Shown here: positions 1 to 64,000 of the stretch, piece after piece
Numbering within the stretch: the first letter of the stretch is position 1
Layout of the letters: each line of letters starts with the position of its first letter
NCBI GenBank assembly: GCA_951406725.2
Contig: OX597816.1
Coordinates: 1,302,001 to 1,366,000, forward strand
Length of the DNA stretch: 64,000 nucleotides
Direction: 5' to 3'
From: Octopus vulgaris
Lineage: Eukaryota
Made by a program: the position numbers and the translations under genes
Notes under the pieces: generated by a model
What the model saw: only the letters and a program-made list of their open reading frames with translations
What the model was told of the DNA's origin: nothing
Database searches by the model: none

Positions 1-489
1 GAGTTAAAATTACTACCTGCTTTTATAGCAAGTTGATGCAGGTAGTTTATCCTGTCCCCACTCCAACTTTTAGTTCATGCAATTGAAAAACCTGCATTAT
101 TTATGGGATGAGCCAATAGAATAATTCCTCACAAAAACCATGCCTGGTCAATATAAGCAACATCACCAACATCCAAACAATATCCCCATATATTCAGATC
201 ATTCTGTCTGAGTCTTCAGTTTCTCAACAACAAATTGCTTAGAAGAAAAAAGTGCATCAGGCGTCAGGACAAGTATAATCACAGCCTGATGTCCTTGATA
301 CTTCATAACTTTCTGAAAAATACCTTTTTTTAACGAAATTTTTCAGAGATACATTTCCAGGTATGTGGATTATGGCTGCATCGTTCATTTCCCGTCCACT
401 TCTCCATGCTTGCGTGAGTCAGACAGAATTTGTCAAGGCACATTCTGAATGGCCGGCTACCTTTCCTGTCACCAACTCTCACCTACAAC

Positions 490-870
490 CTTAGTAAAAA
501 AGAAAGGCACATAGGATGATGTAGTCCAAGAAACACATCACCATCATCCTTTAATGTCTGTTTCCCATGTACAAAGATGGGATGGTCATGGATGGAATGC
601 AGTCATGAAACCTGCTAAAAATAGCTAAATTTCCCTGAAATTGCATCCTGCTGTCTCAAAAATGGATACATAAGATGATGTAGTCTGAGATACACTATGT
701 CTTAAAAGTGATGGGAAGGTCACATCTGAATTGCAGGCACTTGACCTGCTAGAAACAGCAGCTACATCTCTCTCGTATACCTACCATCTTAAAAAAAGGT
801 CACATTAGATAATGTAGTCCAAGGTGCACTAGACGTGAAAAATAACGGGTCGGTTATGACTGACTTGAAG
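490..870 (+). repeat. Tandem ~130-150-bp diverged units of an interspersed repeat
   Basis: Recurrent blocks gatgatgtagtc / gatgggatggtca / gacctgctagaaatagcagctaaatc; related pieces near 1570, 1900, 40030(-), 55250, 60110(-). Confidence 0.55.
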
Positions 871-986
871 CTAAACAACAACAACAACAACAACAACAAT
901 AACAACAACAACAAACTACAAACAAGAGAAAAATTTCAACAAAATATAATCACAAGAGGAAGAATATTCTACTCAAAGAAATGTAC

Positions 987-1047
987 CTTGTTTCTCCGCA
1001 TCTGTAATGGAGATGTTGCAGATATTATCTTGAATATCAATGTACAT
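987..1047 (-). CDS. Candidate first coding exon segment of an unidentified host gene (exon 987-1102, ATG at 1047)
   Basis: Minus strand: T-rich tract + ctaatcag acceptor, accATG, 20 codons MYIDIQDNICNISITDAEKQ, then AAG|gtacat donor; not part of any repeat seen here. No homology evidence. Confidence 0.3.
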
Positions 1048-1194
1048 GGTCTGTTTGGGTGTTAGTTAGCGGCCGACTAGAAGACTTTAAAGACATCAAG
1101 AACTGATTAGATTCCACAAAGAGAACACATAGTCATTAAGGATGAACGAATGGGAAAGAAAAAGACAAAAACAAAAAACAGAAATTGTATCATT

Positions 1195-1560
1195 CACCTT
1201 TTTTTCAGGCCAATCCACCTGAGACCACCCCTACTGCTATGGTACAAACTTCATGTTTAAAAGTGATTTAAATTAAGAGCCTTCCAACAAAACTTCATAT
1301 TAACATATTTATGCCAACTTAATGACATTTGACGAAGGTCTTCGTTATTTTCAAGATCAATTGAAACGAAAGCAATGTCTTTGAAAAGAAATATGGTAAA
1401 TAAAGTGACCCAAGTGAAAGCCTTCCGTCAAAATTTCATCTTGGTTTCTGTTCCAAACTTAAAAATGACAAAGTTATTTCACTAAATTCCTTATTATTTT
1501 GAAAATCAATTGAAAGAAAGACAGAATATTTCAACAGAAATATGAGAACAAAATGGTTAA
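1195..1560 (+). mobile_element. AT-rich TTAA-ended non-autonomous DNA element (piggyBac-like MITE family)
   Basis: Internal ~140-bp duplication; ends aaatggTTAA; same family at ~10398-10640, 22488-22858, 23320-23580(-), 54880-54990(-). Confidence 0.5.
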
Positions 1561-2526
1561 TGCCAGAGCTCTAAACAGCAGCTAAACTTCCCTTGTATCA
1601 CATCCTATCATCTTTAGAAGACAAAAAGGAAGCATAGTTCTAGATGTAGTCATCATCATCATCATCAACATCATTGTCATTTAACGCCTGTTTTCCAAGC
1701 TGTTATGGGTCGTCAGATGGTTTGACAGGAGCAGGCAAGCCGGTTCAGCTGCACCAGACTCCAATTGTCTGTTTTGGCAGGGTTTCTTTAGCTGGATGCC
1801 CTTCCCAATACCAGCCACTTTACAGAGTGTATCGAGTGGGTTTTATGTGGCACCAGCACAGAGACATTTTACAGGGTATCAGTAAAGGTGCTGGAAAAAA
1901 AGATAGGAGGGTCACAGCTTGAATGCAGTCACTTGACCTGACAGAAATAGCAGCTAAATCTTGCTGCTGACTTCTCCCACTCTCCAAGGTACATCATCCA
2001 ATATTAGTGGACACAACAGGAATTTTGTATTTAAGCTCAATTCTGATCTCTTCTCTTCAGCCATTTCCTTGGATGCTTTTAACTAACAAAAATATGGAAA
2101 TTATTGTAGAATCTATTGATGAACAGTTGCAAATTCAAAAGTTGGAATGGTTAAGCTGAAGTCAAAAGACAACGAGAATATGAGCAAATGCTCAGGTAAT
2201 ATGTTAATTTAATATGTTAATTTAATAACAGCTGATGTAAATGGTTGGGTGATTGCATTCTCCAGTGACAATTTACATTGTATAGATAGAGGGGGAGAAG
2301 GTAAAGGGTTAGGGTAAAGAGAAACTGAACATATGTGCACATATTAGGCTTTGTGGCAAGCAATGAGTAAGTGAATGCCTCCCCTACCTATCCCACCCTC
2401 ACCCACACACACATACAAATTGAAAGAGGAATCATAGGGGAGGAGGTGAAAGTTTAGAGAGGCTGGGTTTCAATGGAGTAGATGTCTGATTGTGTTGTTA
2501 AAATTTTTAAAATACCACATTTATTG

Positions 2527-3507
2527 CAAATAAGTTAGGCTAGATGAGATGCAGTTTGGTTTTCTGCCAGGAAGAAGCATCACTGATGCTATACTTCTGG
2601 TAAGGCAGCTGCAGGAGAAATATCTAGCCAAAGATAAATTTCTGTACTTGGCTTTTGTTGACTTGGAGAAAGCCTTTGACAGGGTCCCCTGATCCCTTAT
2701 CTGGTAGTTAATGCAGAAACTGTGGATAGATGAGTGGTTGGTAACAGCTGTACAAGCCCTGTACATGGATGCTATCAGAAAGGGGAGGGTTGGCAACGAG
2801 TATAGAGAAGAATTCCGGGTAGAAGTAGGGGTTCACCAAGGATCAGTCCTCAGCCCCCTTTTATTCATCATAGTCCTCTAGGCAATAACAGAGGAATTCA
2901 AGACAGGCTGCCCCTGGGAGCTCCTCTATGTGGAAGATGTACAGAAAGCAGATTCCATCATATGCCAGGGGAAAAAACTAAAAGTAGTTGATAGCTTCCA
3001 CTACCTAGGTGACCAAGTCTGTAGTGGGGGTGGATGCTCTGAGAGTGTAGTAGCTAGATTAAGAATAGCCTGGGCAAAGTTCAGAGAGGTCCTACCTCTG
3101 CTGGCAACTAAGGGCTTCTCGCTCAGGATGAAAGGTAAACTGTATGATGCTTGTGTGCGAACAGCCATGCTACACGGCAGTGAACCATGGGCCTTGACGG
3201 CTGAGGAGATGCGTAGACTTGAAAGAAATGAAGCTAGTGTGTTCCGCTGGATGTGTAATGTCAGTGTGCATAAACGACAGAGTGTGAGCACCCTGAGAAA
3301 AAAGTTGCCAGTACCGCCTGACTGGCCATCGTGCTGGTGGCATGTAAAAGCACCCACAACCACTCTCGGAGTGGTTGGTATTAGGAAAGGCATCCAGCTG
3401 TAGAAACTCTGCCAGATCAGATTGGAGCCTGGTGCAGCCATCTGGTTCGCCAGTCCTCAGTCAAATCGTCTAACCCATGCTAGCATGGAAAGCGGATGCT
3501 AAATGAT
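2527..3507 (+). mobile_element. RTE-clade LINE fragment, internally deleted, with 3' end
   Basis: QFGFLPGRS, FVDLEKAFD, GVHQGSVLSPLLF, SFHYLGD, KLYDACVRTAMLHGSE; deletions at ~2930 and ~3306; terminal ccatgctagcatgg hairpin. Confidence 0.92.
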
Positions 3508-3510
3508 ATA

Positions 3511-3602
3511 TCATCATCATCATCATTTAACGTCCGCTTTCCATGCTAGCATGGGTTGGACGATTTGACTGAGGACTGGCGAACCAGATGGCTGCACCAG
3601 GC

Positions 3603-3608
<6 letters not shown>
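3511..3608 (-). mobile_element. RTE 3'-terminal fragment inverted against the preceding copy
   Basis: Reverse complement of 3421-3507; (CAT)n tail; ends in a (TA)n run. Confidence 0.9.
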
Positions 3609-3642
<34 letters not shown>

Positions 3643-4119
3643 CTTTATTGAAATAAAAAAGTATCCCCGCAATTAAACATATACAAAGTGTATTTATAGC
3701 AACTCACACACACACACACACACATACGCACACATATATACATACAATTCACCATACACTTAAACAACCACATACCTCACACACACATTTTATCCAAACA
3801 TGCCCATAAACACTCTCAAACATTCACATACACACATACATACATACAATTAACCCTTACACTAAAAGTGCAAGCAATTTTGACGAATGAGTTTATTTTT
3901 TGGTATCTTGTGTCTCTAAAGTGTAGAATGAATGCTTTTTGAAAGAGCATTTTTATGTAGATTTTCTTAAACTTCAGGGAGACCACCTTCATGAAATGTC
4001 ACAGTATAGGATGTGGTTTCCTTGAGTGCAGGGGCCAATTGGGAGCTGGCATGGTTCCAACAGAGTTGATTGAGACAAAGTTTCCATAGCGAGATGCCCT
4101 TCTACTTGCCAATATATAT

Positions 4120-4258
4120 ACATGGGCTTCTTTCAGTTTCCATCAACCAGATGCATTCACAAGGCTTTGGTCAGTCTAGGGCTACAGAAGAGGATATTTG
4201 CCCAAGTGCGACTGAATCTGAAGCCATGCGGTTGGGAAGGGAATGTAGCCATGCCCAC
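4120..4258 (-). mobile_element. Degenerate tRNA-derived SINE (family A)
   Basis: Reverse complement matches the cttgggcaa...ccttgtga.tg.at.tgg body of 15059-15190 and 58365-58530. Confidence 0.65.
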
Positions 4259-4344
4259 ACCATCAAATATGAAGGGGTTAATTAAAAAACTTACAATTAA
4301 TTGTCTGATTTTTTAAGCGATGAAATTTGCAGAGAACCCAATTA

Positions 4345-5933
4345 ATTAGGAATAGAATTAGACGATATGAAATGCAGTTTGGCTTTGTCCCGAGGGAAGC
4401 ACCACAGATGCTATTTTCGTAATCGGGCAATTTCAAGAGAAGCATTTAGATAAGAACAAGCCATTCTGTTGTGGTGGGCAGGTCTTCTCAACGACAACAA
4501 TGTTAATCTAGAGAAAGTCTTTGACAGAGTCCTTTGCTCTGCGATGGGGTAGTCTGTGGAAGCTGGGGACGGATGGCTTGTACAAAAAGCAGTACAGGCC
4601 ATGTACAGGGGTGCTGTTGATAAGGCAAGAGTTGGCTATGAGTACTGTGATGAATTTAGTGTGCACCAAGGGTCAGTCCTCAGCTCCCTCCTCTTCACCA
4701 TTGTTCTCTAGGCCATAACAGAGGAATTCAAGATTGAAAGCCCATGGGGACTATTATATGCTGATGATCTGGCCCTCACAACAGAATCTGTAACAGAAAA
4801 GAAAATGAATTCCAGGTGTGGAAGCAGAATCTGGAATCAAAGGGTCTTAAAGTAAATGTAGTAAAAACCAAGGTCCTACTAAGCAAGAAATCAGATAGGA
4901 CCCTTCACCCTTCTGGTAAATGGCCCTACTCAATATGTAGGAAGGGTGTAGGTAGAAATTCCATTTAGTACACCCAGTGCAAGTTACGGAGACAAAGGGA
5001 GTGCAGTGGAATAAGGAAGGTTAACAGAGAAAGTAGTGTTTGTATGTAGAAGATGCATGGGAACCATAAAGACCACAGACACATAGGAAACTGGTCTCTT
5101 TAAATGTGCCAGTGGATCTCTGGAAGTTGTAGATGAATTTTGTAACTTAGGTGACCTAATTAGCAGTGGAGGAAATTGTAGAAAAAAGTGTAATTGCTAG
5201 ATTAAAAATAGGATGGAGAAAATTCAGAAAGCTTTTGCCTCTGTTGACAACAAAACATCTCTCTCTCCGATTGAAGGGAAGATTGTATGATGCATGTGTA
5301 TGATGCTGCATGGTAGTGAGACGTGGGCCCTAAATACAGAGGACATGCAAAGTCTGGAGAGGAATGAAGCTGGTATGTATGTGTGCTGTCAGTGTGCATT
5401 TGAGACAGAGTATTGGTGTATAGAGAGAGAAGGTGGGCCTAAGCGGAATTAGATATCATATGCAAGAGAGGAGACTGCACTGATTTGGTCATGTGATGTG
5501 GATGGATAAGGACAGTTGCACAAAGCAGTGCTGTTCACTTAAAGTGGAGGGAAGCTGTGGAAGAGGGAGACCCAGGAAGAGGTGGGATGAAGTTTTGAAG
5601 GCCGATCTCAAAACGCTGAACTTTACGAAGGAGATGAAAGAGAACCGAAATACGTGGCAACACATTGTTGTAGTTGAGAAGACGTGCCCACCACAACAGA
5701 ATGGAGAGCTTAAAACCAAGGTGCTACGTAAAACGCATTGGTGCTGGTGCCACATAAAAAGCACCAAGTACACTCTTTGGAGTGACATTAGGAAGGGCAT
5801 CCAGCTATAGAAACCAAGTCAAAACAGTCAATGGAACCTTGTGCAGCTCTCCAGCCTTGCCAGTTGCTGTCAAGTCATTCAACCCATGCCAGTATGGAAA
5901 ACAGATGTTAAATGTTGATGATGATGATGATGA
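4345..5933 (+). mobile_element. Old RTE-clade LINE, degraded RT and 3' end
   Basis: QFGFVP, LLYADDL (tatgctgatgat ~4757), Cys-rich insert, GRGRPRKRW, (GAT)n tail; many stops and frameshifts. Confidence 0.9.
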
Positions 5934-6291
5934 CAAAATGGAATTTAGTTTTTGCCTTGATGATGTCCATTAAAAAAATTTCTCAATTACCATTATTCTG
6001 AGTGCCCATATCAACTGATGGTGTGATTCCATGTTCTAAATTTTTTCCCCAAAAAGCTATAATCATGCACAGAAATTGAAATAAACCAAGCTATTTAAAA
6101 AAAACAAACTCCACCCCACCCCACCCACTCCTGTAACTTTGTTCCTCCACAACTTTTTGATAAAATTAAGTAAAAATAAAATGTCGGAGGAGTTTTGTTG
6201 ATTTTAATATCTCTAATTTCCGTAATTTTAGCAGTTTTCACTTTTTAAAAAATTGTTTGAAACATCAACTATTTCTGGAAATGTATTTTAA

Positions 6292-6511
6292 CCCTTTGGT
6301 GTTTTAGCCAGCCATAGCCGACCCAAATATCCTACATGTTTTACATTCAAACTGGCCATATCTAGCCTCTCACACCAACCTACATTGACATTCCATGAAT
6401 AAACTATCACACCATTGAAACTTCAAAGCTGTAAGATAATGTATGATTAATTTTAAATGATTTGAGTGAAAAAGGTATTACACTTAACAGATTAATCTGA
6501 ACACTAAAGGG
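6292..6511. mobile_element. piggyBac-type MITE (220 bp)
   Basis: TTAA at 6288-6291 and 6512-6515; TIRs ccctttggtgtt / aacactaaaggg (1 mismatch). Confidence 0.75.
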
Positions 6512-7049
6512 TTAAAGAGCTATGGGAAAAAAAGTCTGAAGGCTGGAGAGAAAATGAGTGGAAAAATTTAATGTTATCAACATAACTGTAATCACCTTTT
6601 CTAGAATTATGAGGAAGCAAAGTCGGAGATGAAGGGGAGGAGAATAATCTGAAACTGCTTATTAAAAATTAAAGTAATCAACACAATCACATGTTGATCA
6701 CATCAAAGGGTAAAACTTCATTAGAAACTAAACGTTTTTCAGAAAATTGTGAGGAAATAAAGTCGATGTGGGGGGGGGACTAACTGTAATTATGTCCTTT
6801 TATAAAAATAAATAATAATTTTCTGTCTCTCCCTTTGTGAATTAAATCATTTCTATTGTATTAAAAGATTCTAAATTTCTTCTTCCGTCTGTTTTATTTG
6901 TTGTTTGGAAAAAAAAACTTTAGCCTTGAAAGCGAAACTTCCACGTGTCCACGAAATTCAAATATTATTTTCGTAAAAAGAGAAAAGAAAAAAAAAACAA
7001 ATTTGTAACTTAAAAAAAAGAGAGAGAAATATAATAAAATTATAAAATA

Positions 7050-8450
7050 AAAATTAATTGTAACATGATTAATGATTTTTATAATGCAAATAATAAGTTT
7101 GTTTATCTAAATACGAAACGATGGCGAACAATCTAAACCTTATAGAATAGGATTGAGAGAAAGTAGAAAACTGAATGTCAGAGTAAACTGGTTTGAACTG
7201 AAGAGTGTTCGGAATAACATGGAATCAACCTGCAGAATTCCAGAATACATTCTGTTATAAGAATAGTAAGACAACGAATGAGAAAATAAAATACAGATTG
7301 TAAAATGAACGTTCAAAGAATTGAAGAATTAGTTTTAGAATTAGAACGTAATAATGTGAGAAACGGTTTTATTAGTTTATAAAACCGATAATGGGAGATT
7401 TACTAATGCGAAGCTATTTTACAATTAAAAACATAATGATTAAGGTTAATTATTCTTTCTGATGCAAAGTAAAATACTAAGTTTATAGAACTTTTTTGTG
7501 TATATTTTCATTTTATTCGCTTGTTTTGCAATCGTTAATTTTTCTCTCTCTCCAAATAAAATTTTAAATTTTGTCCTTGTAGTTACATTTTGTAGCCTAA
7601 GTCTACAGTATCCACCGATTAGGAATGAGGCAATGTTTTTCGTAGAATATAGAAGGGGGAATGGTTTGTAGAACTTATGTTGAACTGCGCGTGGTATATC
7701 TAAACTTGTAGAATAGAAATATCTACAGTGACACTGTAGACCTGACGAAGGACAATATGTGAAATATTGATTTCTAAAATAGAGAGATGGTTTCAATTTT
7801 ACAGCTTTGAAGGCATTTTGTAATATCTTTGCGAGAACTTTATCGAGGTATAGGCAAATTGTTACAAGTATTCGACTAACGCGTGTAGACTTAATGCATG
7901 TTTGAGTTAATGAAAAGAAAAAAATCAGGAAGTAGTTTAAATAATCAAAGATGAGTCGATCGTACTTTGCTATAAAAATATCACTTACCATGAATTTTAT
8001 CCACTCTTTCTTTATCTACAAAAGTTGTTAAAGATCGTCCGTCTTTTAAATAAAATCCCTTGTTAGACTTTAGGTTTGATGGATGCATTAGTTAATACGA
8101 TGTGACTAGACAGGTCCAAACTATGATCAGAGGTACAAAAATATAGAAATTTCTGATTATAAAATGAAAGAAGGAATCATAGCGAAATAACACAGTTTCT
8201 TCTTTTTTTCACTCCATTTATCAATTTGATCGTTTCTAAGACTCAAATAGATATTTTTGCCATATGGAATGAGATTTTGATATTTTAAACCCACTGAATT
8301 TGGTTTTATGGTGTTGATATTGATTTCGTTTCGGCAGTTATTGTATAGTTTCTGCTGACGGTTTCTACACAGTTTGGCATATCGTGTCGAACCGGTTTTA
8401 ATTTTTGTTTGTCCCATTGTATGACTAATGTGTGCTTCTGGGTCAACTGC
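7050..8450 (+). mobile_element. Highly degraded Penelope-like retroelement
   Basis: Plus-strand reading near 8020-8135, KVVKDRPSF*NPLLDFRFDGCIS*YDVTRQVQTMIRG, resembles the PLE GIY-YIG block (KD..VVY.F.C.C..YIG.T.R.L..RI.EH); boundaries uncertain. Confidence 0.35.
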
Positions 8451-9659
8451 TTAACGTTATTAGATATTAAAACGGCTGCTCTTGTTAGTTACGTTTTTTA
8501 ATAATAATGTTTTTTATTGCTGTTCTTATCTTCTTAACATTTATTTTTTGTTTACTTTTAATAGTTATTTTTCAACCAAATACCCAGCCGTAATATAATT
8601 TACGCAACATTGATATTTGTTGTGATATAATTGTTTTGCTTTTTTTTTCAATTGTTGATATTAGAAAAACAGTTGATACTTCTTACTGGTAATATAATTT
8701 CTGTTCGAGTACAACTGGAGATATTTTTACTATACTCTTAAAAGAATTTAGAGGTAAAGATCAGGGTCTTATTTGCAGCGAATAGGGCACATCGAAAGAT
8801 TCACTCTTCAGAAATGTTACATTGTAAATAATATCAATTTAAGTTGCTGATTCAAATTTATTGATACTTTGTCAGATTTTCTCTCTACCTAGCCTCCAGT
8901 AAAACTAGGTTAACTTGACCTTTTAACCCCCCCCCCTCTCTCTCTTTAATAGCCTGATTTACGATACTAACAACCATATTGTCTACTGCTTCTGTTTCAA
9001 CCTCAGATCTAAGATGTCCATATCTATCTCTTTATGCTTATACATCTACTAAAGCTACGCTGAATTATCTTTCAGTTTCTCTTAAGTAAGGAATCTGCTC
9101 CTCTTTACTGTTCTCACTTTATTCTTTATTGCAAACGTTTGTTTTTAAATGAGAGAGTTCATTTCCCAATTGAGTATTCGGTGAAAATGAGTCACCAGAA
9201 ATGTAACACAAGAGATAAGAAATTCTGATGATGTTCCTTACTGGAACAGTTTGTGAAGTAATACTGTTGCCCTCTGTAGAGACTTCATCAAAAGGGTTGT
9301 TAAGTGAAGATATACACAAGGGATTGTTTCCATTGCTTTGAAAATTCCCGCATTATCATCATTTACAGAATTTTCTCCCCCCCCTCTCTCTCTCCCTCTC
9401 TCTTCTAAAAAGTAGGACAGGGTAGGGAGTTATTGAGATGAGATGTAGACTTTCAGGGACAACAGACTGAAATTATTTAAAGATCATTGTTTGGTTTCTA
9501 CTACAAATATTATTCTGGAGTCTCAGTGGGGTTGTTTATCTTCTGTTCTTCAATGGCACTTCACAAGGTTCCGTAGTTCACGTGTGAAGACAATGACCAC
9601 TCTAAAATTTGAATTTGCAAATAGTTTAATAACCCACATCATTTATATTTACAAATGCA

Positions 9660-9958
9660 CATCCAATGAATTAAGGGAACATCAGAACAGCCTGCTCATG
9701 AAATTAACAGGCAAGTGGCTGAGTACTCCTCAGACATGTCTACCATTAATGTAGTTCTCGGAGAGATTCAGCATGACACAGAATGTGACAAGGCCGATCC
9801 TTTGAATTACAGGTATGACTCATTTTGGTCAGGTGAGTGGACAGAAGCAAGGTGAAATAATGTGTCTTGCTCAAGGACACACACGTCACCAGGAATTGAA
9901 CTCCTGACTTTATGATGTGAGCTGATTACCCTAATCACTAATTACGAAGCCACACACC
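9660..9958 (-). mobile_element. tRNA-derived SINE (family C-like)
   Basis: Minus strand B box gagttcaattcc followed by gtgtccttgagcaagacac central box. Confidence 0.7.
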
Positions 9959-11244
9959 TTCACACAGTATACAATTATTGTGTGTTACGCAACACTGCAA
10001 GTTAAAGTTGGTGCCTTTTGTTGACCACAACATAAGCATGTTATATAAAAAAGTGAAGCGGGACGGAAAGCCAATTCATTGTAAACGTTGACATAGATTC
10101 CTCTCGACAGCTTTGTGACTCTCCAGCCTGAGATTGAAGTTGTCACTTTTTATAACAGTAAGCCGTCCTTCTAGAATCTTCAGCAAAATTGTTTGGTGGG
10201 AAAACTCTTCCACTCCCTCTCAAGTTTACCACTCTAATAAGTCAATTAGTGCTGATCGGTGAAACCACAGACGCACACCTTTTCTGACAACACTCATCTT
10301 TTTATGGAGAAACCTGTTTCTAGACTGGGAAAATCTAACAGTTTGACACAAATCCAAACAACATATTCTGTCCTTTCAGTTATTTAGGTAGTCAAAACAC
10401 AGTCCTTGTGGCAGGACAACCCTTTTGATACGAACACACCATCCTTAATTCTGTAATACAAACTTCTGGTTTTAAAGTGACCTAAATTAAAATTTTCCCT
10501 CAAAATTCTATGTTAATTCATATTCCTAATACCAGCTTAATAATTTCAAATTCATTTTGCTAAACTCTTCATTATTTTCAAAACTAAGTGAAACAAATGT
10601 AGTTTATTCTAACAGGAATGTGGTTCATAAAATTATGAAATGTATTAATTTGGTTTCGTCACTTTTTCTGTCAAGCATCAAAATAAACCATGGTTGTATT
10701 AAATTTGAGACTCTCCAGTTTGATGTTTGCCAACTTGATATGAAAGAACTTCAACCAAGTGAATAGAGTTCCTTTAATAAGTCTATCATGATTTAATAGC
10801 TTATAGAAGTGGTGTGTCAATTGGTGATGAAATAAAACAAATATTTAATGTCTGTGCAGAATGGCTATAAAACAATTTAAATTGCTCTCAATATCACAGC
10901 AATGGGTTTAGAGCACAAGTAAATCTAGTTTATTCGGGTGGCCAGGGATCAATCTCCCATTGCTGTCATCATCATCATCATCACCATTAATAACATTACC
11001 GTTGTCGTCATCATAAGTGGAGAGGAAGAAATGGTAGAGTGTTGGACTGAATAAATGTATTATGGTTATTCAGTTGCATCCGTTTGCCTTCTGAGTTTCA
11101 AATCTAACCAGTTCCTCAGCTGAAGTGCTTACCATCAGGGACTCGACAAAATTACGACTGGGAGTGGGCTCTTGGTGGGGTTTGCAAGAGATAAGGATCT
11201 TCATATTTGAGCAGCTGCTGTAAGACGCTTTCACTGAACATCTA

Positions 11245-12393
11245 ACTGCAGAAGAAGTACCTAGCTAAAGATAAACCCCTCTACATAGCTTTTGTGGACT
11301 TGGAGAAAGCCTTTGACAGCGTCCCCTGATCCCTTATCTGGTGGGAGAAACTAGAAGTAGTTGATAGTTTCTGCTACCTGGGTGACCAAGTTAGTAGTGG
11401 AGGTGGATGCTCAGAGAGTGTCACCACCAGAATACGAATAGCCTGGGCAAAGTTTAGAAAGCTCCTACCCCTACTGGCGACAAAGGGGCTCTCACTCAGA
11501 GTGAAAGGTAGATTGTATGATGCATGTGTGCGAACTGCCATGCTTCACGGTAGTGAAACATGGGCCGTGACTGCAGAGGACATGCGTAGACTTGAAAGAA
11601 ATGAAGCTAGCATGATCCGCTGAATGTGTAATATCAGTGTGCGCGCATGACAGAGTGTAAGCACCCTGAGAGAAATGCTGGATATAAGAAGCATCAGATG
11701 TGGTGTGCAAGAGCGACGCTTGCGATGGTATGGTCATGTGCTGCGGATGGATGAGGAAAGATGTGTGAAGAAGTGCCGCTCCCAAACAGTTGAAGGTATC
11801 TGGGGGAGAGGTAGACCCAGGAAGACATGGGATGAGGTAGTCAAGCATGACCTCAGAGCGTTGGGCCTCACAGAGGCAATGGCGAAGGACCGAGATCTCT
11901 GGAGATATGCTGTGACTGCAAAGACCTAGGCTGCTTCCTGCACCAGTTCCGCATAGCCCCTGCCCATTCAAAGTACCTTGGATTCCAGAACATCCCGCTG
12001 TGCTTGAGGAGACCTATTGAGTCAAGTACATGAACATCGAAATAAATATCAATGGAAATAGTAGTTGTGATACCTGTGCCGGTGGCACATAAAAAGCACC
12101 ATCAGAACGTGGCCGATGCCAGCACCGCCATGACTGGCTTCCGTGCCGGTGGCACGTTAAAAGCACCAATCGATCATGGCCGATGCCAGACCCCCCCTGG
12201 CACTTGTGCAGGTGGCACGTAAAAAGCACCCACTACACTCGCGGAGTGGTTGGCGTTAGGAAGGGCATCCAGCTGTAGAAACACTCCCAGATCAGACTGG
12301 AGCCTGGTGCAGCCCCTGGCTTCTCAGACCCCGGTCGAACCGTCCAACCTGTGCTAGCATGGAAAACGGATGTTAAACGATGATGATGATGAT
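11245..12393 (+). mobile_element. RTE-clade LINE, internally deleted, with complete 3' UTR
   Basis: QKKYLAKDKPLYIAFVDLEKAFD joined at ~11344 directly to KLEVVDSFCYLGD; RLRWYGHVLRM; 3 hairpin units; (GAT)n then atatat. Confidence 0.93.
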
Positions 12394-13700
12394 ATATATG
12401 TATCTATGTATGTGTGTGTATGTGTATCATGCATATGTATACATTTACATATATCTATGTGTATGTATCTATGTATGTGTGTGTATATATATCAGTATCA
12501 TGTATGTGCTTATATTTACTTATGTTTATATACATTCATTACATTTGGTTCTCATTGTGCCTTATGGCACTTGAGGTGACAGCAAGATCATTCCACTTTC
12601 TAACACTGAAAGCATCCTTGACAGCTTGTTTCATTGTTAACCATCTGCTTTGAAGATCTTTTGTTATTGCTCTCCACCACGTTTCCTTTCGTCAGCTACC
12701 ATCTTCTTTTGCCCCGTGGAACCCATTGCAAACCGATCCCTATATTTATACTTAAGTAGGCATCAACATCATGTATATATGTGTGTATTTAGATTCTTTT
12801 GTATAAATATATTGATATCATGTATGTATTTCCATGCTTGTATATCTGCATATACTTATGGCTTTCTACTAACATCACATTCATATGTACATTCACATAT
12901 GTTTCTATGGTTTTATCTATATCATGTACATGTGTATATTTACATCTGTGTTTGTCTCCATAGCAACATCGTCTCCATTTGTATTTACATATGTTTATAT
13001 GTTTATGTCTTTATAGAACATCTGTTAAACTGTGAAAACCCTATAAACTATCCTTTCACTAGGAAAGGGCTTTACAAAACATTTAGGGTGCTTGGAGAAA
13101 ACACATCACAAGTAGTTTCTGACGAAAGGAAAGTTAAAGAAAGGATCCCAGAATGCAAAGCTGTAAGTACTAGCTAGAAGTAGATAATCTAATATAGCAT
13201 TTAGAGTCCCTTAGGGGACCAATAAAAGGGATAAGAGATGGTTTAGCAACTTATATATTAAGTTACAAATTATTGCAAGATCTTTAATAAAAATTGTACA
13301 CTAACAGTTTGTTTATTGGAATACATGTGTGTGTGTGAGAGAGAGAGGGGGAAAGAGAGAGAGAGAGAGAGAGCATGTATAACTATATATATTCACTTTC
13401 TTACTCGGTTGACACATTCATAATATATAAACATCATTAACTTTCTAAAATTTTCATTGCATCTTGCAACCTTTTCAATAGATTTGACTATTGAATAGTC
13501 AAAACTATTGAAAAGGTTGCAAAATGTAATGAAAATTTTAGGAAAATAAAAATAAGAAATAAGTGGAAATTTTACCAGTGAGTGTGTTAAATTATAAGGC
13601 ACAAAATGAAAATGACTCCCCAGACACAACAGAATATGCTTCAACGCACAAACTCATATAAAGAATCTTGCAAACCAAATCCAAAAACGAAATATATATA

Positions 13701-14257
13701 CTGGGAAGTTCATGCTGATTTTTAAAGGAAAGAAAAAGGTCAATAAATACTTGCCATTACACTTTTAATCAGCCAAATATGAACCATTTCGTTGCACAAT
13801 GCGTCTCCATCTTTCCTTTAACTTGAAAATACCTTCTTCCCAGAATTGAGGTGGTTTCATGGCAAAGAATTCATCAAGGTATCTTTTTACGTCATCCAAG
13901 GAATTGAAATTTTTACCATTAAGATGATTCTGCAGAGAACTGAATAAGTGGAAATCCAAAGGAACAATATCTGGTGAATATGGAGGGTGGGGTAACACAT
14001 CCCAGCCGAGCTGCAGCAATTTTTATCTGGTTCCCAAAGCATCAAGTGCTGAAAAAGAACTTTCTTATCTTCCATTTTAAAGGGTTACAGAATTAACACA
14101 GGTTATAGAAACATAAATCTTCTTCCATGAAAAGATAGCTTAAACTGTGCTCTAAATGGAGGTGCAGTCAAATCCTATTTTATGGACTCAACCATGTTCT
14201 AAAATAAGTCGAAAGGTAAGCTACTATAAATCAGCACGAACTTTCCGGACAACCCAA
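13701..14257 (-). mobile_element. Internally deleted mariner element
   Basis: ORF 13765-14019 LPHPPYSPDIVPLDFHLF (YSPDLAP.D motif); TIR aaatcagcacgaactttccggacaacccaa at 14228-14257 with partial inverse ctggg..aagttcatgctgattt at 13701 after (TA)n. Confidence 0.88.
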
Positions 14258-14707
14258 TCATCATCATTCATCATCATTCATTTAGCGTCCGTTTTCCATG
14301 CTAGCATGGGTTGGACGGTTCAACTGGGGTCTGGGGAGCCCGAAGGCTGCACCAGGCCAGTCAGATCTGGCAGTGTTTCTACAGCTGGATGCCCTTCCTA
14401 ACCCCAACCACTCCGAGAGTGTAGTGGGTGATTTTATGTGCCACCGACACAGGTGCCAGACGAGGCTGGCGAACGGCCACGCTCGGATGGTGTTTTTTAT
14501 GTGCCACCGACACAGGTGCCAGACGAGGCTGGCAGACGGCCATGCTCGGATGGTGTTTTTATGTGCCACCGACACAGGTGCCAGATGAGGCTGGCGAACG
14601 GCCACGATCGGATGGTGTTTGTTACGTGCCCACAGCACGGAGGCCAGTCGATGCGGTACTGGCTACGGCCACGTTCGGATGGTTTTCTTGTGTGCCACCG
14701 GCACTGA
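14258..14707 (-). mobile_element. RTE 3' UTR fragment with 5-unit hairpin array
   Basis: (CAT)n, ccatgctagcatgg, ggatgcccttcc, five ~62-bp gtgccaccg.cac units; 5' end in (TA)n. Confidence 0.9.
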
Positions 14708-14794
14708 TATATATATATATATATATATATATAGAACATATATGTATGTGTATTTAATACATATACATATATAAATGTGTGAATGCATTTTTAG

Positions 14795-15310
14795 AGGTGC
14801 AGATGTGGCTGTGTGGTAAGAAAGGCGGTGAGCTGGTAGAATTGTTGACACGCAAAGCAAAATGCTTAGCGGTATTTCGTCTACCGTTACATTCTGAGTT
14901 CAAATTCCGTCGTGGTCGACTATGCCTTCCATCCTTTCGGGGTCGATAAATTAAGAACCAGTTATGCACTGGTGTCGATGTAATCAACTCAACCTCTTTG
15001 TCTGTCCTTGTTTGTCCTCTCTATGTTTAGCCCCTTGTGGACAATAAAGAAATAAGAAGTTTGCCTCCCAACTACATGGTTCTGGGTTCAGTCCCATTGC
15101 AGAGCACCTTGGACAAGTGTCTTCTACAATAGCTTTGAGCTGATCAATGCCTTGTGAGTGTATCTGGTAGACGGAAACTGTAGGAAGCCTGCTATATATA
15201 TAGATCTGTGTGTGTCTTTGTATCTGTGTTTGTCCCCCACATGTCCTTTGGCAATTGGTGTTAGTGTGTCTGTGTGTCCTGTAACTTAGCAATTTGGCAA
15301 AGAGATCAAG
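14795..15310 (+). mobile_element. tRNA-SINE family A with nested SINE family B (14823-15052)
   Basis: Host A box tggctgtgtgg and B box gggttcagtcc are split by a second SINE (gagttcaaattcc, catcctttcggggtcgataaa) flanked by taagaa at 14817 and 15053. Confidence 0.85.
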
Positions 15311-16412
15311 GAACCACAAAACATCTTACCCAACTCTTTTACACATCCACTCATCCACTTTCCTTGCATTAATCCTTTTTAATGATCCCAGAAGGAAGAA
15401 AGGCAGAGTTTACCTTGGCAGGATTGGAACTCACAACACAGAAAACTGGAACAAATACCACACATCATTTTATCCAACACTCAAAAGACTTCACAAATTC
15501 ACTATTTTGATGGTTTTTTTTCAAAAAGGAAATAAAATCATATTCTTTGCTATTTTCTTGAAGAGGTTTTGTATTACCAGGGATTAGCAAAATATCAGAC
15601 AAAAAAAATGAGTTGACAGTTTTGAGAAGTAATTCCAATTCATGTCTTAGACCCCATATGTTTCTCTCACTTTATTTATTTATTTGTAAACTGTTCCCAT
15701 CTATAATTAATCTGGAACTTTTATCCTGGCTGTGTTTTCCTCCCAGCCATAAATTTTCTAAACCAAACTTTATCCATATTCATTTCATCCTGTGTTTAGA
15801 AAAACCAAGAATTTAATTTAATTATTTCAGTTTCTGAATCTCTGATGTTCAAAACATATAAATCTAAATATGTGGGGTTTTTTTAAAGGGTTATAATAAA
15901 GAATGGGTTTTAAATACATAAATAAATGCCAGTATTTACTCCTCTGAATAAATTCTAAAAACAAGAACGTACAAGATGATTTTTGATGAAATCGCTCTGG
16001 TAAATTCTGTAAAACTATTTTTAAACATCACCATAAAAATTAACAACCATTAAATGTTTGTTACAATTGAGGATTAATTTTGTTTTTCTTAGATTTATAA
16101 TGCAATGCTTTGTGCAGTTTTCTATTTAAAAAAATCAAAAAGATCAAATGTTCAGACACCTCTACAGTTACTTTTGTTCTCTTCTCAATACTATGGTGTA
16201 ATATTTTATGTGGTAATACACACACACACACATTTATATATACACACACACATAGTCTTATATATGTAATTTGTTATTTTAACTGCTTCTTCAGTAAACA
16301 GTTTTTTTTTAAAACTCAGAAGGATAAGGAAACTAGAGCTACTCATAGTTTCTCTCATGTTAAGTAGTTGATATGTATGTATGTATCTATGTTTGTATTG
16401 TATGTATGTATG

Positions 16413-16775
16413 TGAAGGCACATGGCTCAGTAGTTAGTGTCAAGCTTATGATCATGAGGCTGTGAGTTCAATTCCCGGACCAGGCTGCATGTTGTGTTCT
16501 TGATTAAGACACCTTACTTCACATTACTCCACTTCACTCAGCTGTAGAAATGAGTTGTGACACCATTGGTGCCAAGCTGTATTGGCCCCTTTGCTCATCC
16601 CTTGGATAACATCGATGGCATGGAGAGGAGAGGCTGGTATGCATGGCCGACAGCTGGTCTTCCATAAAAACAACAACCCTAGGTTGTGCATTCACCGGTG
16701 AGGCCACTTTCCACCCAGACTTGTACCCTGGAGGGGAATGTCTTAGGTGCACCCATGGTTATTCATGACTGTCGG
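16413..16775 (+). mobile_element. tRNA-derived SINE (family C)
   Basis: A box tggctcagtagtt, B box gagttcaattccc, central tgtgttcttgattaagacacctt...cactcagctgtagaaatgagt; flanked by (TATG)n. Confidence 0.8.
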
Positions 16776-16925
16776 AGTTGAGTTGCATTGTATGTATGTA
16801 CGTTTATATGTATGTATGTACATATGTATGTACGTATGTATGTATGTATGTACTGTTTGTATGTATGCATGTATGTATGTATGTTTGTATACATTATATG
16901 TATACACAAACACTCACATACATGC

Positions 16926-16957
<32 letters not shown>

Positions 16958-16983
16958 CAGGTTTGGAGATGATGTACAGGTAT

Positions 16984-17357
16984 TATATATTAGAAGAAAT
17001 GAGGTACTCAGAAATCTGGATGGTTTTATATTTACAGATATTTATTAGTATGTTAGATGTTTTTATAAATCGTATATCATATATTAACGCTTTCATCCAC
17101 TCTAGTAGAGTCTTCAAATTGAACTGACTTTTGCAGGAATTTTGATTCTTTTTATAGTATTACTACACACTACACACTCAATAATACTATAAAAAGAGAG
17201 AAAATTCTTGCAAAAGTTCAATTTGACGACTCCACTAGAATGGACAAAAGCGCTAATATATGATATATGGTTTATAAAAAACATGTTACATACTAATAAA
17301 TATCTGTAAATATAAAACCAAACAGATTTCTGAGTAACTCATTTCTTCTAATATATA
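16984..17357. mobile_element. Fold-back element, ~178-bp inverted arms, Penelope pLTR-like
   Basis: Arms 16984-17162 and 17182-17357, 19-nt loop, TA-run flanks, degenerate hammerhead-like motif in each arm. Confidence 0.75.
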
Positions 17358-17459
17358 TATATACATATAAATTAGAATAAAACCACCTTATTATTATTAT
17401 ATTATTATTATTATATATATATACACATACACACATATATATATATATATATTAAACAT

Positions 17460-17750
17460 GCACAGTGACAAAGATCCCAGCAATGCCATTACTCCTCAGG
17501 ATCAGTTACTGCAACAGCCTGGACTTCAGAGCCTGAGGGACCTACACAAAATGGATGTAGGTGTTTTCAAATCAAAACTTGAGAGTCTCAGATGAACTTA
17601 CCTCACGGAAGGAGACGCAAATGAGGGTAACGACATCAAACCCCCTTATTCACCAAATGCCACATATCAGAGGAGGCTCTCAATAATAACAGTGTAGCAA
17701 AAAGGGCAGTACTCCAGCATGGCCACAGCTTTCAGCTGAAACTGATAAAA
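17460..17750 (+). mobile_element. 3' end of a CR1/L2-group LINE
   Basis: Reads SLRDLHKMDVGVFKSKL...DELTSRKETQMRVTTSNPL (FK..LD..PDEP type terminus), then tail ccagcatggccacagc...gctgaaac. Confidence 0.55.
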
Positions 17751-18004
17751 TATAAATATATATATTTGGTTAGAAGTATACAGTGACTATATCAGATTGA
17801 CACTCAATGAAAACTTTTGATGGAAAAACAGTAGTAGAAATGGCATTTTGATGATAGCTTTTTGCTGGAGAGAAGAAAAATCCAGAGAGGAGGAAAAGGA
17901 GGAAGGAGCATATTGTCCAGAGAAATGCATGTGTGTCATTACAAAGCCAAAGTAATAATAATATGTATATATATATATATGTATATATGTACATATATAT
18001 ATAT

Positions 18005-19027
18005 CATCATCATCATCATCATCATCGTTTAATGTCCGTTTTCCGCGCTAGCACGGGTTGGACGGTTCAACCGGGGTCTGGGAAGCCAGGGGCTGCTCCA
18101 GGCTCCAGTCTGATCTGGCAGAGTTTCTACGGCTGGATGCCCTTCCTAACGCCAACCACTCCGCGAGTGTAGTGGGTGCTTTTTATGTGCCACCTGCACA
18201 GGTGCCAGGGGGGGTCCCGCATCGGTCACGATCGGTTGGAGCTTTTAACGTGCCAGCGGCACGGAAGCCAGCCAAGGCGGCGCTGGCAACGTTCGGATGG
18301 TCTTTTTATGTGCCACCGGCACAGGAGCCAGTCGGGGCGGCGCTGGCATTGGCCACGTTCAGATGGTGCTTTTTATGTGCCACCGGCACAGAAGCCAGTC
18401 GGGGCGGCGCTGGCATCAGCCATGTTCGGATAGTGCTTTTTATGTGCCACCGGCACAGGCATCACAACTATTTCCATTGATATTTATTTTGACGTTCATG
18501 TTCATGTACTTGACTCAACAGGTCTCCTCAAGCACAGCGGGACGTTCTGGGATCCAAGGTACTTTGAATGGGCAGGGGCTATGCGGAACTTATACAGGAA
18601 GCAGCCCGGGTCTTTGCAGTCACAGCATATCTCCAGAGATCTTCGTCCTTTGCCATTGCCTCAGTGAGGCCCAACGCTCTGAGGTCATGCTTGACTACCT
18701 CATCCCATGTCTTCCTGGGTCTACCTCTTCCCCTGATACCTTCAACTGTTTGGGAGTGGCACTTCTTCACACATCTCTCCTCATCCATCCGCAGCACATG
18801 ACCATACCATCGCAAGCGTCGCTCTTGCATACCACATCTGATGCTTCTTATATCCAGCATTTCTCTCAGGGTGCTTACACTCTGTCGTGCATGCACACTG
18901 ACATTACACATCCAGCGGATCATGTTAGCTTCATTTCTTTCAAGTCTACTCATGTCCTCTGCAGTCACAGCCCATGTTTCACTACTGTGAAGCATGCCAG
19001 TTCGCACACATGCATCATACAATCTAT
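18005..19027 (-). mobile_element. 5'-truncated RTE-clade LINE
   Basis: ORF 18579-19022 YDACVRTGMLHSSETW...GRGRPRKTW; 5-unit 3' array; both ends in (TA)n. Confidence 0.95.
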
Positions 19028-19033
19028 ATATAT

Positions 19034-19841
19034 ATCATCATCATCGTCCGCTTTCCATGCTAGCATGGGTTGGATGGTTCAACTGGGGTCTGGGAAGCCC
19101 GAAGGCTGCACCAGGCCAGTCAGATCTGGCAGTGTTTCTACAGCTGGATGCCCTTCCTAACGCCAACCACTCCGAGAGTGTAGTGGGTGATTTTATGTGC
19201 CACCGACACAGGTGCCAGATGAGGCTGGCGAATGGCTACGCTCGGATGGTGTTTTTTATGTGCCACCGGCACAGAGGCCAGTCAATGCGGTACTGGCTAC
19301 GGCCACGTTCGGATGGTTTTCGTATGTGCCACCGGCACTGGTACCACAAAACTACAAATTCCATTAATGTTCATCGAGTTTGCTTTTGATTTTGTCCACT
19401 TGCCTCAACAGGTCTTCACAAGTAGAGTTATGTGTCCCAAGAAGGAAGGTATGATTAGGTGGACTGACTACGTTCCAGGTAGGGGCCATGGGTTATGGCC
19501 TCACTTGTCCAGCCGGGTCTTCTCACGCACAGCATACTTCCAAAGGTCTCGGTCTCTGGTCATTTCCTCGGTGAGACCTAAAGAGCGAAGGTCGTTCTTC
19601 ACCACCTCGTCCCAGGTTTTCCTGGGTCTGCCTCTTCCACAGGTTCCCTCAACCGCCAGGGTGTGGCACTTTTTCACACAACTATCTTCATCCATTCTTA
19701 CTACGTGTCCATACCAGCGTAGACGCCTCTCTTGCACACCACATCTGATGCTTCTTAGGTCCAACTTTTCTCTCAAGGCACTTACACTCTGTTTGGTATG
19801 AACACTGACATTACACATCCAACGGAGCATACTGGCTTCAT
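19034..19841 (-). mobile_element. 5'-truncated RTE-clade LINE (second subfamily)
   Basis: ORF 19501-19830; 3' UTR matches 14258-14707; both ends in (TA)n. Confidence 0.95.
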
Positions 19842-19878
19842 ATATATATATGCATTATATATATATATATATATATTT

Positions 19879-20241
19879 ATATATGAAAGAAGGTTTCATA
19901 TATAACCGGTCACTAGACCGGTTTCACTTTTTTAGAAAAAGATTGTCAAAAGTAACATTTAAAAGCTTTGTTGTGTTAGGTGCTGGTTGTCACAAAATAT
20001 TACAATACATATAAACTGTTTTTAACATTTTCTTATTATTATCAAAGAATGTATATATGTATTGTAGTATTTTGTGACAACCAGTACCTAATACAACCAA
20101 GCTTTTACATTTTACTTTTGACAATCATTTTCTAAAAAAGTGAAACCGGTCAAGTGAATAAACATCTTTTAAAATTGCATTTTCAAACCTTCTTTCATAT
20201 ATAATTCCACTCGTGCGGTACCTTACAACGCCACTTTGTTT
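19879..20241. mobile_element. Fold-back element with hammerhead motifs and ~38-bp tail
   Basis: Inverted arms ~19879-20013 and ~20053-20203, unpaired tail 20204-20241, TA runs both sides. Confidence 0.75.
20111..20158 (+). ncRNA. Minimal type I hammerhead ribozyme motif (U3:A8 variant)
   Basis: Stem I tttactt/aagtgaa, core TTGACAA (20118-20124), short stem II, GAAA, palindrome ACCGGT, GTC site, overlapping aataaa downstream. Confidence 0.55.
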
Positions 20242-20269
20242 CATATATAAATATATTTATAAATACGTG

Positions 20270-20780
20270 TGGGGGGGGGGGATAAGAAAATGGAGATAAA
20301 TCAATTAATAAGTATATTTATTAACTGCAAAAATAAACATAGTCTCTAACAGCTGTTTCGATCCTTTTTATAAAACAGAATCTTGTCAGAGGCAGAAAAA
20401 AAGATTTACCAATTTATTATTCAGTGTTAAGTATACAGAATATTACAGCAAACTGAGTATTGTTATATGGATAAGTTTGGTATAAACCTCTTAAAGGGGG
20501 CATAGGGTGTTTAGTTAGGGGGAAAGTGAATATATATTAATATACTCTGGATAATAGTTAGAAGATGTAGTGATCTATAATAAATAGTAATTTCCCATGT
20601 ATTTAAGTATCATATTAATATTGGGGTAGATACATTTATAGTTTATTATTATAGAGATTAGTAATAAGTAGAAGTTATTAATAGTCAAACTATTTATTCA
20701 ATAGATTCAGTAGCTATTCACTTAAATTTATGGGTGTGCAAATGTATAAGTAAAAATCAAAAAGGAATAGAATTATAGAT
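20270..20780 (-). mobile_element. Penelope-like pLTR remnant
   Basis: Minus strand CTGACAA-gattct..aggatc-GAAA-cagctg-TT-agag at 20341-20395, then aataaa; AT-rich body between TA-rich runs. Confidence 0.5.
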
Positions 20781-20859
20781 ATATACATATATATGTAGAT
20801 GTCTACATATAAACATAAGAAGTCTGGAACACTTGCGCATAGACATACACATTATCTAA

Positions 20860-21090
20860 TCTTGGCAGAATCGTTAGAACGCTGCCAGGCGAAATGCTTA
20901 GCAGTATTTCATCTGTTGCAACATTCTGAGTTCAAACTCCGCTTAGGTCAACTTTGCCTTTCATCCTTTTGGGGTCGATTAAATAAATACCAGTTATGCA
21001 CTGGGGCTGATGTAATCAACTTAAACCCTTTGTCTGTCCTTGTTTGTCCCCTCTATGTTTCGCCCCCAGTGGGCAATAAAGAAATAAATC
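20860..21090 (+). mobile_element. tRNA-derived SINE (family B)
   Basis: tggcagaatcgttag...gagttcaaactcc...ctttcatccttttggggtcgattaaa...aataaagaaat; other copies ~26110-26290(-), 26370-26560(-), 33125-33340, 47305-47520(-), 54130-54290. Confidence 0.85.
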
Positions 21091-21271
21091 ATCTAATCTT
21101 GTGTACATTCTCGTACATATTCACATGTATATACATATATTTATATATATATAATAAATATATGTAAATATCTATGTAGTAATTACATGCAGAAAAAATT
21201 ATATAGCTATACAATTGTATAATTAATATATCATTTATTATATATTAATATATTATATACATATGTATGTA

Positions 21272-21840
21272 TATCATCATCATTGTTTAACATCCGTTTT
21301 CCATGCTGGCATGGGTTGGACGGTTTGACTGAGGTCTGGAGAGCCAGCAGCTGCACCAGGCTCCAATCTGATCTGGCAATGTTTTTACAGTTGGATGCCC
21401 TTCCTAACGCCAATCACTCTGAGAGTGTAGTGGGTGCTTTTTACGTGCCACTAGCACAGGGACCAGTCAGGCGGTACTGGCATCGGTCACAATAAGTTGG
21501 TGCTTTTAACATGCCACCAGCACACACATGGTGAAGCATGATCTTCGAAAGTTGGGCCTCATGGAAGTGATGACAAGTGACTCAGAGTTCTGATGATATG
21601 CCGTGTGTGAGAAGACTTGTCAGACCAAGTGAAATCATAGTCGCTGGCAGTGCCATGTAAATGGCACCCATGCCAGTGGCACATAAAAGCACTCATTACA
21701 TTCTTGGAGTGATTGGCATTAGGTAGGGCATCCAGCTGTAGAAACACTGCCAAATCAGACTGGAACCTGGTGCAGCTCTCTCCAGCTCATCAGCTCCAGT
21801 CTAACCATCTAACCCATGCCAGCATGGAAAGAAGATGGTG
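21272..21840. mobile_element. Two RTE 3' ends joined head-to-head
   Basis: Minus tail 21272-21525; plus fragment from ~21530 (VKHDLRKLGL..., ggcatccagctgtagaaac, ccatgccagcatgg). Confidence 0.8.
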
Positions 21841-22487
21841 GTGGTGGTGGTGGTGGTGGTGGTGATTATACAATATATATATAAATATATACATAAATGT
21901 ATATATATATGTGTGTGTGTGTGTGTAGTGATGTAACTTATAAAATATGATACATATTTGTTGTTCTGTTCCTAATAACTCTTTAATTAGATTTAGCTTG
22001 AGCGCTGCAGCCATGCTGGGACACCATCATTAATAGAGGATTTATAAAGTATACAACTCATAAAAGCTACAAGTTTCTGAAATAAAAAATAATAATAATA
22101 ATCTGTCTGAAATGTCTATAGGAAGTAAAATGTTCATAAAAACATTATTTTTGTTTAAGGTTATCTTTTAGCAACGGAGAACTTCTTACCGATTCTAAAG
22201 AAAACAATGAAAGCAAAAAGTATAACAAAATCCATCAAAATTTAAGAATCTACACAGAACATGTTTGAAATGTTATTCCATCAAATTTCATTGCAAAACC
22301 GTTTACTGATTTATTTCGCTGGTTTTGTCTTCAGTTTTATTTCTCCTGTCTTTCGCAATCTGACTCCCCATCACCCTCCCCTTATCTTTCTCACTTTTCC
22401 TTTTATTCATTCTTAGTTCTCTTTTTTGTTGTTTTCTCTTCAACATTGAACTCTAAGGTTTGTGTTTTTATTTGTCTAATTCCTTAA

Positions 22488-22858
22488 TCCTTTTGATACC
22501 CCCACCCCGAGACTGCCCCCTCCTGCTATTGTGACACAAATTTCCTGTCTTAAACCAATCTAAAGTAAATCCTTCATCAAAATTTCAAGTTATCTTATGT
22601 TCCAAACACCAGTTTAATAGTCACAAAGTTATTTTACTAAATTCTTCATTATTTTCAAAATGAATTGATACAAAGGCGGGGCAGGTTAACAGGAATATCA
22701 AAAAGGCTTCAAGGGATCTAAACAAAAACCTTCCTTGGAAATTTCACGTTAATTTATGTTCCAACACCAGTTAAATACTGGTAAAGTTATTTTACTAAAT
22801 TCATTATTATTATTTTAAAAAGTCAGTGAATTTCAAGAGAAATTTCAGAACGTAAGGA
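22488..22858. mobile_element. piggyBac-like MITE family copy
   Basis: TTAA|tcctt ... aagga|TTAA termini, internal duplication as in 1195-1560. Confidence 0.55.
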
Positions 22859-24084
22859 TTAAGGATTAAGGATTAAGTTGAACTTCTGTCAAGTTTTATT
22901 GCGTTCAAAAATTCACCAGAAAAAAATGGTAAAAATCTCTTCTGTGTGTCAAAACTTCTAATTTACACTTAAAATGAAGGTGAAATGAAAACATGCCATA
23001 ACTTTTAATGAGTCGTTAGATCAACACCAACGATTTAATTTTCTTGTAATGTGTCAAAGACAAATGAGTCTTCTGGAACTCATGTCCATTCAGAAGAGAA
23101 ATCTGGAACTGCAGCAGAAGAAATAAGTGAAGCTGTTCCCTGTTGAGTGAATGAAGCATTATTCTCAAGTATTTATTCATACATAAGATGAATACGGTAT
23201 AAGTGTAAGATTCTGTGAATTTCTTTGTTTAATCCATTCATTGTCTTCATTCTGTTGAAATATACAGATTCTGCTTCAATCGATTTTGAAAATAAGGAAA
23301 AAAAAAAAAAATTGTCTTTATTAAGATGGTGTTTGGAAATTAACATGAAATTTTGATGACTGGTTTTAATAAAGAATCCTCTAACACTTTACAATATTTC
23401 TGTTGAAATAAACAGTTTTTGTTTCAGTTAATTTTGAAAATAACAAAGAATTTAGTAAAATAACTTTGTCATTATTTAGCTGGTGCCTGGAACATAAAAT
23501 TAATATGAAATTTTGATGGAAGATTTTAATTGAAACATGAAGTTTGTATCACAGAACAGTTTTAAATGAAGAGGGTTGAATTGATTTCACAAAGAAATGA
23601 CATTTTCAATTGTTTTTAGATGAGGCATAATGACTGGTATTACACTTTTTTGAAAATATCTGGTAAGAAACTCGTCCATCAGAGTTCTGTCAAAAAAAAA
23701 GCTTTTACCTGCAAAATAAAATTTACTTCCAATGCCATATCAAAGGAAAAAATAAGGAACAATCTTTATGAAACTAAAAATCATTTAATGCTAAACAAAT
23801 ATCTTTTTTTTCTTTTTGAGAGATATACAATCCACAACCTTTTATAATATATAATAATAGAGATTAGCGTACGGGAGTGCATCAACAGTGAAAGAAGAAA
23901 CATGACAGAATATTTGGTAAACAGCAAATAAGACTTGCTGCTGCTGATGCAGAAGGATTTACCAAAAATGGACTTGAGTGTGCTCATGAATTCCAATCAT
24001 GAACAGCCAACAAGAAAGAAGAAACCCGACTCCACATGGAATTACATGGTCAGTTCCACTGTGAAGCTAACAACTTAAAAGACC

Positions 24085-24870
24085 AGGAAGCATCATGTAG
24101 GTGACTCAGCAAGGGTGACCTAAAAAAGAATACTGGAAGCCTAAGCGCTGCCTAGGATCAGGCATTGAATACCAACTCAGTGAAAAGGGATATATACCAC
24201 ACAAGTGCCACAAACTTTTGCAGAATGTATGGGAAAGGGATCGAAAGTGTGACTTGCATTGTTAGTGCTTGTGAAAGTCTTGTGCAGAAAGAGTAGAAGC
24301 ATAGACATGACAAGGTAGCCCAAAACCTCCACTGGCTACCATGCTGGAGGTATGGATACGAGGTAATGGGGGTTTGGTACCAACATACACTGGAAAAGGC
24401 AATGGACAAAAAGGGGAAGGCAAAAATCCTCTGGGACTTTGACTTCCAAACAGATAAGGTGTTAGAGCACCGAAGGCCAGATATAGTAACCTTTAGGAGG
24501 GACAAACGAAAGTGCCTAATAATTGATGTGGCAGTGCCAGGAGATCAACATATTATCATGAAAGAAAGAGAAAAGATTGATAAATATGGAGACCTGAGAA
24601 TACCAAGATGTGGCAGCTACGAGAGTCAAACATAAAGGTTGTCCCTATTGTCATCGGAGCATTGGGTTCAATAATACCCAACCTGAAGAAACATCGGAAA
24701 ACTGTAGAAATACCCTACAATCTAGGTGTATTGCAAAAGTCGGCATTACTTGGAACTGCACACATATTGCGTTAACTACTGTCAGTCTGAGGTCTTTGTT
24801 GTGACTCGACAGACACAACAATCTCACGATATTGGATACTGTACAATGGCTTAGATAATAATAATAATAA
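24085..24870 (+). mobile_element. R4/Dong-like RLE non-LTR retrotransposon 3' fragment
   Basis: Knuckle remnant, RHDKVA, ILWDFDFQTDKVLEHRRPDIV...IIDVAVP, EKIDKY.DL, LQKSALLGTA; ends in (TAA)n. Confidence 0.88.
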
Positions 24871-25272
24871 TCATCATCATCATCATCATCATTTAGCGTC
24901 CGCTTTCCATGCTAGCATGGGTTAGACGGTTCGACCGGGGTCTGGGAAGCCAGAAGGCTGCACCAGGCCCAGTCTGATCTGGCAGTGTTTCTACGGCTGG
25001 ATGCCCTTCCTAACGCCAACCACTCCATGAGTGTAGTGGGTGCTTTTTACGTGCCACCGGCACAGGTGCCAGACGGAGCTGGCAAACGGCCACGGACGGA
25101 TGGTGCTTTTTACATGCCACTGGCACGGGGGCCAGGCGAGGCTGGCAAACGGCCACGAACGGATGGTCCTATGTGCCACCGGCACGGGGGCCAGGCAAGG
25201 CTGGCAACGGACATGAACGGATGGTGCTTTTATGTGCCACCGGCACGGAGGCCAGTCGGGGCGTCGCTGGCA
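24871..25272 (-). mobile_element. RTE 3' UTR fragment inserted in (TAA)n
   Basis: (CAT)n, terminal hairpin, 4 array units; (TAA)n on both sides. Confidence 0.88.
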
Positions 25273-25291
25273 ATAATAATAATAATAATAA

Positions 25292-26092
25292 TTGGAAAAC
25301 ATAGGTGGGATTGGCTGAAGAAAGGAGCACTGAAAAAAGAGACTGAGAGCACCATACTGGCAGCACAAGACCACGCTTTGGCCACAAATTGGAGGGTCAA
25401 CCTTAGGAACAAGCAAGTGTCTCTACTGTGCTGCATCTGTAACAGAGTGGATGAGACTATTGGCCATATCGTGAATGAATGCGCTAGACTTGCTCTAAAC
25501 CATCATAAGTTGTGGCAACACAATGAGGTAGCAAAAGTGTTACATCAGAGAATATGCAAAAAAGCAGGATCTAGAGAGAAGCAAGACATGGTAAGAGCAC
25601 AAACTGCAGAGTGTGGTGGGGTCAGAGATCTGCAAAACCCTGTGAGGTTTCCCAAACCAAACAGAGCTGGTCCTAGAGTATAACAAAATAGACGTAGTGC
25701 TGGTGGACAAGGTGCACTACATGTGCTATATAGCTGATGTTGCATGCCCCTTTGACCCACGAATAGCCAAGAAGGAAGGTGAAAAGACAGATAGATACAA
25801 TCTTCTTAAGTACAAAATAGCCTGGCTATGGAAAAGGAAGACGGTAAAGATAGTGCCAATTATTGTTGGATCCTTGGAGACAGTATTAGAAGGCATCAAG
25901 GGGAATATAAAAGAAATTGGAATAGAGTGCCTAGTAGAACTATTACAAACGGTTTGCCTCCTTGGCACAGCCAGAATAACCAGAAAAGTATAAAATGGTT
26001 GAAAAGAACAGATGACATGGCATTGTAGGCTGCCGGCAGCAAACCAGGTGTGCATGCAAAACTCCAGGAGTTCCAATAAAACCTGAGTTTTA
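25292..26092 (+). mobile_element. R4/Dong-like RLE non-LTR 3' fragment
   Basis: WLKKGALKKETESTILAAQD, CCICNRVDETIGHIVNEC (CCHC), IADVACPFD, LQTVCLLGTA; same family as 51848-52620(-) and 43175-43315(-). Confidence 0.9.
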
Positions 26093-26326
26093 AAAAAAAT
26101 AAGCAAATAATGGCTTCAAATTTCGGCACAAGGCCAGTAATATTGGCCAGTTGCATCAACCCCAGGATGCAACCAGTACTCATTTTATTGACCCCAGAAG
26201 GATGAAAAGCAAAGTCGACCATGGCAAAATTTGAAATTTACACAAAGACAGACGAAATGCCATAAAGCATGTTAACAATTCTGCCAGTTCATTACACCAC
26301 CACCAACAACAACAACAATAATGATA

Positions 26327-26358
<32 letters not shown>

Positions 26359-26604
26359 CCTGATGATAATGAATACAAGAGGTTTAATTGATTACATTGA
26401 CCCCAATACTCAACAGTGGCTTTAGTTTATTGACCCCAGAGAGATAAAAAGAAATCAAGCCGACCTCAGTGAGATTTGAACTTGGAATAGAAAGGGTAAG
26501 AATAATACCACAAAGTAATTTTGTCTAACACTCTAACAACTTTGCCAACTCACTGAGAGAAAGTTTATAAAATAAGTCATAAATCACTGTCAGAACAAAA
26601 AAAA

Positions 26605-26614
26605 GATAATAATG

Positions 26615-26669
<55 letters not shown>

Positions 26670-26723
26670 TAATAATAATAATAATAATAATAATAATATT
26701 TATGATAATAATAATAATAATAA

Positions 26724-26757
<34 letters not shown>

Positions 26758-26763
26758 TAAATA

Positions 26764-26795
<32 letters not shown>
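26605..26795. repeat. (TAA)n microsatellite followed by (TG)n
   Basis: Direct sequence. Confidence 0.95.
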
Positions 26796-26796
<1 letters not shown>

Positions 26797-26817
26797 TTGT
26801 GTTCTCTGATATAAGAG

Positions 26818-26853
<36 letters not shown>

Positions 26854-27283
26854 ATATCATCCACAGTAACCCCAGCCCATCATCATCATAGTTCCACTTT
26901 AACAATCGCTGCCACCAACACCATCATCCCTGCTTCAGGACTATCTTCTAGCACCATGATGAAACCAAAGATGAAGGCATCTGCCATAAAAGAATAGAAT
27001 TTTCCCACCTCAGCCACCCCATGCAGCCCCCACCTCCCATAACAAATATATTTATGATGGGTGCTACATCATAAGAACTACTACTACTGCTGCTACTACT
27101 ACTACTACTATTGAGAGGAGCTAATTCACATCTAACACAATAAAGTTTGGCATTGATGGTGTTAGGTTGGGTGGTTTGAATAAATAAATATTTATTGCCA
27201 TTGGTGGCGGTGGCGGTGGTGGTACCATTATCATCATCATCATCCTTGGCATTATTGTTAATTTTATGTGTGTGTTTGTGTGT

Positions 27284-27326
<43 letters not shown>

Positions 27327-28440
27327 CATATACGTGTATGTATGTATGTATATCTATGTGTGACTCTACCCTGAATATCATATCTGGTAAATGTTGCCTT
27401 CAGATTTGTCAGACATTAAAAACCCTATTGTTTTCTTCCTACATATAAGTTCAAGCATTGCAACGTGAATGAGAAGGTTCTCCCACACAACCACATGAGG
27501 GAGGGTTTCAATCCCACCATACGGCTCCTTGGCCAACTGTCTCTGCCATTTTCTCAGTTTGACAAATACTTTCTGGGCTGAATTTTGAAGACAGAAATTA
27601 TGCTGAATAACATACAGATATAAAACAATCACCTCCAATGTCCCACAAGCGCATCTCCCAACACATTTCTCTTATTATCTCTCTTACTGTTGCTCTCCTT
27701 CTCTTAATCTCTAACTCTCCTTTCTTTTCCACCTGGATTATCCATATACCTACCCTACAGCAGGACACCTACACCTGTCCCCTCAACTGGCACAAAGCCA
27801 CGCCCACTCACTACTTCTCCCCACTCCTAGCTGAGAGGTTTTTGTCTTGTAAGGTACTCGGTGAACCTGCCAGCACTGGTAGCATGTAAAAAGTACTGAT
27901 GCTAGTGCCAAATAAAAAGCACCCTTACTGGGGCCTTACTGGGGCCTTACTGGTGTTAGGAAAGGCATCCAGCCAGAGAAACCAAGCCGAAAAAAATAAA
28001 TAAAATTGGAGCCCAGTGTGTAGCTCTCCAGCTTGCCAATTCCTGTCAAACCACCCAACCAATGCCAGCTTGGAAAATGGATGTTAAATGATGATGATGA
28101 GGATGATGATGTCATCATTTTGATGCCCACTTTTCCATGCTTGCAGAGATCAAACAGACTTTATTGAGGCAAATTGTCTACAGCAAGATACTCTTCCTGA
28201 TAAAAAAGCATCAATAATGATGGATTCTGTCTTGGCATGTGGTTGGCAAGGAGTACATCCCACTGATGATTCCCAAGGAGGCTGAAATGCACATCTGACA
28301 TTCTCACTGCAACTAAAGAATGATTTTTCCTCTGCTATTCATATATTTGTGTACATCCATAAGAAATATTGTCCCTGAATGATAGCTGCATTTCATTTGT
28401 TTTGTTATGATGTATTTGCATTAAGTATGACACACAGTTG

Positions 28441-28480
<40 letters not shown>

Positions 28481-28483
<3 letters not shown>

Positions 28484-29705
28484 TCATCATCGTTTAACGT
28501 CCGCTTTCCATGCTAGCATGGGTTGGACGATTTTGACTGAGAGCTGGTGAGCCAGATGGCTGCACCAGGCTCCAATCTGATCTGGCAGAGTTTCTACAGC
28601 TGGATGCCCTTCCTAACGCCAACCACTCCGAGAGTGTAGTGGGTGCTTTTTACATGCCACCGGCATGGGGGCCAGTCAGGCAGTACTGGTAATGACTTCA
28701 CTCGAATCTTTTTACACATGCCACCGGCACAGGTGCCAGTGAAGCGACGTTGGTAATGATCACGCTCAAATGGTGCCCTTTTACGTGCCATGGGTACGGA
28801 AGCCAGTTGGCTGCTCTGGTAATGATCACACTTGGATGGTGCTATTGGCACCCTACTAGCACAGGCATAAGTGCCAGTAAGGTGATGTTGGTAACAATCA
28901 TACTTGAATAGCCGCTCTGTCAACGATCACACTTGTATGGTGCTCTTTGCACCCCGCTAGCACGGATGGCAGTCATTGAATTGACTTTGATTTTGATTTT
29001 GATTTCACTTGCCTCAACAGATCTTCGCAAGCAGTGTTTAGTGACTAAAGAAGGAAAAGGTACGCATAAGTGGGCTGGTTACGCTCCTGGCATAGGCCAC
29101 AGGTTATAGTCTCCTTTGGCTTGCTAGGTCTTTTCAAGCACAGCATATTTCCAAAAGTCTCAGTCGCTAGTCATTTCCTTGGTGAGGCCTAATGTTTGAA
29201 GTTTGTGCTTCACCACCTCATCCCAGGTCTTCCTGGGTCTACCTCTTCCACAGGTTCCCTCAACCACTAGGGTGTGGCACTTTTTCACACAGCTATCCTC
29301 ATCTATTCTTGCCACATGACCATACCAGCGCAAACGTCTCTCTTGCACACCACAACTGATGCTTCTTAGGTCCAACTTTTCTCTCAAGGTACTTATACTC
29401 TGTCGAGCATGCACACTGACATTACACATCCATCGGAGCATACTGGCTTCATTTCTTGCGAGCTTACGCATATCCTCAGCAGTCACAGCCCATGTTTCAC
29501 TGCCATGTAGCATGGCTGTTCGTACACATGCGTCATACAGTCTGCCTTTTACTCTGAGCGAGAGGCCTTTTGTCACCAGCAGAGATAAGAGCTCTCTGAA
29601 TTTTGCTCAGGCTATTCTTACTCTAGCAGTTACACTTTCAGCACATCCGCCCCCGCTACTGACTTGGTCACCTAGGTAACGGAAGCTGTCAACTACTTCT
29701 AGTTT
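28481..29705 (-). mobile_element. 5'-truncated RTE-clade LINE (third subfamily)
   Basis: KLEVVDSFRYLGD, ORF 29160-29576, longer diverged 3' array, (CAT)n abutting (TA)n at 28443-28480. Confidence 0.94.
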
Positions 29706-29709
29706 ATAT

Positions 29710-29722
29710 GTAGATAGATAGT

Positions 29723-29788
<66 letters not shown>

Positions 29789-29842
29789 CATACATACATA
29801 CATACATACATACATACATACATACATACATACATACATACA

Positions 29843-29870
<28 letters not shown>
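29710..29870. repeat. (TAGA)n(TACA)n compound microsatellite
   Basis: Direct sequence. Confidence 0.95.
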
Positions 29871-29878
<8 letters not shown>

Positions 29879-30039
29879 TTATGTAAAATAAAGAAAATTT
29901 AAACAGAAGGATTACTCAATACTTTTTAACAGAATACATGTTCATTAAATTTTTACAAGGAAAAGGTTGACAGTGACTTTGAAGTGATGTCTGATAAAGG
30001 TAAATGAACCTTAACTTATATATATATATATATATATAA

Positions 30040-32270
30040 TCACTAACTGGTTTGACACTGTTACAACTTCTAGTTCCTGTTCTCACTATTCATTCTGAAG
30101 ATAATTTTTGCCCATTGGGAGAGACATGTTGCTGCTAGAACTTGAGATTAAATCTCTGAAGAAAGAATTAATCTTGAGATAAATAAACCCAAAGGGAAAC
30201 TAAATCCTTTCTTTGATAGCATAAGCCAGTAGACAATTCAAAAGTTTGTTATATTTATTTAAACATCAGAGGAGGAAATCATTTTAACAGTGGAACTTGA
30301 AGTAGATAAAGCTATAATTAACAGTATGGAAAAAGTTTGGTTAAAAATCCCCTTGTTTTAGAATAAACAAGGTGATGCTTCTGATAGAGGTTATTTCAGG
30401 ACATCCTATTTCTCTCCGCTTAAAATAAAAGATTTTCTGTTGACATAAAGAAATGAAACACATTTTGTATCATTGAACAAGTCATTTGGGCTCCATTGAA
30501 AGAACCCTGTTTATGCGATGTGTGAAGGGGATGTGATTATGGTGGGACACATCGTCCTCTTGGGTCCTGATTAAGAATTGGAAACTATAGATGTAAAGAA
30601 GAGATAGAGCAAAATGGCTCAACCAGGAATTGAACCTGTTCACAGATACACAAGATCTCAGCACAACTCTCCAGTATTCCTGCCTGATTAATTGAACTGA
30701 ATATTTATTAAAGGGTTACACAAGAAACCAAGCTGTGGACATGAGGCAGTTTAGCTCCACTGGACAATTTGCAAGACTGATCCCAGACTCAGCTATTCTA
30801 ATATTTGTCTTACTTAAATAACCAGGAGAAAAATATCTGTCTTTTGTCAGGGGAGAATTTCGTCCTTTTTTGGGAGAATTTTATTTCCTTTTATAATCCC
30901 TTCCTGACAACCAGCAAAAGTATTTTGTTTGTTGACAAAGCACCATTGGTTGACTAATATGCTGTTATCCTCATCCTCACCATCATTTAATGTCTAATAT
31001 TTTCATGCTTGGCTTGCATGGGTCAGACAGAATTTGTTGAGGCAGATCTTCTCTGGCCAGGTGCTCCTCCTGCTGCCAACCCTCACCTGTTTTCAAGCAA
31101 AGAAATATTTCCCTGTGGCCAGACATGTTTCCCACTGAAGACTGGAAAGGAACAACCTCACTTGTATGATGGTGATGCTTGTTTACAGCCATCAGCTGAT
31201 GTCAAGTCAAGGCTACACACACGCCACACATGCTACACATACACACATGCACACAGACACAGACACATACACACATGCATACAGAAACACACACACATAT
31301 ACACACACATGCGATGAGCTTCTTTCAATTTCTATTTAAAAAATCCACTCACAAGGTTTTGATTGGCCTGGGATTAGAGTAGAAGACACTTGCCCTAGGT
31401 GCCACGCAGTGGGACTGAACCTGAGACCAAATGGTTGGGAAGCAAGCTTCTCAACCACACAACCAAGTCGGGTCTATACAACATATCAATACCTTATCTT
31501 TGATATGTAGAACCAAGATGGTTGAATAAAGGCTGTGCTGGACAATTTGTTAATATTTCCTTGTAATTACAGGTGAAACCCTGCATTTCCGTGGATTGTT
31601 TGGTTATTTAAAGGATCGGAAGAATAAGTTGAGATCATCTCACAAAGCTCAACATCAAATCAATCTTCCCAATTATCTCATCACATTTTTACCATTCCCG
31701 TCTGGTCTTGGACATTTGACTCCAAACTTTGATGTGAGGGTTGTGAGGGTTTGTGTCTGTCACAAAGTATTCCATGTTAAACTTCATCGTTTTGCAAGAA
31801 TCCATCACCAGGTGGATATCATTCTTCACTAAACTAGATTCCTACCATCTTAAACAAATGCAACATATATTAATTTCCTATTTATTACTATAAAAAATCT
31901 TGTGTTGCTATAGCAACAGAAACATTTATGTCCAACCCTCTATTTTCACATCTGTTTCTTTCTGACAATAAAATATTTTTAGTATATCAATGGCAACACT
32001 GGAGGCAGAAACAGCTGTTAGATGGGATCCAGTCTATTTGTATTGAATTGATAAGTAATAATTGATGAAAGTGAATTTTTGTTCATCAATATTTCTCCAT
32101 TTTTTGTTTGCTTTAAATTTTGATTCTTGATAAACTCATGTTTATCCATGTCTTTATCTATAATTTAGGAACATAATATGCTTGCATATGTATACTCTTG
32201 GTTAAACATAGGTAATATAATGGATACTTCAATCTCTTAGACGGTTATTTTAACCTCTAACTCAGCTAAC
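30040..32270 (+). mobile_element. Degraded Penelope-like element interrupted by a SINE
   Basis: LELEIKSLKKEL (thumb-like, ~30130), KVWLKIPL, HLGSIERTLFMR (YIG.T.R.L..R-like, ~30483), hammerhead-like CTGACAA...GAAACAGCTGTTAGA at 31962-32022. Confidence 0.4.
30980..31470 (-). mobile_element. tRNA-SINE family A with RTE-type 3' tail
   Basis: Head 31315-31470 (ggttcagtcccactgcgtggcacc), (CA)n middle, tail ending ccatgcaagc..atg..gacattaaatgatg. Confidence 0.8.
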
Positions 32271-32294
32271 CTATCATCATCATCATCATCATTA

Positions 32295-33060
32295 TTTTAT
32301 TGCCTTTGCACAGCTTCTAACATTGGAGATGTACTACAGTGTCAGCTGTTCACTACCAGTGAATTAAGGTAACACCTCTTATTTTTCGAGCACCTTCCAG
32401 AGTATTCAAGCAGTTCCAAGCAGTGCTGTTTTCTGCAAGTGCTCTACCCTTATTGCAGCCCCTATTTGTTCCACATACCTCTTGATATTTTTACTCACTG
32501 TTCCCAGTTCTACCTTTTTCATTGACCACAACTGCTTAACTTTCCAAGCTAACCTCTCATATCTCTAGACTTTTCTTTCTTCCTTATTGCATACCTTGCT
32601 GTCAGCTGGGCAGGCTTATATCTATTATCCAGCATAGTTTGTTTTCTTTCTCAATTAAGACTATGTCTGGCTTCCTATTCCATCATCATCATCATCATCA
32701 TCATCATTTCGCTAGTGCATGCCAATTTAGTGTTGGCAGGTATTTTATCTTGAGATTTGGTGACAACAAATCTCTTCAAATCTCATGTATCTTTCTTTGC
32801 GGGGGATTCTTGCAGAATATAGGATGGTACTTTTCTGCAGCAGGTCAACAATGCAAGTTTCAATTCCAATTTCTTTCTGTCTTTTAGGCAGCATTTTGGC
32901 TGCTGTGCCAAGTGCACCATTTCTTGCATGAGTAATTGCTGTCTTCTTCTTCTACAGTCTTCTCAGCTCTCTGGCCAGATCCTGGTATTTCTCAATTTTT
33001 TCAATGTCTTTGGTATTGGCTCTGCTATCATCAGCAATTCCAAATCTATCGTTTTACACT
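32295..33060 (-). mobile_element. Two stacked R4/Dong-like 3' fragments
   Basis: 32295-32680: VEHLQKTALLGTA; 32700-33060: KIEKYQDLARELRRL...LLQKSTILYSARI; each abuts a (CAT)n/(ATT) run. Confidence 0.75.
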
Positions 33061-33984
33061 GTATTGTTGTTGTCGTTGTCATTGTTGCCACCGCTGCCAG
33101 CATCATCGTCATCATTATTATTAAGGTTGTGAGATGGCAGAATCGTTAGCACATTTGACAAAATGCGTAGCTGCATTTCTTCAGTTCCTTACATTCTGAG
33201 TTCAAATTCCACTGAGGTCAACTTTGTCCTTTGTCCTTCCAGGATCGATAAAATAAGCCCCAGTTGAAGAAAAGGGTGGATGTAATCAACTTACCCTCCT
33301 TCTGAAATTGCAGCCCCTGCACCAAAATTGGAAACCACCACCGCCACCATCATCATCATCATCATAAACATATTCATTGCAGATCTCCAAGAACGAAAAA
33401 TCTGTGATGTGAGAAATTCTAACATTTCTTTTGTCTTCAACTGTTTTCATAATCATAAAAGTTTTGTCTTTGATTAATTAAAAGATTAAATGCCACTAAA
33501 ATTGTTGATATTTTATGGTAAATTCTCCTTGGTCCATTTTGTGAGAAACTAGCTTCTTTAACTTGTTTAACTTTCTTTTTATCTTATTTTATTTATTTAT
33601 TTATTTCATTTGATTTGCCTCAATTGATGAGGTTTGTCTTAAAACACACAATCTATAATTTTATTTCTCTCAATCAAAGATTCCTGTTTCTGCCTTTTGA
33701 GGAAAATTAAGCATCAAAACTCCAAAACCTCAGAGAAATGTCAGCAACTTCAAACCAAGCATTTCTTCAAACTGGGGCAATTTATAAAATTGTTGCGAAA
33801 ATTATAGGCTTCTTGCAGTCACTGCGTAAAAATTGCCCAAATGTAAGAAATGACAAAAAGGGAAAAATAAAAACGAAAATGAGAGAAAATGCAAAGATGA
33901 AAGCAGATTCTGGATTAGTGGCCACCATCTTTAATGTAGAAGTGGTGGTGGTGGTGTTATCCTCCTCCTCCTCCTCCTCATCAT

Positions 33985-34015
<31 letters not shown>

Positions 34016-34627
34016 AGCAGTAGAAGTATCAGTAATATTTTCTGTTTGGTTATTGCTGTTGTTGTTTAGCTTCATTGAACTTCCGTCTCCCACAGACATT
34101 CTTGCTGTGACAATCCAGTCTTTTAAAACAGACATAAGTGTATCTAGGATTACATTATCCAATGTGTTCTTCATTTAAGACAAGAATGTATGATTTGACA
34201 AAGATGTCAATACCATTTCTATCAAGTAGAATAAACACACATGAAAATATAAATATCATTAAAATAATATTAATATCCAGCAAGAATAAAGCACCATATT
34301 GGTAGAATTCACTGATTTAGGTTCTGATTATAACTGGGGTTATCAGCCGAGTAAGCAGGCAGAGATGTAATGGATATTTCAAGATTTGGTCATCCACGGT
34401 AGACTCAACCAATCAGATTCATGCTCACGTACGAGATCTGAACAGTTTGAAACTGCAGTAGGGAGTTATCCTTTATTCCTCTAACGGTCTCTGTAGAAGT
34501 AAGACAGAATTTTCCTATATTCATCGCATACACACAATCTCTGCCTGTAAATATTCAGTGAATCTCTACATAGTGCTGTAAACTTACTGGCTGCTATTTC
34601 TAGCAATGATTGTACTTCATGTACACC

Positions 34628-34676
<49 letters not shown>

Positions 34677-35095
34677 AAAGTAAGATAGATCTTCCACAAA
34701 AAGAAACCTGTTCTCTTCTGGCCGCTCTTCTCATACTCTACATTCCATCGTACAAAAACTGCCCCCCGCTCTACTTGCCAGCCAACTGAAGACCCCTCAT
34801 TTGTGCTGGTGCCATGGAAATAGCAGCCAAAACATTCTGCAAAGTGGTTAGCATTAGGGAAGGCATTCACAACCAGCCATAGAAACCATGCCAAACCCAA
34901 TGGTGGAGCTTGGTGCTGTCGTTGGACCCATCTGATCCTGTCGAAATGTTTGACCCATACCAGCATTGATGATGATGATGATGATGGTGTGGTGCCGTGG
35001 AGCGTGGAGGTAGTGAAATATATATATATATGTATGTATGTATGCATATATGTATATATATATATACATATCTCTCTCTATATATATAGATATAC

Positions 35096-35137
<42 letters not shown>

Positions 35138-35139
<2 letters not shown>

Positions 35140-35745
35140 TAGCATTATGACCCGTCGTTGCCATGTCATAGTGCTAGTGCATGTATATATGTGTATATAT
35201 ATGTGTACATATTACATGTACATCTATATATATACATCTACACATAAAATACAAAATACAAAGTTATATCTTGATATCGCTAGTGATAACAATACTCAAA
35301 ATATATAACAGACTGGAATTGTAGGCCCGTCTCTTGCAATTTCGATCAATTGTATCTTGTCTTCTCTTTTGTATAGAAGTGTGGCTACAATCCAGCCTAC
35401 CTCTACTTCTGGGGGGGATATTTTAAATTTTTATCCGGGATGTCCTACGTCCCAGATATAAAAGTAAAAATAAAATATTTCCACTTTGCAAGGTTCAAGT
35501 CAAGTACTCCCTTGCACGCTCCGTTGACTCAAACCTTGCTTCTATTGTGGCGAATTTACCGCCTCAGAGAAGATATGATATTGCTATGGGCTCGCCCTAG
35601 GCAAGAAGTTGAACATTTTTTTTGCCCATGAAAGTACATGGACCCTAAGTAAGGCATGTGTAAAATTTGAATGAAATTGGTTGTGTAGTTCTCAAGTTTT
35701 AGGGAAACACACAGACAGACACACATTCTCAGTTTTATATATATA
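35138..35745 (-). mobile_element. Non-autonomous Helitron-like element
   Basis: Minus-strand end ...cgacgggtcataatgCTAGt with subterminal hairpin; other end cagacagacacacattctcagttttatatat with (CAGA) repeats, as in Lep1-type Helitrons; TA flanks. Confidence 0.6.
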
Positions 35746-35807
35746 TACACATAAATATATATACATACATATATATATACATATATATACATACATACAT
35801 ACATACA

Positions 35808-35843
<36 letters not shown>

Positions 35844-35849
35844 TATATA

Positions 35850-37081
35850 CAGGGCTTGGGCAAAATAATGGAAACACCTAGCATCATAATTTTGAAATAT
35901 CTATAAAACCGTCAAAAGCTTGTTTATTTTGATGTTTTTTCATTTATTATTAGTGTTGCTTAATATGTTTTGCTAAAAAAGCGGGGTTTTTTTCAGATAT
36001 CATCAAAAAAAGGTAATTAAAATTCATTAAAATGACAGATCTTTCGGACTTTCAAAGAGGTTGAATTGTTGGTGCTCGTATGGCAGGCGCTAGCATAAGG
36101 AAAACAGCCGAAATGTTTGGTGTATCAAGAAGTACTGTCTTGAACGTAATGACAGCTTTTGAGAAAGAGGGAAAAACCTCCTCATTGAAACAAAACTCTG
36201 GAAGAAAACAAAAACTTTCAGATAGGGACCGTTGGACTCTTATGCGAATTGTTAGAAAGGATCACAAAAGAACAGGTCCCAGAATTACTGCAGAATTTAA
36301 CGACCACCTCGAGAACCAAGTTTCCATAAAAACTGTTCGCTGGAAGCTGCACAAAGCCGGATTTCATGGGAGGGCTGCAATCAGAAAACCACTACTTTCA
36401 AAAACAATCATTGCAATGCGTTTAGAGTGGAGTAAAAACCTACAGAATTGGTCCCTAGAGCATCCTTCACCTTATTTCCGACCACCGGTCAAGTATATGT
36501 GTGGAGACAGCCAAAAGAAGCATTTGACCCAGATTGCATTCTTCCAATTGCTAAACATGGAGGAGGATCTGTGATGATCTGGAGGGCTATATCTTGTAAA
36601 TCCGCCAGCCCAATGGCTTCCCTTCATGGCAGAATTAATAGTCAAGACTATTTAAGCATTTTATCTGATCAATTTCATCCTATAGTTGCGGAACTGCTTC
36701 CGGACAGAAATGCAATCTTTCAGGATGATAATGCACCGATTCACACAGCTAAATTTGTCACTGAATGGCACGAAGAACATTCTAATGAAGATGAACATCT
36801 TATCTGGCCACCACAGTCCCCAGATCTCAATATTATTGAACGTTTATGGTGCATTTTAGAAAAACAAGTAAAGAGTCAATAGCCTCCACCATCATCACTA
36901 CAAGAACTGGAGGCTGTTTTAGCTGAAAAATGGACAAAAATTCCTTTGGAAACAATTCAAACTTTGTACGAGTTCATACCTTGCAGAATTTAGGCTGTAA
37001 TTACTGGCAAAGGCAGTCCTACCCCATGTTAAAATAAATTTGCTTGAAATTTTAAGATGTTTCCATTATTTTGCCCAACCC

Positions 37082-37084
<3 letters not shown>
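35850..37084 (+). mobile_element. Tc1-like DNA transposon (1235 bp), D36E transposase pseudogene
   Basis: 27-bp TIRs cagggcttgggcaaaataatggaaaca / tgtttccattattttgcccaacccctg, TA flanks; ATG at 36032 MTDLSDFQRG*IVGARMAG, KHGGGSVMIW, FQDDNAPIH, WPPQSPDLNIIE; stops and a deletion over the first catalytic D. Confidence 0.95.
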
Positions 37085-37158
<74 letters not shown>

Positions 37159-37303
37159 TACACACAAGCACACACATATATATGTGTGTGTGTGTATATC
37201 TCTCTCTCTGGAGAAGATGTTCTCCTGGGGCTACAAGCTACAGTAACATCCACCCTTAGTGGTTAGCCATATTGAGATGGCAAATATACTTCACACATAT
37301 ATA

Positions 37304-37608
37304 TATAATCAAAATAAGCAACAAGGATATCCAAGGTAGCGTAGTACAATCGTTTCATGCTACTTCATTTTATTAAATGAAAAATTCTGTATGTGGCTGA
37401 AGATTGCCCGACATTTTAAAACTGATGTAATACTTACAGTATTTAATAAAATGAAGTAGCATGAAACGATTGTACTACGCTACCTTGGATATCCTTGTTG
37501 CTTATTTTGATTATAATCACCCCATTTGATTTATATGGATAATACCATACCAAATTCTTACCATACAAAATTAAGTACCATATTCATTTGAATCTAAATT
37601 TTGCTGAA

Positions 37609-37610
<2 letters not shown>
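37304..37610. mobile_element. Fold-back element with 75-bp perfect arms and 95-bp tail
   Basis: 37304-37378 is the exact reverse complement of 37441-37515; ctgatgt...gaaacgattgta hammerhead-like remnant; TA runs both sides. Confidence 0.78.
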
Positions 37611-37676
<66 letters not shown>

Positions 37677-38217
37677 CAGACATACATACATACATACATA
37701 CATATTCTCACATACATCACATAGACACCTATACATATACATACATACATTTGACGTGTATATATCGTGTGAAGAAATTTGAAATTCTCGGAGTGGCTCC
37801 TCGGTTTAGCGTAAGAGATTATAAAACATACGCCACTTTGCAAGGGAAGGTGAGGGAAGCGAAATGAGGAAAAAAAGAACATGTCTTCAATAAAATAGGT
37901 GGGAGAGAATTTAGGAAACAGACTGGGAAGAGTTTGGTTGGCGGGGGGGGGGGGGGGGATTCGACGTGAACATGGTAACCAAACGTTGTTTTGACAATTC
38001 AGATAAACATCTTTCATTCATACACATACACACACACACACACATGTACACATGCTCTGACACGGGCGCACACGCATACATGCAAAGATAAATAACTACA
38101 TTCGTCCTCACACACACACAAGGGTAACATATAGGCAAGCACATGCACACACAATGATAGGGATGGAGAAAAAGAAGGAGAAAAGCAAAGAAATTGGAGA
38201 GTGAAGAAATTGGCAAC

Positions 38218-38249
<32 letters not shown>

Positions 38250-38925
38250 TGTGTGTGTGTGTGTTTAGGCGTATTCGTGTATTCGGATGTGTGTGTGTGT
38301 GTATACTCATACATAGATGCATGTGTGTGGGGGGGGGGGTAGGAAGGAGGGAGGGGAAGAGCGTGAAATAAGAGAAAAATCTTAGGACGATGGAAAAAAT
38401 AGATTTCAGAAAAAATTAGTAAATAAATAATAAACACAATAAATAAACAAATAAGTAGATAAATAAACAACAAGATAAGTTAATAAATAAATAAGAAAAG
38501 TCGAGATAAAAGTCGAGATTTTTCTGTCAGACACTCAGCTCGTTCATAGATTGTTGGAGATAAGTTTCCACAGGTTTTTACCTCATTCTATAACAGAATG
38601 AAGATTGGTTACGTTTTCTTATTATCTACCTCGACCACACCTATGTCATTATCTTCTGCAAATGGTTCTCTGCTTCTCAACAACATTAAAATGACATCTT
38701 CCCCCCAACAACTTCTACCCTTTCCCCGCTACCATCGCCATTTCTCTAGATTTTTCTCTCTTTCGTCCAACAGACATCCTTCTGTATTTCTAGTCGAATG
38801 GAGGAGATATATGCCTACAGCCAGAGCATCTCGTAAGAAATCTTACTAGGCGTCACAAGGTTATTTTCGGGCCTCGGATGGCAATCGGGTGGAGGCCCCC
38901 CCGTCCGGCGTCACCAGACTCCATG

Positions 38926-39097
38926 CAGTGACGTAAAGTGTTGCCACCCGTGGCAACCCTTAAGTTTGTTTTCTCCCACCCCTTTCTAGGGTCCCACCAT
39001 TATACAGATTTATATAGGAGACCCAAAAAGTGTCACCCTCATAAAAATGTCACCGAGTGTGGAAAGCCCCAATTGCTACGTCTCGGCCACGTCACTG
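38926..39097. mobile_element. hAT-type MITE (172 bp)
   Basis: TIRs cagtgacgt / acgtcactg; 8-bp TSD actccatg / attccatg; internal tg(t/c)cacc repeats. Confidence 0.75.
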
Positions 39098-39447
39098 ATT
39101 CCATGACCGACAGACTAATTGAAACCCCACCATTCTCCTCTCCATCGCCCTACCTGTAATCATTTCACGGCACTTTCTCTTTTCTTCTGGAAATATGTCT
39201 TAGAAAACCAAGTTGGATCTTTCATAACTAAAATCTAGTTGAACCTAATTTCTCTTGTTACAGCCATCAAGAAGTTTTTAATTATTTTACTTTACTGTAC
39301 TCAATCGCCTCCACCACCACCACCACCACCACCACCATCGTCTCCACCATCACCACCACCATCGTCACCACCACCATCGTCACCACCACCATCGTCATCA
39401 TCATTGTTCACTCTCCACTTTCCCATATTTGCATGGAGTTCATTATG

Positions 39448-39647
39448 TACATTGTTTACATTTAACAGATATTTATCCTCATCTTGTTTGTTGTTAACAT
39501 GTTTCGTCTGATATACTCTCCAGCCTTCATCAGGTGTCTTTTTTCCCCAAGATCAGCCAAAACGTGTTAACAACTAACAAGATGAGGACAAATATCCGTC
39601 ATTTGTAAATAATGTAAATAATTCCTCATCTCTTAAAAATAGAACTG
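39448..39647. mobile_element. Fold-back hammerhead element nested in a SINE tail
   Basis: Minus arm gacac-CTGATGA-aggctg..cagac-GAAA-catgtt; plus arm with core deleted; ~30-bp tail; same family as 63296-63507. Confidence 0.75.
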
Positions 39648-39944
39648 TTCCATGGAGTTTACTGAGACAAATTTTCCATGGCTGAATGTCCTTCTTGTTG
39701 CCAATCCTCACTTGTTTCCGAGCAAGGTAATATTTTCCCATGGCCAGATATGTTCTTGTAGAGCTTGAGTGACCAGAGACAGTCATTTACAAGTTGCATT
39801 CTGATGCCAAGACAAGCAGACACAGACATACATTGACTCACACACACACACACATACATATATACATAGACGGACGGACATACACACACACACACATATA
39901 CATACATGAACGGACATACAGAGGCGCGTACACACACACATACA

Positions 39945-39976
<32 letters not shown>

Positions 39977-41089
39977 AACTACATTGACTGATTTGCAGAC
40001 ACAAGAAAATATTCTCTTTTAAGACAGTAGAGTGTGAGTTAAGGGAGAATTAACTGCTACTTCTAGCAGTTCGAGTGACCACATAGAGACTCCGCCAGAG
40101 CCAAGTTTATTTCTGCAAGTGTCAAGTTCTCCAAGAACCAGAAAATAGTTCAGTGAATGACTGAGATTGTTTTTATATATAGTTCCAGAGATGAATCTGA
40201 TATGTTTATATATTATTTTAAAGAGTAATTATAAAATTATTAATATCTAATATTACTACGTTAATAGCATTTAATTTAGTTAATTTTAATCAACTTCATA
40301 AACTTTACTAAATTTAGTAAAGTCGGGTGTCATTCAGGAAATCGCATTGCCTCGTTGTATGACCCTTGGCCTCTTGAAATATAAGGTTTATGTGTAAAAA
40401 AAGAATAAAAAGGACAAGAATAAAAAAACAATATTGAATTAAAAGAGAATATTTAATAGATGCAAATTCTTTTCTTTTACTTGTTTCAGTCCTTTGACTG
40501 CGGCAATGCTGGGGCAACGCCTTTTAATCGAACAAATCGACCCCAGAACTTATTCTTTGTAAGCCTAATACTTGTTCTATCGGTGTTTTTTGCCGAACTG
40601 CTAAGTTACGGGGACGTAAACACACCAGCATCGGTTGTCAAGCGATGATGGGGGAACACAGACATACATATATATACATATTATATTAAGGGCATTACTA
40701 CACATAAATGCCTCAAGCTATGAGGGACTCTTAAAGTCAAAACTACCGTAATAAATACCCAGTGTACCGACAGCGAGGGAATGCAACTTGGGAAAAGCCG
40801 TCCCTTAAAAAACAAATTCAGCCACAAATCATGATTTCATTGTAATCGTACATAGTCCACACGACACCCTTTTACATCCATGTAAGAGGCGGGTTTTAAA
40901 TGTATTTGAAGGGAATAATTATAAATTTTTTTCCTTATATAGTTTTCCCACTGACTACTTAATAAATTCTTATCTACATTTTATCCTCAATTCAATTTAA
41001 AATTTAACCGGATTATATTCAGTGCTGAATTATTCCAAAGAGACACTTGGACCGAGATGGAATTTGAAAAGCCCGCCTCTTGCACGGGA

Positions 41090-42049
41090 TCTATCAAAGT
41101 AAGTACCATTATTTAAAACACATTTTTGCCAACGAATTTACACGTTTGTTTATTCTGGTGACATTAAAATCTGGGGGTTCTGGAGTTGACGAACTCTTTG
41201 ACAACACTTTCAGCATCGGTTTGATCTTTGAACTCCTTCTCTCGCGGGAAACCACCAAAGTGCTTGAAAAAGTGGTATTCGGTAGGAAGAATGGTCTGCC
41301 GAACAAGCTGGGTGGGGAAGAACTTCGGGGCCAAAAGTTCCCTCAATTTGTGGAGCGTCATTAGTGAAACGTGTAATTCGAGTATTGTTATGACGAATGA
41401 TTGACCCTCTTCTGGGATTGACCAGTCTGGGATGGAGGAGAGGCAGTTTTTCGTTCATTTTGGCAATTCCATAACAATATGTTTCCGTAGTAATGGTTTT
41501 CCAGTTTTTTTTAAGAAGTTATAAGGGATGAGTCCAAGTGTACACCACCAGTCAACATAAGCTTCTTTTTGAAGAGTTCGGTGCTTCATTTTGGTCCAAC
41601 CACTGCGAAGACCGTTTTTTATTATTTTACAGAATCCACTTTTCCTCACAAATTGCAATATGGTCAAGAAATGGATGGGTCTGGTTACAAAGAAGAAGCG
41701 ACCAACAAATTTTCCGATTTTCACTCAAATCGTGTCGAGCTTTTTTGATTTCCCAATTGCATACAAATGGTTGCAGACAATTTTCTGGATAACTTGAAGT
41801 TCTTTTGCCAGTCCTCGAGTGGTTTTACGTGGATCTTTCTCAATGACAGATGGGGGTCCACTATGCTTACGATCTTCAAAGCTCTGGTCTCCACTGCAAA
41901 ATTATTTAAACAATTTTCGGGCTGACCACTCACTGGTCATTTCCCAACCAAAACGTTTCGTTGACATCGCGAACAGTTTCAGCTGCTTTACTTCCTTCTT
42001 TGAAGTTGAATAGCGAAATTGCTCGAATATCGCGCTTTGACAGTTCCAT
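41090..42049 (-). pseudogene. Degraded mariner transposase (Hsmar1/cecropia-like)
   Basis: MELSKRDIRAISLFNFKEGSKAAETVRDVNETFG, PTEYHFFKH, INK..S..K terminus; many frameshifts; TIRs not recognised. Confidence 0.85.
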
Positions 42050-42305
42050 TTCCGGTACAAATTCTTCATGGTTCAAAACGTTACTTTTTACTCAACCTGA
42101 TTGATTGATAGATGGACGGATGGACGGACAGATAGGCAGGCAGACAGACAGACAGATAGTCTTTATGTGTTTTTCTTCAAAAGATATCCTTAACTTATGA
42201 ATGGAAATATTTGGAATTAAATATTCCATTCTTCAAGCATATTACCATCAGGAAATAGATGCCTAGTTTATATATATTATTGTGTGCTTGCTTCTATGTA
42301 TAATA

Positions 42306-42367
<62 letters not shown>

Positions 42368-42642
42368 CACACACACATACGTATATATTCTTTGCTTCTT
42401 TAGTTTTCTATTTTTCTTGGTGACAATCGAGTGTTAAGTCATAGCCATAAGGAATCCATTTGAGACATTTCTTTCTCTCTCACTTCAATGACAGTCAAAG
42501 CTAATCAAAGAAATTCCATTTGGTTCATGACATTCTTATTTTTGGTAAATCTTCTCAGCGTTTTATTTTCTGTACCGAATACAAGACCAAAAATAACAAC
42601 ATCTCACAAGTACAATGTTGTAAACTCTAAGTACAAGTACAA

Positions 42643-42677
<35 letters not shown>

Positions 42678-43337
42678 ATTTTGTGTGTGTATGCAGAGAG
42701 AGAGAGTTTATGGCCCAAAACACACTAGTGTTACAACAACAAAATTCTGAGGCTATAAAATATCTAAGAACAGTGTAAAAAAATATATCATAAAATGAAA
42801 TTAAATGCTTGGGTTGTTTGTTCTTTTCCTTTTTTTTCTTTTTCTTTTTGTTTTGGTTGGGTTCTTTTATTTCAGGACTTAAAAATGCTTTTTCCAAAGA
42901 ACACATCAGAGGAAACTACTTTTGGACATCTATTTATTTTGAGTAATAATAATAATCATCATCATCATCGTTTAACATCCACTTTCCATGCTGACATGGG
43001 TTGGACGATTTGACTGAGGACTGGCGAGCCAGATGGCTGCACCAGGCTCCAATCTGATCTGGCAGAGTTTCTACAGATGGATGCCCTTCCTAACACCAAC
43101 CACACCAAGAGTGGGTGCTTTTACGTGCCACCAGCACGAGGGCCTGTCAGGCAATATATATATATGTGTGTGTTCTCATACCATGTCTTGCCTCTCCCTA
43201 GCCCCCACTTTTCTAAGTTTCCAATGTAGCACTTTCACTACCTGATTGTGTTGCCACAACTTGTAGTGGTTTGGGGCGAGTCTAGGGCATTCGTTCATAA
43301 TATGGGCAATGTGCAGATGCATCACATTATTATAATT

Positions 43338-43893
43338 ATCATTATTGAGTGAGAGAGCAGTGCATGTCATCAAAGTGATGCCAGGGTAAAATATACGAAG
43401 CCCAGTATACCCATCATGACTACCCGTCTGATAAGGGTACACCAGGCACATGCATCACAACCATTTGTGCGTGACATGGTGATCTTATATCATAATAAAT
43501 AGCGTATGACCCTGCAGGTGAGGCCCAGTTAAAATTTTCTTCAGGTTGAGTAGCCCATTCCACTCAAAAGGTCCCTGAATAAGGTTTGCTTAAGGATGTT
43601 GAACAAAACACCTATGTTTCCAAAGGTAAATTATCTAAATCCCGAAGAATTCCTTTCAACACATGGCTATGATGCTCCCCCACTACTTGTGCTTGTGATC
43701 AGAGATTCACATATCATCAGCCACTAAGGGACATGCTCAACTGATTAAGGTCAAGCAACTGACAAGCAAATCTGTGGTATTGAGCAGGATATTTGCTATA
43801 ACTCATCTTTTATACCAAGACAAAACAATGTACATGATAACACTTCCAGTCATTTAAGATCAGAAGCCATGAGAGCCACTGCCTGGTATGGCA
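43338..43893 (-). repeat. Unclassified ~550-bp interspersed element; inverted copy at 46550-47100
   Basis: Colinear with 46550-47100; both end gcactgctctctcactcaataat in ATT/TAA-rich runs. Confidence 0.8.
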
Positions 43894-45539
43894 TATTATT
43901 ATTGTCGTCGTCGTTGTCTTCGTCATCATCATTATTATTATCATTATTCGACATTTGATAGTTTCATGATCTGCGGCTGAATTTATATTTTAAGGGACAT
44001 AAAAGCACCCTCGACACTCTCAGAGTGGTTGGCATTAGGGAGGACATCCAGCTGTAGAAACTCTGCCAGATCAGATTGGAGCCATCTGGCTTGCCAGTCC
44101 TCAATCAAACCGTCCAACCCATGCCAGCATGGAAAGCGGATGTTAAACGATGATGATGATGATAATGATGGTGATGATTCATCTGAAATGCAAGATCTTT
44201 TTCTGCCTTGATAACAGATGCTCAATTTATCCAATGTTTTTACGTGCCACCTGCTTAGGAGCCAGTCTGGCAGCACTGGCAACAACCTTGCTTGAATGTT
44301 GTTTTTCACGTGCCACCGGCACATGTGCCAGTAAGGTGGCGCTGGCAAGATCACACTTGAATGGTGCTTTTTACGTGCCACCGGCATGGGAGCCAGTCAG
44401 TGGCCCTGGCAACGGTCACGCTCAGATGGTGCTTTTAACGTTCCACTGGCACAAGTGCCAATCAGGTGGTGCTGTCATCGGCCACGTCAGCGATTTTATA
44501 TATGTATATGTATGTATGAACAATTTTGTTAGTAGATAATATAGTCTAAGATCATAGTTTCCATGCAAATATATTCACAGTTAAATGGAGTTTAAATAAA
44601 GGATACCGATTCTATTTTAACTGGAGAGAGTTTAAGTTCTGTTGAGAGAAATGGTTTGTCTACCTGTACACTGCGAGTGACAGCCTGTGCACACTGAAGT
44701 AGTGTGTGTGTGTGTGTGTGTGTGTGCACATGCTTGTGTATGTTTGTCTGTTTGTACATGTGTATATGTATGTACATACCTGTATGTGTGTAGTCACATG
44801 TATGTGTATATATGTGTGTATATATGTGTATATGTGTGTCCATATAGGTTTGTTCATATGTATATATATGTATGTAAATGTGTGTGTATGGGCTTATATG
44901 TATGCTTATGTGCATACGTGTATGTATGCACATAATACACACCCACATACACATGTATGTGAGTGTATGTGCATACATGTGTGTGTACATGTATATATTT
45001 GTATGTGCATGTATATGTGTGTTTGTATCTGTCTTCACATGTATGTTTATGTGTGTGTGTTTGTGTGCACATAAATATGATCTCTGTGTGCATGTGTATG
45101 TATGCATGTGAGCACACGTGTATTATGACTGTGTATGACAGCATGTATACATTAACATGTATATACGTGTGTGCACGTGTGCAATTGTTTTGGATTTAAA
45201 CCCCACCTGGGCCCATTTTAATCAATTCATTTACTTTATCCCCCATCATTTCCTCAAATATGTGGCCTTAAGTCAATATAGAAAATTGTTATAATTAATA
45301 AATTAGTTGTGTTGCACTGATGAAGACTGCCTTTGTCTGGATTGAGCTTGCATCTCATTAACATAACATAAATTATGTTAATTCACTCTCAGTCTCCATA
45401 ATTGTTATTCAAAATAAGGAATAATATCAGGTTCGGTAAGAGACAAAGAATTGTTAATGTTTTGTTTAAAAACATTTGGAGCCATACAGAAGGGAATTTT
45501 ACAAATGTTGTTGTTGCTGCTGTTGTTGTTGTTGTTGTT

Positions 45540-46510
45540 CAGTAGTCTTATTTTTATCACATGCTTTCACTTCACTACCGAGCGCAGCTCTGTGTGCCTT
45601 GGGTATGTGCTGTGATTTGTTGTGATGTTCTGATGGTTATTGTATGGAAAGTGTTCTGCGTAGGATGTGTGCAGTGCCTAGTAGTGCAATTTTCTGTATG
45701 TTATGTGTGTTTGTAAGTCCTGGTGTTTTTGTTATGTATTTGTCTGAGTAATTTTTTATCATGCCTAATGCACCTACTATGATAGGAATTGTTTCTAATT
45801 TTAGATTCCACATTCGAGTTACCTCTATTTCCATTATTATTATTATTGCTGCTGCTGCTGCTGCTGCACAAAACCAGGCTCTCGCTACCAATTCAGTGAA
45901 GTATAACATCTATAAAACTTCTGAGACCCAGAAATGCAGACTCTGTGGAAAGAGTGTGGAAAATGTGACCCACTTGGTAAGTGGATGTGAGAGCCTTGCA
46001 CAAAAAGAATACAAGCACCGTCACGATAAAATGTGTGTATATCTTCATTGGCTTTTATGCCGTAAATACCAATATAAAGTAAAAGAGAACTGGTAGGAGG
46101 ATGGAAAAGTAAAGATACTCTGAGGCTGTGATTTTCAGATGGATCTTATCATCGAACAGGCTTGGCTGAATATTGTCATATTGAATAAGAGAGAGAAATA
46201 CTGTCAGATCATTGATGTGGCCATACCAAATGACATGAATGTTGTGAGTTGTGGAAATGGCAAGACTGTATGGAGTGCAAGAGGGTAATGTGAGAGTGAT
46301 ACCAGTGGGGATCAGAGCATTGGGCTGAATCCCATTGAAACTTCAAGACTTCAACTGGAAATCCCATGCAAGATTGATGTCTTGCAAAAAGCAGCTTTAT
46401 TGAGCACAGCGCACGTCTTAAGGAACGTATTATCTGTCTGAGGTACTTGTTGTGACTTGACAGACGACTAAAGACTCCGGTGCATTTTTACCTACACTAT
46501 GTTACAAAAG

Positions 46511-46540
<30 letters not shown>
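45540..46540. mobile_element. Two R4/Dong-like 3' fragments head-to-head
   Basis: 45540-45830(-): PIIVGALG, IQKIALLGTAHILR; 45866-46510(+): AQNQALATN, CRLCGKSVENVTHLVSGC, RHDK, IIDVAIP; the plus copy ends in (TAA)n. Confidence 0.88.
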
Positions 46541-46541
<1 letters not shown>

Positions 46542-47904
46542 GGCCTGATGCACTACCAGGCAGTGGTTCTCATGGCTTCTCATCTTAACTGATTGCAAGT
46601 GTTATCATGTACATTGTTCTATCTTGATATAAAAAGATGGACTACAGCAAATATCCTGCTCAATACCAATAGATTTGCTTTACAGTTGTTTGACTTTAAC
46701 CAGTTGAGCATGTGCCTCAGTGGCTGACAATATGTGCATCTCTGATTATGTGCAGAAGTAGTGTGGGAGCATCATAGTCAGGTGTTGAGGGGAATTCTTT
46801 AGAGTTTGGATAATTCACCTTTGGAAACATGGATGTTTCGTTCATCATCCTTAAACAACCATTATTCAGGGACCTTTTGAGTGGAATGGGCTACTCAATA
46901 TGAAGAAAATTCTAACTGGGCCCTACCTGCAAGGTCATGCACTGTTTATATTGATATGAGATCACCATGTTGTACACATTTGGTTGTCATGCATGTGTCT
47001 GGTGTACCCTCATCAGACGGGTTGTCATGATGGGCATAAAGGGCTTCGTATAATTGTACCCCAGTGTCACTTTGATGGCATGCACTGCTCTCTCACTCAA
47101 TAATAATAATAATAATAACCATCATCATCATCATCGTTTAACGTCCGTTTTCCATGCTAGCATGGATTGGACGATTTGACCGGGGTCTGGGAAGCCAGGA
47201 GGCTGCACCAGGCTCCAATCTGATCTGGCAGTGTTTCTACAGCTGGATGCCTTTCCTAACGCCAACCACTCCATGAGTGTAGTGGGTGCTTTTTACGTGC
47301 CACCTTTCTACTAAAGGCACAAGGCCTGAAATTTGTGGGGAGGGGGTTAAGTTGATTGCATCAACTCCAGTTCTCAGCTGGTACTTAATCACCCCCCCCC
47401 CCCCCACCCAAGGATGAAAGCAAAGTCAACCTTGGTAGAATTTGAACTCAGAACATAGTGGCAGATGAAATACTGCTAAGCATTTCACCCGGCTAATGAT
47501 CCTGCCAGCTCACTGCTTTAATAATAATAATAATAAAATTAATAATAATAATGATGATGATGAAGCCAGACATAGAGTTAATTAAGAAAGAAAGAAAGCA
47601 AACGATGCTGGATCATAGATATAGCATGCCCAGCTGACAACAAGGTATGCGATAAGGAAGAGAGAAAAGTCGAGAGATATGACAGGTTAGCTTGGGAGGT
47701 TAAGCAGTTATGGTCGATGAAAAGGTGGTAGTAGTAGTTGAGGTGTCCTTGTCTTGTCTTGCAAGTTACTTGGTGACTCTGATGGTACTAGTACCACAAA
47801 AAAGCACCCATGGGTAGTCCACAATGTAAAGTGGTTGGCATTAGGATGGGCATCAAGCCATAAACACTCTGCCAAAACAGACAATAGATTTTTGTGTAAC
47901 AGTC

Positions 47905-49850
47905 ACAGAAATGTTTCTTCGCTATGTCCCCAATATTGACCACAACGAGTGGGTGGAAGCATACGTGAATGCATTTGAAAAACAGTCAAACAAAAGTATT
48001 CCATCAAATTTTCACTGTAAATTATTGAAGTTTGTGTTACAAAGTAACACAATGAAGTTTGGAGAAAGATTTTACCAGCAGACGAGGAGGAGTTGCCCCA
48101 TGGGTAAACCCATTGCCGTTAATTTCACCAAAGTCTTCATGATGAAATTCGAGACATTCAAATCCTTGCATGGTCATGAACCAGTACTCTGGTTATGGTT
48201 CACTGATGATGTCTTTTTTTGTCTGTGAAGGTTCACAGGAGAGTTTGATTAAATTCTTGTAGTTCTGTGACTATTACACGTAAAACTATAACTTTAAGGC
48301 CAATATAAAATTTTCTCCTAGTTTTTCAAAAACTACTGTTGGGCTTTTGGACACAAAAGTTAAGTTTTCAGGAGGCAGAATAGTGATAGTTATTTTGCAA
48401 ACTCATGTCATCCCACATTTGCTTCCGCCACCACTCTGATCATCCACATCATATAATTTGGTCAAATCTGAAATCCTAATTTTTGAGGATAAAACAGATT
48501 TTTACTGTTATAGGGTATTACTGGAAACATGCAAATGCTTTTGTATGCCATTATGTCAAAGGGGATTACAGTGAATCACAATTAAAGGAAATCACTAATG
48601 ACATAGTGTCAAACCTCCATGCATAATTTTTGCAATCAAAGTAAATTTTTGTGATAGAATTCCTTTAGTGATTATCTGGCACCAAAATTTCGTTGGCATT
48701 TCAAAAGTGTTGCATGAAAGTTACCAGCATATTTCAGAAAAATATCTCCATTTCAAACAAGTTTTCCCTTATCCAACTATTGTAGCCTTTAGATGCAATA
48801 AAAATATAAGAGAACTATTAACCACTACCTCTAACTTCAAGAAATCTATCATTGGAGTTTCTAAATGCTGCTCTTTAAAAAACAGCCACAAGAGAGATAA
48901 GCCTAGTTCATTGTGCAACAACATGAGTCAAGATTATTTGCCAACATAACATGGCAGTCCTAGTTTAGGAGGGATGTTGCTGTAATTTAGCCCCAGGAGA
49001 CATCGTCTCCAGCTGGCTATACGACACGATCTGTGTCCTTATATTTTCAAACAAGGGAATCTAGCACCCCCCACTCAGCTCAAAACAATATCTGTGTATT
49101 GCGATTTCCAGGTTATTTCCCTTCACCAGCACAGAATAACTGTTCAGCTAGAGGTAGCACTGCCAAATTCCCATTCAAAATATTTGTCCTAAACCACGAC
49201 TGCCATGTTATGTTGGCAAACAATCTTTACATAACAGAAATGTTATAAGTTATGCAAATGATGACCCATTTGGTATACACAGAAGAATGCACCCAACACA
49301 ACTTGATTTATGTTGGTTGTACAACAGAACAATTAAACAAAAGATTCAGTGGACACAAGTATGACGTGAGGCACAATGGCAGTAGTTGGACAGAACTTGC
49401 CAAACATTTACATCAAGCAGCTGCAATTTTGAGGAACACCTGAAAGTGCAGATTCTCAGAAAATATTCTGACTCTGCTACACTTTCAGTCCTCAAAATGC
49501 ACGAGGACAAATATATTTGTGAATTACTCACATCACACCCTGGAGGAATAAATAAAATAACAGGTGAATTTCATTACATTCACACAAAAACTATTCAATT
49601 AAGTGTTCTTTTCTATTTTTCTTTTCCCCTTTTACCAGTTGTGAAAGGGAAAATTGATGTCATTTTATCTAAAAAGGAACACAAAAAATGTCTTTGTTCA
49701 TATTTTGAATTTCTGTGTTTTTGCAGTTTTTTTTCATTTTACATTTTGACCCTGAAGAAGACAAACAATCGGTTGAAATATTGTTCAATCCATTAAATCA
49801 AACAATCTCTATTACAAATCGCATCACACTCTTTTTATTGTCTGTTAGTA
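47905..49850 (+). mobile_element. Degraded Penelope-like retroelement (RT + GIY-YIG + hammerhead pLTR)
   Basis: PNIDH, FGERFYQQT..PMG, W.FTDDVF, LVYTEECTQHNLIYVGCTTEQLNKRFSGH, HPGGIN; 3' ttgacc-CTGAAGA..GAAA-tat-t-gttcaa at 49746-49788. Confidence 0.85.
48930..49227. mobile_element. MITE with ~40-bp TIRs inserted in the Penelope element
   Basis: aagattatttgccaacataacatggcagtcctagtttagga vs tcctaaaccacgactgccatgttatgttggcaaacaatctt; TSD not evident. Confidence 0.8.
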
Positions 49851-50624
49851 TTAGTATTGTTGTTGTTGTGGTTTGTGGAATATAAAGAAAATGCCTGAAA
49901 TGGGAGGATTCCAACCAACTATAAGAATATAAATTCTTTTATTGATTTATACAATAATAACTACCAATCCTGCCTGTGTCTGGCAGTGTTCACAAACGAC
50001 AAAGAAAATAAGGAAAAGGTACAAAAGATGAGAGTAAAAGGAGGCTAGGAGTGTCCTTGGAAACTTCCTGTCATTTCCGAGTCTTTGGTGCAAAAGAAGA
50101 AGAATTTGAATGAAAGTTCAGTGACTTTGAATTCACTTCTAGGAAACAAGGAGTCGTCACTGTTGGTGTTTGAGGACCCAAATGCCAGCTGACGATCCAA
50201 TCAATTTATATTTGATAGTTGAAAGGGTTAAAGACTTTTGTTTTAAATGTCACTGAAATATCTCTGATAGATGGCAGCACCAGCAGCAGACAGACGAACT
50301 GACATAAGATTTGGTTAGGATATAGATATAAAGAATCTCATTGTGTGGTCTTGAAGTGACATCATTTCCATGTCTCTTCCATATGACATAGGAGAAGATG
50401 AAGAAGGAGGAGGAGGAGGAGATGATGATGTAGAGGGGAGGAGCAGGAGGAGGAGGAAATAAAATGATGGAATGGTATTTGCCACTTGAAATAAATATAA
50501 GTGGCACTCTAAATCAGAGTGTGTGGGTGTTTGGAGTTGTTGTTGTTGTTTGTTTATCTGTGTGTGTGTTTATGTGTGTGTGTTGTATATCTATATATGT
50601 ATAGATGGACAACATGCATAGATA

Positions 50625-51465
50625 CAGGCCTGAATCACTACTAGAAAAGGCCCTTAGAGTTAATTTAGCAAAGACCAAGGTCCTAATTAGTAGGAAAACA
50701 GACCAGTCACAGCTCACTTCAAGGAGATGGCGGCCCTGTTCGATATGTAGAAAAGGTGTTGGGAGAAATTCCATAAATTGTACCAAGTGCAAGCTATGGC
50801 CACCTAAGAGGTGCAGTGGTATTACTGGAAGACTGACAGAGAAAGTTGTCTTTACATTTGGCAGATGTGCAGGGACATTAAACGGCCAGGAATGGACAGA
50901 AAATAGACTCCCTCAAATGTCCAAGGGGACCCTTAAAAGTAGTGGACAGTTTCCATTACTTAAGCAGCCAAGTTAGCAGTGGAGGAGGTAGTTCTAAAAG
51001 TGTAGCTGCTAGAATAAGAATAGACTGGGTGAAGTTCAGAGAGCTGCCACCTCTGTTGGCAACAAAAAGCCTCTCCCTCAGAGTGAAAGGCAGATATTGT
51101 ATTATGTATGAACAGCTATACTGTATGGCAGTGAAACATGGGCTGTGATTGCTGAGGACATGCAAAGGCTTGAAAGAAATGAAGCCAGTATGCTCCACTT
51201 GATGGGTAATGTCAGTGTGCGTATACGACAGAACATAAGTGATTTGAAAGAAAAACTGGGTGTATGGGGCATCAGACGGAGTGTGGCAGGAGAGAAAACT
51301 GTTCTGGTTTGGTCATGTGATGTGTATGAGTGAAGACAGTTGCATTAAGAGGTGCTGATTGCTAACTGTAGAGGAAACATGGAAGGGTTAGATCCAGGAA
51401 AACATGAGATGGAGTGGTGGGAAAGGATCTTCTGATGTTGGGCCTCATGGAGGGGATGACAGGGA
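50625..51465 (+). mobile_element. Old RTE-clade LINE fragment
   Basis: LRVNLAKTKVL, CSICRKGVGRNSINCTKCKLW..KRC, DSFHYL, LERNEASML. Confidence 0.9.
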
Positions 51466-51489
51466 ATGTAGTTAGACTGCTTTTCATCC

Positions 51490-51770
51490 TTTCAACAGTG
51501 GCTCCACCCTACATACCACCCTAGGCTGTTTTCCTCTGCTTCAATACAGTCCTGGCAACTGATCAAACCTCTCCCACCCTTTCTTCTGGTCAAGTACAGC
51601 CTATCGGGCTCACTTTTAGGATGGAAGGCTCTGTGTAATGGCAACATTTTTCTAGTCTTTCTATCCATTTTCTTCATTTCTCTTTCTTGCTTTTTTTATA
51701 ATTCCCATTCCATACTGAAGGGATGCTATTGCCCATCTACTAACTGCTTGCATTTTATTCTATCCAATCA

Positions 51771-51824
<54 letters not shown>

Positions 51825-54080
51825 TTATTATTATTATTATTATTATTTCTTTTTATCACAGGTTTTGTTAGAACTCCTGGAGTCTTGCATGCATAGCAGG
51901 CTTGCTACCTGCAGCCTACGATACCATGCTATTCATTCTTTTCAGCTAATACTTTCCTCAGTATTCTAGCCATGCCAAGGAGACAAACCTTTTGTAACAG
52001 TTCCACAGGGCACTCTATTCCAATTTCCTTTATATTCTTCTTGGTGCCTTCTGATTCTATTCCCAAGGACTCAACAATAATTGGCACTATCTTTACCTTC
52101 TTCATTTTCCATTGCTGGGCTATTTTGTACTTAAGAGGGTTGTATCTATCTGTCTTTTCACCTTCCTTCTTGACTATTCATGGGTCAAAGGGGCAACTAA
52201 CATCAACTACATAGCATATGTGGTGCACTTTGTCAATCACCACTAGGTCTGGTCTGTTATGTTCTAGCACCTGATCCCAGAGGATTTTGCTAGACTCCAA
52301 TTCTGCCATTCTCTGCAATTTGTTCACATACCTTGTCTTGCCTCTCTCTAGTCCCCACTTTTCTAACAATTTCCAATGTAGCACTTTTGCTACCTGATTA
52401 TGTCACCACAACTTGTAGTGGTTTGGGGTACGTCTAGGGCATTCATTTGTGATATGGGCAATGGTTTCATCCACTCTATTGCAGATGCAGCACAACAAAG
52501 ACTTGCTCATTCCTCAGGTTGACCCTCCCGTTCGTGACCAGAGCTTGGTCCTGCACTGCCAGAATACTGCTCTCGGTCTCTTTTTTTAGGGTTCCTTTCA
52601 TCAGCCAATCTCAGCTATTTTTTCCAGCAACTTCTTTTGTTGCTACATGGAATTGATTATGTGGTCCCTTCTTGCGTACTTCTTCTTCACGTCCTTTTTG
52701 TACTTCTTTCTTTGTTTTCCCTTTTTTCTTTTCTGCTCTCAATACTTCCTCGTTCCTCTCACTAGAAAGGTTTCTTTACTTTGGGCCAGCTATCTCATTA
52801 AGCTCTCAAGTTCGATATGCACGCAGTCTTCCACACTTATCAGTCCCCTTCCTCCAATCGTTCTCTTCCTATATGGGTGATCAATGTCTGAACGTAGATT
52901 ATCGGCTCCATGCATCGATAGGAGCTTTCTTGACTTCCTGTCCATCTCCTTTAGCTCCTTCTCTGTCCAATTCAGGATGCCAGCACCATAACAAATTGCT
53001 GTGACTGTGCATGAGTTTATTGCCGAAATTATGTTTCTGGCTTTCAGCTTTGAAGTCAACATTTTTCTCACTCACCACAGGTACTCGCTTTTTGTCTTTT
53101 CCTTCATGTTGTAGTGTTTGATTCCATCTGCCTCGAGTATTCCCAGGTATTTATTAGCTGGATTGAGGTTGAATTTCTTTCATCATTTTACCACTTTACA
53201 GCCACATGCCTTCTGTCCTGGCAAACTTTCCTCATCTCATCACCATCGTAGCACATTTTGAGAGCCCAAACTCCATCTTGATATCATTGGAGAAAATCCA
53301 CACAGACTGGACTAGGCTGTCCAGTTCTGCCTCATTTTTTGTGAATAGCTTCAGGTCGTCCATGAATAGCAAGTGGTTTAGTTTTCCCTCCCAGGTCATA
53401 CCCCAACTTTGTTTCCTGTAGTATTTCACTCAAGGGGATCATTTCCTGCACGAAGATCAGTGGGAACAGATTATCCCAGTGGAAGATTCCCCTTTTGATT
53501 TTCATCTCACCTCCTAATACTTGATTCCCTGCTGTCAATTCCATTCTCCACCATTTCATACTGTTCCATTTAAGGCTTCTCATATTCTCTGCTACTCCAG
53601 ACATTTCTATTGTTCTTATTATCCAGGAGTGTGCTATCATATCATATGCTTTGCAATAATCAACCCATGCCACAACCCATGCCATGCTCAGATTTATGTG
53701 TCTTCTCTTCCAATTCCTGATAATTTGAATTATCAATCAAGAGCTGATCTTTCGTTCCTCGGCTCCTTTTTTTTTTTTTGGCACCCTTTCTGTTCAATGG
53801 GTAGCAGCCCCTTTTTTTTCCAAGTATCTGTACAGTTCACTGGCCAAAGCATCTGACATTAGTTTCCATATTAGCAGAAGGCTTGTTATTGGTCTAAAGT
53901 TGGATGCAGCATTTCCCTTTCCAGGATCCTTAGCACATAACAATGTCTTTCCCTTTCTCATCCAGCCTTCCTACCATGCCTTCCTGCAAGCACTCATTTT
54001 GCTGTTGTGGTTCTTTACATTCTCTTTGTTCTTTTCTTTTGTATCCAACTCTATCTGCAGCAACCATAGCTGCAGCCCAA
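51490..54080 (-). mobile_element. R4/Dong-like non-LTR element (51848-54080) plus a second fragment (51490-51750)
   Basis: WVDYCKAYDMIAHSWI, RGIFHWDNLFPLIF, NHLLFMDDLKLF, MEFGLSKCA, GGRGL, CCHC, RPDLVVIDK; 3' end at (ATT)n 51772-51846. Confidence 0.92.
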
Positions 54081-54287
54081 ATATTATCATTATTGTTGTT
54101 GTTGTTATTATTATTCATTCATTCATTCATTCTGAGTTCAAATTCTGCTGAGGCTGACTTTGCCATTCATCCTTTCAGGGTTGATAAATAAATACCAGTT
54201 GATCACTGGATGTGTGTGTGTGTGTGGGGGGGGTAATCGACCTAGTCCCTTCCCTGAAATTGCTGGCCTTGTGCCAAAATTTGAAAC

Positions 54288-54335
<48 letters not shown>

Positions 54336-54517
54336 GACATACTAAAAATGTATTTGAGGTGGAGTTGAAAAAAGCTGATGTTTAAATAAATAAGTACCAA
54401 ATCTTCACCCCCCCCCCCACCAGTGGGATGGACAACACCTACCCAATTATCAGCATTAAGGGTATTCTGTATTAGTGTTCCCTGTACTCTATTTATAAGG
54501 AAAGAGGGTTTCTCATA

Positions 54518-54555
<38 letters not shown>

Positions 54556-55869
54556 AACACACAGACATGTATATATGTGTGTGTGTGTGTGTGTGTTAAT
54601 CTTAGACGAGACGAAAGTGCATGTTTTCCTCCTTTCACATATGTTTCCCATTATTCACCAGAATAATCTCCATGTTCTGTCGTTCAAGCAAGCATATCGC
54701 AATCATGCTCAATTAATTTTCATTAATTAAAATTTTCAAGGTTGTCTCCTGCTATTTTGTTAATTTTGTTTTTTAAGAATTTGACGATTCTGTTAACGAG
54801 TTTGATCTCAGCACTAAAACGTGCTAAACTTAATTAAGTAACCTATTCGTTATTATATTTCTATAGATACATCCTGAGTTTTAATTAATTAATTTTGAAA
54901 ATACTGAAAAGTTTAGTAAAATAATTATGACGTTATTAATCCTTTTCATTACCATATTGTTGGTTATACACACTGCCTTCCTTTCAAGACATCTAAAATG
55001 CTAAACATTTTGTAATAATAATGACAATGATGATGGTGATGATGATGATGATGATGATGATTCCAACAACAGCAATAAAGATCAGAAAAATATTAAAGAA
55101 AAACTGGCAAGCGTTTTGTCCAGTTTATCAACGATTATTTTAGCAGCTGAATTTAGGGCTGTTTCTATAAATCTATTATTTGTTAGTAGAGTTCATGTGT
55201 ACAGTTATGGTAGCCAAGCTAATGAGGGGAGGCCACCAGATGGATGTGGTTGATTTACTAAGAACAACAGCTAAATATCCCTTAAATCTGAAAAAGGGGG
55301 ACAGGAGTACTTTAGAGATAATAATAGTCCTAAATGCAGCACTGTATTTATGTGAAAGGCTGGATGGTTCAAGCTAGTTTTTTGGAACATCATCATCATC
55401 ATCATTATCATCATCATCATTTAATGTCCATTGTCCATGCTGGCATGGGTTGGACGGTTTGACTGGGGCTGCCACATAAATTGAAATTTTAATATGAGGC
55501 CAAAATTTGAAACAATATTGTTGTTATCATTATTATTATTATGAAGCCACTGTTTAAAGAAACAATTAAAAATGAAGGATCAACTGTTATATTTTATGAG
55601 CAAATATAAATCGTGGGATCATCCACAGAATTCTTTAGCATCATAAGATATTAGTTTTGGTTCTCTTATAATGAATTCAGGAATGGTCAGTGTGGTAGAG
55701 CTGCCACCACCTTTGTCCAGTTTGAATTTAACCCTGCAGATAACAAAACACTCACCTGTTATACAGTGCTCCCACTGCTCACAGCAATGAGCCACACAAC
55801 TATTAAATGATAGTTGGGATGCAACTAGGTAGGGAACAGTCCAGTTCTCTGGCCATGGTCACAACATAC

Positions 55870-56222
55870 TTTGTCTTTTAGCTGTAGGTCTTCCTCTGTT
55901 GCTCAGAACATTTGGTGGCAAGCTGCTTCCAAGCCATTCTGTCACTTACATCACTTGCACATCCATTCCATGTAATATTGACTGTCTTCTGATCCTTTTG
56001 AAATGGTCCCTCCTGAGGGATCTTCAGCCTCTTCCTTTGATGCCTGATGTCAGTTGGTACCCAAGTTATGGCTGTCTTCAAGTGCCATTGATTGTCGAGA
56101 CAGAGAATGTGACCAACCAGTCAGAACAAATCGATTGACTTCTGGCTCAATACCTTTTGATATTGATATTGGCAGCTACCATTTCTCTTTGGTGTATTTG
56201 GTACAGCAATCATTTAGAGAGC
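55870..56222 (-). mobile_element. Old RTE-like LINE 3' fragment of another lineage
   Basis: AITWVPTD...ITWNG...SDRMAWKQLATKC terminus; 5' end abuts (TA)n. Confidence 0.6.
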
Positions 56223-56246
56223 AGAGTATATATATATATATATATA

Positions 56247-56615
56247 TGATAGGTTGTTAGCCACTACACATTTTTTTTCTCTCCTTGTTTCTTTCTGTGT
56301 TCCTTTCTGTGACCCTTTCTGTAGAAGAGCGTAGGCTTGAAACGTAAAAGACTTTTTCAATTCCTGAGCATTATGCTAATACATCTGTTTATTTTGTACT
56401 CCACCTGTCTTCGTCTTTTGTTTTTTTCGTGAATTTTCCCTATATATATATATAAATGAAAGAATGGAGTCAAACAACGATTTTAGCAAAATTCCTTTAC
56501 TCTCGACACATGTTTCGAAGGCTGCATATTCCTAATTCCGAAGGAATAAAGGGTGCATTATGCCGGCATCTCATCAGGAAAGACAAGGAACTTAGGATAA
56601 TTCATTCACCTTCTT
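56247..56615. mobile_element. Two short pLTR-like elements in a (TA)n cluster (56247-56440 +, 56455-56615 -)
   Basis: First: gaagagcgtaggcttgaaacgtaaaag hammerhead-like remnant; second: intact hammerhead core on the minus strand; each bounded by TA runs. Confidence 0.6.
56500..56582 (-). ncRNA. Type I hammerhead ribozyme motif
   Basis: Stem I ctttc/gagag, CTGATGA (56571-56577), long stem II, GAAA (56513-56516), short stem III, GTC site (56505-56507). Confidence 0.6.
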
Positions 56616-58364
56616 ATATATATATATATACATACATGGTTTGAGTTCCATGGGAAGATTTGATATTTTTGTTGAGTACAGCAATGACCATGTGGGCAAA
56701 CCATTCATTTCTAAACTATGTAGTTTTGAGTTCAATCACACTGCACAGCACTTTTGGACCTTAGTCTTGGACCTTAATCTTATGAGAGAAATTGGGTGGA
56801 TGAAGACCAAGCCAATGAAGTCTGTTAAATGGATTCTGCTTGTTTTGGAAGTGTTGGTCTTCATCCATCACCCAGTTTAACGCCACTACAACTCAGTCCA
56901 TTTAGTTGAAGACCTTTGATCTAAGTTTCTGGTTTATTTTACCCTATCAGTCTCAGTTCTTACCCCAAAATTGGTTGTAGGAGTTGTCTTTTCTCATCTG
57001 ATTAAGTCATTAAAAAAACTTTGATGCTACCAGCTGCAAAATTAATTAATAGATAAAGAAAAACAATCCAATTAAATTTTTTCATTTTTTTCTAGAACAA
57101 ACAAATTTGAAAATTTTAATGTGAGAGGTTTTCATGATGAAGTAAAGGTTAAAGTTGTGTGTGTGTGTGTGTGTGTGTGTGTATACTTTTTCTATACATG
57201 TGTGTATGTGTTTGTTTCAACAAATACTCTACATTTAAAGAATGTCTCCAATAAAAGTAGTTTGCTCATCGTTGAAGGGGTGAAGTTTCCTTTCTTGACT
57301 TCCTCAGGAAATAAAGGAAAGCCTTCAAATAAAGAACCGGTTGATATTGGAAATATCTGTAGACAGTCAGTTCCTGTAAAGTTATTTTAAGAACTAAGCA
57401 GCAACCATCATAAAAACCATTTCACTATTTTCTTTATCGTTCGGATTTCATAATTAACATTTTTCTCTCTATTATGTCTTTGGTCCCTTTATTAACCGCA
57501 TTCTACAAAATAAAAAAAAAAAGCAGGGGGATGAGGGAGGTAAAAGAACAACCACTTCTTAGTCTGTCCTACATAATTTTGTTCCAACCCAGTTATTCTT
57601 GTGTATTTTTTCTGTTTTTGCTCATCCCCTCATCATGCGCCCCACACAGTTTAAGAAAGTGCCACTGAAATGCTGCATACATCTGTTTGGACCTGAGTAG
57701 TAAACGCCTGTCCTCGCCTCTCAAAAACTGAATTGCACTTTTGTTTTCTTCATCTTATATACCAACCTACATTCTGGTTTTTATTATATACATCCAAACT
57801 ATAATTAAGGAAAGTGCTTATTAATTAGTTTTAAGTGTGCAACTTTTACTAAAAGAAAACAATTATTAAAGTCTACACTATCTAGAAATTTCTTAAAATT
57901 TCCAATTTTGATATATTTTTCATCAAAATGTGGTTTTCAACTTCTTTTATTTATAAAGACTTTTATCACATGATTCAACTACAAAACTAATTTTTATTCC
58001 TTGCAACATTGTCATCTTGTACTGCAAGACAACATTTTTTAATGTCTCTGTTTATATTCCTTTTGTTCAAAGTGATGGCATGACTGTAAGTTGAAGAGAT
58101 TCCAAACTTTTGGACTTTTGTGAACTGGCTGACATGTGTTGAGACTCTGCTAATGCTTTTATAAGACATGGATTCTATATCATTGGAACATTGTTTTGTC
58201 TTCCTCCTGTTCTGCATACAAAGAAGCCAGTCAGCCGAGAGGCACTCTTGATTGCCAAACGATAGAGACATGGATTAAATATCTAAGAGACTGAAACGAG
58301 AAAAGCTTAACAAAGTTGAAACTTTTGCTAATGAGGTAATTTCTGATTTGCAACATAACTGGAA

Positions 58365-58797
58365 ATGCAGGTGTGATTGTGGGGTTAAGAAGTTTGCTTC
58401 GCAACCAAATGGTTTGGGGTTCAGTCCCACTGTGTGGAACCTTGGCAAAGTGTTGTTTACAATAGCACCAAGTTCACCAATGCTTTGTAGAAGAATTTGG
58501 AAGAGGGAAACTAGGTGGAAGCCCATTGTATATATATATTTATATATGTATATGTGAGTGGTGTGTGTGTGTGTGTGTGCATGCACGTGCTGCCTTGTGT
58601 TTGTGTTTGACTTCACCATTTGAAACCAGAGTTGGTTTGTTTATATTCCTAAGACTTATTGGTTCAGTAAAAAAAGATTACTGGAAATAGAATCAGGCTC
58701 ATAAGCATTGGACAAAACACTGAGGTCAGAAAATGGAGCAACTCTGAGCAATAAGAGAGAATATATATAGGCAGATGTAGATAGATAGAAAGATAGG

Positions 58798-58859
<62 letters not shown>

Positions 58860-59152
58860 TAGACAGATAGATAAATAGACAGACAGATAGATAGGCAGAC
58901 AAATAGGCAGGCAGACAGACAGACAGATCTCTGTGTGTGAAGGTATCCTTGTGTTTGTTTGTCCAAGGACCACTTGATAACCAATGCTGGTTTGTTTATG
59001 TCCCCATAACTTTGTAATTCAACCAAAGAGTCTGGTGGAATAAGTACAAGAATAAAAAAAAGGAAAAAAAGCCCCTGGATGAATTTGATCCACAAAAACC
59101 CTTCAAAGTGGTGCCCCAACATGGCCACTAGCAGTCATTTGACTGAAACAGG
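58365..59152 (+). mobile_element. tRNA-SINE family A plus CR1-type tail segments, split by (GATA)n/(GA)n/(GACA)n
   Basis: Head ggggttcagtcccactgtgtggaaccttggcaaagtg; tail ggtgccccaacatggcc...gactgaaac; related tails at 40480-40660(-) and 60890-61100(-). Confidence 0.75.
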
Positions 59153-59514
59153 CCAAAGAATTAATTAGTAAGCTAACTAATCTATTCTAATTAGTTCAGC
59201 CAGAGACTTAACTCTCTTCTAAAAAACAAAATCATTGCAACTATTTCTCAGCAGTGAAAGGGACCCAGTGACCCCCTTCCCCCACACACCACTCCTTAAA
59301 ACTCCCACCGAAAGAGATAAAGGGCAACAGGATATACAACCTGGAACCCCACCTTTTTTTTTTCATTATTGTGTAAGATGAGAACAAATATTTCGTTGTT
59401 GTTGTTGTTGCTGCTGTTGTTGTTGTCGTTGTTGTGGCTATGATTGTTGTTTTTGTTGTCCCTAACCATCATTTTCGCTTGAGCAAACTGAAGATGAAGA
59501 CTCTCCAAAAAATA

Positions 59515-59625
59515 AGTGCGGTGGTGGTGGCGGTTGCAGTGGTGGTGGTGGTGGTGGTGGCGGTGGTGGTGGTGGCGGCGGCGGTGGTGGTGGCAGTGGT
59601 GGTGGTGGCGGTGGTGGGTGGAGGT
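59515..59625. repeat. (GTG/GCG)n microsatellite
   Basis: Direct sequence. Confidence 0.9.
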
Positions 59626-61260
59626 AATTCTAATGATATTTGGATTATGTTGTCCAATGTGTCCTCTCATTCTTAATACGATTGTGTGTAAATTGGGTGA
59701 GATTTAGCTGATATTTCTGCCAGTTGAGCCGGCATGTATTAGACAATTACAGTTTGTCTGGGATCAATAAAAGTCCCTAAATTCAACTTTATCAACAGTT
59801 GCAGACTGTCTCAGCCTCATCCACAGGATAGAAATGTTGATAAAAGTGTGTTTGTTGTTGTTGTTATTGTTTGTGGTGGTGGTGGTGCTTGCGTGGGCAG
59901 CAGCGTTTGTGGTGGTGGTGCTAAGAAACTCTGCATAGTGTTTTTAAATAGTTTTGTTAGTGTTTGTGGCCTGACAACACCATCGGTCAGTTGATGTTGT
60001 TTAGCCCTAGGCTAGGCCTGATCTAGCAGTAAATCTATAATCAAACATAAACCAGCCTTGACTATGTTGTCCATGTGTGACTACTACACTGCATAATGTG
60101 TCCTTCCTATTTTAAGATGGTAAAGTGCAATTTGACAGACTCTGACTGTTATTTCTAGCAGATCAAACTACATGCTGTTGAGGCCCCTTCTTTGGGTTTT
60201 AGCAGAAAATTGTGTTGGTTTTCTGAGGAGCAGAAGAGAGACATTGTTTATGATGAAGAAGACAATAGGTGATGATGATGATGATGATGGCAGGAAGGAG
60301 GAGGGGGAATACTAAGGCAACAATGATTATGATGATGATGATAATGAAGATGAGGAGGAGGAAGGAATTACAACAATGATGATGATGACAAAGATGTTGA
60401 TGATGATGACAATGATGATGACAACGATGGTGGTGGTGGTGGTGGTGATGACTAATCGTATTTTCATTTACATTGTTGCTGTTTTTTTCTTTCTTTTTTT
60501 TTTTTCCTGTTGTTGTTGTCTTTTGGCTGTTATTCTTTGTATTTTTGTTCTGTCTATTTTCGTTTTTTTTTTCTTTCTTATTTATTGTGGTTCTTGTTGT
60601 CGTTTCTGTCATTAAGAAAAGAAAGAAAGAAAAGAGCAAGAGGCAGGAGTGGCAGCTAGAGGCAGGAGTGGCATTCACGTCAACACACTTGAAAGTTTTT
60701 TGCTGAAATTGGCCAAGTTTGAAACATATGGAAAGCTTTGACACTTCAAAGCATCTTGGAAAAATATTTGGGATAAAAATGTCTATATTTAGACTCTCTT
60801 AAACAGGAGGAGGACACACAAATACTGTAGACACACAGACACACAGGCACACACACACACACGTGTGTGTGCATAAATATATATCTTTTATCATCTATTT
60901 CAGTCATTTGGCAGTGGCCATGCTGGGGCACCACCTTGAAGGGTTTTTAGTTGAAAAAAATCAACCCCAGGACTTGTTTTTTTTAAAAATTCTGGTACTT
61001 ATTCTATCGTTCTCTTTATGCTGAATCGCTAAGTTATGGGGACATAAACAAACTAACACTAGTTGCTAAGCAGTGGAGTGTGGGGGACAAACACAAACAC
61101 ATAAACATGTGTGTGTGTGTGTTGGCTATTGAGTTGTTTTGACTCTTATTTCTAGCAATACTGGTACTGATTAGTGTCCTTGTTCACTTTAGAGACGTAT
61201 ATATTTCTGCCTTTGGGTTGTAAAATTGTGAATTAGCAACTCATATTATATATATATATA

Positions 61261-61717
61261 TGGTGGTTGGTGGGAGTCTACTTATGCAGAGTCTGACCAC
61301 CTCTTGTACCTACACCTTGGATCCATCATGGCATCTGATGTGGCTTTTTAAACCAGACAGTGTATTGAAAAGACACTCACATGGAATGTATAACCGATTT
61401 GGACCAGCAAGAGCTGCAATTAAGTTCTGATCTTTGTGGATCTTAAAATGTCTTTTGAGGCCTCTGTTAGATCTGCAGACCTTATGGCATACACGACATT
61501 GAAAGGTATGCGCAGACATATAGGCAGAATAGTTGGTGGAGGCTCGTTTTCCATGGGTTCGCAAATGAGATTTGAGCCCAGCAAAAGAAAGGCATGGTCT
61601 GTCACAAACTGTGCACTCAAAAAGGTCATTGTGATTCACCTTCTCGATCGGAACATTCTTCCTTAAATCTCTTTTGAGTCTTGCATGCGTTATCCTCGCC
61701 TCTTCAAATGCTTTCAT
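61261..61717 (-). mobile_element. 3' end of a BovB/RTE-like LINE with tandem C2H2 fingers
   Basis: AFEEARITHARLKRDLRK then CTVCDRPCLSFAGLKSHLRTH, CRVCHKVCRSNRGLKRHFKIH and a decayed third finger; short 3' UTR ending ccaaccacca; (TA)n at both ends. Confidence 0.65.
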
Positions 61718-61729
61718 ATATATATATAT

Positions 61730-63280
61730 ATCATCATCATCATCATCATCATCATCATCGTTTAATGTCCGTTTTCCGCGCTAGCATGGGTTGGACGGTT
61801 CGACCGGAGTCTGTGAAGCCAGGGCTGCACCAGGCTCCAGTCTGATCTGGCAGTGTTTCTACAGCTGGATGCCCTTCTTAACGGCAACCACTCCGCGAGT
61901 GTAGTGGGTACTTTTTACGTGCCACCTGCACAGGTGCCAAGGTGGGGTCTGGCATCGGCCATGATCGGATGGTGCTTTTAACGTGCCACCGGCACGGAAG
62001 CCAGCCATGTTCGGATGGTGCTTTTTATGTGCCACCGGCACAGAAGCCAGTCGAGGCGGCGCTAGCAACGGTCACGTTCGGATGGTGCTTTTTATGTGCC
62101 ACTGACACAGGTATCACAACTACTAATTCCATTGATATTTGTTTCGATGTTCATGTACATGCACTTGACTCAACAGGTCTCCTCAAGCACAGCGAGACGT
62201 TCCGGGATCCAAGGTACTTTGAATGGGCAGGGGCTATGCGGAACTGGAGCCGGAAGCATCCCGGGTCTTTGTAGTCACAGCACATCTCCAGAGATCTTGG
62301 TTCTTCGCCATTGCCTCAGTGAGGCCCAACGCTCTGAGGTCATGCTTGACTACCTCATCCCATGTCTTCCTGGGTCTACTTCTCCCCCGATTCCTTCAAC
62401 TGTTTGGGAGTGGCACTTCTTCACACATCTCTCCTCATCCATCCGCAGTACATGACCATACCATCGCAAGCGTTGCTCTTGCACACCGCATCTGATGCTT
62501 CTTATGTCTAGCATTTCTCTCAGAGTGCTTACACTCTGTCGTGAGTGCACACTGACATTACACATCCAGCGGATCATGCTAGCTTCATTTCTTTCAAGTC
62601 TACGCATGTTCTCTGCAGTCATGGCCCATGTTTCACTGCCGTGAAGCATGGCAGTTCGCACACATGCATCATACAATCTACCTTTCACTCTGAGTGAGAG
62701 ACCCTTTGTTGCCAGTAGGGGTAGGAGCTTTCTAAACTTTGCCCAGGCTATTCGTATTCTAGTGATGACACTCTCTGAGCATCCACCTCCACTACTAACT
62801 TGGTCACCCAGGTAGTGGAAACTATCAACTACTTCTAGTTTCTTCCCCTGGAGTGTGATGGAATCTGTTTTCTGAGTATTTGTGGTGTCTATTGTCCCTG
62901 TGCATCTGCCGCAGATGAAAGCTATCTTATCAGTTAATTTCCCTTTGACGTTGCTGCACCTCTTATGCGTCCATAGCTTACACTGGGTGCATCTTATGGA
63001 GTTTCTACCTACACCTTTCCTACCGATTGAGCAGGGCCACCTGCCCAATGGGGTGTGTGCTGAGTTTGCCTTTCTGCTTACTATAACTTTGGTCTTCGCT
63101 ACATTTATTCTAAGGCCCTTTGATTCTAACCCTTGTTTCCACACCTGAAATTTCTTTTCTAGTTCCAGTAGTGATTCTGCTATGAGAGCCAGGTCATCAG
63201 CATAGAGGAGCTCCCAGGGGCAACCTGTTTTGAATTCCTCTGTTATTGCCTGGAGGACTCTGTTATTGCCTGAATTCCTC
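61730..63280 (-). mobile_element. Longest RTE-clade LINE copy (5'-truncated)
   Basis: 310-aa ORF 62350-63282 with ELLYADDLALIAE, PHD-like insert, SFHYLGD, RLRWYGHV; 4-unit 3' array; (CAT)n; TA runs both ends. Confidence 0.96.
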
Positions 63281-63295
63281 ATATATATATATATA

Positions 63296-63507
63296 TAAAT
63301 ATATACCCTCCAGCCTTCATCAGGTGTCTTGGGGGAAATTTCAAACCTGGGTTCTCATATCTAAGGTATTTTTCTATGTTGTTGTTATTGTTATTGTTAT
63401 TATTATTATTATTATTCAGGTCACTGCCTGGAATCGAACTCGGAATCTTGGAGTTAGTAGCCTGCACTCTGAACCACTATGCCATATGCCCGTGGGCATA
63501 TGGCATA
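63296..63507 (-). mobile_element. tRNA-headed element carrying the 5' half of a hammerhead
   Basis: A box tggcatagtgg, B box gagttcgattcc, (AAT/AAC)n linker, then ccccaagacac-CTGATGA-aggctggagggtatat; 5' palindrome 63478-63507. Confidence 0.75.
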
Positions 63508-63544
63508 TTTCCAAAGTGTGAGGAATATTTAAGGACATTTAATT

Positions 63545-63686
63545 GGCGTTAGGAAGGGCATCCAGCTGTAGAAACACTGCCAGATCAGATTGGGGCCTGG
63601 TGCAGCCTCCTGGCTTCCCAGTCCCCAGTCGAACCATCCAACCTATGCTAGCATGGAAAACGGACGTTAAACAATGATGATGATGA
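63545..63686 (+). mobile_element. Short RTE 3' tail
   Basis: ggcgttaggaagggcatccagctgtag...ggacgttaaacaatgatgat; possible aattg TSD. Confidence 0.85.
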
Positions 63687-64000
63687 ATTGTCTGTATATT
63701 ATTCTCTTCGGATCTTTTCCTTTTGAACGGCAGTTTGTAACATAATTTCTAGGTAACTAAAAAGTTTTAAACTTCGTATACTGGCAGAATGTGTTTATAA
63801 AACATCATTTTCTCTTGGCTTTATTGAGAAAATTCTATAGTTTGTAAGATATTTTGTCTAAAATTTCTTGCATTTCAGCAATTTTAACCATTCGCTGGAG
63901 TCCATTTAGGTAAATAACATTCTGTGCATAATGAATATGTCCCCCCTTTAAGAAACAGATTGGGTTTATTTACATTTGTGAAGAAAAAAGATACCCTTCC

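Follow-up and report, generated by a model that had tools for sequence, protein, structure and literature searches.

The sequence at 63296-63507 of the window, that is, of the whole 64-kb stretch of Octopus vulgaris DNA that was analysed, represents the terminal module of an autonomous Penelope/Poseidon-type retrotransposon, in the form of a short and decayed copy. The module is a unit of about 300 nt, made of a tRNA-like head, an (AAT)n repeat, a minimal hammerhead and a tail of about 80 nt, and it is present in thousands of genomic copies. It constitutes the pseudo-LTR (pLTR) of a coding element of about 2.8 kb in the same genome, a structural assignment of which we are nearly certain; the element carries a built-in SINE. 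We propose that the short copies arise by Pol III initiation at the head together with initiation of the element's own reverse transcriptase (RT) within the tail, and give this full mechanism a probability of roughly 0.6.

Two decayed copies of the module in the window

The copy at 63296-63507 lies on the minus strand and begins with the palindrome with 14-bp arms that had been predicted, located at 63478-63507. This comprises a 14-bp remnant of an inverted second arm (63494-63507, plus strand, starting at tRNA +1 of the other strand) and a 2-nt centre (63492-63493). The tRNA-derived head follows (63417-63491, with +1 at 63491; Arg-like among the tRNAs compared, and 92% to the head of locus L023); in it, sequences matching the Pol III A box (63474-63484) and B box (63430-63441) were found on the minus strand exactly where the original prediction had placed them. 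Next come an (AAT/AAC)n spacer whose length varies between copies (63379-63416), a 47-nt linker (63332-63378) with the ATG (63358-63356) at which the ORF of the autonomous element likely starts, and the 5' half of a minimal type I hammerhead (63301-63330), that is, the 5' strand of helix I, CUGAUGA, a bulged A and the 5' strand of helix II. The succession of (AAT/AAC)n and GACAC-CTGATGA-A-GGCTG..., broken off at a TA run, thus reads as it had been described. The 64 kb contain one or two occurrences of each box and of the CTGATGAAGG core.

The 3' half of the hammerhead and the tail are missing from this copy, and this 3' half was not found elsewhere in the 64-kb window. Where the break occurs, at the TA run, a 5'-truncated RTE-like LINE interrupts the copy (61730-63280, minus strand, ends approximate); it is foreign to the element and flanked on both sides by TA runs. 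Directly beyond the RTE insertion, an open frame with several C2H2-like motifs (61330-61715, minus strand) probably represents either a zinc-finger exon or the terminal part of another LINE. Other repeats in the window are an inverted pair of an abundant RTE-tail repeat, which forms a long hairpin with a weak match to Rfam MIR4374 (3305-3608), what we take to be a Tc1/mariner-like transposase fragment (36065-36574, plus strand), and presumably two copies of another LINE-like fragment (25293-26111 and 51833-52626).

The second copy, at 39441-39647, is a two-armed insertion in which a central deletion removed both heads. One arm (39441-39540, minus strand) contains the hammerhead, with a 3-nt deletion at the cleavage site, and ends at the short 3' end; the inverted arm (39552-39647, plus strand) contains a remnant of the 3' part of the hammerhead and the long 3' end, corresponding to the full tail. 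A 12-bp target-site duplication (TSD) borders the insertion, its left copy (39429-39440, plus strand) having one mismatch with the right one (39648-39659, plus strand). For 39448-39647, the original prediction had announced an inverted-arm and tail layout together with GAAA and a GTGTT strand able to pair with GACAC. The layout is there, with no tRNA head, and the ribozyme is damaged in both arms: 3 nt are absent at the predicted cleavage site in each (39498-39503 and 39563-39568; this deletion recurs family-wide), GAAA has become AAAA in one arm, and the other has ATGTT instead of GTGTT plus a mismatch in helix II. Both window copies are decayed, neither ribozyme is intact, and neither has the full set of minimal type I features that the family sequence possesses.

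An abundant family with a tRNA-derived head

The genome searched comprised 2.8 Gb in 227 contigs. A 25-mer from the head had 2052 exact matches genome-wide (0 for the reversed control), and a pattern covering the 3' part of the hammerhead and the start of the tail had 8125 (control 0), compared to 814 for an ORF-end pattern and 140 for an RT pattern, stringency differing between patterns. As the hammerhead-tail pattern fitted only 8 of 30 independently chosen loci, the true total is probably near 30,000 arms, a rough estimate. The hammerhead was on the same arm as the head in 24 of 30 loci selected on the head, and a head match was present in 22 of 30 loci selected on the hammerhead, the remainder being mostly central deletions or truncations. 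Head and hammerhead are thus one linked repeat unit rather than a chance nesting.

Alignment of the family to genomic tRNAs confirmed that the head is tRNA-derived. The family-majority head has 52 identities to tRNA-Arg(TCT), the best among 30 genomic tRNAs; these cover only six amino acids, and the Arg isotype is therefore provisional. The A and B boxes are consensus-like and well kept across the family. Within the window and at eight family loci, ARAGORN and Rfam reported no tRNA and no hammerhead. As in tRNA-derived SINEs, a head with A and B boxes stands at the 5' end. The other SINE hallmarks, namely a LINE-derived 3' tail, a single orientation and a simple-repeat end, were absent: the 3' part corresponds to the stretch of a PLE that encodes the N-terminus, and the copies end at two fixed non-repeat sites.

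Family divergence is about 4 to 5% (non-CpG), and the longest open frames in 30 RT loci are 101 to 319 aa. The family is decayed, so that current activity is not visible from the sequence. Contigs from four sequencing runs with four organism labels cover the element, with loose ends at both 3' end positions. Some loci lying close together (L237, L240, L242 and L239, L241 at G000:C1 7.9-9.1 Mb, also L041 and L042) are near-identical copies of the same insertion, which suggests segmental or tandem duplication.

The module is the terminus of an autonomous element

A search with a degenerate Penelope/Poseidon RT motif gave the 140 matches mentioned above, versus 1 for the control, and nearly all belonged to one family. 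Parts of the module accompanied 25 of 30 RT-motif loci, and in 18 of the 30 the head lay downstream on the RT strand, mostly about 1 kb away. The order is complete in L124, where head, AAT repeat, linker, hammerhead, tail, ORF and again head succeed each other with a period of about 2.77 kb, the 5' boundary being two bases before tRNA +1. The module flanks the ORF on both sides in L124 and L123, and the ORF stop is about 30 nt upstream of the next head, into which the sequence continued at 29 of 30 loci that had been picked by the ORF end. Partial tandems were found as well (L280, L282).

Hammerhead and tail correspond to the first 55 or so codons of the ORF: the frame running from the linker ATG through both aligns with the N-terminus of a homolog (the 847-aa protein P0004, residues 18-175 against L123). 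The ORF has 238 homologs, with 52% to the 847-aa protein over residues 18-846. Natural frames contain GLAMGSPLSP, YVDD, DKG and C-terminal C/H/H motifs, and RVT_1 matched; the Pfam GIY-YIG model gave no score on P0004. The element thus has a single ORF with a PLE-type RT followed by a C-terminal endonuclease, and a pLTR with a minimal hammerhead. Translations show no zinc-finger linker before the endonuclease, unlike in Neptune/Naiad as described in the accessible text of PMC8557442.

The original prediction had invoked a separate non-autonomous element that borrowed the end of a PLE. This is not the case, the autonomous element itself carrying the head both 5' and 3' of the ORF. The 3' part does match an autonomous PLE pLTR, as hammerhead and tail lie in the start of the PLE ORF. 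Since the autonomous element carries the head, the short repeat is in part what had been named as its undoing, a PLE terminus, though an unusual one.

Three odd RT-motif matches (L263, L264, L267) had no PLE match. A search for GIY-YIG families mostly yielded a young Naiad family. A Naiad PLE was rejected as partner of the module, since none of 20 GIY-YIG loci had a module match and the 456-bp direct repeat lacks a hammerhead. In this Naiad-like family (L081:430-5672 in G000:C16, and many other loci), a 781-aa open frame is shared by many copies at about 98% identity. A further frame, reaching 479 aa, lies upstream, direct repeats of 456 bp are present, tandem repeats follow the ORF, and there is no hammerhead; an octopus Naiad family inserting at (TA)n is listed in the supplement of PMC8557442, as far as that source was accessible. 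Locus L064 has a different PLE (GIY-YIG at 1500-1770, plus strand), with a long hammerhead-like motif upstream on the opposite strand (L064:700, minus strand).

Depletion of TTTT along the sense strand

The sense strand of a 2536-nt column-majority yardstick contains no TTTT, compared to 4.7 expected (P = 0.012), and three natural near-full copies contain 1, 0 and 1. Natural ORF pieces, which overlap, hold 7, compared to 21.1 expected under synonymous shuffling. No depletion was seen in the controls, that is, the Naiad ORF (9 compared to 7.2 expected) and 52 metagenomic relatives (412 compared to 385). One unrelated lineage (L328) among 43 testable relatives is also TTTT-free, with T-rich UTRs and no visible tRNA head. 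The depletion is modest, about 3.7 TTTT being expected per ORF. Near-absence of TTTT on the sense strand suggests that Pol III may transcribe the whole element. This polymerase typically initiates some 13 nt ahead of the A box. On these sequence grounds, use of Pol III by the element appears likely; the need to translate an uncapped Pol III RNA counts against it.

A comparable arrangement was encountered in L293 (JGI1357J11328_10009043), a metagenomic Poseidon-like relative, 39% identical in the RT region, with a 2791-nt tandem. An A/B-box stretch (L293:2829-2894 and 38-103) lies 88 nt after the aligned ORF end and is followed by AAT repeats and an in-frame hammerhead. TTTT occurs only twice in each unit, in both cases no more than about 200 nt past the hammerhead. 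ARAGORN called no tRNA in this stretch, and the same pattern also matched two unrelated places among 79 loci. A quick tree did not join the octopus element and L293 as sisters. L293 is a possible second tRNA-headed PLE.

Copy ends and inverted pairs

Run-through upstream into the ORF was found in none of 30 arms selected on the hammerhead (three pairs of which share a locus) and in 5 of 30 selected on the head, and for arms that extend past the head, the end points are spread between -56 and -1548. The 5' boundary is sharp, at about position -2 of the tRNA. Among 21 copies with the N-terminus of the ORF, 14 fall short of the head; the 5' end is at -2/+1 in 3 and within the head in 2, and the other 2 are partial tandems. 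A start at -2 to +1 also recurs in unpaired copies, long ones among them (L124, L287, L157, L162, L164). Paired copies are centred on a native mini-palindrome (-7 to +5), the same centre as at 63492-63493 in the window, which a 32-nt pattern detected at 195 genomic loci. As the centre of the pairs is this native sequence, a stop or fold-back of the RT there could also sharpen the 5' boundary, and the partial tandems indicate that transcripts also cross the head from upstream.

Two opposed arms were present in 82 of the 167 loci examined. Their 3' ends were long and short in 72, both short in 2, both long in 1 and unclassified in 7, so that the PLE arrangement of a 30-40-nt tail at one end plus an inverted copy holds for 72 of the 75 classifiable loci; PLEs with a tail at a single end have been described (PMC8557442, accessible part). 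A TSD was found at 51 of the 82 loci, at 29 of them 12 to 13 bp long; the search tolerates one mismatch, and over-extension is possible. One long and one short end, inverted arms and TSDs of about 12 bp support the predicted mobilization by Penelope machinery.

The arm on the native strand of the centre was the long one in 13 loci and the short one in 11, which argues against simple snap-back of one cDNA. Insertions with one end of each length, irrespective of the strand of the centre, suggest instead that two cDNAs were primed on opposite strands. At hammerhead position 7, arms agree in 41 of 48 pairs, compared to 27.8 expected if they were independent, and disagree in 7; arm-to-arm distance (0.079) is only slightly below between-locus distance (0.087). 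Both the lack of a relation between centre strand and long arm and the shared position-7 variant would fit two cDNAs made from two start sites, usually on the same source.

Copies are probably not made through hammerhead cleavage

The family hammerhead has 5-bp helices I and II, AACGUU and a GUU triplet. It shows all features of the minimal type I, namely CUGANGA, an unpaired base before G10.1-C11.1, GAAA, a palindromic 15.2-16.2 and a short helix I, which are those of minimal PLE hammerheads in the accessible text of PMC4209133. The core is kept in 34 of 71 arms, and two non-CpG family variants were noted, at position 7 and in loop II. The 3-nt deletion at the predicted cleavage site was seen in 7 of 100 and 8 of 71 copies in two samples, on different variant backgrounds and often in one arm of a pair only. 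It could be due to an RT jump across cleaved RNA via a 2-nt overlap, to slippage, or to an in-frame source variant.

Ribozyme processing, proposed in the original prediction as the route of mobilization, found no support, because head and tail are still joined across the cleavage site in the copies. Templates were thus uncut or rejoined, and cleavage is probably not the route by which copies are made. At 17 loci (0 for the control centre), a palindrome has its centre immediately 3' of the cleavage site, which might have been a trace of cleaved RNA. This reading was dropped, since the control covered one of two native linker palindromes and a copy centred on the other exists (L227).

Proposed mechanism and alternatives

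In the mechanism that we favour, Pol III would start at the head and possibly transcribe the whole element of about 3 kb. Initiation of the RT in the first tail would give copies of about 300 nt, and initiation in the downstream tail ORF-containing copies, mostly 5'-truncated. The template would be uncleaved RNA. After a staggered GIY-YIG cut, each strand would prime one cDNA, one per start site and usually on the same source sequence; the two cDNAs would be joined 3'-to-3' by way of the mini-palindrome native to the 5' end of the RNA; the hairpin so formed would later lose its centre. In the accessible text of PMC11167929 on anole Poseidon, the hammerhead overlaps the ORF start, and RT initiates at a pair of neighbouring sites 111 to 118 nt inside the ORF; cutting and extension affect both strands of the target, and the main substrate is uncleaved RNA.

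The short repeats might instead be ordinary 5'-truncated Penelope ends, with the tRNA piece a captured passenger of the pLTR, transcription by Pol II read-through, and cDNAs that stop or pair at the mini-palindrome before the head. In favour of this, the long element natively contains the sequence at the centre of the palindrome, tandem read-through exists, and Penelope pLTRs are reported to hold a promoter (PMC2377424, accessible part). We consider this unlikely, however, as unpaired copies, long ones included, share the 5' boundary, the stem of the mini-palindrome is only 5 bp, the A and B boxes match the consensus and are well kept, and TTTT is depleted along the ORF.

It is quite unlikely that the solo short copies are themselves masters, forming a self-propagating SINE lineage transcribed by Pol III and mobilized in trans by the PLE: the module is identical to the terminus of the long element, even if solo copies keep the A and B boxes and the RT start region, have no TTTT and greatly outnumber ORF copies. 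A variant in 15 of 39 arms of short copies, compared to 0 of 32 in RT loci, initially seemed limited to the former. It was then found in 4 of 19 called ORF-attached copies, three of them apparent duplicates. In these small samples, the case for a SINE-only subfamily thereby lost its support, and comparison with ORF-attached copies revealed no variant restricted to short ones. Retrozyme-like propagation, with hammerhead cleavage freeing monomers or circles for reverse transcription, would agree with the minimal-type features and the recurrent 3-nt deletion at the predicted cleavage site. Yet copies begin at the 5' end of the tRNA and not at the cleavage site, they are arranged head-to-head rather than in the head-to-tail arrays of retrozymes, and ribozyme mutants of anole Poseidon still insert (PMC11167929, accessible part), all of which makes it very improbable.

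Initiation by Pol III at the head and by the element's own RT in the tail remains the preferred reading. Its widest form we advance only tentatively: an autonomous coding element would run on a captured tRNA promoter over its whole length of about 3 kb, purged of TTTT and translated cap-free, and would leave tens of thousands of SINE-like palindromic offspring via internal RT starts, with the same design again in a second Poseidon lineage (L293). In the accessible text of PMC5786205, SINEs are presented as Pol III RNAs that borrow the tails of LINEs, and the autonomous partners of SINEs as units transcribed by Pol II. The route to a SINE-like family differs here, in that the tRNA head is inside the autonomous element and internal priming of the Penelope type would make the element's own 5' end the short repeat. 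The thousands of short two-armed copies also preserve a clean record of the formation of inverted PLE ends, and such copies are easily mis-annotated as tRNA-SINEs or MITEs.

Comparison with known systems

Octopus SINE families of the OR type have an Arg tRNA origin, and Ohshima and Okada (1994) reportedly described the octopus tRNA SINEs OK, OR1 and OR2. OR2 is a CORE SINE (PMC4758252, accessible part); the octopus module differs from OR2 in having no CORE-sized body between head and hammerhead. The accessible parts of two octopus repeat papers (PMC13282606, PMC8967140) mention no hammerhead or such structure. Literature searches turned up neither a PLE with a tRNA head nor a SINE attributed to a PLE; in Repbase or Dfam, the sequence of the element may already be catalogued under some name.

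Other non-autonomous sequences derived from PLEs are known (accessible text of PMC7761336 and PMC7229834). Non-LTR retrozymes and the non-autonomous Chlamys elements (MRC1) are likewise short, non-coding and related to a PLE terminus, and are thought to use PLE enzymes; they differ in forming head-to-tail tandems, with no tRNA head reported in the parts accessible (bioRxiv 10.64898/2026.07.22.740005; PMC8557442). In the main text of the former, the terms tRNA, Pol III and octopus do not occur. Schistosome Sm-alpha and Sj-alpha also combine a tRNA-derived Pol III promoter and a hammerhead in one short repeat. According to the accessible text, these have canonical hammerheads and form tandem repeats that cleavage sets free, and no autonomous partner is identified (PMC2770079, PMC6765202), whereas the octopus copies are dispersed, paired head-to-head and identical to the terminus of a coding PLE.

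The closest resemblance in structure is to Penelope/Poseidon PLEs, such as anole Poseidon PAc and Penelope of D. virilis, which share a single ORF with RT plus a GIY-YIG-type domain at the C-terminus, a partial-tandem pLTR, a minimal hammerhead over the ORF start, two 3' ends about 35 to 45 nt apart and an inverted 5' copy (PMC11167929 and PMC8557442, accessible parts). Unlike theirs, the octopus pLTR has at its start a tRNA-derived head bearing A and B boxes, most copies consist of the terminal module alone with a fixed 5' end, and the sense strand is nearly free of TTTT. Both the combination of a tRNA-SINE with a hammerhead and short elements derived from PLEs were already known; relative to the literature found, the new part is a PLE pLTR headed by a tRNA.
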